From: a phage | DNA: 64,000 nucleotides | Direction: 5' to 3' (one strand) | Sequence record: PX915677.1 | In this document: positions 1 to 64,000 of the stretch, piece by piece | How positions within the stretch are numbered: position 1 is the stretch's first letter | Layout: the number at the start of each line of letters is the position of its first letter | Made by a program: the position numbers and the translations under genes | Notes under the pieces: model-generated | Told to the model about the DNA's origin: nothing | Database searches by the model: none | Seen by the model: only the letters and a program-made list of their open reading frames with translations

Positions 1-198
1 CCATCAATGCCATCTTTACCATCAATGCCATCTTTACCATCAATGCCATCTTTACCATCAATGCCATCTTTACCATCAATGCCATCTTTACCATCAATGC
101 CATCTTTACCATCAATGCCATCTTTACCATCAATGCCATCTTTACCATCAATGCCATCTTTACCATCAATGCCATCTTTACCATCAATGCCATTAGCG
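1..198. repeat. Perfect 18-bp tandem repeat (ccatcaatgccatcttta), about 11 copies, running off the window start
   Basis: Direct reading of positions 1-198; unit repeats without mismatch; encodes (GIDGKD)n on the minus strand. Confidence 0.95.
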
Positions 199-383
199 CC
201 AGTGTCGCCTTTCTCTCCCTGATCACCTTTTTCACCTTTAAACCAATCTCCGATACCGCAACCATTGGTAGATTGACCTACACCACAACCTCCATTGCCA
301 TTGCCATTGTTTCCACTTTTAGCAATAACAGGCGATGCCATTACGGACAGAGCTAGGATTGAGGATAATACAATTGCTTTCAT
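1..383 (-). CDS. Secreted collagen-like (Gly-X-Y) repeat protein, partial (C-terminal part lies beyond window start)
   Basis: Minus-strand ATG at 383..381 with AGGAA upstream; translation MKAIVLSSILALSVMASPVIAKSGNNGNGNGGCGVGQSTNGCGIGDWFKGEKGDQGEKGDTGANGIDGKDGIDG...; Sec-type signal peptide then uninterrupted Gly-X-Y triplets; absent from ORF track because no stop inside window. Confidence 0.6.
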   Translation of the reverse strand, partial: MKAIVLSSILALSVMASPVIAKSGNNGNGNGGCGVGQSTNGCGIGDWFKGEKGDQGEKGDTGANGIDGKDGIDGKDGIDGKDGIDGKDGIDGKDGIDGKDGIDGKDGIDGKDGIDGKDGIDGKDGID

Positions 384-410
384 TTCATAGATTCCTATAC
401 AGTAGACATA

Positions 411-435
411 AAAAAGCCCCAGCCGTAGCCGGGGC
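411..435 (-). terminator. Candidate intrinsic terminator (5-bp GC stem, then T-run on minus strand)
   Basis: GCCCC(10 nt)GGGGC at 416-435 preceded on plus strand by AAAAA 411-415. Confidence 0.3.
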
Positions 436-600
436 AAACCTGAAAGCAACACATGACCGTTGCTATAAATACACTCGCAAATGCACTTACAGCAACGCAA
501 AAAGCCGCTCAAAGGCGGCTATGCGGAAGCTTCAAATGGGGAGAGGGCACGACGCTACAGAAAGAGCGTCACAGTACTAAAAGAGGGGGCTATATTCCTA

Positions 601-1044
601 CTACTTAACCCTTGCCTCTTTGATGGGGTCAATGTATTTCTCAACGCCCCACTTGTGTTTACTATCTGCGTAGAAAACATCAGGTGCACACTGGCTTGTC
701 TTAGGGAAAGCCTGCGGGTCTTTCGTGCTACCTTTAAACTTCTGTTTACCACGGGTGCGACCATTACAGAAGATTTCTAACTTCTTCTCCTCTTCTGTTT
801 TAGCTCCCCCGCTCTGTAACAAAGAACGTTTATGATCAGCTAACAACAACGCATCAGCCCGATGGACACGATGGCCTACACGCTTTGCAACACTGGAAGG
901 AACATGGGATTCAGCCTCAGCTTTTGCAGCACGACGTTTTAAACTACGCTTACTAATGTGATTAGTTGCCTTCGGTTTCTCTTTCTCCAGTTCAGAGATA
1001 GAAAAACAACGCCCGCCCTTCATGCTGATTTTAGATTTAGCCAC
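601..1044 (-). CDS. Hypothetical basic protein (147 aa)
   Basis: ORF track; GTG start at 1044 with AAGGAA 7 nt upstream; Lys/Arg-rich. Confidence 0.5.
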   Translation of the reverse strand: MAKSKISMKGGRCFSISELEKEKPKATNHISKRSLKRRAAKAEAESHVPSSVAKRVGHRVHRADALLLADHKRSLLQSGGAKTEEEKKLEIFCNGRTRGKQKFKGSTKDPQAFPKTSQCAPDVFYADSKHKWGVEKYIDPIKEARVK

Positions 1045-1113
1045 AATCTTATTCCTTTTAGTGATAAGTTATATCGGGCAAGCCCATCAAGGCGATAGGC
1101 TTGAACAAATAAC

Positions 1114-1323
1114 TTAATCAAGTAAACTAAACGATTTCCAACTACGTAGAAGGATTGTACCGTCATCCATAGTTACACATAATTTTAGTAGTTTCTTATT
1201 GGCACTACTCACCGTTGTAATTCGTCCGGTTGTACATTTACCTTTATTGCTATAAAGATACACTACACGACGGCCTAACAGACGAGAGGGAGCTTTCTTA
1301 AACTCTGAAATATTAGTGATCAT
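1114..1323 (-). CDS. Hypothetical protein (69 aa)
   Basis: ORF track; start overlaps stop of upstream gene (ATGA coupling at 1320-1323). Confidence 0.5.
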   Translation of the reverse strand: MITNISEFKKAPSRLLGRRVVYLYSNKGKCTTGRITTVSSANKKLLKLCVTMDDGTILLRSWKSFSLLD

Positions 1324-1544
1324 GATGCTTGATACCTTTGAATGTGTTCAATACGGGTGGATTGAGCAAATGACGCTTTAACAGCCATTTTCCTAACTTC
1401 TTCTTTACGCTGGTTAGTGTGTACAGTATCCCAATGTTTGTTATCACGTTGGCGCTGTAATATCTTACTACATTTGCGATGGTTTCCCGTGCTGCGATGT
1501 TTCTCACAAATAGGACACTTGCCAAAATTACTACTGAATATCAT
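1320..1544 (-). CDS. Hypothetical Cys-containing small protein (74 aa)
   Basis: ORF track; CPIC motif; ATGA coupling on both sides favours this frame over overlapping 1313..1525. Confidence 0.5.
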   Translation of the reverse strand: MIFSSNFGKCPICEKHRSTGNHRKCSKILQRQRDNKHWDTVHTNQRKEEVRKMAVKASFAQSTRIEHIQRYQAS

Positions 1545-1768
1545 TTTCTCAATCCCAGCTTTCTTAAGATACGGCCTAACGTTGTTTCTTGCGTGATAAT
1601 ATAACTGATCGCTTCACGTTCCAGCGTTTCAATCTTCATTGGCGACGGATACCATTCACCGGTAATAACACATTTACATTCAACGCCATATTTTTTAGAT
1701 AGGCGGTAATGTTGACCGTTGACAAGATTCCGATAAATCGTGGTATGCGTAATTAACATGATCATCAC
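1541..1768 (-). CDS. Hypothetical protein (75 aa)
   Basis: ORF track; translationally coupled to 1320..1544. Confidence 0.5.
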   Translation of the reverse strand: MMIMLITHTTIYRNLVNGQHYRLSKKYGVECKCVITGEWYPSPMKIETLEREAISYIITQETTLGRILRKLGLRK

Positions 1769-1870
1769 CTTTGATTAGATTCTTTGATTAATGCACTGAA
1801 TCAATGCACTGATAAAAGAAAAGGCGCTACCCGTTAAGATAGCGCCTTATGTTTATTCAAATTGTCTTAC

Positions 1871-2779
1871 TTATGCCGCCTGACGTGCCGCCATAATTTC
1901 AGCCGCTTTACGCAATACTTCTTCCTCTTCTGCTTTCGCCGCTTGTTCACTACGGGTAGCAACCGTTGAAGAGATACGACCGCGCAGACTTTCTAACTTC
2001 TCCTGCATAGCTGCAACAGTCTTTTCCATTTCATCAGCGTATGAATCGAGTGATTCTAATTCCTTGCTTGATGCGTTCATCAGATAATCATCCGAGATCG
2101 CTACCGTTGAGGCCGTGACTTTCTTGATGAGTGAGTCGAAAGATTTTTTAACCTTGCCAACTTCTTCACTTAAGGCGATAGTATTATCGCTGGTAGCGCC
2201 ATTGCGCTCATCAGCCAGTAATTTGGCTTCAATACGGATTGCATTCAAGCGTTCAACTAAAGCGTAAATATCCTGATTAAAATCTTCCTTGTTTTTCGCC
2301 GGAATTTGCAGATGTGCCGCCACGTTGTCATTACAACCCTTGTAAAAGTTAGGGTTATCAACTTCAATTTCACGGCCTAAAGCAAAGTTTTCGAAAGCGT
2401 TTGACCAGCGAGCGCGGTTTTGTTCCATTTTGGCCTTAATTTGTGCTTCTTTCGCGTCTTCTTTAGCTTTCGCCTCACCTTCCAGATTAATCCACTTTTT
2501 ACGACCATTTGCCGCATCGGTGTTAAACTTGATAGGAGTTAAGAAAGTAATTGCAGTGGCAATCACATCCATATCACGAAAACGTTCAGTTAACAAGAAG
2601 TCAACCGCCGTCTGCAATACGTCCAGCTTTTTACCGTTACTGCGGAAGTGCTGCAAGTGCCCTAACAGGAAGTTAGAAACATCTTGTTTGATCGCCGCGT
2701 TATTGCTACGAATGTTGTTAGCCAGTGCGTTAAAACCAGATTCTTTTACCAGATTAAAGATTTTAGCCATGATATTCAC
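1871..2779 (-). CDS. Hypothetical protein, coiled-coil rich (about 300 aa)
   Basis: ORF track; long ORF with AAGGTG upstream of the MAKIFNL start; Ala/Glu/Lys-rich C-terminal region. Confidence 0.6.
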   Translation of the reverse strand: MNIMAKIFNLVKESGFNALANNIRSNNAAIKQDVSNFLLGHLQHFRSNGKKLDVLQTAVDFLLTERFRDMDVIATAITFLTPIKFNTDAANGRKKWINLEGEAKAKEDAKEAQIKAKMEQNRARWSNAFENFALGREIEVDNPNFYKGCNDNVAAHLQIPAKNKEDFNQDIYALVERLNAIRIEAKLLADERNGATSDNTIALSEEVGKVKKSFDSLIKKVTASTVAISDDYLMNASSKELESLDSYADEMEKTVAAMQEKLESLRGRISSTVATRSEQAAKAEEEEVLRKAAEIMAARQAA

Positions 2780-2789
2780 CTTTCAATTG

Positions 2790-4272
2790 TAAGGGCGCTA
2801 TTGCCCCGCTCTCTATGAGCTTGTTTAAGTCACTATTAACTTAACTATAACCGCTAACTATTCAGTAGTTATAGGTAAGTGGGGCGGTCTTATCAGGAGT
2901 TAACCTTGCCGCCCCCTTATCCGTGATGTTTCATCTGGTATCTTTAATTAGTCGCTATAAACGAAGCCGACCTGATAGCGATGATCAATCATCACAATAA
3001 GGCTATGCGTCCGACTCTATTTAATTACATTACTGTAACCGTCGGCAATATCGTCTACTTTGTTTTCGCTCCCGCTTATCCTTTTGTATCAGCTCTCTAT
3101 CGCTAGTCATCGCCCACTACGGGATACTATTGCGAAAGAGTCACTAACCGCCTAGTATTCCGGCGTTTTATATCTTTCAGCAGGTTTACTACATAACCCG
3201 ACTATGTACTTTCATCTTGTGATGAATCTCAAGCCGTTCACATCGTAAACGTTCGCATTAAACCTTATTGTTAAATAGCAATTTGCCACTTTTTAACCAC
3301 TCCCCGCCGCCCTCAATTGGGCGTTAATTCTTCGGGATTGCCTACCCTGATTAACTTCTTTCACTGTAGCACCTTGTTAGCGATGGCCGCCGCTACCCTT
3401 AACCGTGGGCGATTAGTTTAAGCCGTTGCGTGTACTCAATGAATCCGTTTATCAATGGTGACGTTTCCAGTAAGGGAATGTAAAACTGTTTACCCTGATA
3501 ATTTAGGGAGTTTTACGCCGTTTTATCTGGTATGCTTTCCGATGGTTATTATCATCAAGCATATTCAACCGATATAGGAGAATGTTTAAATTATTAAAGA
3601 GCGGTAAATCTATCAGTGTGCTTTCTCACACTATGCAACTGTTAGCCGTTGTTACGCTTTTCACTGAAGCGATGATTTGCTTAGTGAGTGCTCATTATGA
3701 ATCATGTTGTTTTCGCTGTCAACCGCTTTTTAGTCTTTTTTCGTCGTTCCCGCTATTGGGAGGATATATCAATCAGCTTTATTTGATTGAAGATTAAGCG
3801 GTGAGGCTTAACTTATGACTCATATTGTTAAAGAGCGTTTAGCCTTTTAAAGTGTCTGCTAATCACTGTCACATTGAAGGCTTACTGATTCATTAACAGG
3901 CCGCCTACACCTGAACTAATCGCTGCACTATGTGCCACCTTTCCCGCGATACGTTGATTTGGGAACTAGTTAGCGATGTTTTGCTAACTTGTGGTTAGTA
4001 TGGACTACTTTAACCACGTTTGCAACTCTTTTTATCATCTTCTTTTAATTCCTTTCCCTTATCTCGCGTGAATCTATGCGAAAGGGCAAGATGATAAGTT
4101 TTTAAAGAGCGGGATTTTTTAAGTCATCGCTGACTATGCTCACTATATATCAGGCTTTTTCCGGTGTCAATACTCTTTTTTGAGAATATTTTCACTTTCT
4201 AGCCTGATTTTTAAAGAGCGGGGGCAAGTTTCCTTGCCTTGTATGTTTTACATCGTACCCGATGAATTGAAG
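2790..4272. other. Large ORF-free region (about 1.5 kb) with four direct copies of TTAAAGAGCG(G)
   Basis: No ORF of 60 aa or more with a credible RBS on either strand; motif copies near 3591, 3823, 4097, 4210; lies downstream (minus orientation) of a TAATGTATA motif at 4273-4281. Confidence 0.6.
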
Positions 4273-4281
4273 TATACATTA
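4273..4281 (-). promoter_or_regulatory. TAATGTATA promoter-like motif, minus orientation
   Basis: Plus strand tatacatta at 4273-4281; same 9-mer found upstream of four other genes in this window. Confidence 0.35.
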
Positions 4282-4456
4282 ACCAATGATGGTTGCAATA
4301 GGGTAAAGCAAATTATTTTAAACTTTTTTATAGTGGGATAGATAAAAGAACGGGCGCGCGTGATACATCATAGGAAACGGCTTGTAAAGCAACAATAAGC
4401 GTCCTAAAACGCATCACAACGAGCTAAAAGGGAGTAAGGCATACAATCACCTCATA

Positions 4457-4482
4457 AAAGAGAAAAGCCTCACTAGGAGGCT
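4457..4482 (-). terminator. Candidate intrinsic terminator after the 6265-4559 operon
   Basis: AGCCTC(actag)GAGGCT hairpin 4466-4482 flanked on plus strand by an A-rich run 4457-4465 (T-rich on minus strand). Confidence 0.4.
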
Positions 4483-4558
4483 TACAGGAAGGATTAGAGA
4501 ATCAGATAAATTATGACCATAGGCATGACTACGGCACAATACAGGAGAAAGATTAAGC

Positions 4559-4933
4559 CTATGGATTTACACATTGACCGTTACCGGATGCCATTTCATT
4601 CATGGACTCATCAAAGAGCGTCAACGATGAGCGCATCAAGTGATCGACCGTAATTTGCTTACCAGTGGTTTCATTTACCAGTTGAATAGTTTTATCATAT
4701 GATTGTACATGTTCAAAATCATTTACATGTAAAATAATAACCTTAGGTGACTTTTTACCAGTTTCATAGTTTTCTACAATATAGGTGCACTGTAAACCGT
4801 CAACCGTAGCAGGGGAGAACGTTGCAGCCTTAACGCTACCCATAGATGACAGCAGGACACCTAACAGGAGAACAACCAGAAAGAAGCCTACAAATACTTT
4901 CACTACGAATTTAATAATACCCATGATAATCAA
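4559..4933 (-). CDS. Membrane-anchored small protein (N-terminal hydrophobic segment)
   Basis: ORF track; N-terminus IIKFVVKVFVGFFLVVLLLGVLLSSMGSVKA is signal/anchor-like. Confidence 0.55.
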   Translation of the reverse strand: MIIMGIIKFVVKVFVGFFLVVLLLGVLLSSMGSVKAATFSPATVDGLQCTYIVENYETGKKSPKVIILHVNDFEHVQSYDKTIQLVNETTGKQITVDHLMRSSLTLFDESMNEMASGNGQCVNP

Positions 4934-5023
4934 CCTTTAGTTAGAGAATGTAAGAATACAGCATATCAGCGACGAATAACGCCACCGTAGCAACGAACAA
5001 GCAACGCCAAAAATAATCATGAA

Positions 5024-5299
5024 TCATTGGTTGCTATCCTCGCCAAAAAATGATACGCTGATTTGTTCCACTTCTTCCAGCGACAGAAGAATCCCGCGTT
5101 GGGCTAAATACTTCCCAATAGTTAGATAATCTTGCACTAAGCAGACAATAGGAAAGCGTATATTTTGTATCTCACCTTTGGAAAGAAAAGACAAATAACC
5201 AACGTCGGTTGATTCATCAAAGGATAGTGTAACGCCACCGTAATTATGCGTGTCAATCAGCGCAATAGTTTCATTCCCCATAACGTTTCCAATCCTCAT
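5024..5299 (-). CDS. Hypothetical protein
   Basis: ORF track; in operon with neighbours, short overlaps. Confidence 0.45.
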   Translation of the reverse strand: MRIGNVMGNETIALIDTHNYGGVTLSFDESTDVGYLSFLSKGEIQNIRFPIVCLVQDYLTIGKYLAQRGILLSLEEVEQISVSFFGEDSNQ

Positions 5300-5501
5300 A
5301 ATGATTAACTAGTGCCTGATAATCGTCAGATGATAACTCACCGCCTAAATAGGCAACGGTTATGCGTGCTTTGTATTCTGACAAATTGCATAGCGCGGGA
5401 GCGGATAACCTGCTTTCGCCATAACATCCTAGCACTTCAACGATACAACCGTTTAAAGATACTGATTTATTAATCACGATACGGTTAGCCATTAATATCA
5501 T
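5271..5501 (-). CDS. Hypothetical protein
   Basis: ORF track; operon context. Confidence 0.45.
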   Translation of the reverse strand: MILMANRIVINKSVSLNGCIVEVLGCYGESRLSAPALCNLSEYKARITVAYLGGELSSDDYQALVNHYEDWKRYGE

Positions 5502-5748
5502 CCTTAATTAGCCCATGATTGAGCAGGTTAGCCAGCGACAAATCACCGTCAATATAGATTGATTTGAAATCTTCACGGGTAATTTCGAAATCAGCAAAGG
5601 CTAGCCAATCTTTAAGAGGCTGATATTCCATCCTGCAAAAAGTGATAACAGGCAAGATTATCTGACCATCAAGTGTATTAAACAGGATAGATTGCCCACC
5701 AACAAAACAAGAAAAGCCGTTTGATAACTTAACTTCTTTGATAGCCAT
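5485..5748 (-). CDS. Hypothetical protein
   Basis: ORF track; operon context. Confidence 0.45.
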   Translation of the reverse strand: MAIKEVKLSNGFSCFVGGQSILFNTLDGQIILPVITFCRMEYQPLKDWLAFADFEITREDFKSIYIDGDLSLANLLNHGLIKDDING

Positions 5749-5773
5749 TTTTACACTCCTGAAAATAGGTTAT

Positions 5774-6265
5774 TTACTTACTAGCCTTAATACAGTTGGC
5801 TAAATTAACGTGAACGGTATAAACAGCGTTATTAGCGTTATTATAAACAGTTGTAGCAATCATCGACTCATTGATCGGGCCATAACTCACTAGATTGGTT
5901 ACAGCTTTAACGTCTCCGTAACGTTGTACAGTGCCAAATGTCACCATATCCGCATCGTTATCGGTACGCTTAAGCACCAAATCATTGTTAGGCTGATTAT
6001 CTAACGTTTTAGATTGAAAGAGAACGCCATCATTAGTAACGTTGCTAAATTTCATCTTTAGCACGATATTATTGCTGTCACTATCCGCACCGTTGCAAAT
6101 CATCCAACCCTTATTGATGGAATTAGAGAAGACACTAGCCGCATCAGTTGCAGGAGCAGGACTAGCGATAGCCTTATCAGAAAGAGATGTGACCAGTGCA
6201 CTAACACCGATCGCGGCAATCAGTGCATAACTTGCCAGATTAACTACCTGCATTGCTTTAGCCAT
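5774..6265 (-). CDS. Secreted protein with Sec-type signal peptide (163 aa)
   Basis: ORF track; AAGGAA RBS; N-terminus MAKAMQVVNLASYALIAAIGVSALVTSLSDKAIA then polar mature region. Confidence 0.6.
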   Translation of the reverse strand: MAKAMQVVNLASYALIAAIGVSALVTSLSDKAIASPAPATDAASVFSNSINKGWMICNGADSDSNNIVLKMKFSNVTNDGVLFQSKTLDNQPNNDLVLKRTDNDADMVTFGTVQRYGDVKAVTNLVSYGPINESMIATTVYNNANNAVYTVHVNLANCIKASK

Positions 6266-6303
6266 TTCGTTATTCCTTAGATAGATTCAATCAACTGTCA
6301 TCA

Positions 6304-6331
6304 ACTATATAATAAAGGAAAAGACTGTCAA
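6304..6331 (-). promoter_or_regulatory. Sigma70-like promoter for the 6265-4559 operon (-35 TTGACA, 16-bp spacer, -10 TATAGT)
   Basis: Minus-strand TTGACA = plus 6326-6331; TATAGT = plus 6304-6309; about 35 nt upstream of start codon at 6265. Confidence 0.4.
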
Positions 6332-6439
6332 CCATCTATTTTCTAACTTTCTTGCATCCTACTGAAAACTAAAGGAATTTAATTTGCTAAACTTTCCATA
6401 CTCAGAGAATCAGCTTACTTCTTATTGTTACTTTATAAC

Positions 6440-6900
6440 ACTACGGGTAACAGACCAACAGACCAGGACAAACGGGGATACAACAACCGCAGGACAGACC
6501 ACGGGGAAACATAGCAAGATAGTGCGGTAATAATATACCACTTAAATAATTGTATAACTCAAACATCAAAGACGTTCGTACTTCGTACTCACAAAGGCAC
6601 GCTGAAAAAGGAAAGTAATAAAAGAATAATAACATACAACCATTATCCACTTAATTAATACATATATCATTATTGCACTCATAATCATTACTATTGAAAC
6701 TATTTACACTCAAACTATGGGGAGCTGTGACCATCATTAATGGCATTATTAGTATGCTAATTAGTTGGCCTGTACAGTGCTAGCCTTTCTCTCACTCTTT
6801 AAAGGGGAACTAAATAAACGGGTAGGTAATGTATTGGGTAGTATACACGGGGAAAGAATAACGGGGAGTAGGCACGGGGAAAGGTGGAACGTTGAAAGGG
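6440..6900. repeat. Short direct repeats in control region: ACGGGGA (5 copies) and CAGACCA (3 copies)
   Basis: Read directly near 6448-6510 and 6845-6885. Confidence 0.4.
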
Positions 6901-7033
6901 AAGGTAAAGGCATTGCCAATAACCCTTTTTTAAATGAGGACTCCCCCTTTTTGAGAAACACGCGGCGAGCGGCTAGCCCCACTCGGTCAAATCAGAATTT
7001 TAAACTCTTATATATAAGGTTGAAAGAGAACTT

Positions 7034-7198
7034 ATGTGGAAAATTAAGTTAATCATTAAGCAATTCAAATGTGATCATGAGTACTATCGGATACGCAAAG
7101 CTTACGGGGATGAAAGAGTTCACACCCTTTATAAGTCCACTTGGAGATGTAGTAAATGTGGTAAGCTTAAACACAGCACATGGATGGACAGGCCTTAA
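7034..7198 (+). CDS. Small zinc-ribbon-like protein (54 aa), below ORF-track size cutoff
   Basis: ATG 7034, stop TAA 7196-7198; MWKIKLIIKQFKCDHEYYRIRKAYGDERVHTLYKSTWRCSKCGKLKHSTWMDRP; C-x-H and C-x2-C pairs. Confidence 0.3.
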   Translation: MWKIKLIIKQFKCDHEYYRIRKAYGDERVHTLYKSTWRCSKCGKLKHSTWMDRP

Positions 7199-7385
7199 CG
7201 TGACATAGCCTTTATGGGGGTGCCTTAATGTGAAGTAGTCATCAAAGATGACGTCCCCTTTATGTCTTAACTTTATCAGAGGGATGTATGACAGAAGATG
7301 AATACGGTAGCTTCTCTGAAGAAGACTACGAAAATGAATACAGGTATTCTCACGGGTGTTAATGTGAGGTGGCCTTTACGGGTAG
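7193..7385 (+). promoter_or_regulatory. Three copies of a ~30-bp element, CCTTAA(C/T)GTGA..T.G followed in copies a and c by GCCTTTA(T/C)GGG
   Basis: Copies at 7193-7220, 7223-7238, 7357-7385; located just upstream of the first plus-strand genes. Confidence 0.35.
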
Positions 7386-7430
7386 GTCTTATGATGTGCC
7401 CTCTATACTCTTATTCAGAGGAGAAGAATT

Positions 7431-7685
7431 ATGAATTTAGTATTAGACTTTTTATCAGAGATGGTGCCTCGGTTTAGAACGGAGACATACGCTTTCGTGG
7501 TCAACAGTGACTCTGAAGAAGGGATGGAAGCTACATGCTTAGGTCGACTTGTTGATTTAGATGATGAAACAGATTTCGATATTACAATTGATGTGAGTAG
7601 CTTAGGTTGGCTCTTCTTCAGAGCATTCCGCACTTACAAAGTAGAAACATACAAAGATTATAGCAAGGGAGAGACAGATGAATAA
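7431..7685 (+). CDS. Hypothetical acidic protein (84 aa)
   Basis: ORF track; AGGAGAAG RBS; Asp/Glu-rich. Confidence 0.55.
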   Translation: MNLVLDFLSEMVPRFRTETYAFVVNSDSEEGMEATCLGRLVDLDDETDFDITIDVSSLGWLFFRAFRTYKVETYKDYSKGETDE

Positions 7686-8310
7686 TTTAATCAAAGCGAT
7701 GGACCTTAACGAGTATAATTCACAGCTGTGTCGCTCTGGTTGTAGCTTACAGCATTTAGAGACTATGGGAAATGTTTCAGGATTGGCTGTACAAGATTTA
7801 TATAGTGGAAGTATTCTTAAACCAACTATTACGGAGAAGAAAGATATGATGAGTTTAGTAGAACAATACCGTGGACTTCAAGTCGGTACTATTGGTGATA
7901 AATATGAGAACTACTACAAAGATCGCTCAAAAGTACTTGAAGAAGTTGCACGGGCTAAGCCTTCTACTCTGGAGGTAGTTGAATATGAATCTACTAAACA
8001 TGATCACCTCCCTGACTACGCTCGTGCAATGATTGAGATGATTGAAGAAGCTGAATATGAAATGCTCCATGATTACATTACCTCCAAAGACGAATGGCAT
8101 CGTGATGTTCGAATCGAAGAAGATGGTACAGAAACTATTACGTGGATTCACAAGAGTGAGTTAGTAGACGACGCACTGCGAGACTACGAAAAATTTTTGG
8201 TCGACGGCTCTATTCTTTTAGAGGAAGAGAAGGGTGCAGAACTTCCGTGGGAAGGTGAGACGATTGCTCTAGGTAAGATGTTTAACCTGTCCGTTGGTGA
8301 TTGTAAGTAA
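7678..8310 (+). CDS. Hypothetical acidic protein (210 aa)
   Basis: ORF track; AAGGGAGAG RBS. Confidence 0.6.
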   Translation: MNNLIKAMDLNEYNSQLCRSGCSLQHLETMGNVSGLAVQDLYSGSILKPTITEKKDMMSLVEQYRGLQVGTIGDKYENYYKDRSKVLEEVARAKPSTLEVVEYESTKHDHLPDYARAMIEMIEEAEYEMLHDYITSKDEWHRDVRIEEDGTETITWIHKSELVDDALRDYEKFLVDGSILLEEEKGAELPWEGETIALGKMFNLSVGDCK

Positions 8311-8315
8311 TATTT

Positions 8316-8336
8316 GCCTCCGTTGGGAGGCTTTTT
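8316..8336 (+). terminator. Intrinsic terminator
   Basis: GCCTCC(gttg)GGAGGC then TTTTT. Confidence 0.6.
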
Positions 8337-8366
8337 GTGTTGTTGATAATGTAGAAGGAGTATAAA

Positions 8367-8837
8367 ATGTTTGGAGAAAACGGAGAACTCACGCCTGCAC
8401 AGGTAGCTGAGATTACAGGAAGATTACCCGGAGTAACGGAAGAACTTGAAGGCCGTGGTATGAACCCAAGCAATGGGAAGTTTCAAAAGGGAAATAAATT
8501 CGGACGACCCAGAGGTAGTAGAGGTAAACTGACACAATTAATGTTGGACCGTGTTGCTGCAAGTCATTTGTCTCCTGATGAAGTGTTAATTCAAATTTAC
8601 GAAGATCCTAATATTCCACCTGATCTTAGATTCAAGGCTGCATCAAAAGTTGCAGATCTGGTATATCCTAAGGCGGCCTCTGTTGAAGTTAAGATTGAGG
8701 AAGAGAATGTAATCAACGAAGAATCATTGAATGCACAAATCAAGGACTTCTTGACTGGAGCACTTGGTATCGACGTTATGCCTCCAGAAGATAACTCTGA
8801 GGACGCTGAAAAGGGGGAGGAAGCGGACGAGAGTTAA
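8367..8837 (+). CDS. Candidate terminase small subunit (156 aa)
   Basis: Position immediately upstream of terminase large subunit; basic central segment, acidic C-terminus; call by position only. Confidence 0.4.
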   Translation: MFGENGELTPAQVAEITGRLPGVTEELEGRGMNPSNGKFQKGNKFGRPRGSRGKLTQLMLDRVAASHLSPDEVLIQIYEDPNIPPDLRFKAASKVADLVYPKAASVEVKIEEENVINEESLNAQIKDFLTGALGIDVMPPEDNSEDAEKGEEADES

Positions 8838-8906
8838 GTAAAGGAAAGAAGGGGAGGTTCTTTGACGAAGGGACTTTCCCTTTTCTATTTTTAAACTGGA
8901 GGAAGT

Positions 8907-10448
8907 ATGTCATTAGATAAACAAATTTATGAAGCTCTAACTGGTAACAATCTTAGTGTAGATGAAAAGAAAGCACTATTGAATATGTTGAAAGAGCGTG
9001 ACCAATGGAGGAAGTATAATAAGATTTTGTCTTTCAAGGCGTATGACTTCCAAAAGAAATTTTATGCAGCAGGATTGAAGCATCGCTTTAGATTCTTGTG
9101 TGCAGCGAACCGTGTTGGTAAATCTTATAGCGAGGCATACGAGTTTGCTTGTCATGTCACAGGTCGCTACCCAACTTGGTGGACAGGATATAAATTTAAA
9201 AGACCTATCTTAGCATGGGCAGTTGGTATTACAGGGGATTCCACAAGGAAAGTATTGCAAAAGGAATTGTTTGGTACACCTATCGGAAAGGATACAAACT
9301 TATTGGGGACAGGTGTCATTCCTCGTGATGCTATCGTCATTGACACGATAGAACGAGATGGTAACAAACTTCAAATCGTACAAATCAAACATCAAAACGA
9401 AAGAGGGGAGTTTGACGGTTTAAGTACATTAGAATTCCGTTCAACCCAACAGGGTGAACACACATTGATGGGTGCAACAGTTGACTACATTTGGTTAGAC
9501 GAAGAAGATCCATACGAGTCTATGGCTATATTCGCACAGTGCGTCACACGTACACTCACAACTAAAGGTCTAGTTACAATTACAGCTACACCAGAGAACG
9601 GTTTAACTGAACTGGTAGATAAATTTATGAAAGGTGAAGGGGATGAGAACACAGGTTCTCTATATTTCCAGAATGCTTCTTGGTGGGATGCTCATGCAGA
9701 CCTAGGTGGACATATCACTGACCAAGATATAAAAGATATGACTGAAGGTATTCCAGCGTGGCAGTTAGAGATGCGTTCGAAAGGTATGCCATTGTTAGGA
9801 AGTGGTTTGATTTATGATGTATCGGATGACACAATTAAATGTGAACCATTCGAAATTCCTGATACGTGGAAACGTGTCTGTGCAATTGATATTGGTATTG
9901 ATCACCCAACTGCTGCTGTTTGGACAGCTTACGACGCAAACACGGATACTATCTATGTTTACGACTCATATAAAGAAGGTGGCTTTACTCCAGTGTATCA
10001 TGCTCCAGCTATTAATGGTCGTGGTCAGTGGATTCCTGTCATCCTGCCGCACGATGCGGACAATATTGAGAAAGGTAGTGGCTCATCTGTTGCTCAATTC
10101 TATAAGAATGCAGGAGTTAACGTACAGAGTGAGACCTTCTACAACAAAATTGGAATGGATGGTAAAAAGAACTTCTTTGTAGAACCGGGAATCACAGATA
10201 TCCGAGAAAGAATGATGAGTGGACGCTTTAAAATCTTTAACACAGCCACTAATGCTAAGCTATTCGAAGAGAAAGCTAGATATCACCGTAAGGTTGGTAA
10301 GATTATTAAAGAACATGATGACTTAATGGATGCAATGCGCTATTCAGCGTGCTCTGTTACACATCGTGGTCGCTCTAAGCATGACGTTAGCTACGGAAGT
10401 GCTTCTCTGTATGAGGCAAACGTAAGCAGATGGAATCAGAGCTACTAA
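8907..10448 (+). CDS. Terminase large subunit (513 aa)
   Basis: P-loop-like NRVGKS, acidic Walker-B-like IWLDEED, C-terminal nuclease-like region (CAIDIGIDHPT); directly precedes portal. Confidence 0.8.
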   Translation: MSLDKQIYEALTGNNLSVDEKKALLNMLKERDQWRKYNKILSFKAYDFQKKFYAAGLKHRFRFLCAANRVGKSYSEAYEFACHVTGRYPTWWTGYKFKRPILAWAVGITGDSTRKVLQKELFGTPIGKDTNLLGTGVIPRDAIVIDTIERDGNKLQIVQIKHQNERGEFDGLSTLEFRSTQQGEHTLMGATVDYIWLDEEDPYESMAIFAQCVTRTLTTKGLVTITATPENGLTELVDKFMKGEGDENTGSLYFQNASWWDAHADLGGHITDQDIKDMTEGIPAWQLEMRSKGMPLLGSGLIYDVSDDTIKCEPFEIPDTWKRVCAIDIGIDHPTAAVWTAYDANTDTIYVYDSYKEGGFTPVYHAPAINGRGQWIPVILPHDADNIEKGSGSSVAQFYKNAGVNVQSETFYNKIGMDGKKNFFVEPGITDIRERMMSGRFKIFNTATNAKLFEEKARYHRKVGKIIKEHDDLMDAMRYSACSVTHRGRSKHDVSYGSASLYEANVSRWNQSY

Positions 10449-10454
10449 AGTAGG

Positions 10455-10479
10455 GGGAGGTTTGTCCTCCCTTCTTTTA
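10455..10479 (+). terminator. Hairpin with T-rich tail after terminase gene
   Basis: GGGAGG(tttgt)CCTCCC then TTCTTTTAT. Confidence 0.5.
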
Positions 10480-10508
10480 TTTAAGCTATCAACCGAGGGA
10501 GAGAATAG

Positions 10509-12752
10509 ATGGCTAAGCAAAAATATAGTGAAGAGGTGTTGGACGAGTTACGTGTTGACCTTCAACGTCGTTTTAATTACGCTCAAGGCTACGTGGACAT
10601 GGCTGTTAAGGGCTATGCTCGTGAAGCTTGGGAATATTTCTATGGTAACTTACCTGCACCAGTAACTGCTGGCAGCTCTAGTTGGGTAGATCGTACTGTT
10701 TGGGAATCTGTTAACGGTACATTGCAAGATATTATTAACGTATTCTGTTCTGGTGATGAAGCAGTTACTTTCGTAGCTGACAACCAACAGGATTCTGACG
10801 CTGCTGATGTAGCAACTAAATTAGTTAACCAAATTCTTCTGCGTGATAATCCGGGATACAATATTATCTCTTCTGCTGCACAAGAATGTCTGGTTACTCG
10901 TAACTCTTTTATCAAGTATTATTGGGATGAGCAAACTTCTACTCAAACTGAAGAGGCTGAAGGTGTACCACCGGAAGCATTGGCTGCATATGTTCAGGGA
11001 TTAGAAGCTGGTGGACTCAAGAATCTGGAAGTCTTCACTGAAGAAAATGAAGACGGTACAGTTGATGTTAAAGTTACTTACGAACAAACTGTTAAACGTG
11101 TGAAAGTTGAATATGTTCCTTCAGAGCAAATCTTTGTTGATGAACATGCTACCTCTTTTGCAGATGCACAATACTTCTGTCATCGTGTACGTCGTTCTAA
11201 AGAAGATCTGGTTGCTATGGGCTTCCCTAAAGATGAGATTGAAGCATTCAACGACTGGACAGATACGATGGATACCACTCAATCTACAGTTGCTTGGTCT
11301 CGTACTGACTGGCGTCAGGATATTGATGCTGATATTGGTACAGATACCGAAGATATCGCTTCTATGGTTTGGGTTTATGAGCACTATATTCGTACTGGTG
11401 TTCTAGATAAGAATAAAGAGTCTAAACTCTATCAGGTTATTCAAGCTGGTGAGCATATCCTTCACACTGAAGAAGTAACTCACATTCCGTTTGTAACCTT
11501 CTGCCCGTATCCGATTCCGGGTTCCTTCTATGGTCAATCGGTCTATGACATTACGAAAGATATTCAAGATTTACGTACCGCGTTAGTTCGTGGTTATATT
11601 GATAACGTCAACAATGCTAACTATGGTCGATACAAAGCTCTTGTTGGTGCATACGACCGTCGCTCTCTGCTTGATAACCGTCCCGGTGGAGTGGTTGAAA
11701 TGGAACGTCAGGACGCTATTGACCTGTTCCCATACCATAACCTACCTCAAGGTATTGATGGCCTCCTAGGCATGTCTGAGGAGCTTAAAGAGACACGTAC
11801 AGGTGTAACCAAACTAGGCATGGGTATCAACCCTGATGTGTTTAAGAATGATAACGCTTATGCAACTGTAGGCTTGATGATGAATGCTGCACAGAACCGC
11901 CTCCGTATGGTATGTCGTAACATTGCTCACAACGGTATGGTTGAATTGATGCGTGGTATTTACAACCTTATCAGAGAAAATGGTGAAGTTCCTATCGAGG
12001 TACAAACCCCTCGTGGTATGATTCAGGTAAATCCGAAACAGTTGCCAGCTCGTCATAATCTTCAAGTTGTTGTAGCTATCTCTCCTAACGAGAAAGCAGA
12101 ACGTGCACAGAAACTGATTAGCTTGAAACAGCTGATTGCAGCAGATGCACAGTTAGCACCTCTCTTTGGTTTGGAGCAAGACCGTTACATGACTGCACAG
12201 ATCTTTGAGTTGATGGGTATTAAAGATACACATAAATACCTTCTGCCTCTGGAACAGTATCAGCCTCCTGAACCTTCTCCGATGGAAATCCTCCAGCTCG
12301 AGATGACTAAAGCTCAGGTTGAGAACGTACAGGCTTCTTCTCAGAAGATGATTGCTGATGCATTCGACCAACGTGAACGTACTACATTCGAACAGCAGAA
12401 AGCTGCGGATGAATTAAGTCTGCGTCAGGAAGAGTTGCAGTTCAAGCAAGAAAATGCAGCAGATGCAATGACTCTGGAAAACCGTAAAGAAGATAACAAT
12501 GCTACTCTGGAACAAGCTAAGCACAAGTTAGCTCTTATGCAACAGCAGGTCCGTCAGTATGAATCTGTACTGAAAGAGTTGCAGATGGTTATGTCTCATC
12601 AGGTAGACCAAGAGAAGATTGTTCAGCAAGCTCGTGTTCAGGACAAAACTTTGGAACTCCAAAAGAAAGAAGCTAATGTAACTAAGAAAGAGCAACAAGC
12701 TTCTCTCAAAGATTCACGGATTCCAGGCAAACGTCTTGGAAGTAAAAAGTAA
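10509..12752 (+). CDS. Portal protein (747 aa)
   Basis: Size, position between terminase and scaffold/capsid, C-terminal coiled-coil Gln/Glu-rich tail. Confidence 0.75.
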   Translation: MAKQKYSEEVLDELRVDLQRRFNYAQGYVDMAVKGYAREAWEYFYGNLPAPVTAGSSSWVDRTVWESVNGTLQDIINVFCSGDEAVTFVADNQQDSDAADVATKLVNQILLRDNPGYNIISSAAQECLVTRNSFIKYYWDEQTSTQTEEAEGVPPEALAAYVQGLEAGGLKNLEVFTEENEDGTVDVKVTYEQTVKRVKVEYVPSEQIFVDEHATSFADAQYFCHRVRRSKEDLVAMGFPKDEIEAFNDWTDTMDTTQSTVAWSRTDWRQDIDADIGTDTEDIASMVWVYEHYIRTGVLDKNKESKLYQVIQAGEHILHTEEVTHIPFVTFCPYPIPGSFYGQSVYDITKDIQDLRTALVRGYIDNVNNANYGRYKALVGAYDRRSLLDNRPGGVVEMERQDAIDLFPYHNLPQGIDGLLGMSEELKETRTGVTKLGMGINPDVFKNDNAYATVGLMMNAAQNRLRMVCRNIAHNGMVELMRGIYNLIRENGEVPIEVQTPRGMIQVNPKQLPARHNLQVVVAISPNEKAERAQKLISLKQLIAADAQLAPLFGLEQDRYMTAQIFELMGIKDTHKYLLPLEQYQPPEPSPMEILQLEMTKAQVENVQASSQKMIADAFDQRERTTFEQQKAADELSLRQEELQFKQENAADAMTLENRKEDNNATLEQAKHKLALMQQQVRQYESVLKELQMVMSHQVDQEKIVQQARVQDKTLELQKKEANVTKKEQQASLKDSRIPGKRLGSKK

Positions 12753-12761
12753 GGACGTCGA

Positions 12762-12998
12762 ATGAACATTAGGCATCAATTCAATAAAGAGCACGCCGCC
12801 GCTTTGGCGGCTCTCAATCTTAACGGCAGTCTTGACGCAGCATTAGAGGCATTGAAAGAAAGACTCATGACAGAGATAGTTCAAACCGAACCTCATGAGA
12901 ATAAGAAACGCGAAGATTGTTATCAAAAGTATAAAATGGTGGGTAGCTTAAAAGAGGTCATAAAAGCTGCTATCAATAGTGCAGGAGATGTTTCATAA
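12762..12998 (+). CDS. Hypothetical small protein (78 aa)
   Basis: ORF track; ATGA coupling to scaffold gene. Confidence 0.5.
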   Translation: MNIRHQFNKEHAAALAALNLNGSLDAALEALKERLMTEIVQTEPHENKKREDCYQKYKMVGSLKEVIKAAINSAGDVS

Positions 12999-14074
12999 TG
13001 CCACAAGATAATTATATTGACCCGAACGATTTTAAATCTTTCCTCCAACTGGATGACCTGAAAGGTTCTTTCAAAGAAGAACTCGGTCGATTAGAATCTG
13101 AACAAGAACCAGAAGTGGACATTGACGATGAGTTCCCGGAAAAAGACGGTGACGATTTCGACTTTGATACCGACCTTCTCGGTGAAAGCGATGAGCTTAA
13201 GTTCGAAGATGAAGATGGTTGGGAAGATCGTGAAGAGGAAGGCGAAGTCGAAGAAGATGAAGATGAATCCTCTGAAGCAGAAGAACAAGAGGAAGAAGAT
13301 TCAAGCGATGCAGAGTATGAAGATGATTCTGCTGACGGTGAAGGTGAAGTCTTTGATGTAGACTACGAAACCGTTATCACCCTTCCTGATGGACGTGAGA
13401 TGACTATTGAAGAACTTTCTAATGGCTATCTTACTGGTGCTGATATGACAGAACGAGAATCAACTCTTCAGCGTCATATGGAAGCATTCGAGGAACGTGT
13501 AGTAGGTTTGAAGGATGTATTAGAACTAGCGTCTTTAGAAGCAGACCGAGTAATTGAAGATTATAACGGTTTTGATTGGGACAAGCTTGCAGTAGAAGAT
13601 CCTCAAGCATATGTTGAAAACAAACGTTTCCTAGAGAAGTACACAGCTCGCCGTCAACAGCTTGAACAGGCTCAGGTCCGTATTAAGCAGGAAGCAGCAG
13701 CTAAAGAGCAGGAAGCTTTCCAAGCCAAGAGTATTGAATGTGTTAATATTCTGAAACGTGAGATTCCAAATTGGGATGAAAACTTATATCAAAACTTAAT
13801 GCAATACGCAATTGACTTAGGTGCTACTGAAGAAGAAGTATTGAAGGAAAACCGTCCGTCTATTTTCCTAGCTCTCCATAAAGCATACCAATTTGATAAA
13901 GGTAAGCAACAGGTGATGGCTAAGATTAAACGTCCCGGTGCTCCACGCAAGGTTGTGAAGTCTGATGCTGCAAAGTCTCGCACTTCCAATAAGCCCGACA
14001 ACGCTAAGGTTGCCAAGGCATTCGCAGAGGGTCGCGTTAGTCACGAAGACGCATTCAAATTCCTCGTAGATTAA
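12998..14074 (+). CDS. Scaffolding protein (358 aa)
   Basis: Very acidic N-terminal region, helical coiled-coil character, located immediately upstream of major capsid gene. Confidence 0.6.
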   Translation: MPQDNYIDPNDFKSFLQLDDLKGSFKEELGRLESEQEPEVDIDDEFPEKDGDDFDFDTDLLGESDELKFEDEDGWEDREEEGEVEEDEDESSEAEEQEEEDSSDAEYEDDSADGEGEVFDVDYETVITLPDGREMTIEELSNGYLTGADMTERESTLQRHMEAFEERVVGLKDVLELASLEADRVIEDYNGFDWDKLAVEDPQAYVENKRFLEKYTARRQQLEQAQVRIKQEAAAKEQEAFQAKSIECVNILKREIPNWDENLYQNLMQYAIDLGATEEEVLKENRPSIFLALHKAYQFDKGKQQVMAKIKRPGAPRKVVKSDAAKSRTSNKPDNAKVAKAFAEGRVSHEDAFKFLVD

Positions 14075-14115
14075 TCGACAAATTAAATTATTAATAGTAT
14101 AGGAGCTAACATAAC

Positions 14116-15174
14116 ATGGCTAATCCAACTTTATTTGTATCGTATGACCAGAATGGTAAAAAACTTTCTTTTGCTAACTGGATTTCTGTTCTGTCCCCTC
14201 AGGATACCCCGTTCGTATCTATGACCGGTAAAGAGTCTATCAACCAGACTATCTTTAGCTGGCAGACCGATGCACTGGCAAGCGTTGACGGTAATAACGC
14301 ACACGTCGAAGGCTCTCGTGCTGAAGACGGCGAAATGAAACCGACTGTTATCAAATCTAACGTTACTCAGATTCTGCGTAAGGTTGTTCGTGTTTCTGAT
14401 ACTGCTAACACCACCGCTAACTACGGTCGTGGTCGTGAACTGATGTATCAGCTGGAGAAGAAAGGTAAAGAGATCAAGCGTGACCTCGAGAAAATCCTTC
14501 TGTCCGGTCAGGCTCGTACCGACGTTCTGGCTGACCAGTACCTGACTAACTCTGCAACTGATCCTGCTGTTGTTGGTCTGAATGACACCCATGCAGCTCG
14601 TAAGACTGGTGCATTCCAGTTCCTGTGTGCTCACGGTGGTCTGGCTGGTGGCGTTGTTGACAAGACCAAGAATGGTCCTGCTGACCCGGATACTGGTGCA
14701 GTAACTGTTAAAGTTGCACAGAATGCTTCTAACCCGACCACTAACATTGGTTTTGATGAAGCTGATATCTTTGATATGACCCTGCAACTGTATACCGCTG
14801 GTTCTGAAGCAGATATCATCATGATTAACCCAGCTCATGCTAAGATCTTCGCTGGTCTGCAAGAAAATACTCAGGGTTCACGTAAGCGTATCTTTGAGAA
14901 CACCAAGCAGTTCATCTACGAAGTTAACAGCATCACTGACCCGCTGGGCCAGAGCTACAAAATCATCGTTAACCGTTGGATGCCTACCGATGCAGTTTAC
15001 TTCTTCCGTAGCGCTGACTGGACTCAGATGGTTCTGCGTGCTCCGAAACGTACTGAACTGGCTAAAGACGGTTCTTACGAGAAGTGGATGATTGAAATGG
15101 AAGTTGGTCTGCGTCACCGCAACCCGTATGCTTCCGGCGTTCTGTTCACTGCTGCGGGAAAGGTGGCGGCGTAA
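14116..15174 (+). CDS. Major capsid protein (352 aa), short isoform
   Basis: Position after portal and scaffold; strong RBS; followed by frameshift site and Ig-like domain ORF. Confidence 0.75.
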   Translation: MANPTLFVSYDQNGKKLSFANWISVLSPQDTPFVSMTGKESINQTIFSWQTDALASVDGNNAHVEGSRAEDGEMKPTVIKSNVTQILRKVVRVSDTANTTANYGRGRELMYQLEKKGKEIKRDLEKILLSGQARTDVLADQYLTNSATDPAVVGLNDTHAARKTGAFQFLCAHGGLAGGVVDKTKNGPADPDTGAVTVKVAQNASNPTTNIGFDEADIFDMTLQLYTAGSEADIIMINPAHAKIFAGLQENTQGSRKRIFENTKQFIYEVNSITDPLGQSYKIIVNRWMPTDAVYFFRSADWTQMVLRAPKRTELAKDGSYEKWMIEMEVGLRHRNPYASGVLFTAAGKVAA

Positions 15175-15698
15175 CAGTAGACAGTGTGACTGTTAGCCCT
15201 GCGTCTTTAGCAAGTCTAGAGACAGGGGCTACTCGGCAGTTCACTGCAAGCGCGGAGAAAAGTGATGGTTCTACCGAAACAACTGGCTTTACTTGGTCAG
15301 TGACAGGAGGTGGTTCTATCACTCAGTCGGGTTTGTATACTGCTCCGAGTGCGTCTCAATCCACTGATGTATCCATTACTGCAACTTTAGAAGGTGTTTC
15401 TGGTACAGCAACCATTTCTGAAATTGTTGCTCCTGCTCCTACTATTGTGAGTCGTGGGCCAATTACAGGTAAAGTAGGTGGTACTACCACTAACTTCAAC
15501 ACCATGTTTACTGTAACTAATTCTATTGCTGATGATTACACACTTGTTGTAACTCCCGCAGAAGCTGGTACAATAAGCGCTAATAATTCGTTAAAATTAG
15601 ATGCTGCTGCAAGTGGCGAAGTTACTGTTCAAGCTAGTTTGACAGCTGACCCGTCCATCAATGCAACATGCACTTTTACTGGTGTAACACCTGCTTAA
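14116..15698 (+). CDS. Major capsid protein long isoform: predicted -1 frameshift at G GGA AAG (15156-15162) fusing an Ig-like (Big_2-type) domain
   Basis: Slippery heptamer in capsid frame 4 codons before stop; -1 frame open 15096-15698 with no ATG; junction ...TAAGK/GGGVTVDSVTVSPASLASLETGATRQFTA. Confidence 0.55.
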
Positions 15699-15705
15699 AA
15701 TTAGA

Positions 15706-15729
15706 CCCTGCCTTCGGGCGGGGTTTTTT
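15706..15729 (+). terminator. Intrinsic terminator
   Basis: CCCTGCC(ttcg)GGCGGGG then TTTTTT. Confidence 0.7.
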
Positions 15730-15757
15730 CGTTTTAAGACCTATACAAGCTAGTGTG

Positions 15758-15766
15758 TAATGTATA
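15758..15766 (+). promoter_or_regulatory. TAATGTATA promoter motif (phage sigma factor-type, by recollection of phiEco32 literature)
   Basis: Exact 9-mer 34 nt upstream of start codon at 15800, just after a terminator. Confidence 0.45.
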
Positions 15767-15799
15767 TTCTTTGTCTACATATAACAAGGAGGACAACCT

Positions 15800-16312
15800 A
15801 TGGCAATGCCAGATTTCAGAGGGGCTTTTACATATAACCCAAATACAGGGCATCTTTTCTGGTCTATGAGTAACGTATTCAATAAACAGAAAGGGAAACG
15901 TGCTGGATGTATTAATAATAAAGGATATCGTGTATTAACCTTCAAGAAGAAATCATACCTAGAGCATAAGGTCATAGCTGAACTCTTTCTTCCTAAAGTA
16001 GAAGGGAAGGATTATGTCAACCATAAGAATGGAATAAAAGACGATAACAGGATTGAGAATCTAGAGTGGTGTACTCAACAAGAAAACTGTACACATGCTT
16101 TTGAAACAGGCCTCTCAACACCTAGGAGTCTTGAGGATAACCCTAATTCCAAACTCACTAAAGAGCAAGTTCTCTTTTGTTTGGAGAACTACAAACCGAG
16201 AGATAGAGAGTTTGGAGCTAGAGCCTTAGCTAGAAAGTTTGGGGTCTCTAAAAGCACAATATCTCTCATTACTAAAGGCGTAAACTGGAAGGAGGTTTAT
16301 TATGATGCCTGA
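15800..16312 (+). CDS. HNH homing endonuclease (170 aa)
   Basis: HNH motif region VNHKNGIKDDNRIENLEWCTQQENCTH; inserted between capsid and downstream virion genes. Confidence 0.7.
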   Translation: MAMPDFRGAFTYNPNTGHLFWSMSNVFNKQKGKRAGCINNKGYRVLTFKKKSYLEHKVIAELFLPKVEGKDYVNHKNGIKDDNRIENLEWCTQQENCTHAFETGLSTPRSLEDNPNSKLTKEQVLFCLENYKPRDREFGARALARKFGVSKSTISLITKGVNWKEVYYDA

Positions 16313-17051
16313 CGTCCAATACCCCATCAATACCTATGGGTGGCTAAAGAAGGCCGTGGCCCTCTGGGCAGATAGGGACGATGACGAATTTGTTAATCAA
16401 ATTCCAAACTTTATTAACTTTGCAGAGAAAGAGATTTATCGTAACTTACGAATCCCTCCTCTGGAAAAAGAAGTGTATTTAGATATCAAAGATGGAGTAG
16501 CTTATATTCCTCCTGATTACTTAGAAGCTCAATGGATGATGAGAGCCAAAGATGGTACAATCTTCCAAGTAACCTCTCCTGAGGAGATTAGCTATCGTAG
16601 ACAGCATGGAACAATTAATCCATCTCACTGGAATAACCAACCTGTTAACTTTGCTCGTTTCGGGAGTCGTTTCATTTTCTACCCTAGTATTGAAGCAGAT
16701 ACTCCTGTTTATCCTGATGATGGAAGCCCTTTAATTCCAGCAGAAAACTCAGTGATTCTTAGCTATTATGCAGACCCACCGGAATTCCACGAAGATACAG
16801 ATACCAGTGCTATTCTTACTATCGCACCAGAACTTCTTCTGTACTTCACCCTACGTCATGCTTGTCTCTTTGTTCAAGATGATAACGGTGTTCAGAAATG
16901 GTCAGCATTAGGAAAAGCTATCCTTGATGAAATGGTAGAGCAGAATAAGAAACAAGAGTACTCAGGTTCACCTATCGCAATTCCGAATAACATGACTCGG
17001 CTTCAGAGCAGCTTGCCTGATATTTATGGTATTCGTACTTCTCGTGTATAA
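16302..17051 (+). CDS. Hypothetical virion protein (249 aa)
   Basis: ORF track; GGAGG RBS; structural module context. Confidence 0.55.
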   Translation: MMPDVQYPINTYGWLKKAVALWADRDDDEFVNQIPNFINFAEKEIYRNLRIPPLEKEVYLDIKDGVAYIPPDYLEAQWMMRAKDGTIFQVTSPEEISYRRQHGTINPSHWNNQPVNFARFGSRFIFYPSIEADTPVYPDDGSPLIPAENSVILSYYADPPEFHEDTDTSAILTIAPELLLYFTLRHACLFVQDDNGVQKWSALGKAILDEMVEQNKKQEYSGSPIAIPNNMTRLQSSLPDIYGIRTSRV

Positions 17052-17060
17052 GGAGATAAT

Positions 17061-19337
17061 ATGATCGTTTATAATAACCAAGCACCTGATGCAGTGAATA
17101 ACGTTGGGCAGTTTGGTGCTACTGAAGGCTCTATCGGAGCTTACAAGCAAGCAGCAGAATATGCAGCTGACTCCAAATATTGGGCACTGCTAGCAGAATC
17201 TAAGTTTGGTACAATTGATGATTTAACCGCTGAAGTAGAACGTCTATATCAACAGGGTGTTCTGATGAAGCAGGATATTGAAGATCTTAAGCAGGATTTT
17301 AAGGATCAAGATGCTCGTTTGATGACTCTGATTGCCCAAACCAACGCAGCAGTATCGGATGCTAATAATGCCGTTGCTCTCATTAACCAAAAACTTATTG
17401 AAGTCCAGAATCAGCTTGATGTTCTGTTAGGAATGTCTGTTGATGTAACAACTCTCCCTCCGGGAACTCCGGCTACTGGCTCTTTTAATCCTAACACTGG
17501 TGTAATCTCTTTAGGTATTCCAGAAGGTGATCCCGGAAAAGATGGTTCTGTTAAGGATTTGGATACAGCACCTACAGGTGTTCCAGAGCTAGGTGATTTA
17601 GGTTTCTATGTTGACAAAGATGACAATACCGTCCACAAAACTACTCTAGATAACATTGCTAACTTAATCCCATCTGTCCGTTCTGTCTCTATTAACGGCG
17701 GTCCAGCTCTTGATGGAGAGGTTGCTCTAACGCTTAACAAAGAGACGGTAGGTTTAGGAAATGTTCTGAACGTTGCTCAGTACAGTCGTCAAGAGATTAA
17801 TGACAAGTTTGATAAAACCACCAAGACATATCAATCTAAAGCAGAAGCTGATGCTGACGCTCAATATCGTCAAGTTGGAGAGAAAGTCTTAGTTTGGGAA
17901 GCTACTAAGTATGAGTTCTACACTGTTGCTGCTAACAAAACATTAACTCCTGTTAAAACTGAAGGTAGAATTCTTACTGTTAATTCCCGTTCTCCAGACT
18001 CCAGTGGTAATATTGACATTACCATTCCAACAGGAAACCCTTCTCTATATCTTGGTGAGATGGTAATGTTCCCTTATGACCCAACAAAGAATATCTCCTA
18101 TCCGGGCGTTCTTCCAGCCGATGGTCGTCTAGTGTCTAAAGAGTCTGCTTCAGATTTAGGCCCATCCCTTGTCAGTGGACAACTTCCTGTTGTTTCTGAA
18201 ACTGAATGGCAAGCAGGGGCTAAACAATACTTCTCTTGGGGTAAATTGGCAGATGGTATTACCGATGCAGATTCTACTAATTTTATCAACATTCGACTTC
18301 CTGATTGGACTGGAGGGGAGGCAATAAGAGCACCAGATTCTGATAAAGACTCTCAGTACAATGGGTCTGTACAGGCTCAGAAACCTTATGTTGTTACTGT
18401 AAATAACCAAGCTCCTGATGAGATTACTGGTAATGTGAACATCTCCAGATCAATTTTAGGTGCTGCCGCTTCTGGTACAAACTCTGATATAACATCCCTC
18501 ACGGGACTCACTACAGCACTGTCTGTCACACAAGGAGGCACTGGAGCTAAAAATGCTGCTAGTGCTCGTTCTAATCTAGGGTTGGGAAGTGTTTCTACTC
18601 TGGATAATGTACCTATTGCTAATGGTGGGACAGGGGCTGGAGATGCTGCTGGTGCAAGGTTCAATATTGGAGCGCTAAGTAACACCCCAGCAAATTCAGG
18701 CGTAGGTGGTACTGGGGATCGTGTCCAACATGCCTCCGGGAACGGCCTGTTTACTTTAGACTTGTTTAACTGCTACTGGTATATGCAGCCAGAGGATACT
18801 AACTTCTGGATTGCCCACGGTGTGTCATATGCAGGGTCTGGTGGCGAAGCCTCACAATACGGTCGCATATCTTACGCAATAAAGATTGCAGACGGAACAA
18901 TAAAATATGTCCATTGTCTTACAAACAAAAACACCACTGTTGATGTAAACGGATTTATCAAAGCGGCATCTCCGGTAGTTCATATTTACTCCGACGGTCG
19001 ATATGAGACGAACGAGGAATCTGAGGGGGTTAATGTCATTCGGCAAGGTGTTGGTGAGTACTTGATTACCGGTTGCCTTGGCTTAAACGCAGATGCAAAA
19101 TGGGGAGGCATTGACGGCGGCTTTGAAATCCCTACTGACCGCAACAAACAACCTAGGGTTTGGCTGGACTATGAGATTAAAGAAGATGGTTCTATTTTAG
19201 TTAAAACCTATCACAGAACCCATCCAACCTCTCCGGTTTTTGCTAGAAATGAGATAGAAGGTTTTTCTGACGGTGATCCTATTGATATCCCGAGTGATGC
19301 TTTTATTTCAGTTCGTGTTGAAATGCCTTCTGAGTAA
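17061..19337 (+). CDS. Tail fibre protein (758 aa) with phage tail-fibre repeats
   Basis: Repeated GGTGA...ARSNLGL-type motifs (TQGGTGAKNAASARSNLGLGS, ANGGTGAGDAAGARFNIGA). Confidence 0.7.
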   Translation: MIVYNNQAPDAVNNVGQFGATEGSIGAYKQAAEYAADSKYWALLAESKFGTIDDLTAEVERLYQQGVLMKQDIEDLKQDFKDQDARLMTLIAQTNAAVSDANNAVALINQKLIEVQNQLDVLLGMSVDVTTLPPGTPATGSFNPNTGVISLGIPEGDPGKDGSVKDLDTAPTGVPELGDLGFYVDKDDNTVHKTTLDNIANLIPSVRSVSINGGPALDGEVALTLNKETVGLGNVLNVAQYSRQEINDKFDKTTKTYQSKAEADADAQYRQVGEKVLVWEATKYEFYTVAANKTLTPVKTEGRILTVNSRSPDSSGNIDITIPTGNPSLYLGEMVMFPYDPTKNISYPGVLPADGRLVSKESASDLGPSLVSGQLPVVSETEWQAGAKQYFSWGKLADGITDADSTNFINIRLPDWTGGEAIRAPDSDKDSQYNGSVQAQKPYVVTVNNQAPDEITGNVNISRSILGAAASGTNSDITSLTGLTTALSVTQGGTGAKNAASARSNLGLGSVSTLDNVPIANGGTGAGDAAGARFNIGALSNTPANSGVGGTGDRVQHASGNGLFTLDLFNCYWYMQPEDTNFWIAHGVSYAGSGGEASQYGRISYAIKIADGTIKYVHCLTNKNTTVDVNGFIKAASPVVHIYSDGRYETNEESEGVNVIRQGVGEYLITGCLGLNADAKWGGIDGGFEIPTDRNKQPRVWLDYEIKEDGSILVKTYHRTHPTSPVFARNEIEGFSDGDPIDIPSDAFISVRVEMPSE

Positions 19338-19346
19338 TTTAACAAT

Positions 19347-19365
19347 GCTCCCTTCGGGGGGCTTT
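19347..19365 (+). terminator. Hairpin with TTCG loop (weak T-tract)
   Basis: GCTCCC(ttcg)GGGGGC then TTTAA. Confidence 0.35.
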
Positions 19366-19377
19366 AAGGAGATTTAA

Positions 19378-21576
19378 ATGTCTAGAGAATTAATGCCCAA
19401 ATCTGGTATAATGATGCCTCATGTGGTTGTAACCAGAGACGCGGCTGTTGTTGGGGTTTCTACTGTAGATGGACAGGCTGGAGCTATTAACCTCACCGGA
19501 AAATATTTACAGAAAACCGACGCAGCTGCTACCTATCAAACTAAAACAGAGGGTGCATCTAAAGATTTTGTGCTGGATTCGATTCAACCTATTATGTCTG
19601 GTGCGCTGTTCCGAGAAGACCCTTGGGTTGTTAATGATACCCCATTCCGTTCTACTGGAGCTAATGGTGTAGAATCAGTTGATATGATGAAAGTTACTAC
19701 TGATAACTCAATCAAGATTGGTAGTTATGCCTCTTCAGTTCAAGGTGTAGAGATTCATTCTGCTGGTCGTCTTCAGGTTGTTGACCAGAATGACTCTGGG
19801 GTAGAAACTAAGTATCCAGTTTATTCTAAACGTTACCGTCCTGAGATTGAGGATTTGCCTTTTGCTGCAATTGGTTCTTATGTTAAAGACTCTAAAGGTC
19901 GTACGGTAGGTGTTACTCGTACAGGGATTAACTCTGATATCAAACAGCTCACACAGAAAGTTACTTTCACTCAACCAGTAACTGTCCCTGATGCAGTTGG
20001 TGATCATGATGCGGTTACTTTGAGACAGCTTCGAAACAGTGGTGGTGGCTCTGGTGGTCCTACGATGAGCGGTATCTCTAACTTTGGTATTGGTGATTTC
20101 CATTTACGTGACAGTCGAGCTTTTATTCCAGCTTTTGAGGTAACGTCAGACGGTCAGCTTCTTAATCGTTCAGAGTACCCAGATCTCTGGGCTTATGCAC
20201 AGCTGTTATCCCCTATCTCAGATTCTGAATGGCTTAGTGATGCCCAAAAACGTGGACAGTACTCTACTGGTGATGGTTCTACTACTTTCCGCGTTCCAGA
20301 CCGCAACGGGGTTCAGGTCGGTTCTATTAGGGAGCTATTTGGTCGCGGTGATGGTGGTACATCATCCAACGATGGTGTTATCTATGATTCTGCTGCACCT
20401 AATATCAAAGGTAAGGTCGCTGGTGTATCAGCCGGGACTTATGCAGGGATATTCGGGACGTCTGTGCAAGATTCATTCTATACGGATAACAGTTTGTATC
20501 CGGCTGGTGGAGGGGACACTATACCTCCGGGGTCCGGTGCAGTTGATGGACGTAATAATACTCTAGTCTTCGACGCAAGCCAGTCCAACCCAGTTTATGG
20601 TCGTTATAGTATCTCTGACAACATTATACCGAGAAACTTTGTGGGGGTTTGGACTATTCGTGCTCATGGTGGATTTGTTGCTGCTAATACTTCTTGGTCT
20701 GTTATTAATAGTGACACCACACGACCTTCCAACGGAACGAAAGTTTCTAGTGGGTCAGTTGTCTCTGAGTATAAAATCGGTTCAGAAGTAGAAGCTTCTA
20801 CTACTCTCAAAACTGATGCCTACATCAACGGAGCTTACTATGGAATCATTGACGTCTACAATAAAACTAAAGGAGTTACCAAGCAGTTAGCTTTCGACGA
20901 TTCTGGTACACTGAATTCTGATAGGTATGTTTCTAGATTTGGCACTTTGATGTCTTGGAGTGAAACAGGAGCTAGGAAAGGAACATTCTCCATGGACAAC
21001 CAAGGGCTAGGGTCTAACTTCTCCTTCAATTCCATACTAAGTGCTTCTCAATCATCTAGTGGGGGATACAAGACCACCACTCATGTTGGCATGATTCACA
21101 ACGACGCCGGAACTTTTGCCGATTCTTGCTGGCACGTTGCAGGTGATGAAGACAACAAATACGGTTGCCGTCTAACACTTCGACCAAACAGGAATGAGAT
21201 TTTATATTATACTTGGCAACCCGGCTCTACTGGAACATACACTCTTGCTCTGAATCCCGTGTCAGATGAAAGATTAAAACATGATATCCAAGATATTTCC
21301 CCTGAGAAAGCTATCAAAGCTATTAAAGGTTTGGATTTCAAATCATTTGTGTATAACAATGATGAGCAAGGAAGAACTCGTCGTGGTATTATTGCACAGC
21401 AAGCAGAAAAGGTAGAACCTCTTTATGTTAAGACTCGTAGGTTCCACGACAATGATGGTGTAGAGCAAGAACAGAAAGAGCTAGACTCAGCTCCTATGCT
21501 CCTTGATACTATGCAGGTTGTTCAAGACCTTCTGAAGCGTATTGAAGTTCTAGAAGCAAAACTAGCAGAGAGGTAA
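19378..21576 (+). CDS. Tail fibre/spike protein (732 aa) with C-terminal intramolecular chaperone (peptidase S74-like) domain
   Basis: C-terminal SDERLKHDIQDI motif matching the SDxRxKxNI signature of self-cleaving chaperone domains, followed by coiled coil. Confidence 0.7.
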   Translation: MSRELMPKSGIMMPHVVVTRDAAVVGVSTVDGQAGAINLTGKYLQKTDAAATYQTKTEGASKDFVLDSIQPIMSGALFREDPWVVNDTPFRSTGANGVESVDMMKVTTDNSIKIGSYASSVQGVEIHSAGRLQVVDQNDSGVETKYPVYSKRYRPEIEDLPFAAIGSYVKDSKGRTVGVTRTGINSDIKQLTQKVTFTQPVTVPDAVGDHDAVTLRQLRNSGGGSGGPTMSGISNFGIGDFHLRDSRAFIPAFEVTSDGQLLNRSEYPDLWAYAQLLSPISDSEWLSDAQKRGQYSTGDGSTTFRVPDRNGVQVGSIRELFGRGDGGTSSNDGVIYDSAAPNIKGKVAGVSAGTYAGIFGTSVQDSFYTDNSLYPAGGGDTIPPGSGAVDGRNNTLVFDASQSNPVYGRYSISDNIIPRNFVGVWTIRAHGGFVAANTSWSVINSDTTRPSNGTKVSSGSVVSEYKIGSEVEASTTLKTDAYINGAYYGIIDVYNKTKGVTKQLAFDDSGTLNSDRYVSRFGTLMSWSETGARKGTFSMDNQGLGSNFSFNSILSASQSSSGGYKTTTHVGMIHNDAGTFADSCWHVAGDEDNKYGCRLTLRPNRNEILYYTWQPGSTGTYTLALNPVSDERLKHDIQDISPEKAIKAIKGLDFKSFVYNNDEQGRTRRGIIAQQAEKVEPLYVKTRRFHDNDGVEQEQKELDSAPMLLDTMQVVQDLLKRIEVLEAKLAER

Positions 21577-21580
21577 TATA

Positions 21581-21598
21581 AGCCCCTTCGGGGGCTTT
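21581..21598 (+). terminator. Hairpin with TTCG loop
   Basis: AGCCCC(ttcg)GGGGCT then TTAG. Confidence 0.4.
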
Positions 21599-21668
21599 AG
21601 TAGTGAGTACCCTTAGTAAGTAATGAAACTAATATATCCCAAGAGGTTAATATATAGGAGACACTCAA

Positions 21669-21887
21669 ATGAAAATGATGAAACAAGCTGCATATGGTTT
21701 AATATGTTTAGGCGCAGGTGTTGTGGTATCCACCGCAGTTCCTGTAGGCGCAGTTCATCCATTAGTAACTGTCCCTGCTCCAGTAGAGAAGCTTAGCTCT
21801 CAATGCAAGCAGAGAACAATTCAAAATAACTTAGTTGTTATTTGCCCTGATGCTGAATCTAACGCTCTGAGAAAGATACTACCTTAA
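21669..21887 (+). CDS. Small protein with one N-terminal hydrophobic segment (72 aa)
   Basis: ORF track; RBS AGGAGA; immediately upstream of lysozyme gene. Confidence 0.45.
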   Translation: MKMMKQAAYGLICLGAGVVVSTAVPVGAVHPLVTVPAPVEKLSSQCKQRTIQNNLVVICPDAESNALRKILP

Positions 21888-21916
21888 TTTAAAGGGACTA
21901 CAAAAGGAGGTTAGAA

Positions 21917-22408
21917 ATGGATAACGTCGCATTGCCACCTGTACAACTAAACTTAAGCCCAGCTGGAATGGAATTCATCATGAAGCATGAGGGTATGAGA
22001 ACAAAGGCTTATAAAGATTCCGCAGGTATCTGGACTATATGTGTAGGGGCTACGCGCGATATGAATGGTTATCCGGTTAGACAAGGATTAACGTATTCTA
22101 TAGAGGATTGTCTAGCTCTGCTAGATAGAGACACACAAGACTCTGTTCGTGCTACTCAGAAGAACATAAAGGTTCCTTTACTGGTTCATGAGTTTGATGC
22201 ACTCACTTCTTTCAACTTCAATGTTGGCAGTGGGGCTTTAAGCACATCTAAGTTAAGGAAGGTAATCAATGGAGATGTTAAGGGGGATGTTTATTCCGAA
22301 TTTCTTCGTTGGGATAAAATAACGGTCAAGGGAGAGAAGCAGAGAAGTCAGGGTCTTCATAATAGAAGAGTTGCAGAAGCTAATCTTTACACCGAAGGTA
22401 AATATTAA
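21917..22408 (+). CDS. Lysozyme, T4/P22 gp19-type (glycoside hydrolase family 24)
   Basis: HEGMRTKAYKDSAGIWTICVGAT matches the E...D...T catalytic region of GH24 lysozymes; no SAR-type N-terminus. Confidence 0.8.
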   Translation: MDNVALPPVQLNLSPAGMEFIMKHEGMRTKAYKDSAGIWTICVGATRDMNGYPVRQGLTYSIEDCLALLDRDTQDSVRATQKNIKVPLLVHEFDALTSFNFNVGSGALSTSKLRKVINGDVKGDVYSEFLRWDKITVKGEKQRSQGLHNRRVAEANLYTEGKY

Positions 22409-22420
22409 TGGAGGTGCCTT

Positions 22421-23224
22421 TTGGCTATCGAAACTAATGCGGTAGTTATTACCGACTTAAACCCACTCTATCCTAGAGACAGGGATTACATCTACGAAGG
22501 GGCGGCTCAAATCCGCCTCATTAAACAAACGTTACAGAACACATTCCCCAATGTTACAGAGCCAGTTGATATAGATTCTGACACCTTTAAGATCATGTCA
22601 GAGAAGCTCAAATTTACTGGTGATGCAATGGATGTTGGTGGTCTTATGATCAAGAACGTTACTCCGGGAACTGGTGACAAGGACGTTGTTACTAAAGGCC
22701 AGATGGAAGCGTTCATGAAGAACTGGATGGAGAATAAAGTATTCCGTATTGGTGCTTACTATATCACTGAAGAAGACATTAACCCCGGTGATTCTATCTC
22801 CTTAGGGTTTGGTTCTTGGGCTAAAGTGACTGGTGTCATTATGGGTACTGGTGTAGTAAACCCTGATGGTTCTGTCCCTAATGCTCAGAGAGTTGAGTTC
22901 CAAGCAGGTGGTACTGGTGGTCGTGTCTTCAATACCATTCGAACAGAGAACGTACCTTTGATGACAGTTAATGGCTCCAGCTTCTCTCTGTCCAGTAATA
23001 CTCATAGTCACAATATGGTGTTTGGTCGTGGAGATGCTAGTGGTCATAACAGCTCGCCAAACTGGTATAGTCCGGGTGGTGGATATAGTCAGAGAACTGA
23101 TAATGACACACATACTCATACAATCTCTGGTAGTGTAAGTCTTGGTCGTGATGATATTTCTCGTCAACCTATTAACACTTTGCCACCATTCAGAGCAGCT
23201 CACATTTGGAGACGTATTAGCTAA
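22421..23224 (+). CDS. Tail fibre tip-like protein with His-x-His repeats (267 aa)
   Basis: TTG start with GGAGGTG upstream; C-terminal SNTHSHNMV, THTHTISG motifs. Confidence 0.5.
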   Translation: MAIETNAVVITDLNPLYPRDRDYIYEGAAQIRLIKQTLQNTFPNVTEPVDIDSDTFKIMSEKLKFTGDAMDVGGLMIKNVTPGTGDKDVVTKGQMEAFMKNWMENKVFRIGAYYITEEDINPGDSISLGFGSWAKVTGVIMGTGVVNPDGSVPNAQRVEFQAGGTGGRVFNTIRTENVPLMTVNGSSFSLSSNTHSHNMVFGRGDASGHNSSPNWYSPGGGYSQRTDNDTHTHTISGSVSLGRDDISRQPINTLPPFRAAHIWRRIS

Positions 23225-23233
23225 GGAGGAATT

Positions 23234-26200
23234 ATGGCGCTGTATCCAATAAAGTCACTAGGTGCTGTAGGCGTTATCGCTGACCAAGCTCCGACAGACT
23301 TAGCTCCTAATGCTTTCACTAATGCTATAAATGCTCGATTTGTTGAGCAGAGAGTATTTAAGACGGGGGGCAATGCCCCTCTTTCTTATGTAGATGAAGA
23401 TAAGGATTTAACCCCTCTGTCTTTCGTTTCTATGCCTTTCGATTATTATAGCGCAGGTAATAGCTTTCTTGTTGTAGGTACTAATAAGAAGTTATATAAA
23501 CTGACAGATGAAAGCTTGACTGATATTAGCCGTAAGGTTGCTACAGTCACTAAGAAGGCTTCTGCCTCAATTAAGATTTATCCAGTTGTTTCTCAGATCG
23601 TTCCTAAAGAATCAACTATCTCAATGAACTTCAATCAGACCAAGAATCTAGAGGTTTCTCTTCTCCCTGCTGATGCTAACAATACCGATCTTATTTGGGA
23701 GGTTAGTAACTCATCCTATGGAAGTATTACGGTAGACCCTAGTGACTCTAAACTTGCTACTCTAACATCTTTTGAGAAAGAGGGTAATCTTGTAGTAACT
23801 ATCTCTACTGCCAATGAATCCGTAGTGGCTCAGATTGCTGTTAATATCATCGATGGTGATTCAGGCATCTTCTTGAGTCAAGATACTGTTACAATTCGTA
23901 AAGGAGGGACTACTACTCTCACGGCTGTTACTGGTAAAACTCCTGTAACTTGGTCCAGCAATAATGCTTCTATTGTATCCGTAACCCCTAACGCCAACTC
24001 TTTAACTGCTGTCATCACAGCGAACGGAGAAGGTAATGTAACAATCACTGCTGATAACGGGACTAAGACTGCTTCTTGTGAGATTGTTTCTATCCCTCAG
24101 ATTGATAGTATCTCTTTAAGCCAGTCAGATGTTACTGTGAGTAGAGGTTCTCAGTATATCTTAACTGCTACCCTTTCTCCTGCTAACGCCCCTAATCAAA
24201 ATATTACTTGGACCTCTTCTAACCCAAATATTGCAACAGTATCAGGGACTAGCACACAAGGGACGATCAACGCTCTGCTTGCTGGTTTTACTGAGATTAC
24301 AGCTACCACTGAAGAAGGTAACAGAGTTGCTGTCTGTACTGTACGTGTGGATTTAGCTGGAAGGACAATGAGAACAAGTGCTATGGCATTTGCCGCTCCT
24401 GTGTCAGAGTCAGTAGAAACTCAAGAGGAAGAAGTAGTAACTCCTCCTGAAAGTGAAGAGACGGTTTATTTTGCTGAGCCTACATCCGGTATTGATACGT
24501 CAGGGATGTATGAAGGTAACAACTTCTATGACTACTCTAACGTGAATGATATTGAAGGTTTTGCAAGAGCTTCTTTACTGGCAACCCCTTTGTCATCTGT
24601 AACCTTAGATATTGTCAGCGCTTCTCTTGATGTTGGTGAAGAGATTGTCATTACAGCCACAGCTTCTCCAGAAGGTGAGTACTCTTATCAGTGGTCTGTT
24701 GATAAAACTGGTTATGTTTCTACAACTTCAGTTACTGGTAAATCTATCAAACTGGTTGCTCTTCGTAAAGGAGAGATTAACGTAACATGTACTGTCAGTC
24801 AGATGACTCAGAAAGATTACGATGCTTTTGATGACTATCCTTGGTATCACGCTGTTATCTCTAACTGTGCAGTTGCTACAACTCACTATGAAACTCCTCA
24901 GGTAAAAGAATTCGAATCAGAATACTTTGTAGATCTTCCGGGATGGGGTGAGCAAACAGTTGTTGATAATGACGGAAACCCTTCAGTCAAGAAGTTTAAC
25001 TGGAAATGTGAGAGAGTAAGATCTTTTAACAACCGTCTTTTTGCTCTGAATATGAGAGAGGCTAATGCTTCTGGTGTTACCACTAACTACCCGCTTCGTC
25101 TTCGTTGGTCTAACTTTGCCAATGAGAACAAGGCTCCTACACTGTGGGATGACTTTGCCTATGATCGAGTTGTGTCTTCGGACTTAGCTTCTAACATCGT
25201 AGGGCAGACTCAGGCTCTAGAGAATGGGTATGCTGGTTACATTGACTTAGCAGATTCTAATGGTAGCTTGATTGATATCCTACCTCTTAAGGATTACTTG
25301 TTCGTTTATACAGAGTTTGAAACGTATATTGGTTCTCCGACTAATAACACGTACCAACCTCTAATGTTCAAGAAGCTCTTTAACGACTCTGGTATCCTTG
25401 CTCCCGAGTGTGTGGTTGAAGTAGAAGGTAGTCACTTCGTAGTTACTCAGAACGATGTAATCTTACACAACGGTGCAACTAAGAAGTCAATTGCATCTAA
25501 CCGTGTCAAGAACATGCTGATTAACGAGGTGTGTCTGGTTAATCCTTTAGCAACTCGAGTACACTTGCATCAGGATAAGAAAGAAGTTTGGGTTCTCTAT
25601 GTAGGACCGGGGGAGCCAAAAGAAAGCTTCGCTTGTACTAAAGCTGCTGTATGGAATTACGAGTTTGATACTTGGTCTTTCCGTACTATCCCATATGCTC
25701 AGTGTATTGGTCTGGTTGATCCTCCTGTTTTAGAAAGAGGTCCAATCTGGTCTGACTTCCAAGAAATCACTTGGGATGACCCATCTATTAAAGAACTCGT
25801 TTGGAGAAAGGATGCAACAAACTTTAGACAGAGGGTTACGATAGTAGGTTCATTCTTGAAGGGATTCTATCAGGTGGATGTAGGCGCTCTTGATTATTTC
25901 TATGACAGGCTAAATGATGTTGTTATAGAGAAGCCTCTGGAAATGAGGTTGGAGAGGACTGGTATAGATTTTGATAATGTGACGAATGAGTGGAATCAGA
26001 AGCATATTAATAGATTCCGACCTCAGACAACTGGTTCAGGTACTTACATATTTGAAGCTGGTGGTAGTCAATTCTCAAATGAATATGGACACCCACACAC
26101 ATCTAAGACATATACGATCGGTGTTGACAGGCATGTCTCGGTGAGACTGAACCATCCATACCTTTTCTATAATGTTATAGATAATGATGTTAACAGTAAT

Positions 26201-26251
26201 GCTGCTATCAATGGTTTAACGATAGAGTTTGCTGTTGGCGGGCGGAGATAA
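23234..26251 (+). CDS. Large virion/tail protein with multiple bacterial Ig-like (Big_2-type) domains (1005 aa)
   Basis: Several segments of the form VTxSxxxxTLxxGxTxxLTATxxPANA. Confidence 0.65.
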   Translation: MALYPIKSLGAVGVIADQAPTDLAPNAFTNAINARFVEQRVFKTGGNAPLSYVDEDKDLTPLSFVSMPFDYYSAGNSFLVVGTNKKLYKLTDESLTDISRKVATVTKKASASIKIYPVVSQIVPKESTISMNFNQTKNLEVSLLPADANNTDLIWEVSNSSYGSITVDPSDSKLATLTSFEKEGNLVVTISTANESVVAQIAVNIIDGDSGIFLSQDTVTIRKGGTTTLTAVTGKTPVTWSSNNASIVSVTPNANSLTAVITANGEGNVTITADNGTKTASCEIVSIPQIDSISLSQSDVTVSRGSQYILTATLSPANAPNQNITWTSSNPNIATVSGTSTQGTINALLAGFTEITATTEEGNRVAVCTVRVDLAGRTMRTSAMAFAAPVSESVETQEEEVVTPPESEETVYFAEPTSGIDTSGMYEGNNFYDYSNVNDIEGFARASLLATPLSSVTLDIVSASLDVGEEIVITATASPEGEYSYQWSVDKTGYVSTTSVTGKSIKLVALRKGEINVTCTVSQMTQKDYDAFDDYPWYHAVISNCAVATTHYETPQVKEFESEYFVDLPGWGEQTVVDNDGNPSVKKFNWKCERVRSFNNRLFALNMREANASGVTTNYPLRLRWSNFANENKAPTLWDDFAYDRVVSSDLASNIVGQTQALENGYAGYIDLADSNGSLIDILPLKDYLFVYTEFETYIGSPTNNTYQPLMFKKLFNDSGILAPECVVEVEGSHFVVTQNDVILHNGATKKSIASNRVKNMLINEVCLVNPLATRVHLHQDKKEVWVLYVGPGEPKESFACTKAAVWNYEFDTWSFRTIPYAQCIGLVDPPVLERGPIWSDFQEITWDDPSIKELVWRKDATNFRQRVTIVGSFLKGFYQVDVGALDYFYDRLNDVVIEKPLEMRLERTGIDFDNVTNEWNQKHINRFRPQTTGSGTYIFEAGGSQFSNEYGHPHTSKTYTIGVDRHVSVRLNHPYLFYNVIDNDVNSNAAINGLTIEFAVGGRR

Positions 26252-26257
26252 CAACAA

Positions 26258-26277
26258 GGGGCTTCGTGCCCCTTTTA
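26258..26277 (+). terminator. Intrinsic terminator
   Basis: GGGGC(ttcgt)GCCCC then TTTTATTG. Confidence 0.55.
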
Positions 26278-26294
26278 TTGTTTTGGAGGAACTT

Positions 26295-27263
26295 ATGGGT
26301 GCAGGTGGTTTTCGTAAGAACACTGGTCGCAACAACACCACACTCCCGTACAACGTTGGGTTTCTCAATAATGTACAGGACACAGAAACATATAACGTAG
26401 CCGTATATGATGAGCTACAAAAAGTCAGTACAGCTACTAACCAAATGTTCCAAGCTATTGATGAGATTCACGATGAGATTGATGTTCGTATCAAAGCTCT
26501 CCATGCGATGAACTTACAATTTGATGAGCTTGAGAATAGAATTACTACAGAGATAGAGACAGCTATTGCCGATATCCAAACACAGATGGGGAATCTCTCC
26601 ACTGAAGATATTTGGGATAATTCTGTTCAACCTCCTGTGAAATTAGAAAGCACTGTATCTGGTTTTAAAACAAGTATTGAAGGTAACACAACCAAGATTC
26701 AAACGGTAGAAGGTATTGTCAACGATCAAGGTCAAGAGATTGCTTTTGTTCAGACAGAGATTCAAAATATTAATGGAAGCCTATCTCAGTATATGAAGCT
26801 CTCTGAGTATGAAGCTACGTGGGGTGTTAACTCTACAGTCAACGGAAGATATGCTGGGGTCAAGTTAACTAACAACGGAACAAACAGCCAATTCCAAGTA
26901 ACAGCTAACAAATTTATTGTTGGTGATGGCAACTCTGGTAATACTCCCTTCGTGTTTGAAGGTGGGCGAGCTAGGATGGAATTCGCTGATATAAAGAACG
27001 TCAATATCACAACAGCTCAGATTGCTAACGCTAGAATCCAATGGGCACAGATTGATAACGTATCCATCTCCAACGCCCAGATTCAGAACTTATCAGCGGA
27101 TAAAATCACTGCTGGTTCTATGTGGGGTTCTAACTGGAGACTAACTGTTGGTGGTGACTTTGTTATGGGTGGTACAGGTGGGGCGCAGTTGTGGATGAAT
27201 GGTAACAGAATCGACTTCTACGATGGAAGTGGTGCTCTGAGAATTAGAATAGGGAGTTGGTAA
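26295..27263 (+). CDS. Tail fibre-like protein (about 322 aa; start moved to ATG 26295 with GGAGGAA RBS)
   Basis: ORF-track start 26229 overlaps upstream gene and terminator hairpin; internal ATG has strong RBS. Confidence 0.55.
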   Translation: MGAGGFRKNTGRNNTTLPYNVGFLNNVQDTETYNVAVYDELQKVSTATNQMFQAIDEIHDEIDVRIKALHAMNLQFDELENRITTEIETAIADIQTQMGNLSTEDIWDNSVQPPVKLESTVSGFKTSIEGNTTKIQTVEGIVNDQGQEIAFVQTEIQNINGSLSQYMKLSEYEATWGVNSTVNGRYAGVKLTNNGTNSQFQVTANKFIVGDGNSGNTPFVFEGGRARMEFADIKNVNITTAQIANARIQWAQIDNVSISNAQIQNLSADKITAGSMWGSNWRLTVGGDFVMGGTGGAQLWMNGNRIDFYDGSGALRIRIGSW

Positions 27264-27264
27264 T

Positions 27265-28284
27265 ATGGCATATGGAATATGGTGTCAACCTGTAGGTCCG
27301 GGGCCAGCTGCCCCTGCCCCTCTTTTTATTGACAGTAATCTAACATTTCCACAATACCTAGGGGCATACAGCATATCCCCTTCGTGGAGTGCTAGAAACG
27401 CTTCATTTAATGTCGGCTCTTTTGATGGTCAAGGAGAGTTATTAATTGTCCCAACTAGTAGACTTATTCAAGACTATTACGTAGGGACGGATTTAATGCC
27501 TAGTTTTAGCTATGTAACAGGTATAGGGACTTCTGGACAAACAGTAAATATTAACATAGAGCCTGCTGGAGCTAGCGGTAATAACAATAGAAGCTTCCCA
27601 ATGTCTTTCCAAGCATATAAACTATGGCCTAGAGGTAATAGAAGTTATGGAATAACTTTCTCCAACTCAGCAGATTTCTTCTCTATCTCTGATAGTGGGG
27701 TTGTTGGTCAATGTGTTTGGGCGTACAGAGGGGCTGTAGGAGATGGTTTTACTGTTCCTAATGCTGGTCCTAACGCTCTTGTGTTTGCTAATTGGAATCA
27801 GGGTGGGGTGTGTGCTTCTTACAATGCAAGCAATGGTCAAATGATCATAACCCACAACAGATCAAACCAGTCCGGAAGTAACAGGGGTGCAGTAATAAAT
27901 GATATGAGGATCGCTGTTTTTGCCAGTGGAGTGGGTGTGCCAGAACATAATGGGGGTTTGAATATTTATTCTCCCGGAACTACTGCTTGCGTATTCTCTA
28001 CTTACAGGACTCCTTTTGCTATTAGCAGGTTCTTCCCATCTAGTGGGGGTGATACAGGTCTAGGTATTCCTATGATGTGTATGAACGTTACCAATGGAGC
28101 TATAACAGCGCAAGGGGGTGGGTGGATGTGGGTTCATGAAAGATCCCATACAATGAGTGGTACATCGGTAGGAACAGGATTTGGACCACTTGTGGCTAAC
28201 TGGACTGATCAATACCCAATCAATGTTAACATAAACCTAGGATTCAATTACCCAATGTTGGAAGGTTCTTTAATTTATGCATAA
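27265..28284 (+). CDS. Hypothetical tail protein (339 aa)
   Basis: ORF track; structural module. Confidence 0.55.
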   Translation: MAYGIWCQPVGPGPAAPAPLFIDSNLTFPQYLGAYSISPSWSARNASFNVGSFDGQGELLIVPTSRLIQDYYVGTDLMPSFSYVTGIGTSGQTVNINIEPAGASGNNNRSFPMSFQAYKLWPRGNRSYGITFSNSADFFSISDSGVVGQCVWAYRGAVGDGFTVPNAGPNALVFANWNQGGVCASYNASNGQMIITHNRSNQSGSNRGAVINDMRIAVFASGVGVPEHNGGLNIYSPGTTACVFSTYRTPFAISRFFPSSGGDTGLGIPMMCMNVTNGAITAQGGGWMWVHERSHTMSGTSVGTGFGPLVANWTDQYPINVNINLGFNYPMLEGSLIYA

Positions 28285-28293
28285 GGAGATATT

Positions 28294-29076
28294 ATGGCAA
28301 TCAGAATGGGTATCGAAGAACTAGACCCAATGGTTCAACAGGCTTCAAAGAAGTATGGGATTCCTGCTGCTTTAATTCATGCTGTCATCCAAAGAGAGTC
28401 CAGTGGTCGTCCTACAGTGGCCTCTGGAACTGGTCCTGTAGGTTTAATGCAGATCAGTAAAGGGTTGGCTAAAGATTACGGTTACAAACTAGAAGATAGA
28501 CTTGACCCAGCAAAGAATATTGATATGGGCGCTCGTTACATAAGAGATAACTTAAAAGCTTTTAATGGTGATGTTAAGAAAGCAATGGTTGGTTATTCAG
28601 AAGGTATCGGTGGAGCTAAGCAAATGTTCGCTGGTAAAAAGGGGTTTACTCCACAAGCTCTTGACTCCATGAACAATAAACACTTTCTTCCTTTCTATGG
28701 TGATGCAGCCTCTCAGATTGCTAACCCTGTTGGAGCTTTGCAAGCTGTTCAACCAGTCAATCAGTTTAGTCCTGACTTGTTAGATAGAGAGAAGGCCGCA
28801 CAAGCTCCAACTCAGGCAGAGATTGCTGCTTCTAAGACAGGTGCTTTAGGTGGAAATCCAGTAGAGTTTTACTCTGATGAAGTGCAGGAAGGCGAAAATC
28901 AGAAACCTCAACAGAACTTTGGTAATGCAGTATTAGGGGTAGCTGCTATGCTTGCTGGTAAACCTCCCACTTCTCAAACAGTTCAGAGGGCAAGTGCACC
29001 ACATGCAGCAGGTTCTCAGTACAGTCCACAAACACAAGCAGTGCTCAGACGTCTGGCTAGCATTGGTGTAAAGTAA
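28294..29076 (+). CDS. Virion-associated lytic transglycosylase (SLT domain)
   Basis: QRESSGRPTVASGTGPVGLMQI matches SLT catalytic region (ES...GLMQ). Confidence 0.75.
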   Translation: MAIRMGIEELDPMVQQASKKYGIPAALIHAVIQRESSGRPTVASGTGPVGLMQISKGLAKDYGYKLEDRLDPAKNIDMGARYIRDNLKAFNGDVKKAMVGYSEGIGGAKQMFAGKKGFTPQALDSMNNKHFLPFYGDAASQIANPVGALQAVQPVNQFSPDLLDREKAAQAPTQAEIAASKTGALGGNPVEFYSDEVQEGENQKPQQNFGNAVLGVAAMLAGKPPTSQTVQRASAPHAAGSQYSPQTQAVLRRLASIGVK

Positions 29077-29095
29077 TAATCTTTAAGGAGGACTT

Positions 29096-30148
29096 ATGTC
29101 TTTATTTGGAAAATCAGCTTCTAGCAAAACCACAGTGGCCCCTTCCTCTCAGGTTGATGCCCTGCTGAAGCAGATTGTTGCTAATGCTCAGAATATGCAG
29201 AACAACGATCCGGGATTCATCTCCCAACAACTGGCTGGGTTTAATGGCAACCAACAGGGTGCTCTGAACAACTTAGCAGCTTCTACTACTCAGAAGAAAC
29301 TAGCTGATATGTATACACCACGTACACAGCAAGGGTTGGACCAATTAAACTCTCTTGCACAGCAGTATCAGAATATTGTCAATGGTGGTGGTCTAACTGC
29401 TGATGGTGTTAATAACTTCAGTAAAGGACTAAACAGCTCAGCTCTTGCTCAAGCGACTAGTAAGGCAGCTTCCAATGTATCTCTCGGAAATGGTTCTGAT
29501 TCAGGTTCTCTCCGTAGAGCTGCTGCTCAAGGTGCTGCTCTGAACAGTGCTAATACAAACTTAGCTCGTACTATCAGTGGCAAGAATATGGGAATCAGTG
29601 CTCTTCAACAAGACCAAAACTTCCAGAGGGGGTTACTTGGTGCTCAGTCAGGATTGGCTGGACAGAATCTCAATCTTGGTGCTCAAGGTGTTCAGGCAAC
29701 TCAACAAGCTATCCAGAATCAACTCATGGCTGGTAATCTACAACAGCAACAAGCCCAAGCTCAAGCTGATATTAATTGGCAGAACGCTATTGGCTCTCAA
29801 CAGTATGGGTGGAATCAGCTTAACAACCAACTTAATGTATTAAATAGTGTAAGCCCAATGGCTGGGTACACGATTAAGAATGCTGCTCCGGGGGTTAATA
29901 CTGGACAACAGCTCCTAGGTGCTGGTATCACTGGATTAGGTATTGCAGGTCGTATGGGTGCTTTCTCTCCTAATCAACAGACTCAGAATGCTTGGAGTTC
30001 CTATAACAACTCAGGTGGGCAATCTGGAATGGCTGGTCCTATGATTGGTGGTTCTAATCTTTCTCAACAGAAAGGTCAGTCTAACTGGTTATCCACAGCA
30101 GGTAGTAATATCTTAGGTGGTGTCTTAGGGGCATTTGGAGCAAACTAA
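29096..30148 (+). CDS. Gln/Asn/Gly-rich low-complexity internal virion protein (350 aa)
   Basis: ORF track; Gly-rich hydrophobic C-terminus; paralogous to next gene. Confidence 0.55.
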   Translation: MSLFGKSASSKTTVAPSSQVDALLKQIVANAQNMQNNDPGFISQQLAGFNGNQQGALNNLAASTTQKKLADMYTPRTQQGLDQLNSLAQQYQNIVNGGGLTADGVNNFSKGLNSSALAQATSKAASNVSLGNGSDSGSLRRAAAQGAALNSANTNLARTISGKNMGISALQQDQNFQRGLLGAQSGLAGQNLNLGAQGVQATQQAIQNQLMAGNLQQQQAQAQADINWQNAIGSQQYGWNQLNNQLNVLNSVSPMAGYTIKNAAPGVNTGQQLLGAGITGLGIAGRMGAFSPNQQTQNAWSSYNNSGGQSGMAGPMIGGSNLSQQKGQSNWLSTAGSNILGGVLGAFGAN

Positions 30149-30160
30149 AGGAGATTTGAT

Positions 30161-31129
30161 ATGGGACTTTTCGGAGGCGGGGGTAGTAAAACTACTTCCC
30201 AAATGATTCGCCCTGAATACATTCAACAGTATATTGACCAGCTTAACCAACAGATTGGTAATACTAGTTCAGGGGATTATGTTTATCGTGACAGTGTAGG
30301 GTTTAATAACAATCAGACAGAGGCACTTAACAACCTAGCACAATCTGGCGCTCTAGGTACTCTCTCACAGCAGTATATGGATGCAGCAGGTCAAGGCTTG
30401 GGTTATCTAGATAATGCCTATAAAGGTTATCAGAGCCTCTCTGGACAAGGTGGGATTACTGGAGAGCAGATTGGTGCTCTCGCTGGTCAACTGTATGATG
30501 ATGACGCTGTGCAAGCAGCCATTACAGCTAATAATGAACAGGTTCAACAGAACTTGGCACGTAATGCTCTTCCTCAGTTGGCTCAACAGTTTGCCGGTCA
30601 ACAAGGTTCAGGTGCTCGTATGGCTAAGTCTTTTGCCCAAGGTGATGCTCTGAATCAGATGCAAGGGCAAGCAACAGATATTACCAATAGTGCATATAAC
30701 TCGGCTATCAGCCAAGCTGAAAGCATCCTCTCTGGTAATAGACAGAATCAGGCAGCTGCTCTCTCTGGTCTTTCTAATATTGGTTCTAACCTTTCTAACC
30801 TAGGTCAGCAGGGTGCTAATTTGTCTCAACAGCAAATAATGAATCAATGGAATGCAGGGTTGCAGCAACAACAGCAACAACAGAATGAATATGATAATGC
30901 CTACCAGAATGCTCAGAACGCAGCTAATTGGGGATGGCAAGATATCAATAACCAACTCGGTGCAGCAGGTGTACTTAACGGTGCTCTCGGACAAACTACA
31001 ACTACTAAAACATCTGGTGGCAAAGGTGGTTTCCTTGGTGGAGCTATGAGTGGTGCAGCAGCTGGCTCTTCCTTTGGACCTTGGGGTGCATTAGCTGGGG
31101 GTGTAATCGGTGGGTTGGCTAGTACTTAA
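30161..31129 (+). CDS. Gln/Asn/Gly-rich low-complexity internal virion protein, paralogue (322 aa)
   Basis: Shared N-terminal motif (FNxNQxxALNNLAxS) and glycine-zipper-like C-terminus with 29096..30148. Confidence 0.55.
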   Translation: MGLFGGGGSKTTSQMIRPEYIQQYIDQLNQQIGNTSSGDYVYRDSVGFNNNQTEALNNLAQSGALGTLSQQYMDAAGQGLGYLDNAYKGYQSLSGQGGITGEQIGALAGQLYDDDAVQAAITANNEQVQQNLARNALPQLAQQFAGQQGSGARMAKSFAQGDALNQMQGQATDITNSAYNSAISQAESILSGNRQNQAAALSGLSNIGSNLSNLGQQGANLSQQQIMNQWNAGLQQQQQQQNEYDNAYQNAQNAANWGWQDINNQLGAAGVLNGALGQTTTTKTSGGKGGFLGGAMSGAAAGSSFGPWGALAGGVIGGLAST

Positions 31130-31142
31130 TTAGGAGATAAAT

Positions 31143-32792
31143 ATGCAACAGACAACTTACGCTCAGGTCAGAAGTCGTGACCCGAGAAATACTTTCTATG
31201 GTGTTAATCCGGGAGCGGCTTCGGCCTCTCCTTATATGGCTAGACCAACTCAGACAGCAGATATTTCTATGTATCAACGTCCTGCTATACCTGCTGGGCT
31301 TTCCTCTCTTGTAGGTCAAACTTCAGTAGATTATCAGAATATGTTGAATCCTGTTCAGAGTAATGGTCTTCCTTCTGATATCCCAAATGATGTACAACCT
31401 CAAGCACAACAGGCTGTAACTCTTCCTGAGTTTGAGAATCAAGAAACCATGCAAACTGCTGGACTTTCCCCTTCTTCTATTCCTCCAGAATCAGAACCTC
31501 TTCCGGTAACACCTCCTACTAAACCGTTAGAAGCTGGTCCTATGGAGTTTACTCCTTCTCAGGTGGAACAGGCACAAGGTGTGATTAATACTCTTGCTCA
31601 AGGACAAGACGCTGGTGATGGAATGACTGCTGCTACTCGTGCTAAAGATCAGGAACGTGTTAACAACGATATCTTGCAAGTTGCGAAAGCTAAAGACCCT
31701 TCGGAAGCTTGGAACAAACTACAGAAAGAACCATTCTATCAGAACTCTAGTTTCTACACAGGTTTGATGGGTGTAGGTCTTTCCATTATGTCAGGTAAGT
31801 CTCCTATTGAAGCTTTCCAGATTGGTCAGGGAATGGCTAATCAAGATGAGACTAAGAAGCAACTGGAAGCTAACCGTGATGCTCTGATTGAACAAGGCTT
31901 CTCTCAAGACTCGATCGCAGCTGCTATTGCTAACGGAGATCCATCTCTACTGAAGATGAGAGCTGTAGACCCTGCTCAGAAAGAAGCGCTGTATGCTGCT
32001 CGTGAAGAACGACAAAATGCTGAATGGGATAGACGTCAACAGATTCAAGAGCAAACTATGCGTGAGCGTGCTGATGAAACTCGTCGTGCCGCTGAAGAAA
32101 GGGCTAACATGAACTTTGAACGTCAGAAAGAGTTGATTGGTTATCGTGATAAGGTTAAGGCTGAACGTGCTGAACAAGCTGCTCAGAGTTTTAACTTTAA
32201 CCCGAAAGAAGTTCGTCTTGCTCAGAATACAGCTGAAGGTACGGTTGCTAAGCAGTGGGCAGAGAAAGGTGGCCTGTTTAACCAGTCTAACAAAGACTTG
32301 GATTTGGCTGATAAGGCTGTTAAGGATAAAGACTATCAGACAGCTCGTTCTGCTTACATGCAGGCTATCATGAACTCCGCAAGGGCTGAAATCGGTGCTA
32401 CTCGTTCTCTTACCGAAGAAGACTTGGGGCACTTTGCAGAAGACCCATCAATCTTCGTTCGTGTTGGCAACAAGTTTGCACTGAAATCTGGATGGCGTCC
32501 TACTGATTCTGCTCTTGCTTATGCTCGTAAGCAAGCTAACGTTGGTCACACCTCTGCAATGAAAGGTGTTGCTGATGCTAAGAGAGCTACGATTGAAGCT
32601 TACATCGGTTCTGGTATGGATAAGAAGAGAGCTACTGCATTGGTTAACCGTGCAATCCCTTCTGGTGGTTTCTATGACCCTCTAGGTGTTTTCTCTGAAC
32701 AAGCAGAAGAAGCAGTTGGTGGTGCAGCAACCAATCCTAAGCTTAATGGTGCTTTATCAGCTGTCGAAGACACTAGCTGGTTTACTCAATAA
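31143..32792 (+). CDS. Hypothetical internal virion protein (549 aa)
   Basis: ORF track; strong RBS. Confidence 0.55.
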   Translation: MQQTTYAQVRSRDPRNTFYGVNPGAASASPYMARPTQTADISMYQRPAIPAGLSSLVGQTSVDYQNMLNPVQSNGLPSDIPNDVQPQAQQAVTLPEFENQETMQTAGLSPSSIPPESEPLPVTPPTKPLEAGPMEFTPSQVEQAQGVINTLAQGQDAGDGMTAATRAKDQERVNNDILQVAKAKDPSEAWNKLQKEPFYQNSSFYTGLMGVGLSIMSGKSPIEAFQIGQGMANQDETKKQLEANRDALIEQGFSQDSIAAAIANGDPSLLKMRAVDPAQKEALYAAREERQNAEWDRRQQIQEQTMRERADETRRAAEERANMNFERQKELIGYRDKVKAERAEQAAQSFNFNPKEVRLAQNTAEGTVAKQWAEKGGLFNQSNKDLDLADKAVKDKDYQTARSAYMQAIMNSARAEIGATRSLTEEDLGHFAEDPSIFVRVGNKFALKSGWRPTDSALAYARKQANVGHTSAMKGVADAKRATIEAYIGSGMDKKRATALVNRAIPSGGFYDPLGVFSEQAEEAVGGAATNPKLNGALSAVEDTSWFTQ

Positions 32793-32812
32793 GACCTAAG
32801 TCCTGCCTTCTA

Positions 32813-32821
32813 TAATGTATA
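32813..32821 (+). promoter_or_regulatory. TAATGTATA promoter motif
   Basis: Exact 9-mer 39 nt upstream of ATG 32860. Confidence 0.45.
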
Positions 32822-32859
32822 TAGGGGGTAGGACATTTTTATTTATAAAAGGAGACGTT

Positions 32860-35800
32860 ATGGCTAACATTAAACCGTGGGAAGAAGCTTCCAAAGCTCC
32901 TGCGTATCTGAATGCCTCTCCGGAGCAACAAGCTCAAATGAGAGAACAATATAAGGCAGCAGGTGGCTCTATTCCTGAGGAACAACCAGTAGCACAACCA
33001 CAACAAGAAGAACGTGGTGCTATAGGTGAGTTTGCTCAAGGTGTGTCAAATGCTCTTCAATCTGGTGGTGCAAATATTGCAGCTAGTGCTGCTAAAGGTA
33101 TTGGTGGTTTAGTTGAGATTGGTGAGAATCTAGCTGGAGCACAAACTAGTTATGGTAAGCGTATCCAAGAGAACTCTCAGAACCTTCTGAAAGAACGTAT
33201 GGATAAGATTGAGGATGGGATTGGTAAAACTGTCGGTCAGTATGCTGGCGTTGCTGGTGATATCGGTTTGACAGTTGCTAACCCATTGGCTGCTGCTGCT
33301 ATCATCGCAGGTCGTGAGACAGGTCGTGCATATGCAGACCAAACCCCTGAAGAGGGAGAGGATAAGTCTATTCTAGATGCAGCCTTAGTTGGTGGTGCTA
33401 ACTATGCAGCTCAGAGAATCCTTCCGGGTGCTGTTGGTACAGCTGAGTCCACACTTGGACGTATTGGTCAGAACGTTGCTAGTAACGCAGTGGCTGGTGC
33501 TAAAGGTGGTGCTCTTGTGGGTGCTGCTGAAGTTCAGAACAAGTATGGCGACGACAACGATCTAGCTAAGACATTGGAAGGTGTTATCGAAGAAGGGGCT
33601 ATGGGTGCTGCATTTGGTGGCGCAGTTGGTGGGGTTCATGGTTTGATTAGCCGTCCAGATTCTGCTGTCTTCAAGAACACTCCAGAGTATGCGAAGACTG
33701 ATATTGCTGCTGATGATGAACTGATTCGTAGTGCTAAGAATATTGATGAACTGAAAGAAGCTTATTCTAAAGCTGAAACTGCTAATGCTGCTTCTGCTCT
33801 GAACCTTCTGGATGAGAATGGATTCCGTATTACAGATGCTGTTGCTGTAGACTCCCCTGCTGCTCAGCGTATTCTTAATACTGACCAAGCTCGTGCTGAG
33901 AAAGCTGCTTCCGTTCAGAAAGAACATTCCAACATTCCGGGCCTCAACCCTTTAGCTTCTCCTGCTAAGACTCGTGGTAAAGCATTCGCTGACAACGAGC
34001 ACAACCAGAAGCAGGCTGTTGCTATGAAGGATGCAATGGCTGATTACACCAAAGACAATACGAAAGCTCTTACAGATGTTCTAGATAACCTAGACCGTGA
34101 ATTAACTTCTCTCCGAGCTTCTGGTGATTTTACTGGTAGTCCGATTGATATTAAGAACCGTACACAAGCCGACCGTGATTTCATTGATGCTTACAAGACT
34201 TTCTACAATGAAGCAAATCGATTCAAAGCTCGTGATGGTGAAGACTTTAATAACTTTGTAGAGAAAGCTGCTGAACTACAGAAGATGGCTGATAATGTTT
34301 CTCCAGAGATGAAGAAAGCTATCGGTGGGTTGAAGAAACTGAAAGGTATGCCTGAAGGTTTTAATCCTATCCAAGATGCTTACACTCTGAACAATACAGC
34401 TAAGTTCATGAGCAATCAAGACCGTGGTTGGACTTCCCTGACTGATGATGGATTCCGTGAGGCTTCTTCACCTAGTCTGGTAATGAACACTCTCGGTGCT
34501 GCTAAGTATGCTCTGAATCGCTTCTCTTCTCAGCGTGCTCGCTCTCAACGTGTTAAGCAACAAGAATCTAACAGTGAAGCTATCCGCTCTCTAGCTCGCG
34601 GTGATTTGGAAGTTGCTCGTGCTAAGTCTACTGCTGATGAAGCTCGTGCTAAAATGGAAGAAGAACCAGTTGTTGATGACATTAAATTTAAGACGCAAAA
34701 TGACGTGGAAACCGAACCGGTTCGGGAGTCTTCTTCTAGTACTGTGACGGAAGAAAATCTTCCTTCTTCTGCTCCTCAAGAAGCCCCTCTTACAGCTCGT
34801 GATTTAGTTGCGCAAAGACGTGCTATCCGTCAGGCTGAACAGCGTCGCGCTGAAGAAGAGGCATTGGCTGCTCAAGAAGCTCCGGTCGAACAAGCTCCAC
34901 AGGCTGAACCTCTCCCTGCTCGTAACCCTTTAGAGGAACGTCGTGCAATGGAACAGCAACGTGCTCAAGAAGAGGCCGCACAGGCTCCAGAACCAACCGT
35001 AGAGGAACCAACAGTCAAAGCTGAGCCATTACCTGCCCGTGCTCCTAAAGCTCCTAAGGAAGCTGTACAGGACGTTAAACCGGCAAGTGGTGTAGAACGT
35101 TTAGCTGCTATGTCTAGTGCTGCTCGTCAGGCTACTAAAGATCGTGCAGAACGTTTTGCTCGTTCTCTGTACTCTAAGGCTGCTAAAGCTAAAGCTACTG
35201 CTGAAAACTTCTTGGCCTATAAAGGTGATCCTAAGGAACTGATGCGTCGTATTCGTCAGGAAGATAATGCTATCAACACTGAACGTCATGAAGAAATGGC
35301 TCGTAACCAGCTGGCCTCTCAGCAAGGTATTGCTACTGCTAAGAACAACACTGTACGAACTAATTTTGCTGAATGGGTTAAAGAACGTGGTCTGCCAGAA
35401 GACATTGCTACTAAGGCATTACGTGCTGAAGAGAAAGGTTTAGGTGGGAACGTAACTAACTTGGATAGTCTGAAACGTCGTGCTGAAAGGTTGTATCAGA
35501 AGCAGCGTGAGGATGAGTTTGATAGGCTGTACCAACAGGCTCTAGAAGAGAACAAAGCTTTCGATAATAAGAATGCTCCTAAACTGGTTGACCAGAAGAA
35601 AGAGCTTCAGTCTGAGATTGATGCTTTGATTGATTCAGAACCTTTACGTCCTGCTCAGAAAGATGCTATGCGTAAGCTGATGAATGACTTTGTAGATGGG
35701 AAGTTTAAATCTTCAGAGAAGGCTGGTAGGGAAGAGGCTTTGGAAGTTGGTCAGATGAAGGATATTTGGGATGGGTTTATTAACACCTATAACAGAGAAG

Positions 35801-37281
35801 TGAATGCCTTCAACAAAGCTAACAAGAACTCTCAGTACGAAGCTGCTGCTAAGCATTTACAGGCTCGTGAAGAACGTCTTGCTACACTCAGGAAAAAGGC
35901 TCAGGCTCGTTCGGATGCTAAAGCTGCTGTTGAGAATGAACGTAAAACTCTAGAGGCTATTGCAGCTCAGAAGAGTGAGATTGAGAAGATGATGGAAGGT
36001 TTACCTAAACCTGTTCGTGAGGCTCAGGAATCTCGTACATTGAAACAGTTGGCTGCTCACCACGATAAGAACTCTCCAGTTCCTCCAGAGAAGTTCCGTA
36101 GTTACATTGAACGTATCCATAACGCCGAGTCAGACTACCTTGATCGTCAGCGTCGTTTAACTGATGCAGAGGAAGATGCTCGTCAGGCTAAGTGGAACAA
36201 GATGTATGAGCAAGCGGAAGAGATGAACCGTAAGTTTGATGTGGACAAGAGAGTTAAGCGCAGTGAAGAGCTTAAAGCGGCCCAAGAGCGTGAGAATGAC
36301 CTTATGGCAGTACAACGTCAACGTGATGACATTCATCGCCGCCTGATGCGTACTATGGAAGATAAGGGCATATCTAGAGAGGATGCTGAAGCATTTGCTG
36401 GTTCCTATATGGATAACCGTTATGCACTTCTTGAGAAGCCTATGACTCCTACTGAACATCAGAATGCTCGTTCTCGTATCGAAGCTGATGTTGAGAAGTT
36501 TGCTAAGAAGTACGAATCAATGACTCCTATCGAGAAAGAGATTGTTAAGGTTACTGGAGATACTGAAGGTAAGCTTGATAACTTGGATGCGGATACTAGG
36601 AAGGCTATTGAGGAGGCTCAGAAGGTTGACTCTGATATTAAGAAACTGCAAGAGGAAGAGTTGGAGATGGAGAAGATTCGTTCTGCTCTGCCTGATGATG
36701 AAAGATCTCAAGCAAATTCTGATATCTTGGAAAGCATTAAACAACAGGAAGAGGTCTTTGCTGATAAAGTAGAGAAAGCTTTCTTGAGTGGGAAGAGCTT
36801 GGATGAGTTGGCTAGTGTGGCTGAAGTTTTAGACAGGGTTCATGGTGCAGATAAGGCTGGTAACAACCGTCGCTTTGTACGTGCATTGCAGACTGCTGCT
36901 AAAAACAAGAAGAAGTATGGTGATAATCCAGTAGCTTGGTTTAGTGCTGATGATTACTCTGCCATTGCTAAACTTGGTGCTTCTTCCGCAGGTGGTAACA
37001 AATCCAGAGCACTGGAGAAGATCTTTGGTTCTACAGCTGAACAGGCTAAGAGTAAGTTGCTTGGTAGGGATGATGTAGCGAAGATGAGACGTGTGATTGA
37101 AGAGAACCCTGATATCAAGATTCCTTCTTACAAGACAACAAATCGTACTGAGTACTTGCAGTTCTTGGAGAAGTTTAATGACGAAGGGAAGCCTAAGATT
37201 AAACGTGGCTCATTGTCAGAGAAGCTTGAACGCAGTAAGCGTCAATCGAGACTCCGTGTAAGAGTTCGACCTAAGGAGTGA
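32860..37281 (+). CDS. Very large coiled-coil-rich virion protein (about 1470 aa), likely internal/ejection protein
   Basis: Start moved to ATG 32860 (AAAGGAGA RBS); internal AEPLPAR repeats; long Ala/Glu/Lys/Arg-rich helical regions. Confidence 0.6.
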   Translation: MANIKPWEEASKAPAYLNASPEQQAQMREQYKAAGGSIPEEQPVAQPQQEERGAIGEFAQGVSNALQSGGANIAASAAKGIGGLVEIGENLAGAQTSYGKRIQENSQNLLKERMDKIEDGIGKTVGQYAGVAGDIGLTVANPLAAAAIIAGRETGRAYADQTPEEGEDKSILDAALVGGANYAAQRILPGAVGTAESTLGRIGQNVASNAVAGAKGGALVGAAEVQNKYGDDNDLAKTLEGVIEEGAMGAAFGGAVGGVHGLISRPDSAVFKNTPEYAKTDIAADDELIRSAKNIDELKEAYSKAETANAASALNLLDENGFRITDAVAVDSPAAQRILNTDQARAEKAASVQKEHSNIPGLNPLASPAKTRGKAFADNEHNQKQAVAMKDAMADYTKDNTKALTDVLDNLDRELTSLRASGDFTGSPIDIKNRTQADRDFIDAYKTFYNEANRFKARDGEDFNNFVEKAAELQKMADNVSPEMKKAIGGLKKLKGMPEGFNPIQDAYTLNNTAKFMSNQDRGWTSLTDDGFREASSPSLVMNTLGAAKYALNRFSSQRARSQRVKQQESNSEAIRSLARGDLEVARAKSTADEARAKMEEEPVVDDIKFKTQNDVETEPVRESSSSTVTEENLPSSAPQEAPLTARDLVAQRRAIRQAEQRRAEEEALAAQEAPVEQAPQAEPLPARNPLEERRAMEQQRAQEEAAQAPEPTVEEPTVKAEPLPARAPKAPKEAVQDVKPASGVERLAAMSSAARQATKDRAERFARSLYSKAAKAKATAENFLAYKGDPKELMRRIRQEDNAINTERHEEMARNQLASQQGIATAKNNTVRTNFAEWVKERGLPEDIATKALRAEEKGLGGNVTNLDSLKRRAERLYQKQREDEFDRLYQQALEENKAFDNKNAPKLVDQKKELQSEIDALIDSEPLRPAQKDAMRKLMNDFVDGKFKSSEKAGREEALEVGQMKDIWDGFINTYNREVNAFNKANKNSQYEAAAKHLQAREERLATLRKKAQARSDAKAAVENERKTLEAIAAQKSEIEKMMEGLPKPVREAQESRTLKQLAAHHDKNSPVPPEKFRSYIERIHNAESDYLDRQRRLTDAEEDARQAKWNKMYEQAEEMNRKFDVDKRVKRSEELKAAQERENDLMAVQRQRDDIHRRLMRTMEDKGISREDAEAFAGSYMDNRYALLEKPMTPTEHQNARSRIEADVEKFAKKYESMTPIEKEIVKVTGDTEGKLDNLDADTRKAIEEAQKVDSDIKKLQEEELEMEKIRSALPDDERSQANSDILESIKQQEEVFADKVEKAFLSGKSLDELASVAEVLDRVHGADKAGNNRRFVRALQTAAKNKKKYGDNPVAWFSADDYSAIAKLGASSAGGNKSRALEKIFGSTAEQAKSKLLGRDDVAKMRRVIEENPDIKIPSYKTTNRTEYLQFLEKFNDEGKPKIKRGSLSEKLERSKRQSRLRVRVRPKE

Positions 37282-37285
37282 TAAA

Positions 37286-37326
37286 AGAAAAGCCCTCAAG
37301 GAGAAATCCAAGAGGGCTTTATTTGT
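37286..37326. terminator. Bidirectional terminator at convergence of plus and minus modules
   Basis: AAAGCCCTC(14 nt)GAGGGCTTT flanked by A-run on left and T-run on right. Confidence 0.6.
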
Positions 37327-37373
37327 TTCTAAGTTTTAAAAACCATCAAATTCGTCATACATCCCAATTCTCT

Positions 37374-37466
37374 TCAGAAGTCTGGATGTTCATCTTCAAA
37401 GCATCCTGAGATGCCTCCATAGAACCAATCCGATTTACTTCCAAGGATAACAACTTCTTCATTCAT
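37374..37466 (-). CDS. Small ORF (30 aa) with strong RBS
   Basis: AGGAGG 5 nt upstream of ATG 37466; MNEEVVILGSKSDWFYGGISGCFEDEHPDF. Confidence 0.3.
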   Translation of the reverse strand: MNEEVVILGSKSDWFYGGISGCFEDEHPDF

Positions 37467-37474
37467 ATACCCTC

Positions 37475-37636
37475 CTAGATTGTGTTTATAAAATTAGTAA
37501 GTTTCTCTTCACTTTCATCAAAAGCTTTTCCAGCTGCTTCCATCTCCCAAGTATCGGCATTATCAATAAAGCTCTGAGCTTCTAGTAGGTCATGGATTAA
37601 GTCGAAGAGCTTGTTTTTATCTGCTTGTGTGATCAT
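37475..37636 (-). CDS. Small ORF (53 aa)
   Basis: AGGAA upstream of ATG 37636; acidic helical peptide. Confidence 0.3.
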   Translation of the reverse strand: MITQADKNKLFDLIHDLLEAQSFIDNADTWEMEAAGKAFDESEEKLTNFINTI

Positions 37637-37644
37637 GTCAGTTC

Positions 37645-37872
37645 CTAGATTAAATCGTAATACTGAATAATGTCAGAGAGTTTGAACTCTCGAATCTCAT
37701 CTTTCTCTACATCTATCGCTGTCATAATCCAACAAGGTTTGCCACCGTTATGAAAACGGGAGCTAGCAACGGAGGTTCGGAGTGGAATAACGGACCGGTC
37801 AGCAACCTCGCCTCTCCAATTGCGATAGCGAAAGCGAAGCACTTGTTGCGTAGATTTTTGATCATCACTCAT
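37645..37872 (-). CDS. Hypothetical small protein (75 aa; start moved to internal Met)
   Basis: ORF track 37645..38007 trimmed to MSDDQK start to remove long overlap with HNH gene. Confidence 0.4.
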   Translation of the reverse strand: MSDDQKSTQQVLRFRYRNWRGEVADRSVIPLRTSVASSRFHNGGKPCWIMTAIDVEKDEIREFKLSDIIQYYDLI

Positions 37873-38266
37873 TTCCTTTTTTGAATTGTTTTCTTGCATC
37901 ATTCTCTTCTTTTGTTTTAATCTTATGACAAGGGTCTTTACACAGAACTTGAAATCCCTCTTTCTCACACAGAGCACGAGAGATGATTTCATCCCAAGTT
38001 GCTTCATGATCTAAGGGAACTATAGGTTCTATGTGGTCAATAGCCATATCCTTTACAGGGTGGTCAGAACCACACATGGCACACTTAAAGTGCATTGCCA
38101 ATCTACCTGTCTTTGGATTAATCTTCTGCTCTGTCTTGGCGTCTGCTAGTGCATCGAACATGGGCTTCCACTTTCTAGTCAGAGAACGAATCCCTGACTT
38201 GATGAAAGAGTTATAACGAGCTTCAGTCCACATTCCACTACAGCGTATCTTCTCAGACTTCGCCAT
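37865..38266 (-). CDS. HNH endonuclease (133 aa)
   Basis: HFKCAMCG...AIDHIEPI zinc-finger HNH pattern. Confidence 0.65.
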   Translation of the reverse strand: MAKSEKIRCSGMWTEARYNSFIKSGIRSLTRKWKPMFDALADAKTEQKINPKTGRLAMHFKCAMCGSDHPVKDMAIDHIEPIVPLDHEATWDEIISRALCEKEGFQVLCKDPCHKIKTKEENDARKQFKKGNE

Positions 38267-38432
38267 AATCAGCTTCTTCCCAAACTCGTTTGTTTACACG
38301 ATGACTTACTTTGCCCTCACGAGGAATACGACCAGTCCGCTGATCAAACAGTTGGTGCTTAATCTTTTGGTCTTTACGAGATTCACGATTAGAGGAGTTT
38401 TCATCATATGAACGATAATCAAATTTACCCAT
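38256..38432 (-). CDS. Small basic ORF (58 aa)
   Basis: AAGGA RBS; stop overlaps HNH start. Confidence 0.3.
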
Positions 38433-38442
38433 TATAATATCC

Positions 38443-38955
38443 TTATTTTATCCAGTCTCTTTCTATATAGGAGGTTGTGAGCTTACGTCTCTCTGCTTCA
38501 GTGGAGAAGATGACTACTACACTTCCTTTAGTGTTACCACTAACACTTTGCTGTGTATCTGCTCTTGTGAAACTCACACGACCACCTGTTATGAAAACAA
38601 TCTCATCAGCATGGTTTATACACTTAGTAAACCACTTAACAGAAGTATCAGCTGGTAGCAATAAAACTGTACCAACTTTAAGTTTCTTGTTTTTGATTGC
38701 CAAGTCAACCCAAGGAGTTATGTCTGAATATGGAGGATTACACCAAGTGTAAGTGTTTCTGAACTCAGAGAAATCATAGGTTAGAGAATCCATTTCCTCT
38801 GTTATATATTTTTCTAGTAGATGATTCTTGTCACTAGATGCTATATCACAGGAGAATTCAAACCTTGTGTTAAAGAAATCAAACAGCCATTTAGGGGTTT
38901 GCCATAAATCTCTAATGTCTTCTGGGGTATTACTAGATCTATAATCTGTTACCAT
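38443..38955 (-). CDS. DNA N6-adenine methyltransferase, phage Dam type
   Basis: WQTPxxLF N-terminal motif, catalytic NPPY (WCNPPYSDI), conserved LLLPADTSVKWF block. Confidence 0.8.
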   Translation of the reverse strand: MVTDYRSSNTPEDIRDLWQTPKWLFDFFNTRFEFSCDIASSDKNHLLEKYITEEMDSLTYDFSEFRNTYTWCNPPYSDITPWVDLAIKNKKLKVGTVLLLPADTSVKWFTKCINHADEIVFITGGRVSFTRADTQQSVSGNTKGSVVVIFSTEAERRKLTTSYIERDWIK

Positions 38956-39791
38956 TCTCTATCCAACCATGTCCAATCAAATAAATCTTCCGGAGTTTGA
39001 CCAACAAAGAGCAGCCGAGCATTCTCAAGCATCTTCTCTTCATCTTCAGTATCGAACTTCTTATAATATTCCATTCGTACTATATGATACATGGTCCACT
39101 TATCTGTAACATCAGCTAGTAATTTAGCTGCTGCCTTCTTCCCTATACCTTGACGTCGAAGCTGAAGCTTACCACCCCACATAACCTCTTTACGTTCCCC
39201 ACATCCGGGGATATTATCCGTACCGTCTCCAATCAACATTTGATAGAAGAAGTTTTGCCATGAGATTAAATCAGATACGTAGTGAGGGGGAACCTCTTTC
39301 TGCCTTTCTCCACAAGCCCAGCGATAATGCCATCCGGGAGTTATCAACAAATCCTTGTCTCTAGTACAGATGATAGTATTCTTATCCCTACGTTGTCTTT
39401 CAGCTAGTGCATCATCAGCTTCTCTCCCAAAGACCTCAATGTATTCGTACTTGGCTTTAATGTAATCACCAACGTTTTGCCAGTGAAAAGGTCTTTCTCC
39501 GGGAGGTCTGTTTGCCTTGTAATCTTGCTGCTTAGCAACATCAAAACGGAAGTTACCACCTTCGCTGAAGTAGAACACAACCTTACTGCAACCTGAGCGA
39601 GCAATGATTGTATCTATCTTGTACTGAAGTCGTTCAATCATGAAATTGTAATCAACTGGAACACGTCCTGTGTCAAGAAAGGGATGCTCCTGAGTAAGAG
39701 CACCCACTTCATATCGAAGAACGTCAGCATCCACTATAGCAACTTCAGGGAGCTTAACTTCTTCCATAAATATCATCCTGAGCTTGAGCAA
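38949..39791 (-). CDS. 5-prime to 3-prime exonuclease / flap endonuclease
   Basis: IVDADVLRY, EADDALA, TRDKDL, GDGTDNIPG acidic clusters typical of FEN/Pol I 5-prime nuclease domain. Confidence 0.8.
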   Translation of the reverse strand: MLKLRMIFMEEVKLPEVAIVDADVLRYEVGALTQEHPFLDTGRVPVDYNFMIERLQYKIDTIIARSGCSKVVFYFSEGGNFRFDVAKQQDYKANRPPGERPFHWQNVGDYIKAKYEYIEVFGREADDALAERQRRDKNTIICTRDKDLLITPGWHYRWACGERQKEVPPHYVSDLISWQNFFYQMLIGDGTDNIPGCGERKEVMWGGKLQLRRQGIGKKAAAKLLADVTDKWTMYHIVRMEYYKKFDTEDEEKMLENARLLFVGQTPEDLFDWTWLDREW

Positions 39792-40643
39792 TAATCCAAT
39801 CTAGATCTGAGACTGCTGATTCGATGGTTGAGTCATTAAACAGTAGATATGTTTTTCTCTGTTCGCCTTCAATATATGAACGAGAGTCTCCATCAAAAGA
39901 GCAACCATCTCTAAGAACTTGGACAACTTGGACATGGAAATTCTTTTCTAGTTCTCGTACCTCTGCATCAAAACCTCCGTCAGTAAACACGACAATATCA
40001 TCCTGACCTAGCCCTTCTTGTTTGATACTTTTTACAGCAAGATTCCCCATATGATTGTTGCCAAACATAGGTTTTAAGAAGTCTTCACTTGTAGAAATCA
40101 TCAAATCTCTTACAGACTTCCCTCCCCATTCTGGTCTAGGTTTTTCTTTCCATTCACGATCTTCATAGCGTGCTAGAAAATTTTCTAGAGGTATTCCTAG
40201 TGCAGCAGCAGCTACTCTGTACATTGGCTCCTTGAAGGATTTGGTTGAATATCCGTGGTGGTATGAATGGGCATTGACCCAAGCATTGGCTATCGTATCT
40301 TTACCACAACCCGGAGGCCCATTAAGAATTACTACTAAAGGCTTATAGTGGGAATCTCCCACCATATTGGTCAGTGTTGGATTGCCTTGAGATTCCATTT
40401 CTAATTGCTCCGTGTGGTCATGTGAGTAATCTACTGGAGAAGTTTTGTTACCAGTAACTTTAGGTAAAATCGCTCTAGTTGTTTCTACGTACCTACCGCC
40501 ATCAACATTGATTTGAAACTCTACAAGTTCATTCTGTAATTCATACCCTGATAAGTTGGATAGCTCCTCCAACTCATCTCTGACGAAATTTAAATGTTTG
40601 ATTTTAATTGCAAGAGCTTTCTTTAAAGCTTTTACCTCTTCAT

Positions 40644-40653
<10 letters not shown>
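39754..40653 (-). CDS. P-loop kinase, dNMP-kinase-like, with N-terminal coiled-coil extension
   Basis: Walker A GPPGCGKDT; specificity not assignable from sequence alone. Confidence 0.55.
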
Positions 40654-42139
<1,486 letters not shown>

Positions 42140-42140
<1 letters not shown>

Positions 42141-42406
42141 TATTCTATTCCACGCTCTTTAAGAGCTTCTAACAATCCGTTGTGATTAGCAGCACATTCT
42201 GTGTACTGGTCCTGATACCACTCCAACGTAGTGGCTAGTGCTTTTCCTTGAGCACTCTCTAAAAGAGGTAGGTCAACCCTACATTCAGCTTTTAGGTTTG
42301 TTGGTAAGGGCATTGATTGCCTGCTGTTGTCGCTCGTTGAACAAGCTGATAAACTAAAAGCTAGCAAAATCCCCGTACAACTCAATAGCTTTTTCTTTAT
42401 ATGCAC
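42140..42406 (-). CDS. Lipoprotein (lipobox LSAC), candidate outer-membrane spanin subunit
   Basis: GTG start at 42406 with GGAAGGAG RBS; signal MHIKKKLLSCTGILLAFSLSAC; N-terminal coding overlaps 3-prime end of HNH gene. Confidence 0.5.
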
Positions 42407-42812
42407 ACCTAGCTCCTTCCAGTGTATCATGAAAACCAAGCCAAATAACCTTATCCTCGAATCCTATTCGAGCAGTCCATTTGTTAACATCCTTCCTATA
42501 CCCGACACCTTTTATGCCTGTTATAGAATTCTTCTGAGCAGATGTATTCATCTGATTCTGCGCATTGGTTGCTTTTCTTAGGTTAGTCCAAGAGTTGTTA
42601 GATTTAATCTGATCTTTGTGGTCAATATCAGTATCAGGGATTTCCCCTGTTTTTAAATACCAAGCCACTCTGTGCGCTTTATGCGCTTTTCCATTAAATC
42701 TAATAATAATGTATCCAGCATCTATCAAACAACCGGCTTCTTTTCCAGCAAACCTAGAGTTCCATTGATTGCTCTTCTTTTCAGAGCTTCTCCATGTTAG
42801 CTTTCCTGACAC
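42354..42812 (-). CDS. HNH homing endonuclease with AP2-type DNA-binding domain
   Basis: HNH region DIDHKDQIKSNNSWTNLRKATNAQN; AP2-like C-terminus (GVGYRKDVNKWTARIGF...LGFHDTLEGARCAY). Confidence 0.7.
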   Translation of the reverse strand: MSGKLTWRSSEKKSNQWNSRFAGKEAGCLIDAGYIIIRFNGKAHKAHRVAWYLKTGEIPDTDIDHKDQIKSNNSWTNLRKATNAQNQMNTSAQKNSITGIKGVGYRKDVNKWTARIGFEDKVIWLGFHDTLEGARCAYKEKAIELYGDFASF

Positions 42813-42835
42813 TTCATCATAGGATAAAAACTCTT

Positions 42836-43180
42836 CTATTCCTTCGATTTTAAAACCCTCTCAGCTTCTTTCTGTCTCTGGTTAAATAGAGAGACATACT
42901 CATCACTAGCGCAGACATTATAAAAAACTGGTTTAGTTTTCTCATAATGCATCTCTTTATAAATGGTTTCCGTGTTCTTCTTCCAGTTAGATAAACCGGT
43001 AAGAACCCTCTGAGCAACTTCATCAGCTGCTCTATTTCTTTCAATCTCTAACTCTTGTTGATGTTTCTCTTTGTCCAGATTACTGCTGTCTGTTTGATAT
43101 TCGTTAAACTTCATACCACCAAAGAATACAAGAGCTGAGAAAACGATAAACCCTAAGTTATCACTTAATGTGTTTTGCAT
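42836..43180 (-). CDS. N-terminal TM plus periplasmic coiled-coil protein, candidate inner-membrane spanin subunit
   Basis: Start moved to ATG 43180 (GGAGA RBS; track start lies inside terminator hairpin); TM segment GFIVFSALVFFGG. Confidence 0.45.
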   Translation of the reverse strand: MQNTLSDNLGFIVFSALVFFGGMKFNEYQTDSSNLDKEKHQQELEIERNRAADEVAQRVLTGLSNWKKNTETIYKEMHYEKTKPVFYNVCASDEYVSLFNQRQKEAERVLKSKE

Positions 43181-43193
43181 GTTGTCTCCAACG

Positions 43194-43215
43194 AAAAAAG
43201 CCACCCGGAGGTGGC
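43194..43215 (-). terminator. Intrinsic terminator after SSB-like gene
   Basis: GCCACC(cgga)GGTGGC hairpin followed on minus strand by TTTTTT. Confidence 0.6.
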
Positions 43216-43237
43216 TAAGCTATAACAAGGAGAGTTA

Positions 43238-43984
43238 TTAGAATGGGCTATCGTTGTCGTCTTCGTAAGTAGAAGCAGGCTCTTTATCAATCGTAGGGAT
43301 TGAAGGAGTAGCTTCTTTCTGCTCTGTTTCAGAAGCACGAGTAATTTCACGACCAGCCAGAGGCATGTTCTTAGCGTCATTAGCTTGAGTAAGCAGGTTG
43401 CGCTGGAACGGGAACATCAGTTGATAGGATGCTACGTTCTCATCGGTTTCCGCATACGGTTCGAAGAATACCAGAGGACTACGAGCTTCACCAACTGCTG
43501 CACGATATTTGGTTGGGATTGGAGAAATGGTCTTGATGGAGTTTTTAACTTCACCAGCTTTGTTAGTGTAAGAGTTAACCAGAATGTTAACAGGCTGACC
43601 TAACAGAACATCCTTGAACCAAGACAGATCACCTTTCAGTGCTTGAATGCTTGGGTCAATCATCTTGCAAAGATCAAGAATACCAGAGTTCTTAGCTCGT
43701 GGGTTTACATCATAGCTCTTGAACTGGCAAGCCGGACGTGGTTCTAATGCCTTACCATCGGAATCTTTACCAGTAGCATCAACACCAATCAGCTCGAAAG
43801 CCAAATCCATACGGAAAGCCGGATTCTTAGGAGTTACTGCTTTGGTCTTCGGGTCAATCCAAGGGTCACGATTGTGAACACCCAAACCTACTACACGAAC
43901 GATACGAGCTTCGTATTCACCATCAGGGATTACATCGTAGTTGGATTTACGAGAAGAAGTTGCGATAGTTGGAATCATAGACAT
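43238..43984 (-). CDS. Candidate single-stranded DNA-binding protein (T7 gp2.5-like), 248 aa
   Basis: Acidic C-terminal tail ending in Phe (YEDDNDSPF); dedicated promoter motif and terminator; adjacent to replication genes. Confidence 0.5.
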   Translation of the reverse strand: MSMIPTIATSSRKSNYDVIPDGEYEARIVRVVGLGVHNRDPWIDPKTKAVTPKNPAFRMDLAFELIGVDATGKDSDGKALEPRPACQFKSYDVNPRAKNSGILDLCKMIDPSIQALKGDLSWFKDVLLGQPVNILVNSYTNKAGEVKNSIKTISPIPTKYRAAVGEARSPLVFFEPYAETDENVASYQLMFPFQRNLLTQANDAKNMPLAGREITRASETEQKEATPSIPTIDKEPASTYEDDNDSPF

Positions 43985-44043
43985 ATTTTAATTTCCTTAT
44001 TTAATTTGAAAGATTGTTGCTCTCTTTGAGCGGTTATGTATAG

Positions 44044-44052
44044 TATACATTA
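44044..44052 (-). promoter_or_regulatory. TAATGTATA promoter motif, minus orientation, within a near-palindrome
   Basis: Plus strand TTATGTATAGTATACATTA at 44034-44052; 60 nt upstream of start at 43984. Confidence 0.45.
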
Positions 44053-44115
44053 CGCTTATACCGATAAGAGTACTATATAATATAAGTATCTTTGGTAGTA
44101 GATATAACACACTAA

Positions 44116-44124
44116 TAATGTATA
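44116..44124 (+). promoter_or_regulatory. TAATGTATA motif, plus orientation, pointing into an ORF-free 280-bp region
   Basis: Exact 9-mer; no plus-strand ORF downstream. Confidence 0.3.
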
Positions 44125-44400
44125 TATTGTATAGCTGATAAAGTTATTGCAGGCTTGTATATTGGGCAATTCACAGAATCCCTTGCAAGTACCGAAGGGC
44201 AGGAGCCACCTGCGAGATAAAAATAGAGAATTAAGGAATCCTTGATTTAGGTTGTAGGGACTCCTAGGGACTTTGATTCTCTATTTAAAAGAATATTAAT
44301 TACTTATTACCTAAATAATTAACTAACTTACTTAAACCAAATTCAAGAATAATAGATAAAAAGATTATTCCTAAGAAAGCTAAAAAGTAAAGGATATAAG

Positions 44401-44649
44401 TTACCATTCAAGTAAACCTTTAAAGTTAGATTGTTCTACTATCCTCTGATAACGAAGATTAGAGTCAGCTTGTTTCTTTAACATCTCATTATATTTATCT
44501 CTGATAGAGTCTTTATATACTACAGGTTCTTTAAATAACGAGATCTTGTTCTTTTCTTCTTTCATCGAAAACCTTCCTAATCTCTTGCAGAGAAACAGCT
44601 TTATAATTAATTTGCTCCATTGATGTACAGAAATATCTCCAATCATCAA
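44401..44649 (-). CDS. Hypothetical small protein (true start likely internal)
   Basis: ORF track; overlaps 3-prime end of upstream gene. Confidence 0.4.
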   Translation of the reverse strand: MMIGDISVHQWSKLIIKLFLCKRLGRFSMKEEKNKISLFKEPVVYKDSIRDKYNEMLKKQADSNLRYQRIVEQSNFKGLLEW

Positions 44650-45034
44650 TTACATGATTATGGGTATGAGCATAAATATTAAACCTTCCTCTCATTTCAT
44701 CAGCGTGGATAGGAATATGAGTTACCCAAAACTCTTTATATTTATAATCACCAGAGATTCTACGGAAGACTTTCATCATATCAGGGAGAAGTTCTAACCT
44801 GTCATGGTTTCCTAAGACTAGATGCTTCTCTCCTTTTACTTCAGCGATGATATCAAGGGCATACTTTTCAAACACCCAATCACCGGTAAAGAAGATTTTA
44901 TCTCGCTTAGTTACATGATCAAATGCAGCTAGGATTGCTTTGTCATGTTCTTCGATGGTTTTAAATTGCTTACGAAAACTACAGATGTTGCGATGACCTA
45001 AGTGACCATCTCCTGCAAAATAAACTTCAGCCAT
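44531..45034 (-). CDS. Calcineurin-like metallophosphoesterase
   Basis: GDGHLGH, GDWV, GNHD motifs in order. Confidence 0.7.
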   Translation of the reverse strand: MAEVYFAGDGHLGHRNICSFRKQFKTIEEHDKAILAAFDHVTKRDKIFFTGDWVFEKYALDIIAEVKGEKHLVLGNHDRLELLPDMMKVFRRISGDYKYKEFWVTHIPIHADEMRGRFNIYAHTHNHVIDDWRYFCTSMEQINYKAVSLQEIRKVFDERRKEQDLVI

Positions 45035-45043
45035 AAAGACCTC

Positions 45044-45259
45044 TTAGATAGTGCACCCATCGCAAGTTAAATCACCTAGAAGGGATAGAGAAAGTAATCT
45101 GGATTGCTCATCACTATATAATTGATCAATCTCTTCTTTAAGTTTTGCCAACTCTATGAAATTGATAAGTTGACCATGTTCAAGACAGTCTGTTTTTAGT
45201 ATAAATAAAACTTCAGCGTCTGTTGAATCTTCACTTGAATATTTATCAATGTATTCCAT
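45044..45259 (-). CDS. Hypothetical small acidic protein
   Basis: ORF track. Confidence 0.45.
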   Translation of the reverse strand: MEYIDKYSSEDSTDAEVLFILKTDCLEHGQLINFIELAKLKEEIDQLYSDEQSRLLSLSLLGDLTCDGCTI

Positions 45260-45261
45260 TT

Positions 45262-45483
45262 TTATGCCACATCTCCTTGTTTGTTGTTAATAACATCCAG
45301 TGCTGTATAAGCTTTACCTGTTCCTAAGTATTCCAAAACTGGAGGACTCTTCTTTTCTTCAGCGACTACATAAGGTGTGATCTTCCCTTTCAGTACAGCC
45401 TGAGATGCTTTAGCACTGTCTTCAGAGGTATGAATAGTGGTAAGCTCTTTCTTTCCAATCTTATAAGTGTGAATCCAAATCAT
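45262..45483 (-). CDS. Hypothetical small protein
   Basis: ORF track. Confidence 0.45.
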   Translation of the reverse strand: MIWIHTYKIGKKELTTIHTSEDSAKASQAVLKGKITPYVVAEEKKSPPVLEYLGTGKAYTALDVINNKQGDVA

Positions 45484-45647
45484 ACTTCTTCCTTATATTC
45501 CCAATTTCTTTCATAATACCCAGAGTTGTAGTTTAGGGCGCACTTCTCGGCCTCTTCTATATCATCAGTGTTTAGAATATTCACCCATCCTCCGGCTTCA
45601 TCAAAACCTTCTTCTTCCTCATTAATCCATACACTATATTTCTTCAT
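45480..45647 (-). CDS. Hypothetical small acidic protein (start moved to MKKYSVW)
   Basis: ATGA coupling with upstream small membrane-protein ORF. Confidence 0.4.
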   Translation of the reverse strand: MKKYSVWINEEEEGFDEAGGWVNILNTDDIEEAEKCALNYNSGYYERNWEYKEEV

Positions 45648-45820
45648 CGAGAAGTTCTTCCCCAATCTTTTACATAGCATCGACCGTTAACCCACTTTGT
45701 CTCTGACTTAAATTCCTGAGACAATCTCACCTCACAGTCTTCTCTACTGGCATCTCCTCCGATATCAATCAGATACAGGAATAGAGCTATACCTAAAGCC
45801 CAAAGAATTATCTTCTTCAT
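45644..45820 (-). CDS. Small membrane protein (58 aa), below ORF-track cutoff
   Basis: ATGA coupling at both ends; MKKIILWALGIALFLYLIDIGG hydrophobic N-terminus. Confidence 0.4.
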   Translation of the reverse strand: MKKIILWALGIALFLYLIDIGGDASREDCEVRLSQEFKSETKWVNGRCYVKDWGRTSR

Positions 45821-46209
45821 CGAATCACCAAAGGCTCTTCAGAGTACACAGGAGCGGCTATTTCTACAGGAGGTGCTGCCCTAAGGTCATTAAGTCTTAC
45901 GCCCTTCAGCATGCCGTCTAGGTGGTCCTTTTTGGGGATTCCAACAGGGAAGTCGTCAATCCAGATATCGACGAAGAAACCTAGCTGTCGACAGACCTCA
46001 TCCTTCTGCACACCATTACAAAAGATAATAGGAATCTGCAAACACTCTGCATCAATCTTAATGTCGTGGTTATCGTACCCATTAGGCTCTGCAAAGCGAT
46101 AAGTTACAAAGCGTACATCGTAGCCCTTTTCTTGCATTAATGCCACCACAGAGCGCCACAGCTTTTTATCTGAGGTGTAAGTGTCATCGTAATCTAAACC
46201 AATATTCAT
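45817..46209 (-). CDS. HAD-like phosphatase/nucleotidase (start moved to ATG 46209)
   Basis: DxDxT motif (GLDYDDT) near N-terminus; AAAGGA RBS. Confidence 0.5.
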   Translation of the reverse strand: MNIGLDYDDTYTSDKKLWRSVVALMQEKGYDVRFVTYRFAEPNGYDNHDIKIDAECLQIPIIFCNGVQKDEVCRQLGFFVDIWIDDFPVGIPKKDHLDGMLKGVRLNDLRAAPPVEIAAPVYSEEPLVIR

Positions 46210-46224
46210 GTCAAATCCTTTAGA

Positions 46225-46249
46225 CAAGAAAAGCCGCCCGAAGGCAGCT
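46225..46249 (-). terminator. Hairpin with TTCG loop and T-rich tail (minus strand)
   Basis: AGCTGCC(ttcg)GGCGGCT on minus strand with one G-U pair, then TTTTCTT. Confidence 0.4.
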
Positions 46250-46255
46250 TCTTAT

Positions 46256-46432
46256 TTAACTGTTCACTTTAGCTTCAAGTGTTTCGTTTTCAATACTCAA
46301 GTCAATCACTACACCAGTAAGCTCAACGACTGCTTGGCGAAGGGCATCTTTACCCATAGAGTGTACTTGAGATAAGAAGAAAGCTTTACCTTCTTCAGTG
46401 GATAGGGTTTCTTTTAATTCAGAAGCAGTCAT
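46256..46432 (-). CDS. Small ORF (58 aa)
   Basis: AAGGAA RBS; MTASELKETLSTEEGKAFFLSQVHSMGKDALRQAVVELTGVVIDLSIENETLEAKVNS. Confidence 0.35.
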   Translation of the reverse strand: MTASELKETLSTEEGKAFFLSQVHSMGKDALRQAVVELTGVVIDLSIENETLEAKVNS

Positions 46433-46441
46433 TGATATTCC

Positions 46442-46636
46442 TTATGTTATGTTATAAATTCGCATGATTGTACCACCATTGGCTTCAATAGCAGCAACCA
46501 TTTGGTTTCGTTCTTCATCCGTGTAAACTAACACACTTCTAAACTCGCCTGTTGCATCAGTATAAAGGATGTTATATTTTGGAGGCGGTTTACGGTAAAT
46601 ACCTTCCATCACTCTTTCTCCTCTCGTTCTTTCCAC
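46442..46636 (-). CDS. Hypothetical small protein
   Basis: ORF track; likely true start at internal MEGIYRK. Confidence 0.45.
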   Translation of the reverse strand: MERTRGERVMEGIYRKPPPKYNILYTDATGEFRSVLVYTDEERNQMVAAIEANGGTIMRIYNIT

Positions 46637-46792
46637 AGTTCGGCTAGCTCTAGATAGAACTCAGCCTCATCAAGACGACCTTGTTCATTACAGATGGCGC
46701 TCTGACGATAACACCAATCCGATGGCATCTCTTCCACTTCAATCTCCTTGTTACGAACCAATCAATAAGAATAGTTCATTCGTCTTATTTAT

Positions 46793-46987
46793 TCACTCTA
46801 CCAATGCAGGTACTTCTATCCTTTTAACTGTGAATGTCTTGTTTGGAAACTTTCGAACTAGCTCTGCTGCTTTGGTTATTGCTAAGTTCTCTGTCTCAAA
46901 GATACACAGTTGACCATTTAATGCTACGAGAGTGGAGCCACCACTGAAGACGGCCCAAGATTCATAATAACCACGAACACTCATCAC
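46793..46987 (-). CDS. Hypothetical small protein
   Basis: ORF track; ATGA coupling. Confidence 0.45.
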   Translation of the reverse strand: MMSVRGYYESWAVFSGGSTLVALNGQLCIFETENLAITKAAELVRKFPNKTFTVKRIEVPALVE

Positions 46988-47352
46988 TCAACCTCAATAT
47001 TATATAGAGTTTTCAGTGTATCTTTAATCCAAGCACGTCGTTTTGGATTCTTATGATGTGCCCCGTTTTCCCTATCTCTAAAATATTGATCACATCCGAA
47101 TGGGTATGTTGGGTCAAAAAACTTTTCTTGATTAAACATATTCTTCATGTCGTCAATATCTAAATGCTTTGTGAAATAGTAATACCTCTTATAACAGCGA
47201 AAGTTGAAGCATAATCCTTGATCTTCACTAAACCATTTTGGATAAATTCCAGTCTTAGCTATTTCATAATATTGGAGGAGGAAATCCTCCATCCCCCTCT
47301 CTTTAGCTAAACATCTCAATGTTCTGTAGATGATATTGGTTTCTTTCATCAC
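46984..47352 (-). CDS. Hypothetical protein (122 aa)
   Basis: ORF track. Confidence 0.5.
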   Translation of the reverse strand: MMKETNIIYRTLRCLAKERGMEDFLLQYYEIAKTGIYPKWFSEDQGLCFNFRCYKRYYYFTKHLDIDDMKNMFNQEKFFDPTYPFGCDQYFRDRENGAHHKNPKRRAWIKDTLKTLYNIEVE

Positions 47353-47357
47353 TCACC

Positions 47358-49202
47358 TTAGTGTGTATGCATCCAGTTAAGTCCAATCTGACAATCAGAT
47401 GCCAGAGGACATTCCATATTCAGATACTCGCCAGCTTTCTTAACACAAAGCTCGGTGTGCTCTTTGAGTTTCTGTACATCATTACGGTTTACTGAGAATT
47501 GACCTTCATCGTGCATATCAATTACCTTAGCACAACGAACCTTATCTTTCTCAATCCACTTGTTAAGGAACATCATAGCATATTTCATAACAACAGCACC
47601 AGCACATTGCAGGAGTGTGTTAAGGGCTTTATGAACCATAACCTTACCAGTGGCATCCCGTCTCATTGTAATCTTACGACCATCAACTCCAATCAAGTAT
47701 CCTTGAGCAGCTTTCTCTGTCATACGATCAATGAGGATTGCAATACATGGGTTCTCTGCTAAGAAACGTGCTCGCATCACTGAACCTTCGTCAGCCCCAC
47801 CACCTACAATTGAACCAAGCTTAGCATCACCAGCACCATAGTTGAATGCGTAGATAAACGTCTTAGCGTTGTCACGAGTAGGAAGACCAGCAAGTTTCTG
47901 GTTGTGGGAGTGGATATCACCTTCAAGGAGAATATCACGATACATAATAGCAGAAGCTAAACCACGTTCTGCCAGAGCTTTCTTAGCTGGGTTGTTCTCT
48001 TCAATTGCCTCAGCAAGCATATCCCTACACTCTTTAATGAGGTAGTGAGCGAGCATACGAAGTTCAAGTCCAGAACCATCATACCCTAAGAATACTTCTT
48101 TACCAGCGGGTATGTAATATTTGTAAGCACCTATAGGTTTATCTTTCTTCCCCGGCTTACCTTTCTCGTAAATTACGTTAGTACCTTTTCGTATATAACA
48201 ACCATCAGGAACAACGTTAGTAATAACGAAAGGACGAGAGTGATCACTGTCTGAGTTATAGTCAGACTCAAACAAACTGCGACACTCGTGACCAAACAGA
48301 CCACGGGAGGGAATATTAACCACGATACGATGTTTGAATCGAAAAGTCGGCGTAGCGCAGCTGTTAGCTTCTGCCGAAAGTTTACCATCTTCGCGTTCCT
48401 TTGCTATGAGTCCACTGATAAGACCTAGCCTGTGAGCCGCTACAACGCGTCTCTTAAGCAAACTTCCGACACTCCCTAGCTCACCCCCTAACCCTTCTTC
48501 AAGAGTCTCCTCGAGGTTTGTAGGAGCTGTAGGCCACTTGTTTGATGTGGCTAGTGCTTTCTTAATCTCATCAAACGTTACAGGATTACGGCGATTAGGG
48601 TTCAACCCCAAACCAAATACGTAAGCCTTCATGTAATTCTTAGTCTTAAACCTGAAATGCTTTTCTAAGAACTTCTTAATATCAGCGTCAACCATCTCGG
48701 CTGTCTGCTTCTGCTTAGCATTGCCTCGCATCCAAGCAGTATACCATGCTTGGTATGTTCCATACTTTCTCATATCTTTCTTAATTTCGAAAGTATTCCA
48801 AGGCTTCTTAGATACGTTAAACTCTGGAGGAAGGAAGCCCTCATCCATAAGAGCTTCTTTAACTCGTGCATCTTTAGATGGGTCAAAGTCTACATATTCG
48901 ACACAGGTGAAAGCTCCACCAATATCTTCTCTCTTCAGCCCAACCCTATCACAATAGGCTTGAGGCCACTTCTGTAAAGCTCCAGACTTCTTAAACGGCT
49001 TCATATAAGTAGAGCCATCTAATCTCATCTTAGGTAAGAGAGGAATCAACTCTCTGTCAATATTAACAATAATCTCTTTAAGGAGGTGAACATACCACCG
49101 AGCATTTCTTCGGTTGAAACTCACTCCGTGCTTTGCTTGCTTAGAGATTATATCAGCGACAGTCATCTCTGTCAAAAATGGAAGAGCGTCCGGGTTGCTC
49201 AC
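47358..49202 (-). CDS. DNA polymerase, family A, polymerase domain only (614 aa)
   Basis: Motif A region LGYDGSGLELRMLAHY, motif B RDNAKTFIYAFNYGAG, motif C VIDMHDEGQF; no exonuclease motifs in this ORF. Confidence 0.85.
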   Translation of the reverse strand: MSNPDALPFLTEMTVADIISKQAKHGVSFNRRNARWYVHLLKEIIVNIDRELIPLLPKMRLDGSTYMKPFKKSGALQKWPQAYCDRVGLKREDIGGAFTCVEYVDFDPSKDARVKEALMDEGFLPPEFNVSKKPWNTFEIKKDMRKYGTYQAWYTAWMRGNAKQKQTAEMVDADIKKFLEKHFRFKTKNYMKAYVFGLGLNPNRRNPVTFDEIKKALATSNKWPTAPTNLEETLEEGLGGELGSVGSLLKRRVVAAHRLGLISGLIAKEREDGKLSAEANSCATPTFRFKHRIVVNIPSRGLFGHECRSLFESDYNSDSDHSRPFVITNVVPDGCYIRKGTNVIYEKGKPGKKDKPIGAYKYYIPAGKEVFLGYDGSGLELRMLAHYLIKECRDMLAEAIEENNPAKKALAERGLASAIMYRDILLEGDIHSHNQKLAGLPTRDNAKTFIYAFNYGAGDAKLGSIVGGGADEGSVMRARFLAENPCIAILIDRMTEKAAQGYLIGVDGRKITMRRDATGKVMVHKALNTLLQCAGAVVMKYAMMFLNKWIEKDKVRCAKVIDMHDEGQFSVNRNDVQKLKEHTELCVKKAGEYLNMECPLASDCQIGLNWMHTH

Positions 49203-49218
49203 TTTATACTCCTTTAAA

Positions 49219-49641
49219 TTATTGGTAAAGTAAATCTGTAAATGCTTGATTATCTTCTACTACATTCAGCATAGTTGCTTCATCACTATAAGCCCTAACC
49301 GTCCCATTGACAACTGTCCAAGGAGGGGGCGGAGGGGGTGTATGTGTAGCTCTGGCTTCACGAGGTTGTTCTCGTACCAGATGAGCCACTACTCTCTGAT
49401 TAGCAACCTCTTCCCTTTCTCGAATAGCTCTTTGAATGTAAGCCAGCTTCATACCCCAAGCTTCTTCAAACTCCTGAGGGTGCTTATCACTGATAACCAC
49501 ATACTGACGTTCAGGAATACCAGAGCGAATCTCTGATAATAATTCATGAAACAAATCCAGTTCATGCTCAGTGAGATTCATTTCAATATCATCCCACTTT
49601 AGAACTAGGAAACGGTTTTGGTGTCTAGCTGGTAATGGCAT
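49219..49641 (-). CDS. Hypothetical protein with poly-Pro linker
   Basis: ORF track. Confidence 0.5.
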   Translation of the reverse strand: MPLPARHQNRFLVLKWDDIEMNLTEHELDLFHELLSEIRSGIPERQYVVISDKHPQEFEEAWGMKLAYIQRAIREREEVANQRVVAHLVREQPREARATHTPPPPPPWTVVNGTVRAYSDEATMLNVVEDNQAFTDLLYQ

Positions 49642-49644
49642 AAC

Positions 49645-49929
49645 TCAACCTCTTGGGAATGGCATCAAAAATTCCACAGCAGATTTAATTTCATTATTGA
49701 TTCTTGAATCACGATAAGAGATAAACTTACCTTTACTATCACGTAACATTACATGGGTTCTGGCTGTTTTGTGAGGGAGCAATGTGATACTAGTTGGAAT
49801 GGCATCAATCCCTACAGCGTATTTGTCAATAGTCTTACTTTCAGCCAACAGATAAGACCAAGTACGCGGTTTCTGCTCCGGGCGGTTAGGGTATGTGTCC
49901 CGAATCTGAACCATAGCTAATTTATTCAT
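49645..49929 (-). CDS. Small protein, paralogue pair member A
   Basis: Shares KTARTxVxLRxxxGKFISY...AVExLxPFP with 49931..50185. Confidence 0.55.
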   Translation of the reverse strand: MNKLAMVQIRDTYPNRPEQKPRTWSYLLAESKTIDKYAVGIDAIPTSITLLPHKTARTHVMLRDSKGKFISYRDSRINNEIKSAVEFLMPFPRG

Positions 49930-49930
49930 A

Positions 49931-50185
49931 TTAAACTCCTTTAGGGAATGGGATGAGATTTTCTACTGCAACACGGAAAGATTTTTCTACGTTCTTATTC
50001 TTATAAGAAATGAATTTACCATCAGCACCACGAAGGATTACATTAGTGCGAGCTGTTTTTGGGTTAATCCCAATCATCCGTTCGATGATCTTGTTTGATT
50101 TGTTGTGGTGGTTAGTGAAAGTCCACTTAACAATCTTGCCATCTCTGGTTACATCAAAAATATTTACGATTTTTACAATAGACAT
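49931..50185 (-). CDS. Small protein, paralogue pair member B
   Basis: See 49645..49929. Confidence 0.55.
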   Translation of the reverse strand: MSIVKIVNIFDVTRDGKIVKWTFTNHHNKSNKIIERMIGINPKTARTNVILRGADGKFISYKNKNVEKSFRVAVENLIPFPKGV

Positions 50186-50220
50186 ATTTATTACCTAAGA
50201 AGTTTATTTTGGTTTATATA

Positions 50221-50248
50221 AAAGAAAAGGCCACCCATTTGGGTAGCC
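50221..50248 (-). terminator. Intrinsic terminator (minus strand)
   Basis: GGCTACCC(aaat)GGGTGGCC with one G-U pair, then TTTTCTTT on minus strand. Confidence 0.5.
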
Positions 50249-50253
50249 TCATA

Positions 50254-50571
50254 TTACGATGAGCTTAAAGCTCCTTTGCGTGCTCCAGCTGCTTTTCCAG
50301 CTCGATCACCACTTTTGCCGCCGTTTGAACGGTTTGAGCTGACTGATTCAACACGTAAGTTGCTTGACGCATTAGAGCCTCCAGACTTGACAGCTCGTTT
50401 GTGTCCAACGTCTTTACCTCTGACAGCAGCTTTTCCATCGCGCTTTTCAACGATGCGACGTGCACGGTGGCGCTGAGCATCTCCGCTCTTGCTCCCAACG
50501 CCTGTTTCACCACGGGCAATTGCGGTACGTCTTTCTTGTGCATAATCTCTCTTTCCTACATGATCTGCCAT
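50254..50571 (-). CDS. Highly basic Gly/Ser/Arg/Lys-rich low-complexity protein (105 aa)
   Basis: AAGGAG RBS 7 nt upstream; own promoter motif and terminator; resembles KGG-repeat stress proteins (weak, by eye). Confidence 0.6.
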   Translation of the reverse strand: MADHVGKRDYAQERRTAIARGETGVGSKSGDAQRHRARRIVEKRDGKAAVRGKDVGHKRAVKSGGSNASSNLRVESVSSNRSNGGKSGDRAGKAAGARKGALSSS

Positions 50572-50607
50572 TTAAAACTCCTTAATATATCAGTGTACAC
50601 TAAGGAG

Positions 50608-50616
50608 TATACATTA
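50608..50616 (-). promoter_or_regulatory. TAATGTATA promoter motif, minus orientation
   Basis: Plus strand tatacatta; 37 nt upstream of start at 50571. Confidence 0.45.
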
Positions 50617-50627
50617 TAAGTTACTGT

Positions 50628-51365
50628 TTAAGCTTTCTTTTCCATTGCTTTAACAATCGCCTTACAGAAACCAGAACGAACAATATCATCTGATTCACCA
50701 TCTACAATCTCAGCAAACTCATACAGATCGTGTTCATCAATAAAGTTAGTAGCCCAAGTTAGACCACTCTCGCGACCACGCATATCATGCTGGTTTGTAT
50801 CACCCATACAGAACAATTGAGAGGTTTCTCCCAATCGAGTCATGATGGAGAAGGCTTCATCCTTAGTTGTGTTCTGGAACTCATCAACAATAACAATAGC
50901 ATCATTGAAAGAACGACCACGGAGATATTCCAGAGGTACAAACTCAATGTTACCATTTCCGATTTGGCATTCATAGAATCCCTTACCATATCGCTGAGTA
51001 ATAACATCAATGATAGGCATCAGGTAAGGCTCAAACTTCTCACGCATTCCTCCCGGAAGTAACCCAAGAGAGTTTCCCATGCCAACCGAAGGGCGACTCA
51101 GAATGATCTTCTGAATCTTACCACTCTTCAGTGCATCGATAACCGTGGAAGTGATTACAAAGGTCTTACCACAGCCCGCAGGAGCGTCTGTGAACACAAC
51201 TTGTTTAGTCTTAATAGCATTGAGTAGCTCAGACTGAAACTGGTTCTGAGGGACTACAGGCTTTGCTAAAACCACCTCTTCATACTCTCGCTTACCTTTA
51301 CGAGTAACAAGTGCTTCCCGACGAAGGTCTTTCCGTGATTCTTTCCGTGATTGACGACGACTCAT
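50628..51365 (-). CDS. phoH: PhoH-like ATPase
   Basis: Walker A APAGCGKTF, Walker B IVIVDEFQN, size and pattern typical of phage PhoH. Confidence 0.7.
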   Translation of the reverse strand: MSRRQSRKESRKDLRREALVTRKGKREYEEVVLAKPVVPQNQFQSELLNAIKTKQVVFTDAPAGCGKTFVITSTVIDALKSGKIQKIILSRPSVGMGNSLGLLPGGMREKFEPYLMPIIDVITQRYGKGFYECQIGNGNIEFVPLEYLRGRSFNDAIVIVDEFQNTTKDEAFSIMTRLGETSQLFCMGDTNQHDMRGRESGLTWATNFIDEHDLYEFAEIVDGESDDIVRSGFCKAIVKAMEKKA

Positions 51366-51547
51366 TTACGCTCTCCAATTTCTTCGTAATGACACTCAGT
51401 AGTTAAGCAGTCTTTACAGATTGCTGTATAAACCCTGACGTTAGTAAATCGTTTGTTCTTCCCTTTGGTTGGAGAGCCTTTGGCAAGCTCTCTGATAACC
51501 TTGTTACTTAAGTGAAGGTTTGTTCCTTCACATTTAGAGCACTTCAT
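51362..51547 (-). CDS. Small zinc-ribbon protein
   Basis: CSKCEG ... CKDC pairs. Confidence 0.5.
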   Translation of the reverse strand: MKCSKCEGTNLHLSNKVIRELAKGSPTKGKNKRFTNVRVYTAICKDCLTTECHYEEIGERK

Positions 51548-51863
51548 GGTTCATATCTTTATGAATCCTGTAAACAGCTGTCGCCATACAAGCAACAGCC
51601 TCGTTGTGTGGGAGGTGCATCCCTGTAGAACCATCCCAATCTTTGAACTCATTGTCAAAGACTCCGGTAGGCTCTGGATATAGAGCTTGCAGCTCCACTA
51701 GATCATTAGCAACTTGTTGCCATTTATCATCAGACCAGATAGGGTCATCCAACCAGTAATACAAATAGGAATGGATGATCAATTGCCTTCTATGCCGATT
51801 TATTACTTCAGCGGGACTTATCTCACTTCCATTTGAAGTCCTAAATGTATTACTGTCAATCAT
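51534..51863 (-). CDS. Hypothetical protein with segment resembling NAD-dependent ligase domain Ia
   Basis: HSYLYYWLDDPIWSDDKWQQVANDLVEL compared by eye with LigA N-terminus [28 protein letters not shown]. Confidence 0.45.
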   Translation of the reverse strand: MIDSNTFRTSNGSEISPAEVINRHRRQLIIHSYLYYWLDDPIWSDDKWQQVANDLVELQALYPEPTGVFDNEFKDWDGSTGMHLPHNEAVACMATAVYRIHKDMNHEVL

Positions 51864-52114
51864 TTTACAACCTTAAATTTGAATGTTGTTGGGTGGTAAT
51901 AGTGCAATCTATTGATAGTGTGCTTTGTTTCAAGGTATATCCTGCAAGAGTGGCACATGACATGGGTCAGACCAGTTACAGGGTTAGGTTTGAAGTTGGC
52001 GACAGGCTTCTCTTTCTTACAGAAGCTACAGACTTTCTTTTCCATCTTTTCTCCAGTGGTCAACGAATTGCTGAAACACTTTATGGTCGAATGTGAAACC
52101 GCGAGCAATCCCAC
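51860..52114 (-). CDS. Small zinc-finger protein (true start probably internal)
   Basis: CSFC...CHSC pairs; ORF-track start overlaps neighbouring gene. Confidence 0.45.
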   Translation of the reverse strand: MGLLAVSHSTIKCFSNSLTTGEKMEKKVCSFCKKEKPVANFKPNPVTGLTHVMCHSCRIYLETKHTINRLHYYHPTTFKFKVVK

Positions 52115-52259
52115 ATTCTACGAAAGTAGAAGGCATATAGTCTACATCATCTTTAGATGTATGACCATAAACTTGAATAAGCTTTTTAATCTTATCCTTC
52201 TCTCTTCGAGGAAGCATCCTAAATGCCTCCTGAATATCTGTAATATGTTTGATTTTCAT
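52026..52259 (-). CDS. Hypothetical small protein
   Basis: ORF track; AGGAA RBS. Confidence 0.5.
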   Translation of the reverse strand: MKIKHITDIQEAFRMLPRREKDKIKKLIQVYGHTSKDDVDYMPSTFVECGIARGFTFDHKVFQQFVDHWRKDGKESL

Positions 52260-52271
52260 CAGAAATTCCTG

Positions 52272-52406
52272 CTAATCCTCTGGATTATGAGAACAGCAAT
52301 ACTCACATACCCCGCAACATGGACAAATTTCTACACTTGGGTCATATGCATCATCCACTGTCATTCCGCACTTGGTACAGAACACGTCGTCATCTTCTTC
52401 CAACAT
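52272..52406 (-). CDS. Cys-rich mini-protein (44 aa), below ORF-track cutoff
   Basis: TAATG stop-start coupling with upstream gene; MLEEDDDVFCTKCGMTVDDAYDPSVEICPCCGVCEYCCSHNPED. Confidence 0.4.
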   Translation of the reverse strand: MLEEDDDVFCTKCGMTVDDAYDPSVEICPCCGVCEYCCSHNPED

Positions 52407-52654
52407 TAATTCTCCAAACAAGAATCATTCATCAGTAGCTCCAAACTATCAAGTGTGTAGTAATAACCAAAGAATGGGGCTGTTGACTTGGAAACCTTTT
52501 TATCAAAAAGAGATTGAGAAAGATTTATTTCTACTCCAGCATCTTCAAGCTGTTGTTTTGTAGGGTAGTCAGTGAAAGAGCAAAGTACTTCTCTGTCCTC
52601 CCCTCTGTCCGTTTCTTCGACACGACTCAGAATCCAAATACTTTTACTAGCCAT
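52406..52654 (-). CDS. Hypothetical small protein (start moved to MASKSIW)
   Basis: GGAGAG RBS; sits 2 nt after ThyX stop. Confidence 0.45.
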   Translation of the reverse strand: MASKSIWILSRVEETDRGEDREVLCSFTDYPTKQQLEDAGVEINLSQSLFDKKVSKSTAPFFGYYYTLDSLELLMNDSCLEN

Positions 52655-52656
52655 TT

Positions 52657-53313
52657 TTAACTCTCCACAGTTTTCTTCAGAGCTGCCCATGAGATTGGGT
52701 AGAGTTTAGCCATCTCTTCATCCAGAGATTTAGCAAACACTCGAACTTCATATTGAGCGTGAGATGAGAGTCGCTGACGACACAACTCAAACCAGCCATA
52801 CAAAGAACCAGTCCACACCCACTCAGTGATCATCCCCTGAGGAAGAACAAATCGAGCTTGCTCTGGTGCAATAAATTCAATCAACTTGTCATATGCTGCT
52901 AGAGAAGCTTCATATGCATCGTTAATCAGCATTAATGCTTCAGCTCGCTCTCCGTTGATGAGTTGAATCCCTGAACCTGCATGGAGGTCCGAAGGTCTCG
53001 CAAAAATCTCTTTAGGGATGAAGACTTCAACTGCTCCATCTTTATACCGCCGGGACATTTCGTTCCACGAGAATCCAACCTGATGCTTCTGTAGTTGACG
53101 AGCGATTGCAATTGGAGCCTTACAACGAAAGGACACTTGTGGGTGACGGAACGGAGTGCAGTGTTTCTCTCTAGCCAAGAAGTTAATCAGCCTAGTATCA
53201 CGATCATTCAAATCACCCTCTCGTACAACACCAAAAGAAACTCTTGCAGCATTAACAACAGTTTTATCACTGCCCATAGCTTCAATCAATGTTGCTTGCA
53301 ATTGTTCATTCAT
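52657..53313 (-). CDS. thyX: ThyX-like (flavin-dependent thymidylate synthase family) protein with altered signature motif
   Basis: VNAARVSFG, TPFRHPQVSF, KAPIAIARQL, SHAQYEV blocks align with ThyX; signature position reads KHQ-x8-S where ThyX has RHR-x7-S. Confidence 0.65.
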   Translation of the reverse strand: MNEQLQATLIEAMGSDKTVVNAARVSFGVVREGDLNDRDTRLINFLAREKHCTPFRHPQVSFRCKAPIAIARQLQKHQVGFSWNEMSRRYKDGAVEVFIPKEIFARPSDLHAGSGIQLINGERAEALMLINDAYEASLAAYDKLIEFIAPEQARFVLPQGMITEWVWTGSLYGWFELCRQRLSSHAQYEVRVFAKSLDEEMAKLYPISWAALKKTVES

Positions 53314-53785
53314 ACTTCAACTTCTCCTTGTTATAAGCAATCTCTGCTTCCTCTGGAGTATGGAAAGTTCCTAAATGCTTAGTCTTTCCGTTAACTCCGA
53401 TTATAGCTCTGAATTTTGTACCACTAGCCGTCTCTCTGATGTAAACACCCATTGGAAGTTTTCCAGCTTTTCCGGCTCTATTGTATTGTTTTCTGTTATG
53501 ACAGTTTGTAGATGGGTCAACATCTCTTAGGTTTTTAAGAGAGTCATCCAGTTTAATCTGGTTGATGTGATCAATCTCAAACTCAGGCATCTTTCCATAA
53601 GAGAAAAACCAAGCTAATCGACATGCTCTGTAAGATTTCCCTTCATAATAGATGTACCTGTAACCTAATGTTGAGACACACCCAGCAATGTTCCCTGATA
53701 CTCTCCTACCTTTGGTATTCTTCCACCTAAAGATTCCAGTATCAGGGTCATATGCTAAGTCTTCTTTTATCTTATCAGTTAACAC
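53306..53785 (-). CDS. HNH homing endonuclease with AP2-type domain
   Basis: FEIDHINQIKLDDSLKNLRDVDPSTNCHN plus AP2-like C-terminus. Confidence 0.7.
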   Translation of the reverse strand: MLTDKIKEDLAYDPDTGIFRWKNTKGRRVSGNIAGCVSTLGYRYIYYEGKSYRACRLAWFFSYGKMPEFEIDHINQIKLDDSLKNLRDVDPSTNCHNRKQYNRAGKAGKLPMGVYIRETASGTKFRAIIGVNGKTKHLGTFHTPEEAEIAYNKEKLKYE

Positions 53786-54050
53786 CTAAAGCTGTATCCA
53801 AAAATGCTTTCAGGTTTGCTTCAGTCTGCATACCAGAGAGGCTGTAATGTGTTCCACTGTTACGGTCAGGTACAACAAAAGCAGGGATGCTTCGTACACC
53901 ATACTTAACAGCTTGTTCACGACCATCACCTTCAAGGATGTTAATCTCTTCCACTTCTACATCAAACTCCTTAACAACCTTCTCAAAGGTAGGAGCCATT
54001 GCTTTACATGGAGCACACTGATCACTATAAAACTTAATTACTTTAGGCAT
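53775..54050 (-). CDS. Thioredoxin-fold protein (CxxC = CAPC)
   Basis: KFYSDQCAPCKAMAP near N-terminus, about 90 aa. Confidence 0.65.
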   Translation of the reverse strand: MPKVIKFYSDQCAPCKAMAPTFEKVVKEFDVEVEEINILEGDGREQAVKYGVRSIPAFVVPDRNSGTHYSLSGMQTEANLKAFLDTALGVN

Positions 54051-54058
54051 GTAAATCC

Positions 54059-54238
54059 TTATGCAGTCAGGAGGTGAAGCAGGAATGGGATAACAACAGC
54101 TACGATAACCATGATAGTTGATGCTGTTTGAATCTCACCTTTCTTATCAGGAGTTTCTTCAATAAGCTTACCAGAAGCCCAATAAATACCACCACCAATA
54201 AAGATAGCCCAAATACCCCATACGATTGCTGATAACAT
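54059..54238 (-). CDS. Small two-TM membrane protein (59 aa), below ORF-track cutoff
   Basis: AAGGA RBS; MLSAIVWGIWAIFIGGGIYWASGKLIEETPDKKGEIQTASTIMVIVAVVIPFLLHLLTA. Confidence 0.35.
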   Translation of the reverse strand: MLSAIVWGIWAIFIGGGIYWASGKLIEETPDKKGEIQTASTIMVIVAVVIPFLLHLLTA

Positions 54239-54298
54239 ATATCTATATCCTTATAAATAAGTTCGCCCCACCTCGGGTTAGGAGACAGGGCGGAGGTT

Positions 54299-54862
54299 TT
54301 AGTAAGACACGTCACCACTTGAATGGGACATGTTGCTCTTGACGAAGTAGCAATACTTGCCAAGACCTTCATTAATTTCTTGAAGCATACTCTGATCGAC
54401 AGGGTAAGTGGCTAAATCGCCATCAAACTCATCCATCTTCTCAATAATACACATCAAGGTCATGCACATATCAGAGAGCATACCGTCCATGTCTAGATCA
54501 GCATTACCCTCTGAGAACCAAGCGTGGGATAGGTAGTTAGCTGCTGTAGCATCCACTTTAACACAGTGGTATCGCATACGTTCAGCAATACGATCTCCTA
54601 CTTGTCGTGCGTAATCTTCCAGCTCATCAAACATACCATGAACACCCTGAAATCCTGCACCAGAAACGTTCCAGTGGTAGTTCTTAGCTTTGATATGCAA
54701 GAGTTCCATGTTAGCTTGTAAGCAGCTCAGGATGTGTTCTAGGCTGTTTGCACTAATCATGCCTTGCATTGTTTCAAGGCGAGAGATTGAAAGCTCAGAC
54801 CGGTCTAACATACTATAACTGTCACGACCAATCTCAGGTAAATCAAAGACATTCTTATGCAT
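54299..54862 (-). CDS. Dps/ferritin-like protein (start moved to Met with GGAGAA RBS)
   Basis: NYHWNVSGAGFQGVHGMFDE matches Dps ferroxidase-site region (E. coli Dps AHWNMRGANFIAVHEMLDG, from memory). Confidence 0.55.
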   Translation of the reverse strand: MHKNVFDLPEIGRDSYSMLDRSELSISRLETMQGMISANSLEHILSCLQANMELLHIKAKNYHWNVSGAGFQGVHGMFDELEDYARQVGDRIAERMRYHCVKVDATAANYLSHAWFSEGNADLDMDGMLSDMCMTLMCIIEKMDEFDGDLATYPVDQSMLQEINEGLGKYCYFVKSNMSHSSGDVSY

Positions 54863-55184
54863 TTGGGTTTTCTCCATCAAGTTCAACTGAGTTAGCAACA
54901 TTACGTGCAATATTATCCATTACCTGCTGGGTAATTACGATGCAGTTCTGTGGGTCTACTGACTTAGAACGCCCCATTTCAGGGTCATACACCTTAACTC
55001 GCTTAGCAGTTGAACCTGTGACCTGAAGAACCTTCAACAGATATCCCTGATTACCAATAGACCAAGCAACAACATCACGATTCTTGATAAAGCGACCAAG
55101 CATATCACGATGATAAAACTGTTGCATCACCTTGGATTTTGTAATCTCTTCAGTGGGCGGGGCCACTTTACTCAAATCTAACAT
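54855..55184 (-). CDS. Hypothetical protein (109 aa)
   Basis: ORF track; AAATGTATA variant motif about 45 nt upstream. Confidence 0.5.
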   Translation of the reverse strand: MLDLSKVAPPTEEITKSKVMQQFYHRDMLGRFIKNRDVVAWSIGNQGYLLKVLQVTGSTAKRVKVYDPEMGRSKSVDPQNCIVITQQVMDNIARNVANSVELDGENPNA

Positions 55185-55256
55185 AACTCTCTCCTGTAAA
55201 ATACAAATTCTTATTGTACTCTATATACATTTGAGAGTTATCATATCTACTACCAA

Positions 55257-55466
55257 TCAGTAGTAAATTACTTTAGACATAAAAGAACCAGTGTTAGGGT
55301 CTTCATACCAGCGATGTATGTCAGCGCTTTTTACTATTGTGCCCAGAGTCTTCAACTGTTTCTTAGCAATACGAGCCTCTTTGCGAGTGTCAAACAATTT
55401 GATGTTATCTTTTCTCATGTGTTGCTCAAGATTCCAAACAACATGAATAGCCCACATCTTTTTCAT
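55257..55466 (-). CDS. Small protein, member 3 of tandem triplicated family
   Basis: Shared TRxxARxxKK core and C-terminal SKV(I/Y)Y. Confidence 0.55.
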   Translation of the reverse strand: MKKMWAIHVVWNLEQHMRKDNIKLFDTRKEARIAKKQLKTLGTIVKSADIHRWYEDPNTGSFMSKVIYY

Positions 55467-55675
55467 TAGTAATGTACCTTTCCGCTAATATAAACACGAC
55501 CAGAGGAATACTCTCTGGCCTTATGAATACTGATGCTCTTGATCATATCCATATTAAACATAGATTTTTTAAAATCTCGAGCTTGTTGGCGAGTGGGTAG
55601 TGCAGTCATAGTCATGCCACCTGATGCCCACTTAATCTTTGCTAACCAAAATTGTCTCATGGTGATTGGTCTCAT
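55466..55675 (-). CDS. Small protein, member 2 of tandem triplicated family
   Basis: Shared core, C-terminal GKVHY. Confidence 0.55.
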   Translation of the reverse strand: MRPITMRQFWLAKIKWASGGMTMTALPTRQQARDFKKSMFNMDMIKSISIHKAREYSSGRVYISGKVHY

Positions 55676-55872
55676 TAATAATAAACCTTACTGTTAACAC
55701 AAAAAGCACCTTCACTATTCACGATAGCTTTTCCTAGTGTAACCTTATTAAGTCTAAAAGTAGATTTGTATTGATTTTTGACCCTACGTGCGTGCTCTCG
55801 AGTCTTAACAAAATCTACAGCTACTAACTCTCCAGTCGTGTTGTCATGTACACGAACAATCCACTTTTTCAT
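55675..55872 (-). CDS. Small protein, member 1 of tandem triplicated family
   Basis: Shared core, C-terminal SKVYY; translationally coupled to dcd. Confidence 0.55.
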   Translation of the reverse strand: MKKWIVRVHDNTTGELVAVDFVKTREHARRVKNQYKSTFRLNKVTLGKAIVNSEGAFCVNSKVYY

Positions 55873-56406
55873 TTACACACCTTTAGATGCAACCACACCT
55901 TCAGAGTTATTATAACGACCCTTCACTGCGTAGGAATGTTCCCCTGCATGAGAGTGCTCAAACATAACCATTTGACCAACACGCATACCAGCACGAACTC
56001 GTAAGCTGTGGTGCTTGGTTACGTTATGGAATTCAAATGTCAGCTTACTGCTATTAAATCCTGCATCTGCCCAACCGGCGTGAAGGTGGTTCAAACCACA
56101 ACGAGCCATAGACGAACGCAAAACAAACAGGCTTGAGATGTTATCTGGAAGGTTAAACTCCTCCATAGAGTGAGCCAAGAAGAACTGACCCGGAGTGATA
56201 ACCAAACCCTCTTCAGGAATCTTTACTTCCTTCCACTGAAGATTCTCTTTCGCATCAATATCAACGATGCCATCAGCCTGTTCTTCAACAAGGATAGTAT
56301 CACCAATACGGATATCCACACTAGCAGCGTTAACATATTTATGCTCCGCATCCAGATAACCATTGTCAATTACATCGTGCAGTTCAATACTTCCTAGTAA
56401 ACCCAT
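55873..56406 (-). CDS. dcd: dCTP deaminase family protein
   Basis: NAASVDIRIG and GWADAGFNSSKLTFEFHN match Dcd-family motifs. Confidence 0.75.
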   Translation of the reverse strand: MGLLGSIELHDVIDNGYLDAEHKYVNAASVDIRIGDTILVEEQADGIVDIDAKENLQWKEVKIPEEGLVITPGQFFLAHSMEEFNLPDNISSLFVLRSSMARCGLNHLHAGWADAGFNSSKLTFEFHNVTKHHSLRVRAGMRVGQMVMFEHSHAGEHSYAVKGRYNNSEGVVASKGV

Positions 56407-56415
56407 TCTTATTCC

Positions 56416-57729
56416 TTAGTTATTTTCGTCTATTTCAAAAGAGATTCCACGACCCGCTTCATCGGCAAACCGAACTGTACGGGTTTGAGGCTGCAACACT
56501 TCAGGGTTGTTGGCAACAAATTGATCAGCGAGACTATCTCCCAAATCCTGTTCCATATCTTCATCAGTCCACACAGCCCTAACAGGTGCGTTGATATCAC
56601 CAACAGCGAAACCCTGACCAGAGAACTGACGTGCGCTAACAGTTAAGCCGTTTGGTCGACCACGAGAGGGTCTAGCCATCCATCGCTCCATAGAATCACT
56701 TGTAATACCAAGAGCTTCTTCAAAAGATGTTCTACGAGTAGGGCTTTCTCTTCGTGACTCTTGTGCTCGACGCATTGCAGGGGCTACAAACACCCCTTCA
56801 ATTGCATTGTGTCGGTTAGGTTCCTCTTCTCGACCAAGCAGATCACCACCCGTGTTAGTCGTTAAATTTGTCAACCCCTCAGACCAATACGCATGAATCT
56901 GACCAGAACCGTGAAGACTAGACATAATCTGAATCTCTTCATAAGGGATTCCAAAGAATCGACTCATGTCTCGGTTAACACAATATAGAGCACTTGTTGT
57001 ATCTTCAATAAGAGAAACCTGACCTAATCCATTGACTAGATGACTAACTGGCTGAGGTGTGGGAAGATATCGAGTTTGGGCCATGTATTGATGCGCAACT
57101 GCTGGAGAGGAAAATCTCAACACTTGTGAGTTAGGCCACTTCTTGTGAACATACCTGATTTCACGACTAGAAACAACCACTGGACAAGGGGAAGTCATAG
57201 CCAAATATCCGTGAGAAGTCATGAATAAGTTGTCAAGAGTCATCGCACCACGGCACATCATAGGAAAATTATCCAATACCTCTTCAATAGAAGTAGGATA
57301 ATTAAACATGAATTGGATACGAACCCCATTCCACTGAAACTCAATAATATCAGTGAATGTTAATTGAGAACCCCCAGCATAGGATTCGTTTGTAGCTTCA
57401 GCAAGAAGTGATGCATATTCAATATCTTGTGACTCTAGCCATTCCTTCACATTACTTTCAATCTCCCGTCCAAGCTCTTGCCAACGATCAGTTGGGATGA
57501 AAGTGTTTTGAGTTCTTGGTGTTTGTCCTCTGACAATAAAGATATCAATGTCATGTGGAGCTATGTTATTAAGGACAGCATCACGAACAGCCCCACCAGT
57601 AATGATGGGACAGATACCATCTGGAATCAAGTTGTTGTTAATCAACTGTTCAATGAAGTGACGACCAACAGTGATATCAGGTTGTTGAGCAACCTTATCT
57701 TCAATTTGGTTAATCGGGATAACAATCAT
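56416..57729 (-). CDS. Pol-beta superfamily nucleotidyltransferase with CCA-enzyme/poly(A)-polymerase-like head motif
   Basis: ITGGAVRDAVLNNIAPHDIDIF (GGxVRD ... DxD); remainder lacks recognisable CCA-enzyme neck/body motifs; Arg-rich C-terminal region; start moved to ATG 57729. Confidence 0.6.
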   Translation of the reverse strand: MIVIPINQIEDKVAQQPDITVGRHFIEQLINNNLIPDGICPIITGGAVRDAVLNNIAPHDIDIFIVRGQTPRTQNTFIPTDRWQELGREIESNVKEWLESQDIEYASLLAEATNESYAGGSQLTFTDIIEFQWNGVRIQFMFNYPTSIEEVLDNFPMMCRGAMTLDNLFMTSHGYLAMTSPCPVVVSSREIRYVHKKWPNSQVLRFSSPAVAHQYMAQTRYLPTPQPVSHLVNGLGQVSLIEDTTSALYCVNRDMSRFFGIPYEEIQIMSSLHGSGQIHAYWSEGLTNLTTNTGGDLLGREEEPNRHNAIEGVFVAPAMRRAQESRRESPTRRTSFEEALGITSDSMERWMARPSRGRPNGLTVSARQFSGQGFAVGDINAPVRAVWTDEDMEQDLGDSLADQFVANNPEVLQPQTRTVRFADEAGRGISFEIDENN

Positions 57730-57730
57730 T

Positions 57731-58288
57731 TTACATTTTCCAATATAATGAAGGTGGGTCGTAAGGGTCAAATCCCGTGAGTTCACACAAGAAAAGATAA
57801 ACCTTAACAGTCAAGTTAACGTCCTGTTCACAATAAGTAAACATATCTTCAGTGAAAGCATCCCATGCTTCCTCTTGCTCACCGTAGTCACCTTTAAGTT
57901 CCTCTAAGAACTCACCCCATTGCTTCAAGCCGTGACCTCTTGGGCCACGTCTAGGGTCGCCTTTCGGATACTCAGGACTGTCGCCAATACGGTCAGGTTT
58001 AAGATATCGACTAAGACATAAAGTGTCAAAGACGTTAAAATTATATTTAATCAAAGAGGGATACATCTTCTTCAGAGCAGGTAAGTCGAAGTCAATAATA
58101 TTATGACCCACTAGTACATCTGCTTCTGTCAGTTTACGAATCCCGTCTTCAATTTGGTGAGGCCGATAGCCCCACCTTTCACCAGTTTCAACATCGAAGA
58201 TATAAATACACCATACTTTAGTTATGTCATCGTACAGTGCATTACTCTCGATATCGAATGCAAACACTTTCTTCTTTTTCTTTACCAC
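57731..58288 (-). CDS. Stand-alone DEDD (DnaQ-like) 3-prime to 5-prime exonuclease
   Basis: Exo I FAFDIESN, Exo [12 protein letters not shown], Exo III YCEQDV. Confidence 0.8.
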
Positions 58289-60072
58289 GGTGAAGCTCCA
58301 TCTGCTTGGTTGACGAGAGAAGCTGCATCCTCTCCGTTAGTTAAAACGAATGGATTATCTTCATCAACTTCAAAGTCTTCCCTTTCTACAAGTCTACCGG
58401 TTTCGCTGATATACTTAGTATAACAGACACCTGTCTGACCGTAGTTACGTTCTTTCAGTAATCGAATGACTGAGAGGTTCTTAGCTAAGCCGTCAGCTTG
58501 CTTATCACGCTCAAAGCCAATGATACACTGACACCAACGCATAAGAGAACGAGAGCCAGTGAACTGTACTTCACGTACCTGTCCACCTTCTTCATGAGGA
58601 GCACCACCTGCCGGAGCATTAAGGTGAGATAACACGAAAGCGGTAAAGTCTAATTCTTTACACATACCAGCAAGCTCGGAAGCAATCTTACTGATTTCAG
58701 TGTTAATCTCTGAAGGTGTTAAATGAGATACCAGAGCGGTAATGTTATCAAGGATGATGAACTTACACTGGTTTTCAACTACCCAGAAACGGATACACTG
58801 TTTAATGTCTTCCCATTCATTCTGTCCGAAGTTGTCATACAAGAAGAATTTGTCTGCATAACGAAGTGCTTCATTACGCAAATCTTCCTCGTCATATTCA
58901 ACATCAGGTCGGTGGAAAGGAATTGATGCTGACTTACCAGCAATGTTCTTAACAGACATGCCTACCTTCTCTTCCAAGAAGAAGCCACCTCCATTAAAAC
59001 CATGCTCTAAGCACAGATGAGCAACCAGCTCGTGAGCAATGAGTGTTTTACCACTCCCTACTCCACCACCAATTGCTACCACCTCTCCCCATCGAATACC
59101 GAAGGTCATCTCATTCAGAGTCTTCCACGGATACGGGATACCCCACTCCGCTTTCTTCAGAGCATCATCAAGACAATCAAAGATTGTTACAGCACCAGCA
59201 GGAGATTCCCGCTTTGCTGAATACTTGAGAATGTTGAATAACTCTTGACCACGACCAGACAGAAGCATGTCATTCGCATCCTTAATCTCTTTCTCCACAC
59301 CGTTGTATGGGAAGGTTCCTTTAGGAATACGAGCAAACTTGACATGAGGGAATAAAGAACGACCTTTTGTTAAAGCTATCTCACCTGCATCATCGTTGTC
59401 CATGCAGAGCACAACCTCCTCAAAACCATTTACGAAGTCTCGGTTACGAGACAACACAGAAGAGATTGAACCTGCACCGAACGGTAAAGAAACACATGCT
59501 GGTTTAATGTTTGTTGCATTTGTAAAAGCTGTAAGGACATGGAAACCTGACATACAGGATAGCGGGTCTTCAAAAATGAAGAGCTTCTTGTTGTACACAT
59601 CTCCACGTTGAGCTTGTGCCATACCAAACAAATCTGCTTCTTTCACACTGCCGACGTAATAGAACTTCTTACTATCTAGCAGCTTAACCTCGTACCCGAC
59701 AATGTTTCCATCACGTTCACGAGGAAAGAAGTAACTGTCTGGTGTCTGACCATCAGTTTGACTCAGACCAATGCGACACTCAAACCGCTCTGATACAGCT
59801 TTAGGGATTAAACGGCGAGTGAGTTCACCCTGAGGAAGCTCTAAGCAATCATCTAAGACTTCTCTCAACTCTTCAGGGGATAACTCTTTCTTCTCGTTTG
59901 GAGTAGGTGTAGTGCCCTTTTCGAACACTTCGTAATTCCCACAACGGTTACAACTTCCCCACTCCTCACCAGTCTCTTCGTTACGGAAGAGAATCATGTG
60001 GTTGTGGGTTTTATCACGACCATGAGAGATACATTCCTTACAACCTGTGTCTCCCAAAATGATCTTTGACAT
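58282..60072 (-). CDS. Primase-helicase (T7 gp4-like)
   Basis: N-terminal Cys4 zinc finger, TOPRIM-like acidic motifs (EDPLS, DNDDAGE), DnaB-type Walker [10 protein letters not shown] and Walker B IILDNI. Confidence 0.85.
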
Positions 60073-60098
60073 GCTCTTCCTCCTTGGAATCCTTGAGC

Positions 60099-60302
60099 TT
60101 AGTAGAACGAACGAATTTCATCCCACACTTGTTCCTGTTCTTTCCTATAAAAAGAAAGTTGGGTCTTGAACATCTCCACTGATGATTCAAAGTTTTTGGT
60201 TTGTGCAGCTTCAACGAAACGTTCATGTCGGTTGATTTTGCACCGTAGCATTAAATACTTGGCTTCAAGTCTCCGAAGAGCCTGCCTTTTCTCAAGATTC
60301 AC
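60099..60302 (-). CDS. Hypothetical small protein
   Basis: ORF track. Confidence 0.45.
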   Translation of the reverse strand: MNLEKRQALRRLEAKYLMLRCKINRHERFVEAAQTKNFESSVEMFKTQLSFYRKEQEQVWDEIRSFY

Positions 60303-60711
60303 TTTTCAGATACTCTGACCAGTCGCCAGATTCAACCAGAACATCTTGTTCTTCGTCGATGTGATAAATCCAAGCGATAACAGTTTCACCTGAGTCCATC
60401 TTAACAGCAATCTGAGTACGCTGATAGAAGCTGTCTTCAGGGCTACGTTTGTTGTAACCTTCCAGACGGTCATACGGACCTTCCAGACCTGCTTTGTCAG
60501 TAGCAAACACTTCTACACGAACAGGCTTATTGTTATTGCTGTGTGCGAGAGAGATGCTCGGGAAGTAGGAACCACCATAACGGAACAGATCAAAGTTGTC
60601 TTCAGTCCAACCTTCACCAATCGACTTAGCACCAGCTCGGTCATTAACTAAATAGTTAGCTTGACCACGACGAAGAGAACCATAAGTTGCTACGTAAATT
60701 ACTTCTGACAT
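60292..60711 (-). CDS. Gamma-glutamyl cyclotransferase-like (AIG2/GGCT fold) protein
   Basis: N-terminal VATYGSLRRGQANY matching the YGSL motif of GGCT/AIG2 family; 139 aa. Confidence 0.6.
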   Translation of the reverse strand: MSEVIYVATYGSLRRGQANYLVNDRAGAKSIGEGWTEDNFDLFRYGGSYFPSISLAHSNNNKPVRVEVFATDKAGLEGPYDRLEGYNKRSPEDSFYQRTQIAVKMDSGETVIAWIYHIDEEQDVLVESGDWSEYLKSES

Positions 60712-60712
60712 T

Positions 60713-60922
60713 TTAAATACCTTTCCAGTCTTTCATGATGTTTTCAATGTAAGCACACTGCTGATCAGTGGCTCCTGTTACAAACACTTCTAACCCCAAC
60801 TGCTCACAGAAGGGATTAAGAATCAATATTCTGGTTTGCCCATACGAGTGATGCTCTCGGTAGATAACACACCCAGCATCCCATACAGAATCAATGGCTT
60901 TACTCAATCTTTCATGTTTCAT
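60713..60922 (-). CDS. Hypothetical small protein
   Basis: ORF track. Confidence 0.45.
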   Translation of the reverse strand: MKHERLSKAIDSVWDAGCVIYREHHSYGQTRILILNPFCEQLGLEVFVTGATDQQCAYIENIMKDWKGI

Positions 60923-60975
60923 AAAACCTCCAGCTTATCCGAACTAGCCTCCTCTTTCGAAGAGGCTAAAGCAGA

Positions 60976-61161
60976 TTACTCTGTAATAAAGATTTTGATT
61001 ACACCACAGATTGCTGCACTCTCAAATACTGCAACAGCTTCACTCCCCTGAAAGAAGGCCACTTTGCCGTCAGAGAAGTTAAACATGTCAGCATCTAGGT
61101 CCATAGCTCGCATATCACCAGCGTCGTTAGTATCTTTAAACAGAACTTTATACTTATTCAC
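60976..61161 (-). CDS. Hypothetical small acidic protein
   Basis: ORF track. Confidence 0.4.
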   Translation of the reverse strand: MNKYKVLFKDTNDAGDMRAMDLDADMFNFSDGKVAFFQGSEAVAVFESAAICGVIKIFITE

Positions 61162-61406
61162 AGATAGGTCACTCCTTTGTCTTGTTGTGCTTCAGAGATG
61201 ATACGTTCTACACATTCCATAGAATACTTATCACCACGTTTCAGGAAAGTTACAATTGCAGAGAATTGATTACCAATCATTCGCTGATTAGTAATACCCC
61301 ACTCCTCACACAACTTACGCAACTCTTTACGAGAGCCTACAATCAGAGGCTCTTTTTGTTCCATCATTCCATTTTGTACTAGATCTTCCAATGAAAACAT
61401 ATCCAT
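61158..61406 (-). CDS. Hypothetical small protein
   Basis: ORF track; ATGA coupling. Confidence 0.45.
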   Translation of the reverse strand: MDMFSLEDLVQNGMMEQKEPLIVGSRKELRKLCEEWGITNQRMIGNQFSAIVTFLKRGDKYSMECVERIISEAQQDKGVTYL

Positions 61407-61412
61407 ATATCC

Positions 61413-62615
61413 TTAGTAGTTTACAACAGTGCCATCGTTCAGGGTAAGGCTATTAATCTGCAACACACGACCAAGCTGACGATCACTAATTGGTGCGTTC
61501 CATCCAGAGCGGTAGAAGTTACGACCACAGAAGAACAAGATCACATTACTTGCTACAGTCGAACCGTTTTCAGGATGCTTGATGTTAGCGATATAATAAC
61601 CACGACGCAGATTACGACGGGTTACTGGGTTGATCTCTAACCCTTGCTCTTCAACTTGCATTGTTTCAGGAACAGGTTCCGAAGATTCTTCAGCAACTGG
61701 CTCGGAGCTTTCCCCTGATAGTGCGTAATCCTCATCACCTGCTGGTGAAAATGTTTCTTCTACTTCTTCCACAGGAAGTTCGTATGCAACACGATAGTCA
61801 GGCTCAACACCAGAGAAGCTCTTAACAAACTCAACGATGTTGTGAGTGTAAGTTTCCAGAGTTGTTCCAGTCAGTCCCGGAGCTGTGTTAACTTCCAGAA
61901 CCCAAGCGTTAGTATTTTTACTAATCAGGTCAACAGCACCAAAGTTCAAACCCAGAGCAGATACAGCTTTGTGAGCTTGAATCAGAACTTGATCAGGAGG
62001 CGCGTCAGTGAAGGCGTTAGAATAAACCCAACCAGTATGATGGTTACGAATATCTTCACGATAGGTTGACAGATCGCGGTAACCGTTACGACGAATCTTC
62101 TTCTGAACGTAAGTGATAACACCTTCGAACACATGAACACGCCATTCACGACGTGGGCCTTGGATGCCTTTGGTGTACAGAGGAGCATCCGCAACACCTT
62201 CTCGCGCAAGACGAACAGTAATACCTTCTCCAGAGTGACCAGTTAAGGTTCCACGTTCATAAACAATTTCATTCCGGTTCCAGTTCTGAGCTACTTCACG
62301 ATCGACGGTGTATTCAACAGTTTTGACTTCAGCTAAACGCAGTGCGTTAAATGCTGCAACTTTGTTAGCCGCTCGGTTCAAGGCAACCACAGAGTTCAAC
62401 ACAGTTGCGCCACCGAAGAAAGCATCATTGTATCGACGGTTTCCGTAGTTGACAACAATATCACCAACACGAGAACGGTAACGAGAACCCTCTGATACCA
62501 GAGACATTACGTTAGCATTTAAGCGAAGTTCCTGAATCTTAGTGTTAATTGCAGAAGTAAGTTCACGAACTGAATCAGAAGGGCCATAAGGAAGAACACG
62601 GATACGAGTAGTCAT
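61413..62615 (-). CDS. ATP-grasp family ligase with acidic linker and extra C-terminal domain (400 aa)
   Basis: GAVDLISKNTNAWVLEVNTAPGL matches ATP-grasp C-terminal signature; substrate unknown. Confidence 0.6.
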   Translation of the reverse strand: MTTRIRVLPYGPSDSVRELTSAINTKIQELRLNANVMSLVSEGSRYRSRVGDIVVNYGNRRYNDAFFGGATVLNSVVALNRAANKVAAFNALRLAEVKTVEYTVDREVAQNWNRNEIVYERGTLTGHSGEGITVRLAREGVADAPLYTKGIQGPRREWRVHVFEGVITYVQKKIRRNGYRDLSTYREDIRNHHTGWVYSNAFTDAPPDQVLIQAHKAVSALGLNFGAVDLISKNTNAWVLEVNTAPGLTGTTLETYTHNIVEFVKSFSGVEPDYRVAYELPVEEVEETFSPAGDEDYALSGESSEPVAEESSEPVPETMQVEEQGLEINPVTRRNLRRGYYIANIKHPENGSTVASNVILFFCGRNFYRSGWNAPISDRQLGRVLQINSLTLNDGTVVNY

Positions 62616-62617
62616 TG

Positions 62618-62842
62618 TTAGATACCTTTAAGTTTAAGAATTTCGTTACGAGTTTTTTGAATCTGAGCTTCAATTTCGAAGTAGTCATTGAACGCATCGT
62701 TCTCTACTTCATCGGATGGTGCATCAATCAGACCGAAAGCGAACGGATACAGCTTTCGCTGCTCCGTTACTAATTCGATATGAACTCCTATGTAATACTG
62801 TAGGAGAGTAATCTTCGGTTTCTTAGGAACCAGATTTGACAT
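62618..62842 (-). CDS. Hypothetical small protein
   Basis: ORF track. Confidence 0.45.
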   Translation of the reverse strand: MSNLVPKKPKITLLQYYIGVHIELVTEQRKLYPFAFGLIDAPSDEVENDAFNDYFEIEAQIQKTRNEILKLKGI

Positions 62843-63056
62843 GAGGTTCTACCTTAATGCCTTTGATTTTTACATAATCAGCAAGCACGTTGTTGATCAC
62901 TGTTGGGAAAGGAACCTCAACCTGTGTTTCAAGTACTTGACCAATACCAGCTTGCATCCACTTTTGGATTGCACGAAGGTTATCACATCCTGTGCTCGTC
63001 ATCGGGATACGTCGAGTAGTTACAACGTTATCCAGCATCATCTTACGAATTTCCAT
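62823..63056 (-). CDS. Hypothetical small protein
   Basis: ORF track. Confidence 0.45.
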   Translation of the reverse strand: MEIRKMMLDNVVTTRRIPMTSTGCDNLRAIQKWMQAGIGQVLETQVEVPFPTVINNVLADYVKIKGIKVEPHVKSGS

Positions 63057-63058
63057 AC

Positions 63059-63952
63059 TTAACCTCTATTCAATGAACATTTAGGAGAATTACAATAAAC
63101 TTGATTCATAGAACCAAGCGTACAACTTTCAGCATCGCGCCACGGAATCTGCTTAAAACACTCTGAGCAGTATCCGAGGGTTGACCACATGGCTTTGGTG
63201 AAGTCAGTGCTTCGGTTTCCGTCGAAGCTGACAACAGTTTTTCGGAGAGCTGTTCGTGATTCAGGAAACACACCTGCTTTCTCAGCAGGTTCCTCCTTTT
63301 TTGGCTTAGTTGAGATTGCAAAAATACTGTTGCTACGTTTCTCAACATAAGCATCAACAACATCCTCCAGAGTGATGCCTGTCTGTTTCGCTGATGAAGG
63401 TAATATAGTCATACGACCAATCATTTCTTCAGTTACACGTAAAGCAAACTCGGGACGACGGGCGTTTGTTGTATCTGTTGCTTTAATCCATACATAACCA
63501 TCTTTGATCGTAGCATTAGATACTTTCTTCTTTACTTCTACAGCGCAGACTTTACAGATATCTTCACCACGAAGACGACTAAGTTCATCATCGAACTCAT
63601 TCTCTGTTTTAACTTCACCACAGATTTCACAAACACCAATAGGAGTTTCCTCCTCTTCTTCCTCTTTAGGTTTAGTCAAACCTTCCAGACATTCAGGATG
63701 CCAATAGCACTGATATGCGAAGACTGCTTTAGGTGCATCCTTCCAATCAATGTGTTTGTCACAACCACCACAATCACCATGAGAGTGTGCTTCCCAGAAT
63801 TTACGAGTGATAGTAACGCCGTTCTTGTTGACGAAACTATCATTCATATCAAAAGGGATATCATCATCGAAGTCAGCAGTAGTTGACTCAGGCTCCTTTT
63901 TCTCCAGAGATGGGTCAACAAAACGACCTGCTGTGATCACTAAGCGAACCAT
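63059..63952 (-). CDS. Cys-rich protein with multiple CxxC pairs (297 aa)
   Basis: ORF track; several zinc-finger-like Cys pairs. Confidence 0.55.
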   Translation of the reverse strand: MVRLVITAGRFVDPSLEKKEPESTTADFDDDIPFDMNDSFVNKNGVTITRKFWEAHSHGDCGGCDKHIDWKDAPKAVFAYQCYWHPECLEGLTKPKEEEEEETPIGVCEICGEVKTENEFDDELSRLRGEDICKVCAVEVKKKVSNATIKDGYVWIKATDTTNARRPEFALRVTEEMIGRMTILPSSAKQTGITLEDVVDAYVEKRSNSIFAISTKPKKEEPAEKAGVFPESRTALRKTVVSFDGNRSTDFTKAMWSTLGYCSECFKQIPWRDAESCTLGSMNQVYCNSPKCSLNRG

Positions 63953-64000
63953 AGCATTAACTTCGGAGATGCAGGATACTGTCCCACGGTAAACAATTTT

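Follow-up and report, generated by a model that had tools for sequence, protein, structure and literature searches.

What does a virulent coliphage gain from a gene that joins a signal peptide to a collagen-like rod, and where would the product of such a gene be placed? The locus that raises this question lies at the very start of a 64,000-nucleotide stretch of phage DNA (hereafter the window), whose first 383 positions carry the 5' part of the gene and cut it off inside a perfect 18-bp tandem array. Since the window holds a fragment of the gene, we examined it together with its orthologues in related phages. The comparison indicates that the gene is an accessory one from the early region of a virulent, phiEco32-like coliphage and that it most probably encodes a miniature trimeric autotransporter with a polymorphic collagen-like repeat.

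Structure of the gene fragment

Translation of positions 1-383 gave an open frame on the minus strand, which begins with the ATG at 383 and runs off the window start with no stop codon. The product reads MKAIVLSSILALSVMASPVIA + KSGNNGNGNGGCGVGQSTNGCGIGDWFK + GEKGDQGEKGDTGAN + (GIDGKD)x10 + GID..., and its parts are located in Table 1. The signal peptide was called by inspection, from the layout of the n-, h- and c-regions and the -3/-1 rule: Lys2 precedes a hydrophobic core of about 15 residues, followed by Pro18 and by V-I-A at positions -3 to -1. No lipobox was seen in it on inspection. By the same rules, MKAIVLSSILALSVMASPVIA followed by KS provides the Sec signal that characterizes type Vc autotransporters. 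Translation and inspection therefore bear out the initial annotation, which had placed here a minus-strand ORF starting at 383 with a Sec signal peptide. The start codon is overlapped by a two-codon mini-ORF (ATG AAA TGA, 388-380).

The head that follows the signal peptide (residues 22-49) is Gly/Asn-rich, with irregular spacing of Gly. Regular triplets start at Gly50 (nt 236) with GEKGDQGEKGDTGAN and continue as GIDGKD repeats to the window edge. The Gly-X-Y run described earlier as beginning right after the signal peptide is indeed uninterrupted once begun, but the 28-residue head stands between the two. The window fragment matches Pfam Collagen (PF01391) with an E-value of 2.5e-16 and shows the uninterrupted (Gly-X-Y)n pattern; together with the predicted signal peptide, this match supports the earlier view of a probably exported, collagen-like protein. 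Judging from the family, the Gly-X-Y rod may form a triple helix. The collagen part has a pLDDT below 50 in an AlphaFold model, as expected for a monomer.

Tandem Repeats Finder described the array at positions 1-193 as having a period of 18, 10.7 copies, 100% matches and no indels (score 386). The array is far beyond chance, because the second-best tandem repeat in the 64-kb window scores 59. Exact minus-strand units start at 12, 30 and so on up to 174, which gives ten complete units (12-191) and 11 nt of an eleventh. The codons of the unit (GGC ATT GAT GGT AAA GAT) are the same in all alleles. A perfect array encoding GIDGKD had already been noted; it is real and its copies are 100% identical, but it spans 193 nt (10.7 copies) and not 198 nt. 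Because the window starts inside the array, the true copy number of this allele stays at or above 10.6 units.

Table 1. Features of the collagen-like gene fragment and its upstream region, in window coordinates
Feature	Position	Strand	Basis or location
5' part of the phi32_119 / Bas90_0117 orthologue; 127 codons + 2 nt	1..383	-	translation, orthology
Sec signal peptide, residues 1-21, MKAIVLSSILALSVMASPVIA; predicted SPase I cut after V-I-A	321..383	-	rule-based, from sequence
Minimal head/linker, residues 22-49, KSGNNGNGNGGCGVGQSTNGCGIGDWFK; two Cys (C33, C42); not Gly-X-Y	237..320	-	translation
Collagen-like Gly-X-Y region; 26 unbroken triplets in the window, no proline	1..236	-	Pfam PF01391 (E 2.5e-16), translation
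Perfect 18-bp tandem array, coding-strand unit GGCATTGATGGTAAAGAT = GIDGKD; cut by the window edge	1..193	.	Tandem Repeats Finder and exact unit positions
Shine-Dalgarno-like AGGA, 9 nt 5' of the ATG at 383	393..396	-	read from sequence
Terminator-like hairpin, 8 pairs (7 G-C), then TTTTTT	416..435	-	directly upstream of ORF 1-383
Second terminator-like hairpin	503..520	-	downstream of the phi32_120 homologue (601-1044)

Orthologues and the C-terminal anchor

The window derives from a Kuravirus (phiEco32-like podophage). Its first 6 kb match 99 phage records at 92-97% identity, nearly all of them Escherichia or Shigella kuraviruses (Gordonclarkvirinae, phiEco32-like), and over 20 kb of internal sequence the identity to KM01, EK5 and MN03 is about 97%. 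The orthologue of the ORF in phiEco32 is phi32_119, which is labelled 'agglutinating adhesin' in GenBank and 'tail protein' in RefSeq, and that of EcP-vB is annotated 'YadA-like protein'. The ORF is a 5' allele fragment of an already annotated, unstudied phage gene.

The 507 nt upstream of the array (window 194-700) are 100% identical to SkaterBoy_Bas90 and 99.2-99.4% identical to phiEco32, EK5, phiEc_1 and Ec3-ASingh; these values were taken from BLAST of the unique part, as a global MAFFT alignment scattered the extra repeat units of the window across its length. Outside the array, the kuravirus orthologues share 99-100% of their nucleotides with the window gene. Like it, phiEco32 gp119 and the other orthologues carry the same unit in the same slot, behind a near-identical signal peptide and head. 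They differ in the array itself, with at least 10.6 units in the window allele versus at most 8 in any GenBank array bounded on both sides.

Starting from the same Met, the complete alleles run through the signal peptide, the same small head, the Gly-X-Y triplets and DADMSAVNANAKSIKALEQSTNKRFASLQKQVDRNRDHASAGISGVAAMANIPQ to a C-terminus ending in ...GAGVSYEW. A complete orthologue matched, besides Collagen, Pfam YadA_anchor (PF03895, E 3.4e-19, residues 167-226), and when PDB sequences were searched with the orthologue, Hia and the YadA anchor 2LME (E 2e-8) were retrieved. For the 226-aa orthologue P0001, AlphaFold predicted, as a monomer and from a 56-sequence alignment, a long helix (residues 119-164) followed by four strands (175-224), at a pLDDT of about 80. 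When this model was compared with the PDB by Foldseek, the top five matches were the anchors of Hia (3EMO, 2GR7, 2GR8), AtaA (9VNJ) and YadA (2LME), with E-values of 4e-8 to 5e-4 and TM scores of 0.67-0.86, and only autotransporter anchors stood above noise. The orthologues thus possess the helix, the four beta-strands and the terminal aromatic residue of a type Vc anchor. Collagen repeats directly precede this anchor, the Gly-X-Y run ending about 50 residues before the anchor strands. Passenger domains of the YadA head or stalk type were not found, the Pfam matches being to Collagen and YadA_anchor only.

The coiled coil and YadA anchor of the orthologues therefore point to a type Vc trimeric autotransporter. 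In such proteins a Sec signal peptide is obligatory, and its presence here is consequently required and expected. The membership of the window allele in this class would rest on orthology, its own anchor lying beyond the window start; a tblastn search with the anchor sequence found no anchor-like sequence elsewhere in the window. Of the 147 codons of the shared 3' part, ten that vary among six alleles are synonymous-only and four change the amino acid, a rough count that suggests constraint on this part of the gene.

Repeat polymorphism and breaks in assembly

The initial annotation had foreseen variation in repeat number. Comparison of isolates revealed alleles with 0, 1, 2, 3, 4, 5, 7 or 8 units (Table 2), a statistic based on about 13 GenBank isolates. 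The alleles differ in length by multiples of 18 bp, and always inside the part that codes for collagen triplets. In KM01 the array and the neighbouring triplets have been lost by deletion between two AAAGGTGAAAAAGGTGAT direct repeats, while PGN6866 joins a window-type head to the collagen segment of an EcK-type allele. The latter chimera implies that the Gly-X-Y coding repeats are recombination substrates as well. The array has the hallmarks of a contingency locus: perfect tandem units, identical codons and a copy number that differs between isolates (0 to 8). It does not act as an on/off switch by frameshift, since the 18-bp unit alters length only and all alleles are in frame.

Table 2. Copies of the 18-bp unit in kuravirus alleles, with the protein length of the complete alleles
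Phage	Units	Protein length (aa)
KM01	0	196
EK5	1	226
phiEco32	2, one with a synonymous change	226
EcK-vB, EcP-vB, EcM-vB1	3, plus variant units	
phiEc_1	4	244
Ec3-ASingh	5	250
Bas90	7	262
PGN6866	8	

Exact-pattern scans of IMG/VR, JGI metagenomes and GTDB for the flank/array junction and for a 3-unit array returned phiEco32 only. A protein search with the window fragment found no full-length allele with a long array; its matches were dominated by generic collagen-like proteins.

Is the long array of the window a faithful copy of the phage genome? We think it somewhat more probable than not that it is partly a product of assembly, in the sense that the repeat would be genuine, 10.7 copies would mark the point at which a short-read assembler stopped, and the phage stock may contain mixed lengths. 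Three phages (PGN6866, MN03 and FS2B) have GenBank records that are broken within the array, the record of ShigP1 is interrupted there by 95 Ns, and the first position of the window falls within it as well. In the PGN6866 record, one terminus carries 8 bounded units and the opposite terminus at least 9. Wherever a record delimits an array on both sides, the array comprises at most 8 units (144 bp). This length is shorter than a typical short read, and longer arrays evidently cannot be spanned by short-read assemblies. On the other hand, phages isolated independently in Japan, Switzerland, India, Egypt and Bangladesh share the unit and vary in its number, which speaks against the array being an artefact. 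The warning of an assembly artefact that accompanied the first description of the locus thus applies to the copy number, which is unreliable here as records break in the array, but not to the repeat itself, which is real. An array whose length was partly shaped by assembly is compatible with the autotransporter explanation.

Genomic setting

The ORF lies on the strand of the leftward early genes, outside the tail module. It is located downstream of two strong sigma70-like sites, 4170-4142 (TTGACA-17-TATAGT) and 3722-3694, in the ORF-poor spacer 2780-4559; both agree with the early promoters described for SU10 and phiEco32 (PMC4281155). A sigma70-type scan of the minus strand of positions 1-1200 found no promoter for the ORF, and the phage-sigma AATGTA motif gave only 5/6 matches by eye, for which no promoter is claimed. 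Expression presumably depends on read-through or on an unrecognised promoter.

Gene-free kuraviruses diverge right after the T-tract of the hairpin at 416-435 (window 407). Region 407-700 is kept at 94-99% in 76 records, only about 13 phages running on into the gene. The slot is empty in ES17, Bas91 and SU10, and in SGF2, which has the same 24-nt leader as the ORF, it holds a different, small HTH-type gene. The gene is therefore a cargo (moron-like) gene in a fixed slot, absent from most kuraviruses. A search of 5,426 complete E. coli genomes gave no DNA match to it, so that a recent acquisition from a host or prophage appears unlikely. PADLOC returned no match that would link it to a defence system. 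A spanin-like role in lysis, prompted by the cell-wall-hydrolase gene that follows in orthologous loci, was rejected because most kuraviruses do without the gene.

Points that count against the autotransporter reading are the position of this allele's anchor outside the window, the lack of a detected promoter combined with the two upstream hairpins, the proline-free rod with its low pLDDT, and the absence of the gene from most kuraviruses.

Relatives in other phages and the question of a virion protein

A search of 5.8 billion proteins gave 1,820 matches. The best 120 of these share one plan. Most of them begin with a signal-peptide-like N-terminus, and the short head behind it nearly always has two Cys (about 100 of these proteins have exactly two N-terminal of the collagen part). 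The head is followed by 12-57 Gly-X-Y triplets and a coiled coil, and the YadA anchor at the end has Trp as its last residue. Many of the relatives sit on contigs of 70-77 kb. Among GenBank phages, the family is represented in the N4-like Salmonella phages FSL SP-076 and SP-058 (Ithacavirus), where the gene neighbours dUTPase and early genes, as well as in the jumbo phages GAP32 and fHe-Yen9 and in further phages. That phiEco32 and these Salmonella phages contain yadA homologues, located away from tail genes, has been described (Moreno Switt et al. 2013, PMC3728262). In the literature searched, phage proteins with YadA anchors, including that of kuraviruses, are the subject of annotation-level remarks only, and no tested function was found there. 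NCBIfam gave only sub-threshold matches, to the BimA and YadA anchors and to Scl/Lcl collagen.

Many GenBank records annotate the protein as a tail component. Among PHROGs, phrog_26246 ('tail protein') matches best (E 1e-102), and numerous tail-fibre PHROGs that contain collagen also match, which would fit a virion component, i.e. a collagen-like tail fibre or 'tail protein' whose C-terminal domain serves as a trimerisation or membrane-contact module. The 'tail protein' labels come from the PHROG, however, and a PHROG label is the name of a family and not a test. The GenBank record of Yersinia phage fHe-Yen8-01 describes gp092 as 'phage particle associated', although this protein combines the same anchor with a coiled coil and a signal peptide, but contamination of the preparation with outer membrane could explain this flag. 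Outer-membrane debris is a routine contaminant of phage preparations. Cyanophage YadA-domain proteins have been found in virions by LC-MS (PMC9146016); like the label of gp092, this finding counts against the autotransporter reading.

We nevertheless regard a virion protein as improbable. A cleavable Sec signal combined with a beta-barrel anchor and an aromatic end is the signature of an outer-membrane protein. A tail fibre would be sought in the structural late module, with no export signal, whereas this gene has a signal peptide and belongs to the early leftward region, away from the genes for structural proteins (PMC4281155). Furthermore, most kuraviruses lack the gene and yet are described as having a common virion design, in which receptor binding is the task of the long and short tail fibres (PMC11990801). 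The phage fibre with an unusual signal peptide considered in the initial annotation is thus not what the comparison reveals, the orthologues being anchored and the gene lying at a great distance from those for the tail.

A collagen-like protein that is secreted freely or stays in the periplasm, as initially proposed and as might result if this allele had no functional anchor (e.g. by disruption in the array or downstream), would agree with a window that shows a signal peptide and a collagen part only, the 3' end being outside, but it is highly improbable, since all complete orthologues end in a coiled coil and a YadA-like anchor, the anchor is kept in frame in 6/6 complete alleles and 7/7 3' fragments examined, the 507 nt before the array are identical to those of Bas90, whose gene is intact and anchored, and the 18-bp unit cannot shift the frame.

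Comparison with known systems

The phage protein shares with YadA, Hia and AtaA (type Vc) the Sec signal, the coiled coil leading into an anchor of four strands per chain, and the terminal aromatic residue. It differs from them in having no YadA head or stalk, its passenger being about 30 residues plus a collagen-like rod, in its size (about 200-300 aa versus 450 to several thousand), and in being encoded by a virulent phage. VtaA proteins of Haemophilus (Glaesserella) parasuis are collagen-containing trimeric autotransporters in which collagen repeats also stand directly N-terminal of the YadA anchor and contain between-strain indels (PMC6211672). VtaA proteins are, in contrast, much larger chromosomal virulence factors with an ESPR and a YadA head and stalk (PMC6211672). 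The phage protein has none of these parts: there was no match to PF13018, PF05658 or PF05662, and its signal peptide is 21 residues long.

Surface-exposed Gly-X-Y rods whose triplet number varies between strains are also known from Streptococcus (Scl1/Scl2), Bacillus (BclA) and Legionella (Lcl). In BclA, the number of repeats sets the length of the exosporium hairs. These proteins are anchored through LPXTG or to the exosporium, whereas the phage protein would use an outer-membrane barrel; its NCBIfam scores against Scl1, Scl2 and Lcl (40, 29 and 26 bits versus cut-offs of 400, 325 and 500) show that it is not a member of these families.

Other phage genes whose products are placed in the outer membrane of the host are those for Eib of E. 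coli prophages and for the exclusion proteins Llp (of T5) and Cor. Llp and Cor are lipoproteins that mask FhuA and block re-adsorption. The Eib proteins are trimeric autotransporters causing chain formation and autoaggregation (PMC12511318). They differ in belonging to temperate phages, in their coiled-coil stalks and in immunoglobulin binding. The likeness of Eib, Llp and Cor to the kuravirus protein is functional only.

Proposed assembly and role of the protein

The analysis established the sequence features, the orthology, the fold of the anchor, the polymorphism in copy number, the accessory status and the position of the gene; trimer and triple-helix formation, surface display, the timing of expression and function are all features that we infer. 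If the protein is a trimeric autotransporter, its precursor would be exported by Sec and the 21-residue signal peptide removed. Three YadA-like anchors would then be inserted via BAM as one 12-stranded barrel, and the coiled coil, emerging first, would set the register of the three chains. Export of the passenger would proceed from C to N, with the proline-free, highly charged Gly-X-Y segment zipping into a collagen-like rod nucleated by the coiled coil and the tiny two-Cys tip capping it. Infected cells would thereby come to bear short hairs on their outer membrane. How long the rod is would be set by the number of identical 18-bp units, which could change in frame by slippage or unequal recombination. 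With a rise of 0.286 nm per residue, or about 1.7 nm per unit, the rods would range from about 10 nm (KM01) to about 29 nm (Bas90), and that of the window allele would reach about 36 nm or more, provided that its 3' part is like that of Bas90.

The most likely role of such hairs would be to remodel the surface of the infected cell, where they could form a steric or adhesive coat that extends through, or even past, the O-antigen layer which serves kuraviruses as receptor. Kuraviruses are O-antigen-dependent, and their short tails bear both long and short fibres (PMC11990801); for this reason our preference, a tentative one, goes to exclusion, i.e. a coat that may hinder further phage adsorption to infected cells and debris. 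As an alternative, the protein could possibly promote agglutination or adhesion of infected cells with their neighbours, a role for which the case is slightly weaker. More speculative, and in our opinion unlikely, is the idea that the array functions as a length dial, slippage producing a phage population whose early-expressed rods vary in 1.7-nm steps and selection matching them to the thickness of the host O-antigen or capsule. If this were true, the coat would keep off short-tailed phages that compete or re-adsorb, or would make infected cells stick to fresh hosts, the phage would achieve rapid surface remodelling via the host type V/BAM pathway within a lytic cycle, and the strategy would be common to kuraviruses, N4-like Salmonella phages and jumbo phages.

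Significance

The advance is an incremental one, as both collagen-repeat trimeric autotransporters and the yadA homologues of phiEco32-like phages are already on record. It bears in the first place on annotation: 'tail protein' and 'tail fibre' labels sit on a phage family with every sequence hallmark of outer-membrane autotransporters. The array is a recurrent breakpoint of kuravirus assemblies, which matters when therapeutic coliphage genomes are deposited or compared, and an adhesin-like gene would be flagged in safety screens. The allelic series of 0 to 10 or more units, together with the gene-free relatives, constitutes a ready-made natural experiment. Finally, the locus poses the question of why small autotransporters with a collagen stalk occur in the early regions of virulent phages from more than one family.

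Translation start and upstream region of the autotransporter gene

The starts annotated for phi32_119 of phiEco32 and Bas90_0117 of SkaterBoy_Bas90 extend upstream across both terminator hairpins. An internal ATG is the more plausible start of these two orthologues, since its use makes the signal peptide N-terminal and since it is this codon that serves as the start in the records of phages EK5, phiEc_1 and KM01. We also observed a two-codon mini-ORF (ATG AAA TGA, window 380-388), which forms an ATGA-type overlap with the start codon of the autotransporter gene.

The region past hairpin 435-416 is a variable cargo slot, which is empty in ES17, Bas91 and SU10 and is occupied in SGF2 by a gene of approximately 100 codons encoding an HTH (XRE-like) protein. 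This gene and the autotransporter gene share a common 24-nt leader and an identical start position.

Coordinates of the analyzed features (L-numbers denote compared phage loci)
Feature	Location	Strand	Characteristics
phi32_119 (as annotated)	L001 4551-5348		TTG start, 798 nt
Bas90_0117 (as annotated)	L010 1372-2289		918 nt
Variable cargo slot	window 384-520; L018, L019, L020		directly past hairpin 435-416
fHe-Yen8-01 gp092	L022 3332-4306		324 aa; signal peptide, coiled-coil stalk, YadA anchor
ORF-poor spacer	window 2780-4559		~1.8 kb; several hairpins
Sigma70-like promoters (2)	window 4170-4142 and 3722-3694	minus	each 11/12; inside the spacer

Genomic context

No tRNA genes were found in the whole 64-kb window. 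The tRNA-Arg gene of phiEco32 lies ~3.3 kb past the autotransporter gene, at a site whose equivalent would fall to the left of window position 1; this is consistent with the window start being an assembly break and not a genome end. The ORF-poor spacer is probably the counterpart of the early-promoter spacer known from SU10 and phiEco32. GC skew changes sign at window positions ~6000 and ~38000, and these points coincide with the places where the direction of the transcription units changes between leftward and rightward.

Diversity of the autotransporter family

Gp092 of Yersinia phage fHe-Yen8-01 carries the same YadA anchor as the autotransporter gene family, but its coiled-coil stalk lacks collagen. 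It is annotated as a "receptor binding protein; phage particle associated protein", a label that may reflect either outer-membrane contamination or true virion association.

A second allele of the head (MKAFALSAILVLSAISAPSFAHSDKCSHSKQCEVQQGPKGD...) is present in EcK-vB, EcP-vB, EcM-vB1 and ShigP1, with the 3' half of the gene unchanged. The gene of PGN6866 is a hybrid of both types, which indicates that modules have been shuffled within the collagen-coding repeats (loci compared for these five phages: L011-L013, L015 and L003).

Follow-up and report, generated by a model that had tools for sequence, protein, structure and literature searches.

An ORF-free block of phiEco32-like coliphages as a probable early control region encoding a large structured RNA

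Introduction

What is the role of a 1.8-kb block that holds no gene and is kept across about 98 deposited phage genomes? The window analyzed here (PX915677.1, the whole stretch of 64,000 nt) comes from a phiEco32-like (Kuravirus) coliphage, and its gene-free block separates the gp125 homologue from the gp124 homologue; the corresponding spacer measures 1,944 bp in phiEco32. The block is unannotated in the deposited genomes; in the roughly 100 of them it is either blank or filled with spurious small ORFs that some annotators placed inside the spacer. A preliminary description of the window had offered a large structured noncoding RNA, a replication origin or a packaging site. Our main reading, to which we give a probability of about 0.7, is that the block is the main early-transcription control region of the phage and encodes a large structured RNA.

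Results

Organization and coding potential of the locus

Along the minus (gene) strand the block presents an intrinsic terminator, three sigma70-type promoters, four boxA repeats, about 850 nt of structured RNA, and the gp124 start codon. The four boxA copies (#1 to #4) are interspersed with the promoters P_A, P_B, and P_C (Table 1).

Table 1. Features of the spacer and its flanks in the window, listed in the direction of transcription.
Feature	Position	Strand	Description
gp125 homologue	4559..4924	-	121 aa; last gene of the upstream operon
Intrinsic terminator	4455..4483	-	End of the right-end operon (gp128-gp125 homologues); stem AAGCCTC/GAGGCTT, then T-run
Promoter P_A (predicted)	4271..4298	-	TTGCAA-16-TATACT (9/12), A/T-rich stretch ahead; start ~4264
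Hairpin GGCAAG-GAAA-CTTGCC	4223..4238	-	2 nt upstream of boxA #1, at the position of rrn boxB
boxA #1	4208..4220	-	CGCTCTTTAAAAA
Promoter P_B (predicted)	4142..4170	-	TTGACA-17-TATAGT (11/12); start near 4136
boxA #2	4099..4111	-	CGCTCTTTAAAAA; ~30 nt past the P_B -10
Variable leader segment	3840..4010	-	Unalignable with most relatives
boxA #3	3825..3837	-	CGCTCTTTAACAA; 13/14 vs E. coli rrn boxA-spacer, next base included
Promoter P_C (predicted)	3694..3722	-	TTGACA-17-CATAAT (11/12); start near 3688
Leader hairpins H1 and H2	3614..3651	-	H1 3651-3636; H2 3633-3614, loop AGAAAG, 3 covarying pairs; just upstream of boxA #4
Invariant block and boxA #4	3591..3611	-	AGATTTAC and CGCTCTTTAATAA
Putative outer helix H3	2784-2774 (3' arm) / 3609-3599	-	Second arm: boxA #4 flank and first bases
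Domain I	3292..3590	-	Closed by H4 (3590-3577 / 3305-3292); holds H5-H17
Hairpin H18	3273..3291	-	Link between domains I and II
Domain II	2994..3271	-	Closed by H19 (3271-3262 / 3003-2994); holds H20-H33
3' hairpin series H34-H41	2792..2993	-
Shine-Dalgarno (AAAGGTG) and ATG (2770-2768) of gp124 homologue	2768..2784	-	Range includes the 3' arm of putative H3
gp124 homologue	1871..2770	-	299 aa; first early gene after the RNA; lineage-specific; no known domain

The absence of ORFs noted earlier was borne out: between the gp124 and gp125 homologues no ORF exceeded 30 aa on the minus strand or 71 aa on the plus strand. The single listed plus-strand ORF (3582-3797, 71 aa) is present in the window. 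Of 25 relatives, just 5 keep it whole; in the other 20 it is interrupted by stops and frameshifts. No conserved ORF was found in any frame of 2771-4558 among 25-29 related phages, and substitutions in the block track base-pairing rather than codons. The locus was accordingly rejected as protein-coding sequence or a pseudogene.

The ORF lister had begun the gp124 homologue at a GTG (1871-2779), and the annotated ATG lies at 2770. The gp125 homologue carries the database label 'terminase', yet it is small, has a hydrophobic N-terminus, and gave no Pfam match. In a search for a protein partner, gp124, gp125, and eight neighbors returned no informative Pfam or PHROG match.

Terminator and promoters

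The terminator-like hairpin of the preliminary description was recovered as a minus-strand stem (4483-4465) followed by TTCTCTTTT. The homologous site of SU10 is annotated 'terminator' and is described in PMC4281155.

The conserved promoters of the spacer are predicted to be near-consensus sigma70 promoters. At the position of P_A the relatives carry TTGACA-16-TAATAT or a similar sequence, and P_C was found in all 25 phages of the promoter/boxA panel. Two of the three Kuravirus promoters had been predicted previously as early promoters of SU10, at 73996 (P_B) and 73511 (P_C) (PMC4281155). The promoter of boxA #3 is degenerate in the window (GTGACA-16-TTAAAA); in the SU7/EK010/TH34 lineages it reads TTGACA-16-TAGAAT. 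No boxA follows the right-end promoter, whose leader is short. In some relatives an indel of about 185 bp sits just upstream of the variable leader segment, at about 4098.

Transcription of the region had been attributed to a phage-type motif, TAATGTATA. The motif exists on the minus strand (4281-4273), where it overlaps the -10 hexamer of P_A; as a conserved driving promoter it did not hold, occurring in only 5 of 30 spacers (the window and four relatives). Transcription as a long leader is consistent with the predicted promoters, and the driving promoters would be of the sigma70 type and not TAATGTATA.

boxA repeats

The four direct copies of TTAAAGAGCG reported on the plus strand are present and correspond to CGCTCTTTAA on the minus strand (3594-3602, 3828-3836, 4102-4110, and 4211-4219). 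Judged by sequence, they are consensus rrn-type boxA elements on the sense strand, CGCTCTTTAA[A/C/T]AA, an identity that had been missed. The comparison used a match to rrn UGCUCUUUA or lambda CGCUCUUA, together with a spacer rich in A/U that includes AUU; PMC2724277 supplied the sequences of the E. coli rrn boxA and its spacer. As RNA, the copies read CGCUCUUUA plus AAAAU, AAAAC, ACAAU, or AUAAU and agree with this consensus. The boxA-spacer of boxA #4, CGCUCUUUAAUAAUUUA, equals that of rrn at 15 of 17 positions, and the first 18 nt of the invariant block and boxA #4 (3611-3594) are identical in 25 of 25 phages of the conservation panel.

The whole 64-kb window holds six copies of the 9-mer GCTCTTTAA, where 1.05 would be expected and none of 100 shuffles gave as many; four of the six copies fell in the spacer, all on the sense strand. 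Across 29 spacers 114 boxA copies were counted, all fitting the pattern, with 0-1 copies per 2.7 kb in antisense. A boxA lay within 160 nt downstream of 68 of the 74 strong sense promoters and 23-143 nt downstream of a -10 hexamer, at a spacing that differs between phages. The copies are thus on the sense strand, promoter-proximal, and followed by 0.9-1.5 kb of untranslated RNA. A hairpin lies just upstream of three of the four copies. The one ahead of boxA #1 was read from the sequence; the hairpin scan had caught the opposite strand. No boxA enrichment was found in the distant relative 7-11.

A conserved structured RNA

Across three genera the mean pairwise identity was 86.1% in the noncoding block; in gp124, four-fold sites reached 65.9% and third codon positions 67.8%. 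Purifying selection on the RNA (about 3651-2771) is about as strong as that on the neighboring protein-coding gene. Recent recombination of the block between lineages could account for part of the excess conservation; as the whole explanation it is disfavored by the covariation.

The large structured RNA proposed as a candidate now has a consensus structure from about 3651 to 2771 (minus strand), backed by very strong covariation and by strand-specific G·U pairs. RNAalifold gave an energy of -446, compared with -259 to -277 for nine column shuffles and -267 for a coding control, and 93 covarying pairs, compared with 14-23 and 30, respectively. Dedicated tools counted 231 consensus pairs, of which 79 were compensatory, with 99.2% of cells canonical; shuffles gave 32.3±3.2 compensatory pairs (0 of 500 reached 79), and slid registers gave 9-12 compensatory pairs and 34-47% pairing. 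The G·U count in consensus pairs (762) far exceeded the A·C count (19), which fixes the sense strand, and the single-sequence z-score was -6.5 in sense and -3.6 in antisense. Covariation above controls, strand specificity, and stability above shuffles were all found, as for an RNA family.

Comparative evidence shows the predicted untranslated RNA to fold into a conserved architecture of two multi-helix domains of about 280-300 nt and a 3' hairpin row, with 41 helices and invariant unpaired or loop blocks of 18-22 nt. Domain I carries the invariant 20-mer ACGGTTAAGGGTAGCGGCGG (3406-3387). Many helices of domain II are fully covarying, for example H26 (6/6 pairs). The GGGGCGG/CCGCCCC stem seen earlier is H36 (2915-2909 / 2887-2881), with 5 of 7 pairs compensatory across relatives, and in H38 (2874-2865 / 2854-2845) 5 of 10 pairs covary. 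An outer helix, H3, possibly pairs the flank of boxA #4 with the gp124 ribosome-binding site; both of its arms are invariant and covariation is therefore lacking. A scan for additional covarying helices outside the nested structure, of low power with 29 close sequences, found no pseudoknot. The loop motifs GGUUA and GAUAA were enriched; they occur in mixed structural contexts, and no conclusion was drawn from them.

Searches for known families

No described RNA family fits the ~850-nt RNA. At gathering thresholds Rfam 15, whose families include GOLLD, ROOL, group I/II introns, RNase P, 6S, tmRNA, and rRNA, gave no match in the whole window; in E-value mode positions 2600-4700 gave only chance matches (E >1; 12-20 bits against thresholds of 34-167). 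ARAGORN found no tRNA or tmRNA. Mimicry of a host sequence was rejected, a blastn search of 900 nt against 5,426 E. coli genomes giving no match. Two invariant blocks scanned in IMG/VR, metagenomes, and GTDB genomes were found only in phiEco32-like contigs, and the RNA is confined to about 100 Gordonclarkvirinae coliphages. The same scan returned one chance 21-mer match in a Muribaculaceae MAG, with no further homology. A literature search that left the primary phiEco32 transcription papers outside its scope returned nothing linking phiEco32 or Kuravirus with boxA or a noncoding RNA.

Comparison with known systems

The leader of an E. coli rrn operon runs from tandem strong promoters through the boxB hairpin, boxA, and boxC into a large structured RNA. 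The phage spacer resembles it in its tandem near-consensus sigma70 promoters, in the hairpin just ahead of boxA, in a boxA of the rrn type (CUUUA) rather than the lambda type (CUUA), in a boxA spacer (AAUAAUUUA) similar to that of rrn (AACAAUUUA), and in the long untranslated, highly structured RNA directly downstream. Unlike the rrn leader, it has four boxA copies instead of one per operon, its product is not rRNA (no Rfam match), and transcription would run on into protein genes.

Phage T7, also a virulent coliphage podovirus, has three tandem early promoters for host RNA polymerase (A1, A2, and A3) followed by a boxA (CGCTCTTTAACAAT) before the first early gene. T7 differs in its single boxA, with some 110 nt of leader ahead of gene 0.3, where the phage studied here has four boxA copies and about 850 nt of covariation-supported RNA. 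The T7 region lies at the genome end, whereas here an operon of 2.3-2.8 kb and a terminator come first.

The early transcript of lambda likewise bears a boxA that uses host Nus factors. In the lambda nut sites (boxA, spacer, boxB) the boxA, CGCUCUUA, requires N protein on a downstream boxB, whereas the phage boxA is consensus and its hairpin lies upstream; none of the flanking ORFans was recognized as an N-like protein. In a long untranslated host transcript, an upstream boxA prevents Rho termination (PMC7665894). The RNA product there is different, and the phage carries several boxA-promoter modules.

The RNA resembles GOLLD and ROOL (PMC12286853, PMC5737381) in being phage-encoded, 600-800+ nt long, and rich in covarying helices, with no obvious protein partner. 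It differs from them in sequence and structure (no Rfam match). GOLLD and ROOL lie near tRNA islands and are wide in Firmicutes-type phages; the RNA described here belongs to a predicted boxA-driven early leader and occurs in Gordonclarkvirinae only.

Discussion

A model for early transcription

In the proposed model, transcription of the right-end operon would end at the terminator (4483-4455), and host sigma70 RNA polymerase would initiate at the tandem minus-strand promoters P_A, P_B, and P_C. Each transcript would soon bear a consensus rrn-type boxA (CGCUCUUUAA[A/C/U]AA), in three of four copies with a hairpin just ahead as in rRNA leaders. With boxA, the host factors NusB-NusE(S10), NusA, NusG, and SuhB may render the polymerase Rho-resistant, as in rrn operons and CRISPR arrays, so that it could get through the untranslated stretch of 0.9-1.5 kb and continue into gp124 and the early genes. 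Such a boxA-modified polymerase may also aid co-transcriptional folding of the RNA. boxA is reported to shield long untranslated RNAs from Rho (PMC7665894). From the boxA sequences we infer NusB/NusE binding and Rho-resistant transcription of the leader, and Rho-resistant, Nus-factor transcription of a new large RNA, rrn-like and T7-like, is the most likely course. The boxA copies may serve another purpose (for example elongation rate or folding), since Rho acts poorly on highly structured RNA in any case. A point against the mechanism is that boxA #3 is without a good promoter in the window.

The RNA itself would be a functional product, the first made from the main early promoters. Its probable role is in host take-over, as RNA or as ribonucleoprotein, and it would at the same time form the 5' leader of the early mRNA.

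Alternative explanations

That the RNA is a purely cis-acting 5' leader is a possibility to be taken seriously, although we would not expect it: its structure would guard the early mRNA from Rho, RNase E, and 5'-end-dependent decay, and a helix masking the Shine-Dalgarno sequence would control gp124 translation, with no function in trans. With no terminator separating the RNA from gp124, a single transcript would cover both. Putative H3 pairs AUUUACC beside boxA #4 with GGUGAAU of the ribosome-binding site, in a pairing kept despite a change in TH34/Bas88, and T7 likewise has a processed leader after its boxA. Against this, H3 lacks covariation support, the RNA is conserved above gp124, and about 850 nt with 41 helices and invariant blocks go far beyond what shielding or gating an mRNA needs. 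The T7 gene at the equivalent position encodes the anti-restriction protein Ocr. Gordonclarkvirinae are reported to withstand restriction-modification systems unusually well, with no inhibitor known (PMC11990801). A more speculative view, less likely than not, gives the RNA a role in trans: it would be an 'ornate' RNA, assembled from RNA only or forming a ribonucleoprotein, that the main early promoters yield before anything else with the help of the host rRNA antitermination and folding machinery, and it would serve in host take-over or counter-defense. In a variant, the four boxA copies of an abundant transcript would also titrate NusB/NusE from the host rrn operons.

A replication origin is unlikely, even though large gene-free regions with strong promoters frequently harbor phage origins. 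In this reading, the strong promoters would supply a structured RNA as primer, or an R-loop, and the repeats or the structure would take part in initiation. Transcription-activated origins exist, for example in T7 and T4, and ColE1 RNA II is a structured, ORF-free primer of about 550 nt. In the 3' half of the sense RNA, G exceeds C (GC skew of +0.19 to +0.30 over 3360-2910), which favors R-loops but is also typical of structured RNAs. The earlier suggestion of an origin found no specific support: the skew only follows gene orientation, without inflection at the locus, and cumulatively it is lowest at about 6-7 kb, the point of divergence of the gene arms. No regular iterons or DnaA-box-like repeats were noticed by eye. 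What the repeats match exactly is a host RNA signal, boxA; they lie on one strand, at uneven distances from each other (109, 274, and 234 nt), and are tied to promoters. Covariation, G·U pairs included, runs through all 850 nt and points to a folded RNA as the product. That the four repeats are instead iterons or operators bound as DNA by a phage or host protein is very improbable. Direct repeats in a noncoding region would suit such sites, but the core is the E. coli rrn boxA at up to 13/14 and 15/17 positions including the spacer, the copies are always on the transcribed strand with variable spacing after the -10, and the same element follows the T7 early promoters. Least credible of all is a pac site, a genome terminus, or a set of decayed or frameshifted protein genes. 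The locus is near the record ends in many deposited genomes and some annotators called small ORFs there; yet the phiEco32 spacer (72787-74730 of 77554) lies 2.8 kb inside the mapped right end and the annotated terminal repeat of PAS59 lies 2 kb beyond the spacer, distances that argue against a terminus and set aside the packaging site first proposed, and the lack of any conserved ORF in 25 phages, with substitutions that follow base-pairing, speaks against decayed genes.

Significance

RNAs longer than 500 nt with dense covariation are seldom found; the majority proved to be ribozymes, scaffolds of ribonucleoproteins or, in recent cases, RNA cages. The probable early control region with its structured RNA sits in a family of virulent E. 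coli phages that are easily grown and under development for therapy, and some members plate on K-12 with restored O-antigen (BASEL collection); the function of the RNA is therefore open to direct standard genetics. The repeated promoter-boxA modules suggest that a lytic phage copies the strategy of rRNA operons (Nus-dependent, Rho-proof, and chaperoned) for a noncoding RNA. If true, this would extend boxA biology past rRNA, lambdoid nut sites, and CRISPR arrays.

Location and coding potential of the spacer

By sequence, the window comes from a phiEco32-like coliphage of the Gordonclarkvirinae, in or close to the genus Kuravirus. In megablast searches, region 2700-4600 matched 98 phage records, with at least 80% of the query covered in 76. 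The spacer was flanked by homologues of phiEco32 gp124 (1871-2770, minus) and gp125 (4559-4924, minus), corresponded to 72787-74730 (1,944 bp) in phiEco32, and was unannotated in nearly all records. All flanking genes lie on the minus strand. The flanking proteins were ORFans in which no RT, nuclease, maturase, or RNA-binding domain was found. The gp125 homologue has 121 aa, a hydrophobic signal-like N-terminus, and no Pfam match; the name 'terminase' that it bears in PHROG 13168 and in many records is therefore probably an annotation error passed from record to record.

The preliminary description of the spacer as ORF-free held, with all minus-strand ORFs at most 30 aa and all plus-strand ORFs at most 71 aa. 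The plus-strand ORF 3582-3797, which it had doubted, was intact in only 5 of 25 relatives and is therefore not a gene. Suseptimavirus-type phages carry an annotated 66-aa ORF in the promoter-distal spacer (SU7, 4819-5019; PAS59, 4802-5002; minus), the counterpart of which was absent from the window. The reported terminator-like hairpin was present (stem 4483-4465, then a T-run); a terminator after CDS121, the gp125 homologue, has been described in SU10 (PMC4281155).

Promoters and boxA elements

Three good sigma70-type promoters were predicted on the spacer's minus strand, each upstream of a boxA; the untranslated leader would be ~918, 1,366, or 1,494 nt according to the promoter used. P_B and P_C coincide with early promoters already on record for SU10, at 73996 and 73511, respectively, and SU10 has a weaker promoter at 73668, ahead of its boxA #3 counterpart; boxA is not mentioned in that paper (PMC4281155). 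The TAATGTATA motif, proposed earlier as the driving promoter, was present (4281-4273, minus) and overlapped the -10 of P_A, but occurred in only 5 of 30 spacers; it is not the conserved driver.

Four copies of TTAAAGAGCG were present in the spacer, as first noticed; the 9-mer occurred six times in the window against 1.05 expected, a count reached in 0 of 100 shuffles. On the minus strand the repeat reads CGCTCTTTAA[A/C/T]AA. For comparison, PMC2724277 gives UGCUCUUUA as boxA and ugcucuuuaacaauuua as boxA-spacer of E. coli rrn, and CGCUCUUA as the lambda boxA. With the rrn element, boxA #3 (CGCUCUUUAACAAU) shares 13 of 14 positions and boxA #4 with its spacer (CGCUCUUUAAUAAUUUA) 15 of 17, which identifies the repeats, at the sequence level, as consensus rrn-type boxA elements. 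The six GCTCTTTAA matches in the window comprised these four and two elsewhere (25375-25383 and 42154-42162, both plus).

Spacers of 24 relatives across Kuravirus, Suseptimavirus, Nieuwekanaalvirus, and metagenomic contigs were compared. Every phage of this panel had three to five sense-strand copies and essentially none antisense, and all 114 copies in 29 spacers matched [C/T/A]GCTCTTTAA[A/C/T]A[A/G]N; no boxA enrichment was found in the more distant phage 7-11. A boxA lay within 160 nt downstream of 68 of 74 strong sense promoters in the 29 spacers, and this coupling persisted where flanking sequence was unalignable (SU7, TH34, and Bas88 lineages). The strong right-end operon promoter has a short leader without boxA, a pattern consistent with boxA being used solely ahead of long untranslated RNA.

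Between boxA #2 and boxA #3, leader segment 3840-4010 formed a hypervariable cassette, unalignable with most relatives despite conserved flanks. Directly after boxA #2 (window ~4098), Bas90, KBNP1711, ECBP2, MN05, and others carried ~185 extra bp with a 10-bp inverted repeat at its ends, TGATTTGTCT...AGACAAATCA (Bas90 region: 1526-1066 nt ahead of the ATG in the sense orientation). The extra segment is a small mobile element or else an RNA insertion closed by a stem.

Positions of promoters, boxA elements, and RNA domains in the window
Feature	Position	Strand	Basis or remark
Right-end operon promoter, TTGACA-16-TATAGT	6331-6304		strong; heads right-end operon
P_A, TTGCAA-16-TATACT	4298-4271	minus	promoter scan, sigma70-type
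P_B, TTGACA-17-TATAGT	4170-4142	minus	promoter scan, sigma70-type
boxA #3	3837-3825	minus	
P_C, TTGACA-17-CATAAT	3722-3694	minus	promoter scan, sigma70-type
Leader hairpin H1	3651-3636	minus	consensus structure
Leader hairpin H2	3633-3614	minus	consensus structure
boxA #4	3603-3591	minus	
Domain I, closed by H4	3590-3292	minus	consensus structure
Hairpin H18	3291-3273	minus	consensus structure
Domain II, closed by H19	3271-2994	minus	consensus structure
Hairpins H34-H41	2993-2792	minus	consensus structure; include H36
Shine-Dalgarno and ATG of gp124 homologue	ATG 2770	minus	3' end of RNA block

Conservation and RNA structure

The downstream ~1 kb of the spacer is under selection. Mean pairwise identity among 25 phages was 0.861 for the noncoding block (2790-3822), against 0.837 for gp124 at all positions, 0.678 at codon position 3, and 0.659 at four-fold degenerate sites. 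Between the window and SU7, identity was 86% for the noncoding block, 75% for gp124, and 56% at third positions. Two segments, AGATTTACCGCTCTTTAA (3611-3594) and ACGGTTAAGGGTAGCGGCGG (3406-3387), were invariant in all 25 phages.

This constraint is one of RNA structure. For 29 unique sequences (last 900 nt before the ATG, sense strand), RNAalifold gave an energy of -446 with 273 pairs, 93 of them covarying, versus -259 to -277, 230-263 pairs, and 14-23 covarying in nine column shuffles. The gp124 coding gene of the same phages gave -267, 245, and 30, and the antisense strand -370, 254, and 68. Dedicated structure tools agreed: their consensus fold had 231 pairs, 79 with compensatory changes; both-sided changes numbered 32.3±3.2 in shuffles (79 reached in 0 of 500) and 9-12 when the 3' partner was slid by 1-3 columns. 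Paired cells made up 99.2%, compared with 94.4±0.1 in shuffles and 34-47% in slid registers. G·U cells numbered 762 against 19 A·C cells, an asymmetry that assigns the RNA to the minus strand and rules out a cruciform in the DNA. Single-sequence folding gave z = -6.5 sense and -3.6 antisense.

The GGGGCGG/CCGCCCC stem noted previously is helix H36. An outer helix, H3, is possible in the model, in which AUUUACC..UC (3609-3599, the boxA #4 flank and first bases) would pair with the ribosome-binding site (2784-2774); neither arm varies among the phages, and H3 therefore has no covariation support. In LAMP (alignment columns ~515-600) a peripheral hairpin region of domain II was replaced by longer unrelated sequence with the rest of the RNA kept, which suggests a modular periphery. 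Within 2770-3669 (minus), GGUUA occurred seven times versus 1.3 expected, and GAUAA six times, chiefly at unpaired junctions that are conserved; GGUUAA is common to the invariant hairpin loops ACGGUUAA and GGUUAACU. Such recurrent motifs may bind protein or make tertiary contacts.

Distribution and interpretation

Tandem sigma70-type promoters, coupled consensus boxA copies, and a conserved, covariation-supported RNA of ~850 nt contiguous with gp124 thus occupy the same strand, and the large structured ncRNA proposed at the outset was borne out as a candidate. The RNA matched no Rfam family (absent from Rfam 15) and no tRNA or tmRNA; no similarity was found among 5,426 complete E. coli genomes, and in IMG/VR, JGI metagenomes, and GTDB genomes it was found in this phage group only.

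The packaging and origin roles also suggested were not upheld. Judging from phiEco32 (spacer at 72787-74730) and PAS59, the spacer is neither a terminus nor a pac site. A primer or origin RNA is a rival reading of the transcript; no origin-type signal was found at the locus, the cumulative GC skew minimum lying instead at ~6.3-7.7 kb. There (window ~6300-7700) the two gene arms diverge and the terminal repeat presumably also lies, the window map being a circular permutation of that of phiEco32. As further rival readings, the repeats might act at the DNA level, which is improbable, or the RNA might be purely a cis leader.

The promoters and terminator had already been predicted; no mention of boxA modules or structured RNA in this phage group was found in the literature searched, although a long leader may have been mentioned before, in the two primary phiEco32 papers. 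The closest designs for how the RNA is made are the promoter-boxA arrangements of rrn and T7. In T7, three host promoters in tandem (A1, A2, and A3; starts 498, 626, and 750) are followed by CGCTCTTTAACAAT (812-825), a consensus boxA unannotated in the RefSeq record. It lies 63 nt past the start of A3 and ahead of gene 0.3 (925). By nature, the closest kind is GOLLD and ROOL, large ornate phage RNAs. By analogy with rrn operons, lambda nut sites, and CRISPR arrays, boxA would recruit NusB-NusE and other Nus factors, and the modified polymerase would cross the long untranslated RNA in a Rho-resistant state; such transcription may also help the RNA to fold. Less firmly, we infer that the RNA is more than a leader and has a function of its own early in infection, in trans or within a ribonucleoprotein. 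There is a real chance that the spacer RNA is something more unusual than a variant of the rrn/T7 design or a GOLLD/ROOL-type RNA.

Follow-up and report, generated by a model that had tools for sequence, protein, structure and literature searches.

Our analyses have focused on a compact cassette of five genes, referred to here as A to E, located in a 64,000-nucleotide stretch of phage DNA (sequence record PX915677.1; this whole stretch is referred to as the window). The window derives from a Kuravirus exhibiting 97.6% DNA identity to phage PGN6866. The cassette adjoins the right physical end of the phiEco32-like (Kuravirus) genome, where it lies on the minus strand, and it is orthologous to and syntenic with phiEco32 gp128-gp125 and SU10 CDS125-CDS121 (90% DNA identity). 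Its features are as follows:

6425..4468, minus strand: movable block, delimited by the breakpoints of the relocated cassette in EcoN5 and IMEP8
6331..6304, minus strand: sigma70-type promoter, with TTGACA at 6331..6326, a 16-nt spacer and TATAGT at 6309..6304 (11/12 matches in our scan)
6265..5774, minus strand: gene A, 163 aa, a short form of phiEco32 gp128
5748..5485, minus strand: gene B, 87 aa, orthologue of phiEco32 gp127
5492..5271, minus strand: gene C, 73 aa, the first 8 nt of which lie within the end of B
5281..5024, minus strand: gene D, 85 aa, orthologue of phiEco32 gp126, with its first 11 nt inside the end of C
4924..4559, minus strand: gene E, 121 aa, orthologue of phiEco32 gp125
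4483..4455, minus strand: intrinsic terminator, a hairpin at 4483..4465 (AAGCCTC-CTAGT-GAGGCTT) followed by TTCTCTTTTA

The unit itself is already known. The SU10 paper assigns CDS 69-125 to the early genes and describes a sigma70 promoter 5' of CDS125 and a terminator 3' of CDS121, the former being listed in SU10 Table S2 as a (predicted) early promoter, and the corresponding early gene class of phiEco32 has already been reported in the literature. The rightmost early operon of phiEco32 and SU10 has the same promoter sequence and terminator as the present cassette and four or five genes in common with the window; in phiEco32, gene C is encoded but unannotated. The function, topology and fold of the products are unpublished, and our literature search found no paper on any of the five proteins. 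What is new in the present work is the predicted anchor topology of A, the putative signal peptide and barrel of E, the variability of the middle proteins, and the movement of the cassette as a block from promoter to terminator.

Coding evidence, control signals and mobility of the cassette

Each of the five open reading frames is preceded by a Shine-Dalgarno-like site located 7-11 nt 5' of its start, and their dN/dS values versus relatives (0.07-0.38) are indicative of purifying selection. The comparison set consisted of GenBank phage records, a scan of IMG/VR having yielded three loci only, and the presence of genes was assessed against a baseline of approximately 99 records with a portal at at least 90% identity. 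On this baseline, the numbers of records carrying each gene are 94 (A), 87 (E), 78 (D), 77 (B) and 21 (C). Gene E is absent from the relatives VTCCBPA_211 and PE006 and is thus dispensable there. Identity between phages is 75-93% for A and E and 41-70% for the alleles of B-D.

Our profile and word-indexed searches with A and E found no homologue of the cassette proteins outside the Gordonclarkvirinae: a HMMER search of 1.84 billion representatives with a profile of A recovered nothing beyond the family apart from two spurious repeat proteins, and the word-indexed searches with A and E (one profile including the SU7-type sequences) returned only Gordonclarkvirinae-like contigs. No match for any of the five proteins was obtained in Pfam, NCBIfam or PADLOC, PHROGs returned only their own unannotated or mislabelled families, and sequence profiles of the PDB gave nothing informative for A, E, B and D. 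None of the proteins belongs to the annotated exclusion or immunity families (viz. T4 Imm and Sp, and the Sie, Cor and Llp types) in PHROGs, Pfam, NCBIfam or PADLOC, and no similarity to lysozyme-inhibitor, anti-defence or enzyme families was detected in these four resources or among PDB sequences. An Rfam search likewise gave no match within positions 2500-7400 of the window. Two database labels attached to these families, viz. "terminase" for E (phrog_13168) and "polymerase" for B (phrog_14176), were rejected, since neither is supported by Pfam or NCBIfam and the proteins concerned are, respectively, a predicted exported beta-barrel of 121 aa and a protein of 87 aa. These labels are misleading and are spreading through RefSeq records, and they are corrected here.

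The promoter lies about 38 nt 5' of the start codon of gene A. Transcription would start near 6297, and the leader would measure about 32 nt. In the whole 64-kb window, 4 sites have at least 11/12 matches versus 1.9 +/- 1.3 in shuffled sequences, so that the count is weakly above chance, with near-consensus matches about 2-fold over shuffles. All 4 of these sites are on the minus strand, and 3 of them form a cluster where the early region begins (6331, 4170 and 3722). BoxA-like motifs (CGCTCTTTAA) are present 3' of the spacer promoters just downstream and are absent from the cassette. The 28-nt promoter site is near-invariant in 10 of 18 distinct related loci, one of them from another genus, with the consensus TTGACAG(Y)(Y)TTTTCCTTTA(W)TATATAGT. 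Positions 4484-6500 contain no gp36-type phage-sigma motif (TAATGTATA) on this strand, and the sole promoter reading the cassette is of the sigma70 type.

At the cassette's opposite end, the terminator would form, as RNA, a 7-bp stem (AAGCCUC/GAGGCUU) with a 5-nt loop and the tail UUCUCUUUUA. It is kept among relatives, with a freely varying loop sequence, and the same position is taken in SU7 and NC-B by another stem (AAGCGCC...GGCGCTT), which represents a compensatory variant. A terminator is annotated at this location in the SU10 and 4E8 records. With its own promoter and terminator, and without a boxA-like leader, the cassette appears to be insulated.

In EcoN5 and IMEP8, the cassette occupies another position in the genome, between a gp120 homologue and the genes that follow it. 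The relocated block begins some 95 nt upstream of the -35 element and reaches the terminator loop, and where the cassette lies in this way within the early region the terminator has been lost. Because the whole of 6425..4468 is found at the other position, the cassette behaves as a single movable module, and its own promoter and terminator together with its variable position make it an autonomous, moron-like accessory element.

These results bear out the anatomy proposed in the initial annotation, which had described a TTGACA-16-TATAGT promoter, five open reading frames and a terminator: the promoter is present with 11/12 matches, the hairpin and T-run are conserved in relatives, and the five frames are real genes. 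The early expression that it had also proposed is supported by the homology of the cassette to the early-class genes of SU10 (CDS121-125) and phiEco32, and agrees with the lack of a gp36-type motif in front of the genes. Hence, the cassette is very probably a real and self-contained early gene unit of a phiEco32-like phage of Escherichia coli.

Predicted products of the five genes

Protein A contains a single N-terminal hydrophobic segment of 22 residues (residues 7-28, nt 6247..6182), followed by the motif Ala-Ile-Ala (residues 32-34) and then by a beta-rich, predicted periplasmic domain of approximately 130 aa. The cysteines of this domain (Cys57 and Cys158) are conserved, the pair being invariant in the A family, and in every form of the protein the segment is followed by AIA, AVA or VQA. 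Long forms of A (286-290 aa) carry a hydrophilic domain of 128 aa, ending in KKNKKQPIKP, ahead of the same hydrophobic segment; this domain is encoded in about 42 of the approximately 99 Gordonclarkvirinae records (about 40%), including those of phiEco32 and SU10, whose gp128 differs in this respect from A of the window. The position of the 128-aa domain ahead of the segment indicates an N-in/C-out membrane anchor in the long forms, and the segment of A is more likely to be a membrane anchor than a cleaved signal peptide. The AlphaFold2 (AF2) model of A is poor (pLDDT 48), yet barrel-like.

The first 33 residues of protein E (nt 4924..4826) resemble a signal peptide, with Lys5 and Lys9, a 16-residue h-region, and a predicted cleavage at VKA/ATF, i.e. 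between Ala33 and Ala34, as assigned by visual inspection and alignment. The N-terminal region is unconserved across genera, and conservation begins exactly at the predicted cleavage point. The SU7-type orthologues from a sister genus have a canonical signal peptide of 20 aa (MKIKLAVCSALFAISSVSHA/AVF), the end of which is aligned with SVKA/ATF of the window. Based on these observations, E more likely has a cleaved signal peptide than a membrane anchor. The mature domain would comprise 88 aa (nt 4825..4562), within which Cys46 and Cys118 are conserved and invariant in the family.

The structure model of E (pLDDT 82) consists of a helix at residues 2-29, a low-confidence linker, and a small up-and-down beta-barrel, the first and last strands of which each contain one of the conserved cysteines. 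A fold search found designed barrels as the best matches and otherwise generic small barrels and uncharacterised phage proteins; the modelled fold is a generic one. The PliC/MliC/PhiA lysozyme inhibitors, which are 8-stranded barrels, were considered for E and rejected: the identity is 5%, they rank far below the designed and many unrelated barrels, there is no match to MliC in Pfam, and their conserved motifs were not seen, leaving a resemblance in general fold only. No relation of A and E to each other was detectable.

The middle genes (B, C and D) encode acidic proteins (pI 4.2-5.3, net charge -2 to -8) with no hydrophobic segment, on account of which they are presumably cytoplasmic, and they vary between phages from 1 to 3 copies. 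The alleles of B (pI 4.5) are strongly divergent (45-100% identity), whereas those of D (pI 4.2) fall into two deep classes, with >80% and 41-46% identity. Gene C is homologous to SU7 gp101, the second gene of the SU7-type cassette (hhalign probability 92%, E 5e-7), against which B reaches a probability of 33%. The match of B to D is of low probability, with an E value of about 0.003. For B, C and D, paralogy is supported in part only.

The initial annotation had assigned a Sec signal peptide to the first gene product and an N-terminal anchor to the last. Both proteins do have an N-terminal hydrophobic segment and an Ala-X-Ala motif; however, the topology of the long forms points to an anchor for A, and the alignment with the SU7-type proteins to a probably cleaved signal peptide for E. 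The description of the operon as envelope-targeted is supported for A and E only; B, C and D are acidic and have no such segment. None of CDS121-125 is among the 34 proteins of the SU10 particle/lysate proteome, in agreement with products that are not virion components.

Possible functions of the cassette

These features, considered together, suggest a division of the products between two compartments. A and E would each carry a small beta-rich domain to the periplasm, where one cysteine in the first strand and one in the last strand of each domain would probably form a disulfide. A would probably remain attached to the inner membrane through a signal anchor of N-in/C-out orientation, and E would probably be cut by signal peptidase I between Ala33 and Ala34 to give a soluble beta-barrel of 88 aa. 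The two or three middle cistrons would supply small acidic proteins without export signals, present as divergent, exchangeable and partly paralogous alleles, which may act in the cytoplasm in host takeover or anti-defence and be subject to an arms race. Because no catalytic signature is seen in the five proteins, they are most likely stoichiometric binders. The guess we favour is a binding of A and E, early after infection, to a target in the envelope or periplasm, candidates for which are the DNA-delivery or cell-wall-cutting machinery of an incoming phage, or a host envelope factor. The best explanation of the cassette as a whole, which we hold tentatively and at somewhat below an even chance, is that of an insulated early unit with periplasmic A and E and cytoplasmic B-D that has a role in exclusion or protection.

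It is also possible, if on balance unlikely, that the cassette serves mainly in cytoplasmic anti-defence or host takeover (e.g. through inhibitors of restriction or immunity), with B, C and D as its active products and A and E as passengers or minor contributors. The Gordonclarkvirinae are reported to be remarkably resistant to restriction-modification without a known inhibitor, and B-D, which are small, acidic and encoded in the first early unit, exhibit a deep allelic divergence and changes in copy number among otherwise similar genomes that are typical of an arms race. However, B-D show no similarity to known anti-defence proteins (in Pfam, PHROGs, NCBIfam, PADLOC and PDB sequences), the dN/dS values (<0.4) give no sign of positive selection by this pairwise measure, and A is retained in more records than any other gene of the unit, B-D being frequently absent. 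The net charge of B-D (-2 to -8) also differs greatly from the charge of DNA mimics, e.g. Ocr. A chance origin of the locus, with open reading frames that are random or decaying and a promoter and terminator that are fortuitous matches, could draw on the modest excess of promoter matches over shuffles (about 2-fold by count) and on the restriction of the homologues found to one phage subfamily; the comparative data nonetheless refute it, leaving a probability close to nil, as all five frames are under purifying selection with Shine-Dalgarno sites, 77-94 phage records retain them (21 in the case of C), the promoter is conserved, as is the terminator with its compensatory stem variant, and E models confidently.

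Two further explanations place the function in the envelope. A and/or E could time lysis from the periplasm, as does the T4 antiholin RI, or disrupt the envelope in the manner of spanins, and the predicted N-in/C-out single-pass character of A, whose segment has Ala, Gly, Ser or Thr at 10 of its 22 residues, and the conserved cysteine pairs in the periplasmic domains of both proteins would be in keeping with this. Such a role is improbable in view of the early sigma70-type promoter, which serves the cassette without any phage-sigma motif, the large distance of the cassette from the structural and late genes, the beta-rich nature of the A and E domains versus the coiled coils of i-spanins, and the long form of A, which would not be releasable from the membrane. 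Additionally, residues 1-56 of A and 1-45 of E are without cysteine, and the lack of a lipobox cysteine in either segment excludes A and E from the o-spanins and lipoproteins. Still less probable is an alteration of the receptor (O-antigen or LPS) that stops adsorption to the infected cell, which the initial annotation had suggested as receptor modification. The known receptors of the Gordonclarkvirinae, viz. O-antigen and LPS core, are surface glycans, and two of the products are predicted to reach the envelope; against this, Pfam and NCBIfam revealed no domain of a glycosyltransferase, acetyltransferase, flippase or any other enzyme, and a lytic cycle would be short for the remodelling of existing LPS. 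The enzymes known to modify O-antigen are multi-pass membrane proteins; A and E, in contrast, have a single segment each and small barrel domains of a binding type, and B-D have no segment. The holin, spanin, lipoprotein and receptor-modifying-enzyme readings were rejected.

Relation to known phage systems and significance

The preferred reading, with A and E as periplasmic binders, has a functional analogue in Imm and Sp of T4, which are small early superinfection exclusion proteins of a virulent phage that act by binding and not by catalysis. A and E resemble them in being small and early and, as predicted, in being directed to the periplasm or inner membrane of a cell that has just been infected. 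The cassette proteins differ from them in that no sequence similarity is detected in PHROGs or Pfam, and Spackle (T4 Sp) is helical whereas E is modelled as a beta-barrel. Superinfection exclusion is thus a plausible guess, and a role of A and E in exclusion or envelope protection, resembling Imm and Sp in logic and not in ancestry, may be entertained as a possibility of rather low likelihood. The class I early genes of T7-like phages (0.3-0.7) are likewise small accessory host-interaction genes read from a host-RNA-polymerase promoter at a genome end, and the morons of lambdoid phages, like the cassette, have their own promoter and terminator and occupy differing positions in related genomes; neither group shows homology to the cassette. 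The phage carrying the cassette is virulent and hence, unlike for lambdoid morons, a role in lysogenic conversion does not apply.

The discovery is modest, as the unit has been published and its function is a guess. A more far-reaching outcome, which we consider doubtful, is that A and E found two new families of disulfide-closed periplasmic beta-barrel binders, directed against competing genome delivery or a host envelope factor, and that B, C and D form a new family of small anti-defence proteins that would explain the resistance of the Gordonclarkvirinae to restriction. Kuraviruses are common candidates for the therapy of E. coli infections, and their early genes are almost wholly uncharacterised. 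The cassette offers concrete candidates both for exclusion, in the form of its predicted periplasmic binders, and for anti-defence, in the form of its fast-changing and presumably cytoplasmic set, and these are functions that matter when phages are combined in cocktails.

Organization of the operon and its downstream spacer

The operon region (window 4400-6400) is matched by 82 phage records, the hosts of which are all Escherichia or Shigella. The top match is Escherichia phage PGN6866 (97.6% identity), and phiEco32 and SU10 are 90% identical over this region; these matches assign the window to the genus Kuravirus (Gordonclarkvirinae), to which all three phages belong. The operon, on the minus strand, corresponds to phiEco32 genes 128-125 and SU10 CDS125-121, the genes closest to the right genome end. 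The right end of phiEco32 (position 77554) aligns with window ~6974, and the window sequence continues into left-end genes; the window therefore spans the physical genome ends (region about 6782-6974; terminal repeats of 193-bp are reported), and its source is thus a circularly joined or permuted assembly. Between the terminal repeat and the operon promoter lies a putative 40-aa, strongly hydrophobic ORF (MIMSAIMIYVLIKW...; 6566-6688, minus strand) with no PHROG match; relatives carry unrelated hydrophobic ORFs of 44-57 aa at this position, one of them annotated as a CDS in VTCCBPA_211.

The promoter, five ORFs and terminator claimed in the initial annotation are all present and correctly located.

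Predicted features of the operon (A to E, the five ORFs in transcription order) and further spacer promoters
6331..6304, minus, sigma70-type promoter (TTGACA-16-TATAGT; 11/12 matches in the scan)
6265..5774, minus, A, 163 aa
5748..5485, minus, B, 87 aa
5492..5271, minus, C, 73 aa
5281..5024, minus, D, 85 aa
4924..4559, minus, E, 121 aa
4483..4455, minus, terminator (AAGCCUC, 5-nt loop, GAGGCUU, U-rich tail)
4170..4142, minus, further sigma70-type promoter in the spacer (11/12)
3722..3694, minus, further sigma70-type promoter in the spacer (11/12)

A Shine-Dalgarno-like site is found 7-11 nt 5' of every ORF; B overlaps C by 8 nt, and C overlaps D by 11 nt. For all five, dN/dS against relatives is 0.07-0.38, so A-E are real genes, and a non-gene reading is less likely. 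The whole window holds 4 sites with at least 11/12 matches against 1.9 +/- 1.3 in shuffles, so that the count alone is weak evidence for a promoter; the minus strand holds all four, with those at 6331, 4170 and 3722 clustered together. Ten of the 18 distinct related loci, NC-B of another genus being one of them, carry the 28-nt operon promoter site with hardly a change, and the placement and conservation of this site are strong evidence for the predicted promoter. The sole perfect sigma70 consensus in the window (12/12, TTGACA-17-TATAAT; 49147-49175, minus strand) is situated at the very start of a 614-aa ORF (47358..49202). No motif of the gp36 phage-sigma type (TAATGTATA, at most 1 mismatch) occurs on the minus strand of 4484-6500, hence the unit has only a host-type promoter. 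In Kuravirus relatives the terminator stem is kept and its loop is variable, and SU7 and NC-B have another stem (AAGCGCC...GGCGCTT) at this position. Table S2 for SU10 gives the promoter as early and 5' of CDS125, the SU10 class 'early genes 69-125, 1-3' contains the operon orthologues, and the early cluster of phiEco32 has been called diverse and of unknown function. The early timing originally proposed is thereby supported, on the basis of homology and of secondary citations. The operon is ordinary in kind and its outline is already published.

An ORF-poor spacer of ~1.7 kb (about 2780-4460; no ORF >71 aa, no Rfam match) extends from the operon terminator to the gp124 homologue. Window 2504-3745 shows ~90% identity with SU7, a high conservation for non-coding DNA; this phage is of a different genus, and identity between the operon proteins is only 40-60%. 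The spacer contains four exact copies of CGCTCTTTAA on the minus strand (4220..4211, 4111..4102, 3837..3828 and 3603..3594), each shortly downstream of a sigma70-like promoter. The expectation for the whole window is 0.16 copies, none of 100 shuffles reaches 5, and relatives with the spacer in the fetched locus all have three to six copies, invariably on the early strand. As RNA these copies read CGCUCUUUAA(A/C/U)AA, which is near-identical to the boxA antitermination element of the E. coli rrn operons (UGCUCUUUAACAA) and contains most of that of lambda (CGCUCUUA). The operon leader has no boxA-like CGCTCTTTAA element and the operon ends at its own terminator. The occurrence of the copies at spacer promoters and their absence from the leader suggest two kinds of early transcription, viz. 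an insulated first unit as against boxA-equipped promoters for a long early transcript. For phage 7-11, a relative, the antitermination mechanism was stated to remain 'to be defined', and our literature search found no paper connecting boxA with phiEco32. An exact TAATGTATA motif is also present just downstream of the operon terminator (4273-4281, minus strand), upstream of the first boxA-like copy and overlapping a 9/12 sigma70-like site (4298..4271); it could be an extra middle promoter beyond the six reported for phiEco32.

Proteins A and E

The hydrophobic N-terminus of E (residues 1-33; Kyte-Doolittle 2.94) closes with SVKA|ATF. Conservation between genera is lost in this N-terminal region and starts at the aligned Ala|Ala, and E orthologues from the SU7-type cassettes of the sister genus have a signal peptide of textbook form (MKIKLAVCSALFAISSVSHA|AVF), the end of which is aligned exactly with the window Ala|Ala. 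This pattern is the sequence signature of a cleaved signal peptide, and E is therefore more probably soluble in the periplasm than anchored. The model of E (31 sequences, pLDDT 82) consists of a helix (2-29), a disordered linker and seven assigned strands (from 45-52 to 110-119); the invariant Cys46 and Cys118 lie in its first and its last strand, respectively, and a predicted disulfide between them probably closes the barrel. Apart from members of its own family, E matches three uncharacterised proteins of phages in BFVD. The name 'terminase' given to E in RefSeq/GenBank relatives traces to phrog_13168 only, lacks domain support and was rejected.

Protein A starts in the window with MAKAMQ, followed by a 22-residue hydrophobic segment (residues 7-28; best 19-residue Kyte-Doolittle mean 2.07) and SDKAIA|SP. 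A long form of 286-290 aa is present in phiEco32, SU10 and six further loci examined, in which a hydrophilic domain of 128 aa, with KKNKKQPIKP at its end, precedes the identical hydrophobic segment:

L001 (phiEco32) 5845-6246, first 128 aa of gp128, N-terminal domain of long-form A, phrog_15368 family

Judged from its position, the segment in the long form must be an N-in/C-out membrane anchor. The initial annotation had placed a Sec signal peptide on the first ORF and an N-terminal anchor on the last; as the long form of A implies an anchor and E looks cleaved, these labels were probably swapped. An Ala-X-Ala follows the segment in all forms of A (AIA, AVA or VQA), so cleavage of A is possible. 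The phrog_15368-type domain is absent from the window, where a short leader that carries a ribosome-binding site of its own stands in for ~390 bp of the phiEco32 sequence. This family (~125 aa) has members in 147 phage records, with Klebsiella siphoviruses, Phapecoctavirus-like myoviruses and phages of Pantoea and Pectobacterium represented; within Gordonclarkvirinae the domain is encoded in ~42 of ~99 records and is fused to A in all 8 long-form loci examined. That it is fused in Kuravirus to an anchored periplasmic domain points to a possible functional connection. In the periplasmic part of A (~130 aa) Cys57 and Cys158 are invariant, and a poor AlphaFold model (pLDDT 48) hints at an antiparallel barrel.

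Variation of the cassette and its middle genes

B, C and D are acidic (pI 4.5, 5.3 and 4.2) and have no hydrophobic segment. In the same genomes, allele identity is 41-70% for B-D versus 75-93% for A and E; between B-D allele classes synonymous divergence is saturated, with dN/dS at most 0.5. The number of B-D type genes ranges from one to three, and C is present in only 21 records. The second gene of the SU7-type cassette is matched by C (hhalign 92%, E 5e-7) and weakly by B (33%), which makes paralogy of B, C and the SU7 gene likely; D, a possible further paralogue, can be aligned with B in one register (E about 0.003). The names 'polymerase' and 'DNA polymerase B region' for B trace to phrog_14176 only, have no domain support and were likewise rejected.

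Among ~99 records with a portal at >=90% identity, A is present in 94, E in 87, D in 78 and B in 77; E is absent in VTCCBPA_211 and PE006. In EcoN5 and IMEP8 the gp120 homologue and the next early genes are separated by a block that is homologous to window 6425..4468; its -35 is weakened (TTGTCG) and its terminator lost, the homology stopping within the hairpin. This relocated cassette is just 5' of a gene for a 129-aa Hydrolase_2 protein (SleB-like cell-wall hydrolase; L009 4269-4658 in EcoN5). NJ01, 172-1, PE006 and VTCCBPA_211 have another upstream region (TTGCAA-17-TATTAT), and in XT32, which has yet another, the place of the terminator directly behind E is taken by an additional 107-aa protein that has a classical signal peptide (L014 4108-4431). 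By these comparisons the cassette is accessory; A...E form its stable frame, and the middle varies.

Possible roles of the operon products

No relatives of the operon proteins were found outside Gordonclarkvirinae: a search with the A profile against 1.84 billion representatives returned family members only, the search with E returned Kuravirus-type and SU7-type proteins only, and Pfam, NCBIfam, PADLOC and PDB sequences gave no matches. SU10 CDS121-125 are missing from the mass-spectrometry list of 34 SU10 proteins, in agreement with products outside the virion; virion components are the less likely reading. Gordonclarkvirinae use O-antigen and LPS core as receptors and are reported to be restriction-resistant without a known inhibitor. 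From these null searches, the SU10 list and the receptor and restriction reports, we infer that the products are small binding proteins and not enzymes; receptor modification, which had been suggested, and lysis control are less likely roles for them. The envelope functions initially guessed are a reasonable hypothesis for two of the five products, A and E; B, C and D, which lack hydrophobic segments, are presumably cytoplasmic.

T4 Imm/Sp, for A and E, and the T7 class I genes, for the operon, serve here as analogies, with no claim of membership. Early in infection, A would be tethered and E free in the periplasm; the two would most likely protect the envelope of the infected cell or exclude later-arriving phages, and B-D would act as cytoplasmic takeover or anti-defence factors. 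This division of roles within the operon is a tentative proposal in which our confidence is low.

Follow-up and report, generated by a model that had tools for sequence, protein, structure and literature searches.

Direct terminal repeats (DTRs) of 193 bp have been published for the phages phiEco32, SU10, Paul and YF01. Within the repeat, DTR positions of about 130-170 are described in the literature as a highly conserved region, and for SU10 a CCCTTTTTTA-10 nt-CCCTTTTTTA arrangement has been reported 21 nt from the end of the terminal repeat. In phiEco32, six gp36 promoters have been mapped, which lie upstream of genes 6, 13, 26, 40, 58 and 68 and none of which falls into the region considered here. 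At the genome ends of T7, arrays of CCTAAAG-type repeats are reportedly the elements that Dunn and Studier named SRL and SRR in 1983. The published descriptions of the phiEco32-like ends, with Savalia 2008 and Pavlova 2012 lying outside the scope of this comparison, cover the DTR and its conserved core and not the three heptamer arrays reported below, which appear to be undescribed so far, though of a known kind.

Genome ends and terminal repeat

The window is the whole stretch of 64,000 nucleotides taken from sequence record PX915677.1. The region at 6440-7385 matches 98 phage records, all 98 of which are Escherichia or Shigella Kuravirus-like phages, and both termini of phiEco32 align base for base with the window, with about 90% identity across the terminal region. 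This alignment identifies the genome as that of a phiEco32-like podophage (Kuravirus), which is present in the window in permuted form. The earlier note had described a control region between divergent early operons, which is contradicted by the homology with phiEco32, according to which the physical genome ends are located here and were joined by the assembly through a 193-bp repeat. This DTR spans 6782-6974; over its full length it aligns with both terminal copies of phiEco32, at 1-193 and 77362-77554, and its boundaries are those of the mapped phiEco32 repeat. A single copy is left in the window, the two terminal ones having been merged during assembly. The DTR itself is already known, and the distance between the homologous boundaries is 193 bp in 11 of the 15 genomes tabulated, which include several Kuravirus members and Nieuwekanaalvirus (EP335). 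By the same homology, the stretch to the left of the DTR (6266-6781) is unique DNA belonging to the right end of the genome and the stretch to its right (from 6975) belongs to the left end, and the divergent operons lie at opposite ends of a linear genome. Since the region holds the physical termini, the two operons would be neighbours only where genomes are joined in concatemers or an assembly is circularised. The map is thereby corrected from an apparent internal divergent-promoter region to joined genome ends, with consequences for the annotation, the choice of the start coordinate and the engineering of these therapeutic-candidate coliphages.

Both DTR boundaries carry the same heptamer, GCTAGCC, with the palindromic core GCTAGC, at 6779-6785 (left) and 6972-6978 (right), and the boundary contexts are conserved in the 15 genomes. 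The phiEco32 record starts with AGCCTTTCTC at the left boundary, where the last base of the Paul record is equivalent to 6781, the first base of the LAMP record is equivalent to 6782 and the DTR annotation of 4E8 begins at the homologous GGCC. The records of phiEco32 and SU10 finish in ...GAGCGGCT at the right boundary. The ends of the Paul, LAMP and SU10 records and the 4E8 annotation thus agree independently on the genome ends. For the phage in the window, the cut positions are placed by homology at 6781/6782, a candidate terminase nick site, and 6974/6975, which supplies exact candidate cut sites of the form GCT/AGCC. The heptamer is not rare, with seven sites in the window against 4.9 expected. 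In clade C, 249-280 bp separate the homologous boundaries whereas the NC-B record annotates a repeat of 194 bp, and therefore the left cut site may not be universal.

The most conserved part of the DTR is a core, CCCTTTTTTA-N10-CCCCCTTTTTGA, on the plus strand at 6923-6954 with a conservation of 0.89. It consists of CCCTTTTTTA at 6923-6932, 10 nt, and CCCTTTTTGA at 6945-6954, and stops 20 nt short of 6974, the end of the DTR; the arrangement of the SU10 type, placed some 21 nt before the repeat stops, is thus found here as well. A scan of IMG/VR with the DTR core returned phiEco32 itself and one other contig. Across the whole window, no Rfam family was found, and ARAGORN predicted zero tRNA genes. 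It was also considered whether the DTR forms a hairpin of the terminator or pause type, in which GGGGAGT...ACTCCCC would enclose AAAGGG...CCCTTT ahead of a T-run. This was rejected: the pairing is seen in the minimum-energy fold, but this fold is no better than those of shuffled sequences (z of +1.65 as RNA and +1.31 as DNA), and the pairing partners are missing from phiEco32 and from clades B and C.

Three co-oriented heptamer arrays

The short repeats of the region form one same-strand heptamer family, A[CT]GGG[GT]A, which occurs in three arrays named here R, D and L. Between 6440 and 7390, A[CT]GGG[GT] occurs 12 times on the plus strand and not once on the minus strand, with 0.57 sites expected (Poisson P about 1.5e-12), and the densest 951-bp window elsewhere holds four sites. 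Array R contributes three of them, array D four plus one variant, and array L four. The five ACGGGGA copies listed before (6472, 6501, 6847, 6861 and 6874) and the three CAGACCA copies are confirmed, and a further ACGGGGA is located at 7104; in total, the window has seven ACGGGGA sites against 2.9 expected. The CAGACCA motif stands out as a local triplet, but taken alone it is common, with 19 sites in the window.

Array R (6443-6507, plus strand) belongs to the right-end unique DNA, about 280-340 bp before the DTR, and is composed of ACGGGTA at 6443, the CAGACCA triplet at 6451, 6459 and 6495, and ACGGGGA at 6472 and 6501, with a heptamer spacing of 28-29 bp. Of the 15 genomes, 14 have it at the corresponding place, the exception being Bas93 with degenerate ACGGGAA copies only. 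To the left of array R, a sigma-70 early promoter, TTGACA-N16-TATAGT, is predicted on the minus strand at 6331-6304, with an 11/12 consensus match, hexamers spaced within the range of 16-18 bp, and early genes downstream. It points inward (leftward) and is about 670 bp away from the right physical end. A near-identical early promoter is listed for SU10 upstream of CDS125 (PMC4281155 Table S2), and a promoter is annotated at the equivalent position of phage 4E8, so that the earlier suggestion of promoters in the region is borne out in so far as this strong promoter borders its left edge, as in SU10. The first gene of the leftward early operon (5774-6265, minus strand, from the list of open reading frames) is the closest to the right genome end in the virion and encodes a 163-aa protein of unknown function (PHROG 21410/36409), whose counterparts at the equivalent position in relatives are annotated as hypothetical. 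A candidate terminator on the minus strand at 6504-6487 was discarded, as it needs G-T pairs and is unconserved outside clade A.

Between array R and the DTR extends an AT-rich spacer (6511-6781) with a GC content of 0.30-0.32, which contains an extra heptamer, ATGGGGA, at 6717. Two conserved non-coding blocks, 6517-6550 (GCGGTAATAATATACCACTTAAATAAT) and 6641-6723 (ATCCACTTAATTAATACATATATCATTATTGCACTCATAAT...AAACTATGGGGA), reach a conservation of 0.86-0.88 across the 15 genomes compared with 0.61-0.64 in the neighbouring stretches. Small open reading frames in 6384-7052 were taken as non-coding because relatives differ there by indels whose lengths do not preserve a reading frame of three.

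Array D (6818-6880, plus strand) is located inside the DTR, at DTR positions 37-99, so that a second copy of it exists at the far end of the genome. It consists of two units of 27 bp, in which the heptamers follow one another every 13-14 bp, namely ACGGGTA at 6818, TGGGTA at 6835 and ACGGGGA at 6847, 6861 and 6874. The array is kept in each of the 15 genomes, the motif variant depending on the clade, and its motif positions have a conservation of 0.91 as opposed to 0.74 for the spacers, a value reached in 0 of 5000 permutations.

On the other side of the DTR, the left-end unique DNA begins with the block AGCCCCACTCGGTCAAATCAGAATTTTAAACTCTTATATATAAGG (6975-7020, plus strand), which has the highest conservation of the whole region (0.93). 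The equivalent block of SU10 was named a potential sigma-70 promoter (PMC4281155), and a scan for the sigma-70 consensus did not detect it in the window; it is a putative cis site, possibly a weak sigma-70 promoter for the following gene. This gene, CDS1 (7034-7198, plus strand, from the list of open reading frames), encodes a 54-aa Cys/His-rich, zinc-ribbon-like protein of PHROG 7696, of unknown function and without a Pfam family above the cutoff, and contains the ACGGGGA at 7104. Array L extends from there to 7384 on the plus strand, 130-410 bp after the DTR, and includes the elements of about 30 bp. These are modules of the form TTAAYGTGA-N4-GCCTTTAYGGGK at 7192-7221, 7222-7267 and 7354-7387, which share TTAAYGTGA-N4-GCCTTTAYGGG, with CCTTTAY at 7209, 7257 and 7373 and heptamers at 7214, 7352 and 7378. 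The three copies described before are thus recognisable as related elements, but their placement upstream of the first plus-strand genes does not hold, as they follow CDS1. The modules are situated in the spacers between small open reading frames, and their number differs among relatives. The second module is interrupted by a 15-bp hairpin insert, GTCATC-AAA-GATGAC (7238-7252, plus strand), which is unique in the window and missing from phiEco32 at the same site; in SGF2, XT32 (with an inverted loop), Bas93 and Bas89 the hairpin is found in other modules. The RNA structure of the region of these elements was not significant (z = -1.37).

Conservation of the motif in relatives, which had been proposed as a check, was found for arrays D and L in 15 of the 15 tabulated genomes and for array R in 14, always co-oriented, with zero to one minus-strand match per genome. 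The motif variant shifts in concert in R, D and L, from ACGGGGA in Kuravirus to ATGGGTA in Suseptimavirus-like phages; by clade, it is ACGGGGA in clade A, CGGGG[ACGT] with a spacing of about 30 bp in clade B, and ATGGGT[AGT] in clade C. Array L has the variant ATGGGT[GTA] in TH42, Bas86, 101114BS3 and EK010. The last two are outside the table: 101114BS3, labelled as a Kuravirus, has all three arrays with the ATGGGT variant, and EK010 (Suseptimavirus), a left-end fragment with D and L only, has it as well. Gene conversion among arrays could also give rise to concerted variation and needs no shared reader. The more distant Salmonella phage 7-11 (Grimontviridae) offers little for comparison: its record has no terminal repeats, and no comparable array was found in its 2.8-kb non-coding junction.

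A proposed role in packaging and alternative readings

The short repeats are very probably protein-recognition sites, and we lean towards reading the arrays as cis signals for the recognition and processing of the concatemer junction, i.e. for packaging and not for gene regulation. The junction would comprise the right-end unique DNA (6266-6781), the DTR (6782-6974) and the left-end unique DNA (from 6975). An oligomeric phage protein, the likeliest candidate being the small terminase, would bind to the multiple weak co-oriented sites in concatemers and, once bound, would mark the junction together with its direction. Alone or perhaps aided by an HNH partner, the large terminase would nick the identical GCT/AGCC at both DTR boundaries on opposite strands, and strand-displacement synthesis would duplicate the DTR as in the T7 model, leaving the repeat at both ends of each packaged genome. 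In this scheme, we infer the identity of the binding protein and the purpose of packaging or end processing.

The idea of regulator-binding iterons or alternative promoters, as put forward in the earlier note, is supported in part, as the repeats are non-random and conserved, but the motif arrays follow the DTR rather than the promoters. That a regulator binds the heptamers at the terminal early promoters, with TAATGTATT or the TTAATGTGA elements as alternative gp36 promoters, is unlikely, even though arrays R and D are each located 100-190 bp upstream of an inward-pointing or putative promoter and clades B and C have TATAATGTA[AT] after array R. The motif has a single absolute orientation, hence an opposite one relative to the two promoters; array R is retained in MN03 and NJ01 despite a replaced adjacent promoter region, beside which the promoter scan finds no strong promoter; and the copy of array D at the far end has no promoter after it. 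The candidate site TAATGTATT (6827-6835, plus strand), pointed out before as a variant, is indeed present and matches the phage sigma consensus tAATGTAtA in 8 of 9 positions with the AATGTA core intact, but it is polymorphic among close relatives, with TAATGTAT in the window, FH3, Bas91, 1-6af, SGF2 and XT32 and TAATGAAT instead in phiEco32, MN03, 172-1, NJ01 and Bas93. Its place is thus not conserved, the six gp36 promoters mapped in phiEco32 occupy other sites, and TAATGTATT is probably not an essential promoter. The elements of about 30 bp were rejected as promoters, since they have AATGTG or AACGTG and not the AATGTA core, and the sigma-70 scan detected zero sites in 7190-7390. Another reading takes the arrays as heptamer iterons of a replication origin, which would flank an AT-rich unwinding element (6511-6781) bearing a DnaA-like box. 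Origin iterons are direct repeats of 17-22 bp with regular spacing beside an initiator gene, and the DnaA box is a 9-mer, TTATNCACA, usually present in several copies. The AT-rich trough with its conserved non-coding blocks between two arrays and the minimum of the cumulative GC skew at about 6700 agree with an origin, as does the near DnaA box noticed before, TTATCCACT at 6643-6651, which matches in 8 of 9 positions. However, this is a single copy with a wrong last base and is changed to TCATCCACT, CTTTCCACT or TAATCCACT in relatives, and the repeat unit is 7 bp with an irregular, clade-variable spacing of 13-30 bp (13-14 bp in D, 28-29 bp in R). Moreover, no initiator-like family was found among the neighbouring genes in PHROG and Pfam, the skew switch is explained as well by the change of transcription direction and the genome ends, and neither a third array (L) nor an array inside the DTR would be expected, which makes an origin quite unlikely.

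Signals for genome entry or end protection, which would act on the leading end while the DNA is ejected, for example as a pause or stop until the host RNA polymerase engages the early promoter or as sites of an end-protecting protein, are very unlikely in our view. At the right end, the strictly co-oriented arrays fill the first 550 bp or so and are followed by the inward promoter at about 670 bp, a geometry that matches the T7 promoters A1-A3 at 498-750 bp. Yet this argument is one of analogy, a candidate protein is lacking, and arrays D and L are also present at the opposite terminus, where their absolute orientation is unchanged and thus reversed relative to that end. A highly improbable reading is that the arrays have no function and merely arose as terminal DNA, which is prone to recombination, underwent slippage, duplication and gene conversion. 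It would account for the differences between relatives in module number and spacing and for array D, which is visibly a 27-bp tandem duplication, but the motif bases are significantly more conserved than the intervening spacers, the arrays with their strict strand bias are kept over three genera, and T7 provides an independent analogue.

For the packaging reading, the candidate reader of the arrays is a putative small terminase of 156 aa (8367-8837, plus strand), encoded just upstream of the large terminase (8907-10448, PHROG 2). The assignment relies on the literature, where the YF01 homologue was identified by profile comparison as a PaP3-like TerS (PMC9965538); its own sequence gave a sub-threshold match to DUF5681 only and no PDB match. 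Compared with its counterparts in the window (clade A) and in Bas89 (clade B), which go with the CGGGG motif, the protein of Bas86 (clade C, ATGGGTA) shows the changes N33E, N36T and Q40T, which adjoin the basic stretch GNKFGRPRGSRGK. As each clade is represented by one sequence and the changes amount to a single event in evolution, this hints weakly at a co-variation of reader and motif. The protein is 91-99% identical across the clades, and therefore a change in specificity is not evident. It is conceivable, though short of probable, that the three arrays constitute a clade-specific genome-end code, which would have the small terminase or a different phage protein as its reader and would fix the cut site and direction, hence the packaging compatibility between Gordonclarkvirinae lineages. 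If so, the Gordonclarkvirinae would be a tractable system for the function of T7-type terminal heptamer arrays. The arrays are compact candidate cis-acting packaging signals, which could be mutated or swapped between lineages.

Comparison with known terminal and repeat systems

With the DTRs of phiEco32, SU10, Paul and YF01, the window shares the homologous sequence, the length of 193 bp, the boundaries, the CCCTTTTTTA-N10 core and the flanking early promoter, and it differs from them in carrying a single copy owing to the permuted assembly. Plasmid and phage iterons resemble the arrays as clustered direct repeats beside an AT-rich segment; however, the unit here is much shorter, irregularly spaced and without a neighbouring initiator gene, and the arrays straddle and sit within a terminal repeat.

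In lambda, with cosQ-cosN-cosB and R1-R3, and in SPP1, with pacL and pacR, repeated elements are bound by the small terminase. The tripartite layout, in which short repeated sites flank the point or points of cleavage on both sides, is common to these systems and the window and, by analogy, is consistent with an oligomeric small terminase that reads several weak sites. In contrast to the cohesive ends or headful cuts of lambda and SPP1, blunt direct repeats are found here, and the candidate sites are 7 bp long.

The layout is closest to T7, whose sequence contains 17 C[CAT]TAA[ACG]G heptamers in 1-420, all on the plus strand, with four in the terminal repeat and 13 just inside, and five more just before the right terminal repeat. 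Like T7 and T3, the window has a short DTR (160 bp in T7), one-strand heptamers within the repeat together with arrays flanking it on both sides, and an inward early promoter for the host polymerase at a distance comparable to the 500-750 bp from the leading end in these phages (A1-A3 of T7, 498-750 bp). Because its placement about 670 bp from the right end resembles that of A1-A3, the inward promoter suggests by analogy that the right end enters the cell first. The likeness is one of DNA layout, and the motif itself is unrelated (A[CT]GGG[GT]A here versus CCTAAAG in T7); unlike in T7, the copies are fewer, array L is interleaved with small open reading frames, and there is no phage RNA polymerase, hence no counterpart of the phiOR/CJ pause of T7 RNA polymerase. 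To our knowledge, the role of the T7 terminal heptamer arrays is not established, and the analogy therefore supports the architecture and not the function. T7-like heptamer arrays are now present in a second, unrelated podophage family, which uses the host RNA polymerase, and if these arrays are terminase recognition sites, they would represent a general solution for marking the junctions of genomes with short DTRs.

Genome ends and the terminal repeat

With positions 6200-7500 as the query, 98 phage records matched, all of them Escherichia or Shigella phages (MN03, SU10, phiEco32, NJ01, 172-1 and others), and judged by its sequence the window is that of a phiEco32-like podophage. The linear genome of phiEco32 carries experimentally mapped 193-bp direct terminal repeats (DTRs), as do, with the same length, SU10, Paul and YF01. 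Both termini of the phiEco32 record, which begins with AGCCTTTCTCTCACTC and ends with GCGGCGAGCGGCT, align unbroken with the window and place the unique right end at 6266-6781, the DTR at 6782-6974 and the unique left end from 6975 onward. Other records agree independently on these boundaries: Paul ends at the equivalent of 6781, LAMP begins at that of 6782, SU10 ends at that of 6974, and the "Direct terminal repeat" annotation of 4E8 begins at the homologous position. The SU10 hallmark, CCCTTTTTTA-N10-CCCTTTTTTA some 21 nt short of the repeat's end, is found at 6923-6954. The assignment of 6782-6974 as the DTR is practically certain. Since it is present only once, the assembly is a permuted map that has merged the repeat's two terminal copies. 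The earlier note had described 6440-7385 as a control region between divergent early operons; however, the two operons adjoin only in the permuted map and in replicative concatemers, and in the virion they sit at opposite genome ends.

Both DTR boundaries are placed by inference within the identical heptamer GCT|AGCC (6779-6785 on the left, 6972-6978 on the right). Its GCTAGC core is palindromic, the right site being the 8-bp palindrome GGCTAGCC, and the CTAG core is retained at both boundaries in most of 15 relatives. Terminase may nick at this heptamer.

The leftward early operon begins with a minus-strand gene at 5774-6265, and the promoter scan placed a near-consensus sigma-70 promoter, TTGACA-N16-TATAGT, at 6331-6304, which was also reported upstream of SU10 CDS125 (PMC4281155). 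Rightward follow array R (6443-6507), one of three heptamer clusters, an AT-rich spacer up to the DTR (GC 0.30-0.32) with two strongly conserved non-coding blocks, array D inside the DTR (6818-6880, two 27-bp units), and a conserved T-run core between array D and the right boundary. The best-conserved stretch of all in the alignment (0.93) is a 46-bp block at 6975-7020, a "potential sigma-70 promoter" according to the SU10 authors (PMC4281155). CDS1, the first plus-strand gene of the left end, spans 7034-7198, and array L (7104-7384) contains plus-strand modules TTAAYGTGA-N4-GCCTTTAYGGGK in the spacers between small ORFs.

Heptamer arrays in the window and in relatives

Reading of 6000-8000 and pattern searches recovered every repeat of the earlier note: ACGGGGA at 6472, 6501, 6847, 6861 and 6874, and also at 7104 (7 copies in all 64 kb, where 2.9 are expected), CAGACCA at 6451, 6459 and 6495, and three related elements that have TTAAYGTGA in common, at 7195, 7225 and 7359. 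These elements of about 30 bp had been placed upstream of the first plus-strand gene, but they lie 3' of CDS1. ACGGGGA falls under a more general heptamer, A[CT]GGG[GT]A, whose core A[CT]GGG[GT] occurs in 6440-7390 12 times on the plus strand and never on the minus strand (0.57 expected, P ~1.5e-12), and elsewhere in the window 951 bp contain at most 4 sites.

Conservation of the motifs, proposed as a check, was assessed from sequence at the junction or the genome ends of 19 relatives, and 15 genomes were compared in a table. All 15 possess co-oriented arrays D and L, and 14 also have array R, the exception being Bas93 with only degenerate ACGGGAA copies there; minus-strand matches number 0-1. 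The favoured variant shifts jointly in the three arrays and separates three clades. Clade A has ACGGGGA (the window, phiEco32, FH3, Bas91, 1-6af, SGF2, MN03, 172-1, NJ01, XT32, and Paul in array R only), clade B has CGGGG[ACGT] at a wider spacing of about 30 bp (EP335, 4E8, Bas89), and clade C has ATGGGT[AGT] (TH42, Bas86, NC-B, 101114BS3, EK010). CAGACCA belongs to array R in clade A, and in most clade B and C genomes one copy precedes a heptamer. In clade C, the phiEco32-homologous boundaries are about 250 bp apart (249-280 bp in Bas86 and TH42); NC-B has them at 1127 and 1376 and its terminal repeat annotated as 194 bp (1183-1376). In clade C, either the annotation makes the repeat too short or the left cut has shifted to another position.

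Further elements at the junction

The conserved spacer blocks, at 6517-6550 and 6641-6723, contain a 13-bp direct repeat, CCACTTAA(A/T)TAAT, at 6538 and 6647 and the near-invariant ATACATA-N-ATCAT...CACTCAT...AAACTATGGGG. In clades B and C, array R closes with AAACGGGTA, and TATAATGTA[AT] follows about 15 bp past the array, facing the DTR, the latter combining a perfect sigma-70 -10 hexamer with a gp36-like AATGTA core; clade A has a similar AAACGGGTAGG-TAATGTAT module, but inside the DTR. The AAACGGGTA/TATAATGTA[AT] module might serve as a promoter directing transcription over the concatemer junction, a feature that recalls T7 phiOR. Directly after the DTR, at the equivalent of about 6995-7015, 172-1 (L011, 1123-1200) and NJ01 (L012, 1159-1240) have an insertion of about 50 bp, which duplicates the ATTTTAAAC...TATATA block around the palindrome AAACAGATATATACATCT...AAATCTGT. 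The second 30-bp module is interrupted at 7238-7252 by an inserted 15-bp hairpin, GTCATC-AAA-GATGAC. It is missing at this position in phiEco32 and occurs in other modules in SGF2, XT32 (loop inverted), Bas93 and Bas89; its behaviour resembles that of a very small palindrome that moves or recombines.

As the first gene of the left end, CDS1 codes for a Cys/His-rich, zinc-ribbon-like protein of 54 aa. Close relatives have two divergent alleles of it, one with MWKIKLIIKQFKCDHEYY... and one with MNLIKVFRRMKCKHNYY...; RKAYGDE is common to the two, and its codons hold an ACGGGGA heptamer. Throughout the family, the 210-aa protein of 7678-8310 carries the annotation 'ABC transporter' (PHROG 12176), a label that looks like propagated annotation because Pfam support is absent here.

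Possible roles of the arrays and the T7 parallel

Neutral repeat turnover is highly improbable as the origin of the arrays: identity to the window in the 15-genome alignment is 0.91 at motif positions versus 0.74 between motifs inside the arrays, and 0 of 5000 random placements reached the observed motif conservation. We consider it likely that the arrays are functional. That they are transcription-control sites or alternative promoters seems unlikely. The TAATGTATT variant at 6827-6835 does match 8/9 of the consensus tAATGTAtA of gp36, the phiEco32 phage sigma factor, of which six promoters were mapped in phiEco32 (upstream of genes 6, 13, 26, 40, 58 and 68); it is only one of two alleles, though, with TAATGAAT in phiEco32, MN03, 172-1, NJ01 and Bas93. 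It may be a weak promoter that can be dispensed with, and it cannot be a core feature of the region. Moreover, MN03 and NJ01 keep array R although the adjoining promoter-bearing DNA is replaced, and the promoter scan found no strong promoter beside it; the arrays are thus linked to the terminal repeat and not to promoters. A replication origin, with iterons and an AT-rich element, is quite unlikely; the near DnaA-box TTATCCACT exists (6643-6651), but relatives keep TCCACT alone. Signals for entry or end protection are very unlikely. The blocks 6517-6550, 6641-6723 and 6975-7020 could be part of any of these last three readings.

The closest structural parallel to the arrays and DTR is T7, which has 17 C[CAT]TAA[ACG]G heptamers on a single strand in its first 420 bp, 4 within the 160-bp terminal repeat and 13 just inside it, and 5 more directly before the right repeat. 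The host-polymerase promoters A1-A3 of T7, 498-750 bp from its leading end, have their counterpart in the sigma-70 promoter about 670 bp from the right end here. We know of no proven function of the T7 arrays, so the comparison bears out the layout but lends no support to the role. On this parallel, the arrays are proposed as cis signals for packaging, and junction recognition is the role we tentatively favour, at somewhat under even confidence.

The packaging machinery would read the concatemer junction and its polarity from the arrays, and an oligomeric small terminase would fit several weak, co-oriented sites. Immediately upstream of the large terminase gene, 8367-8837 encodes the putative PaP3-like small terminase of this phage family (PMC9965538). 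The protein of Bas86 (clade C) differs from those of the window (A) and Bas89 (B) by N33E, N36T and Q40T, adjoining a basic stretch, a weak hint that it may co-vary with the heptamer variant, which with one sequence per clade amounts to a single event. Since GCT|AGCC, which is partly palindromic, is identical at the two boundaries, one nicking specificity could act on opposite strands at a distance of 193 bp. Strand-displacement synthesis, which duplicates the terminal repeat in the T7 model, would then duplicate the DTR.

For the phiEco32-like family, earlier work has already described the DTR with its conserved core as well as the early promoter; the literature consulted on this family does not mention the three co-evolving arrays or the shared boundary heptamer. 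These represent a T7-type genome-end architecture, here in podophages of a family unrelated to T7 and dependent on the RNA polymerase of the host. The finding is of use for annotation and for planning packaging experiments, and it is not surprising in kind.
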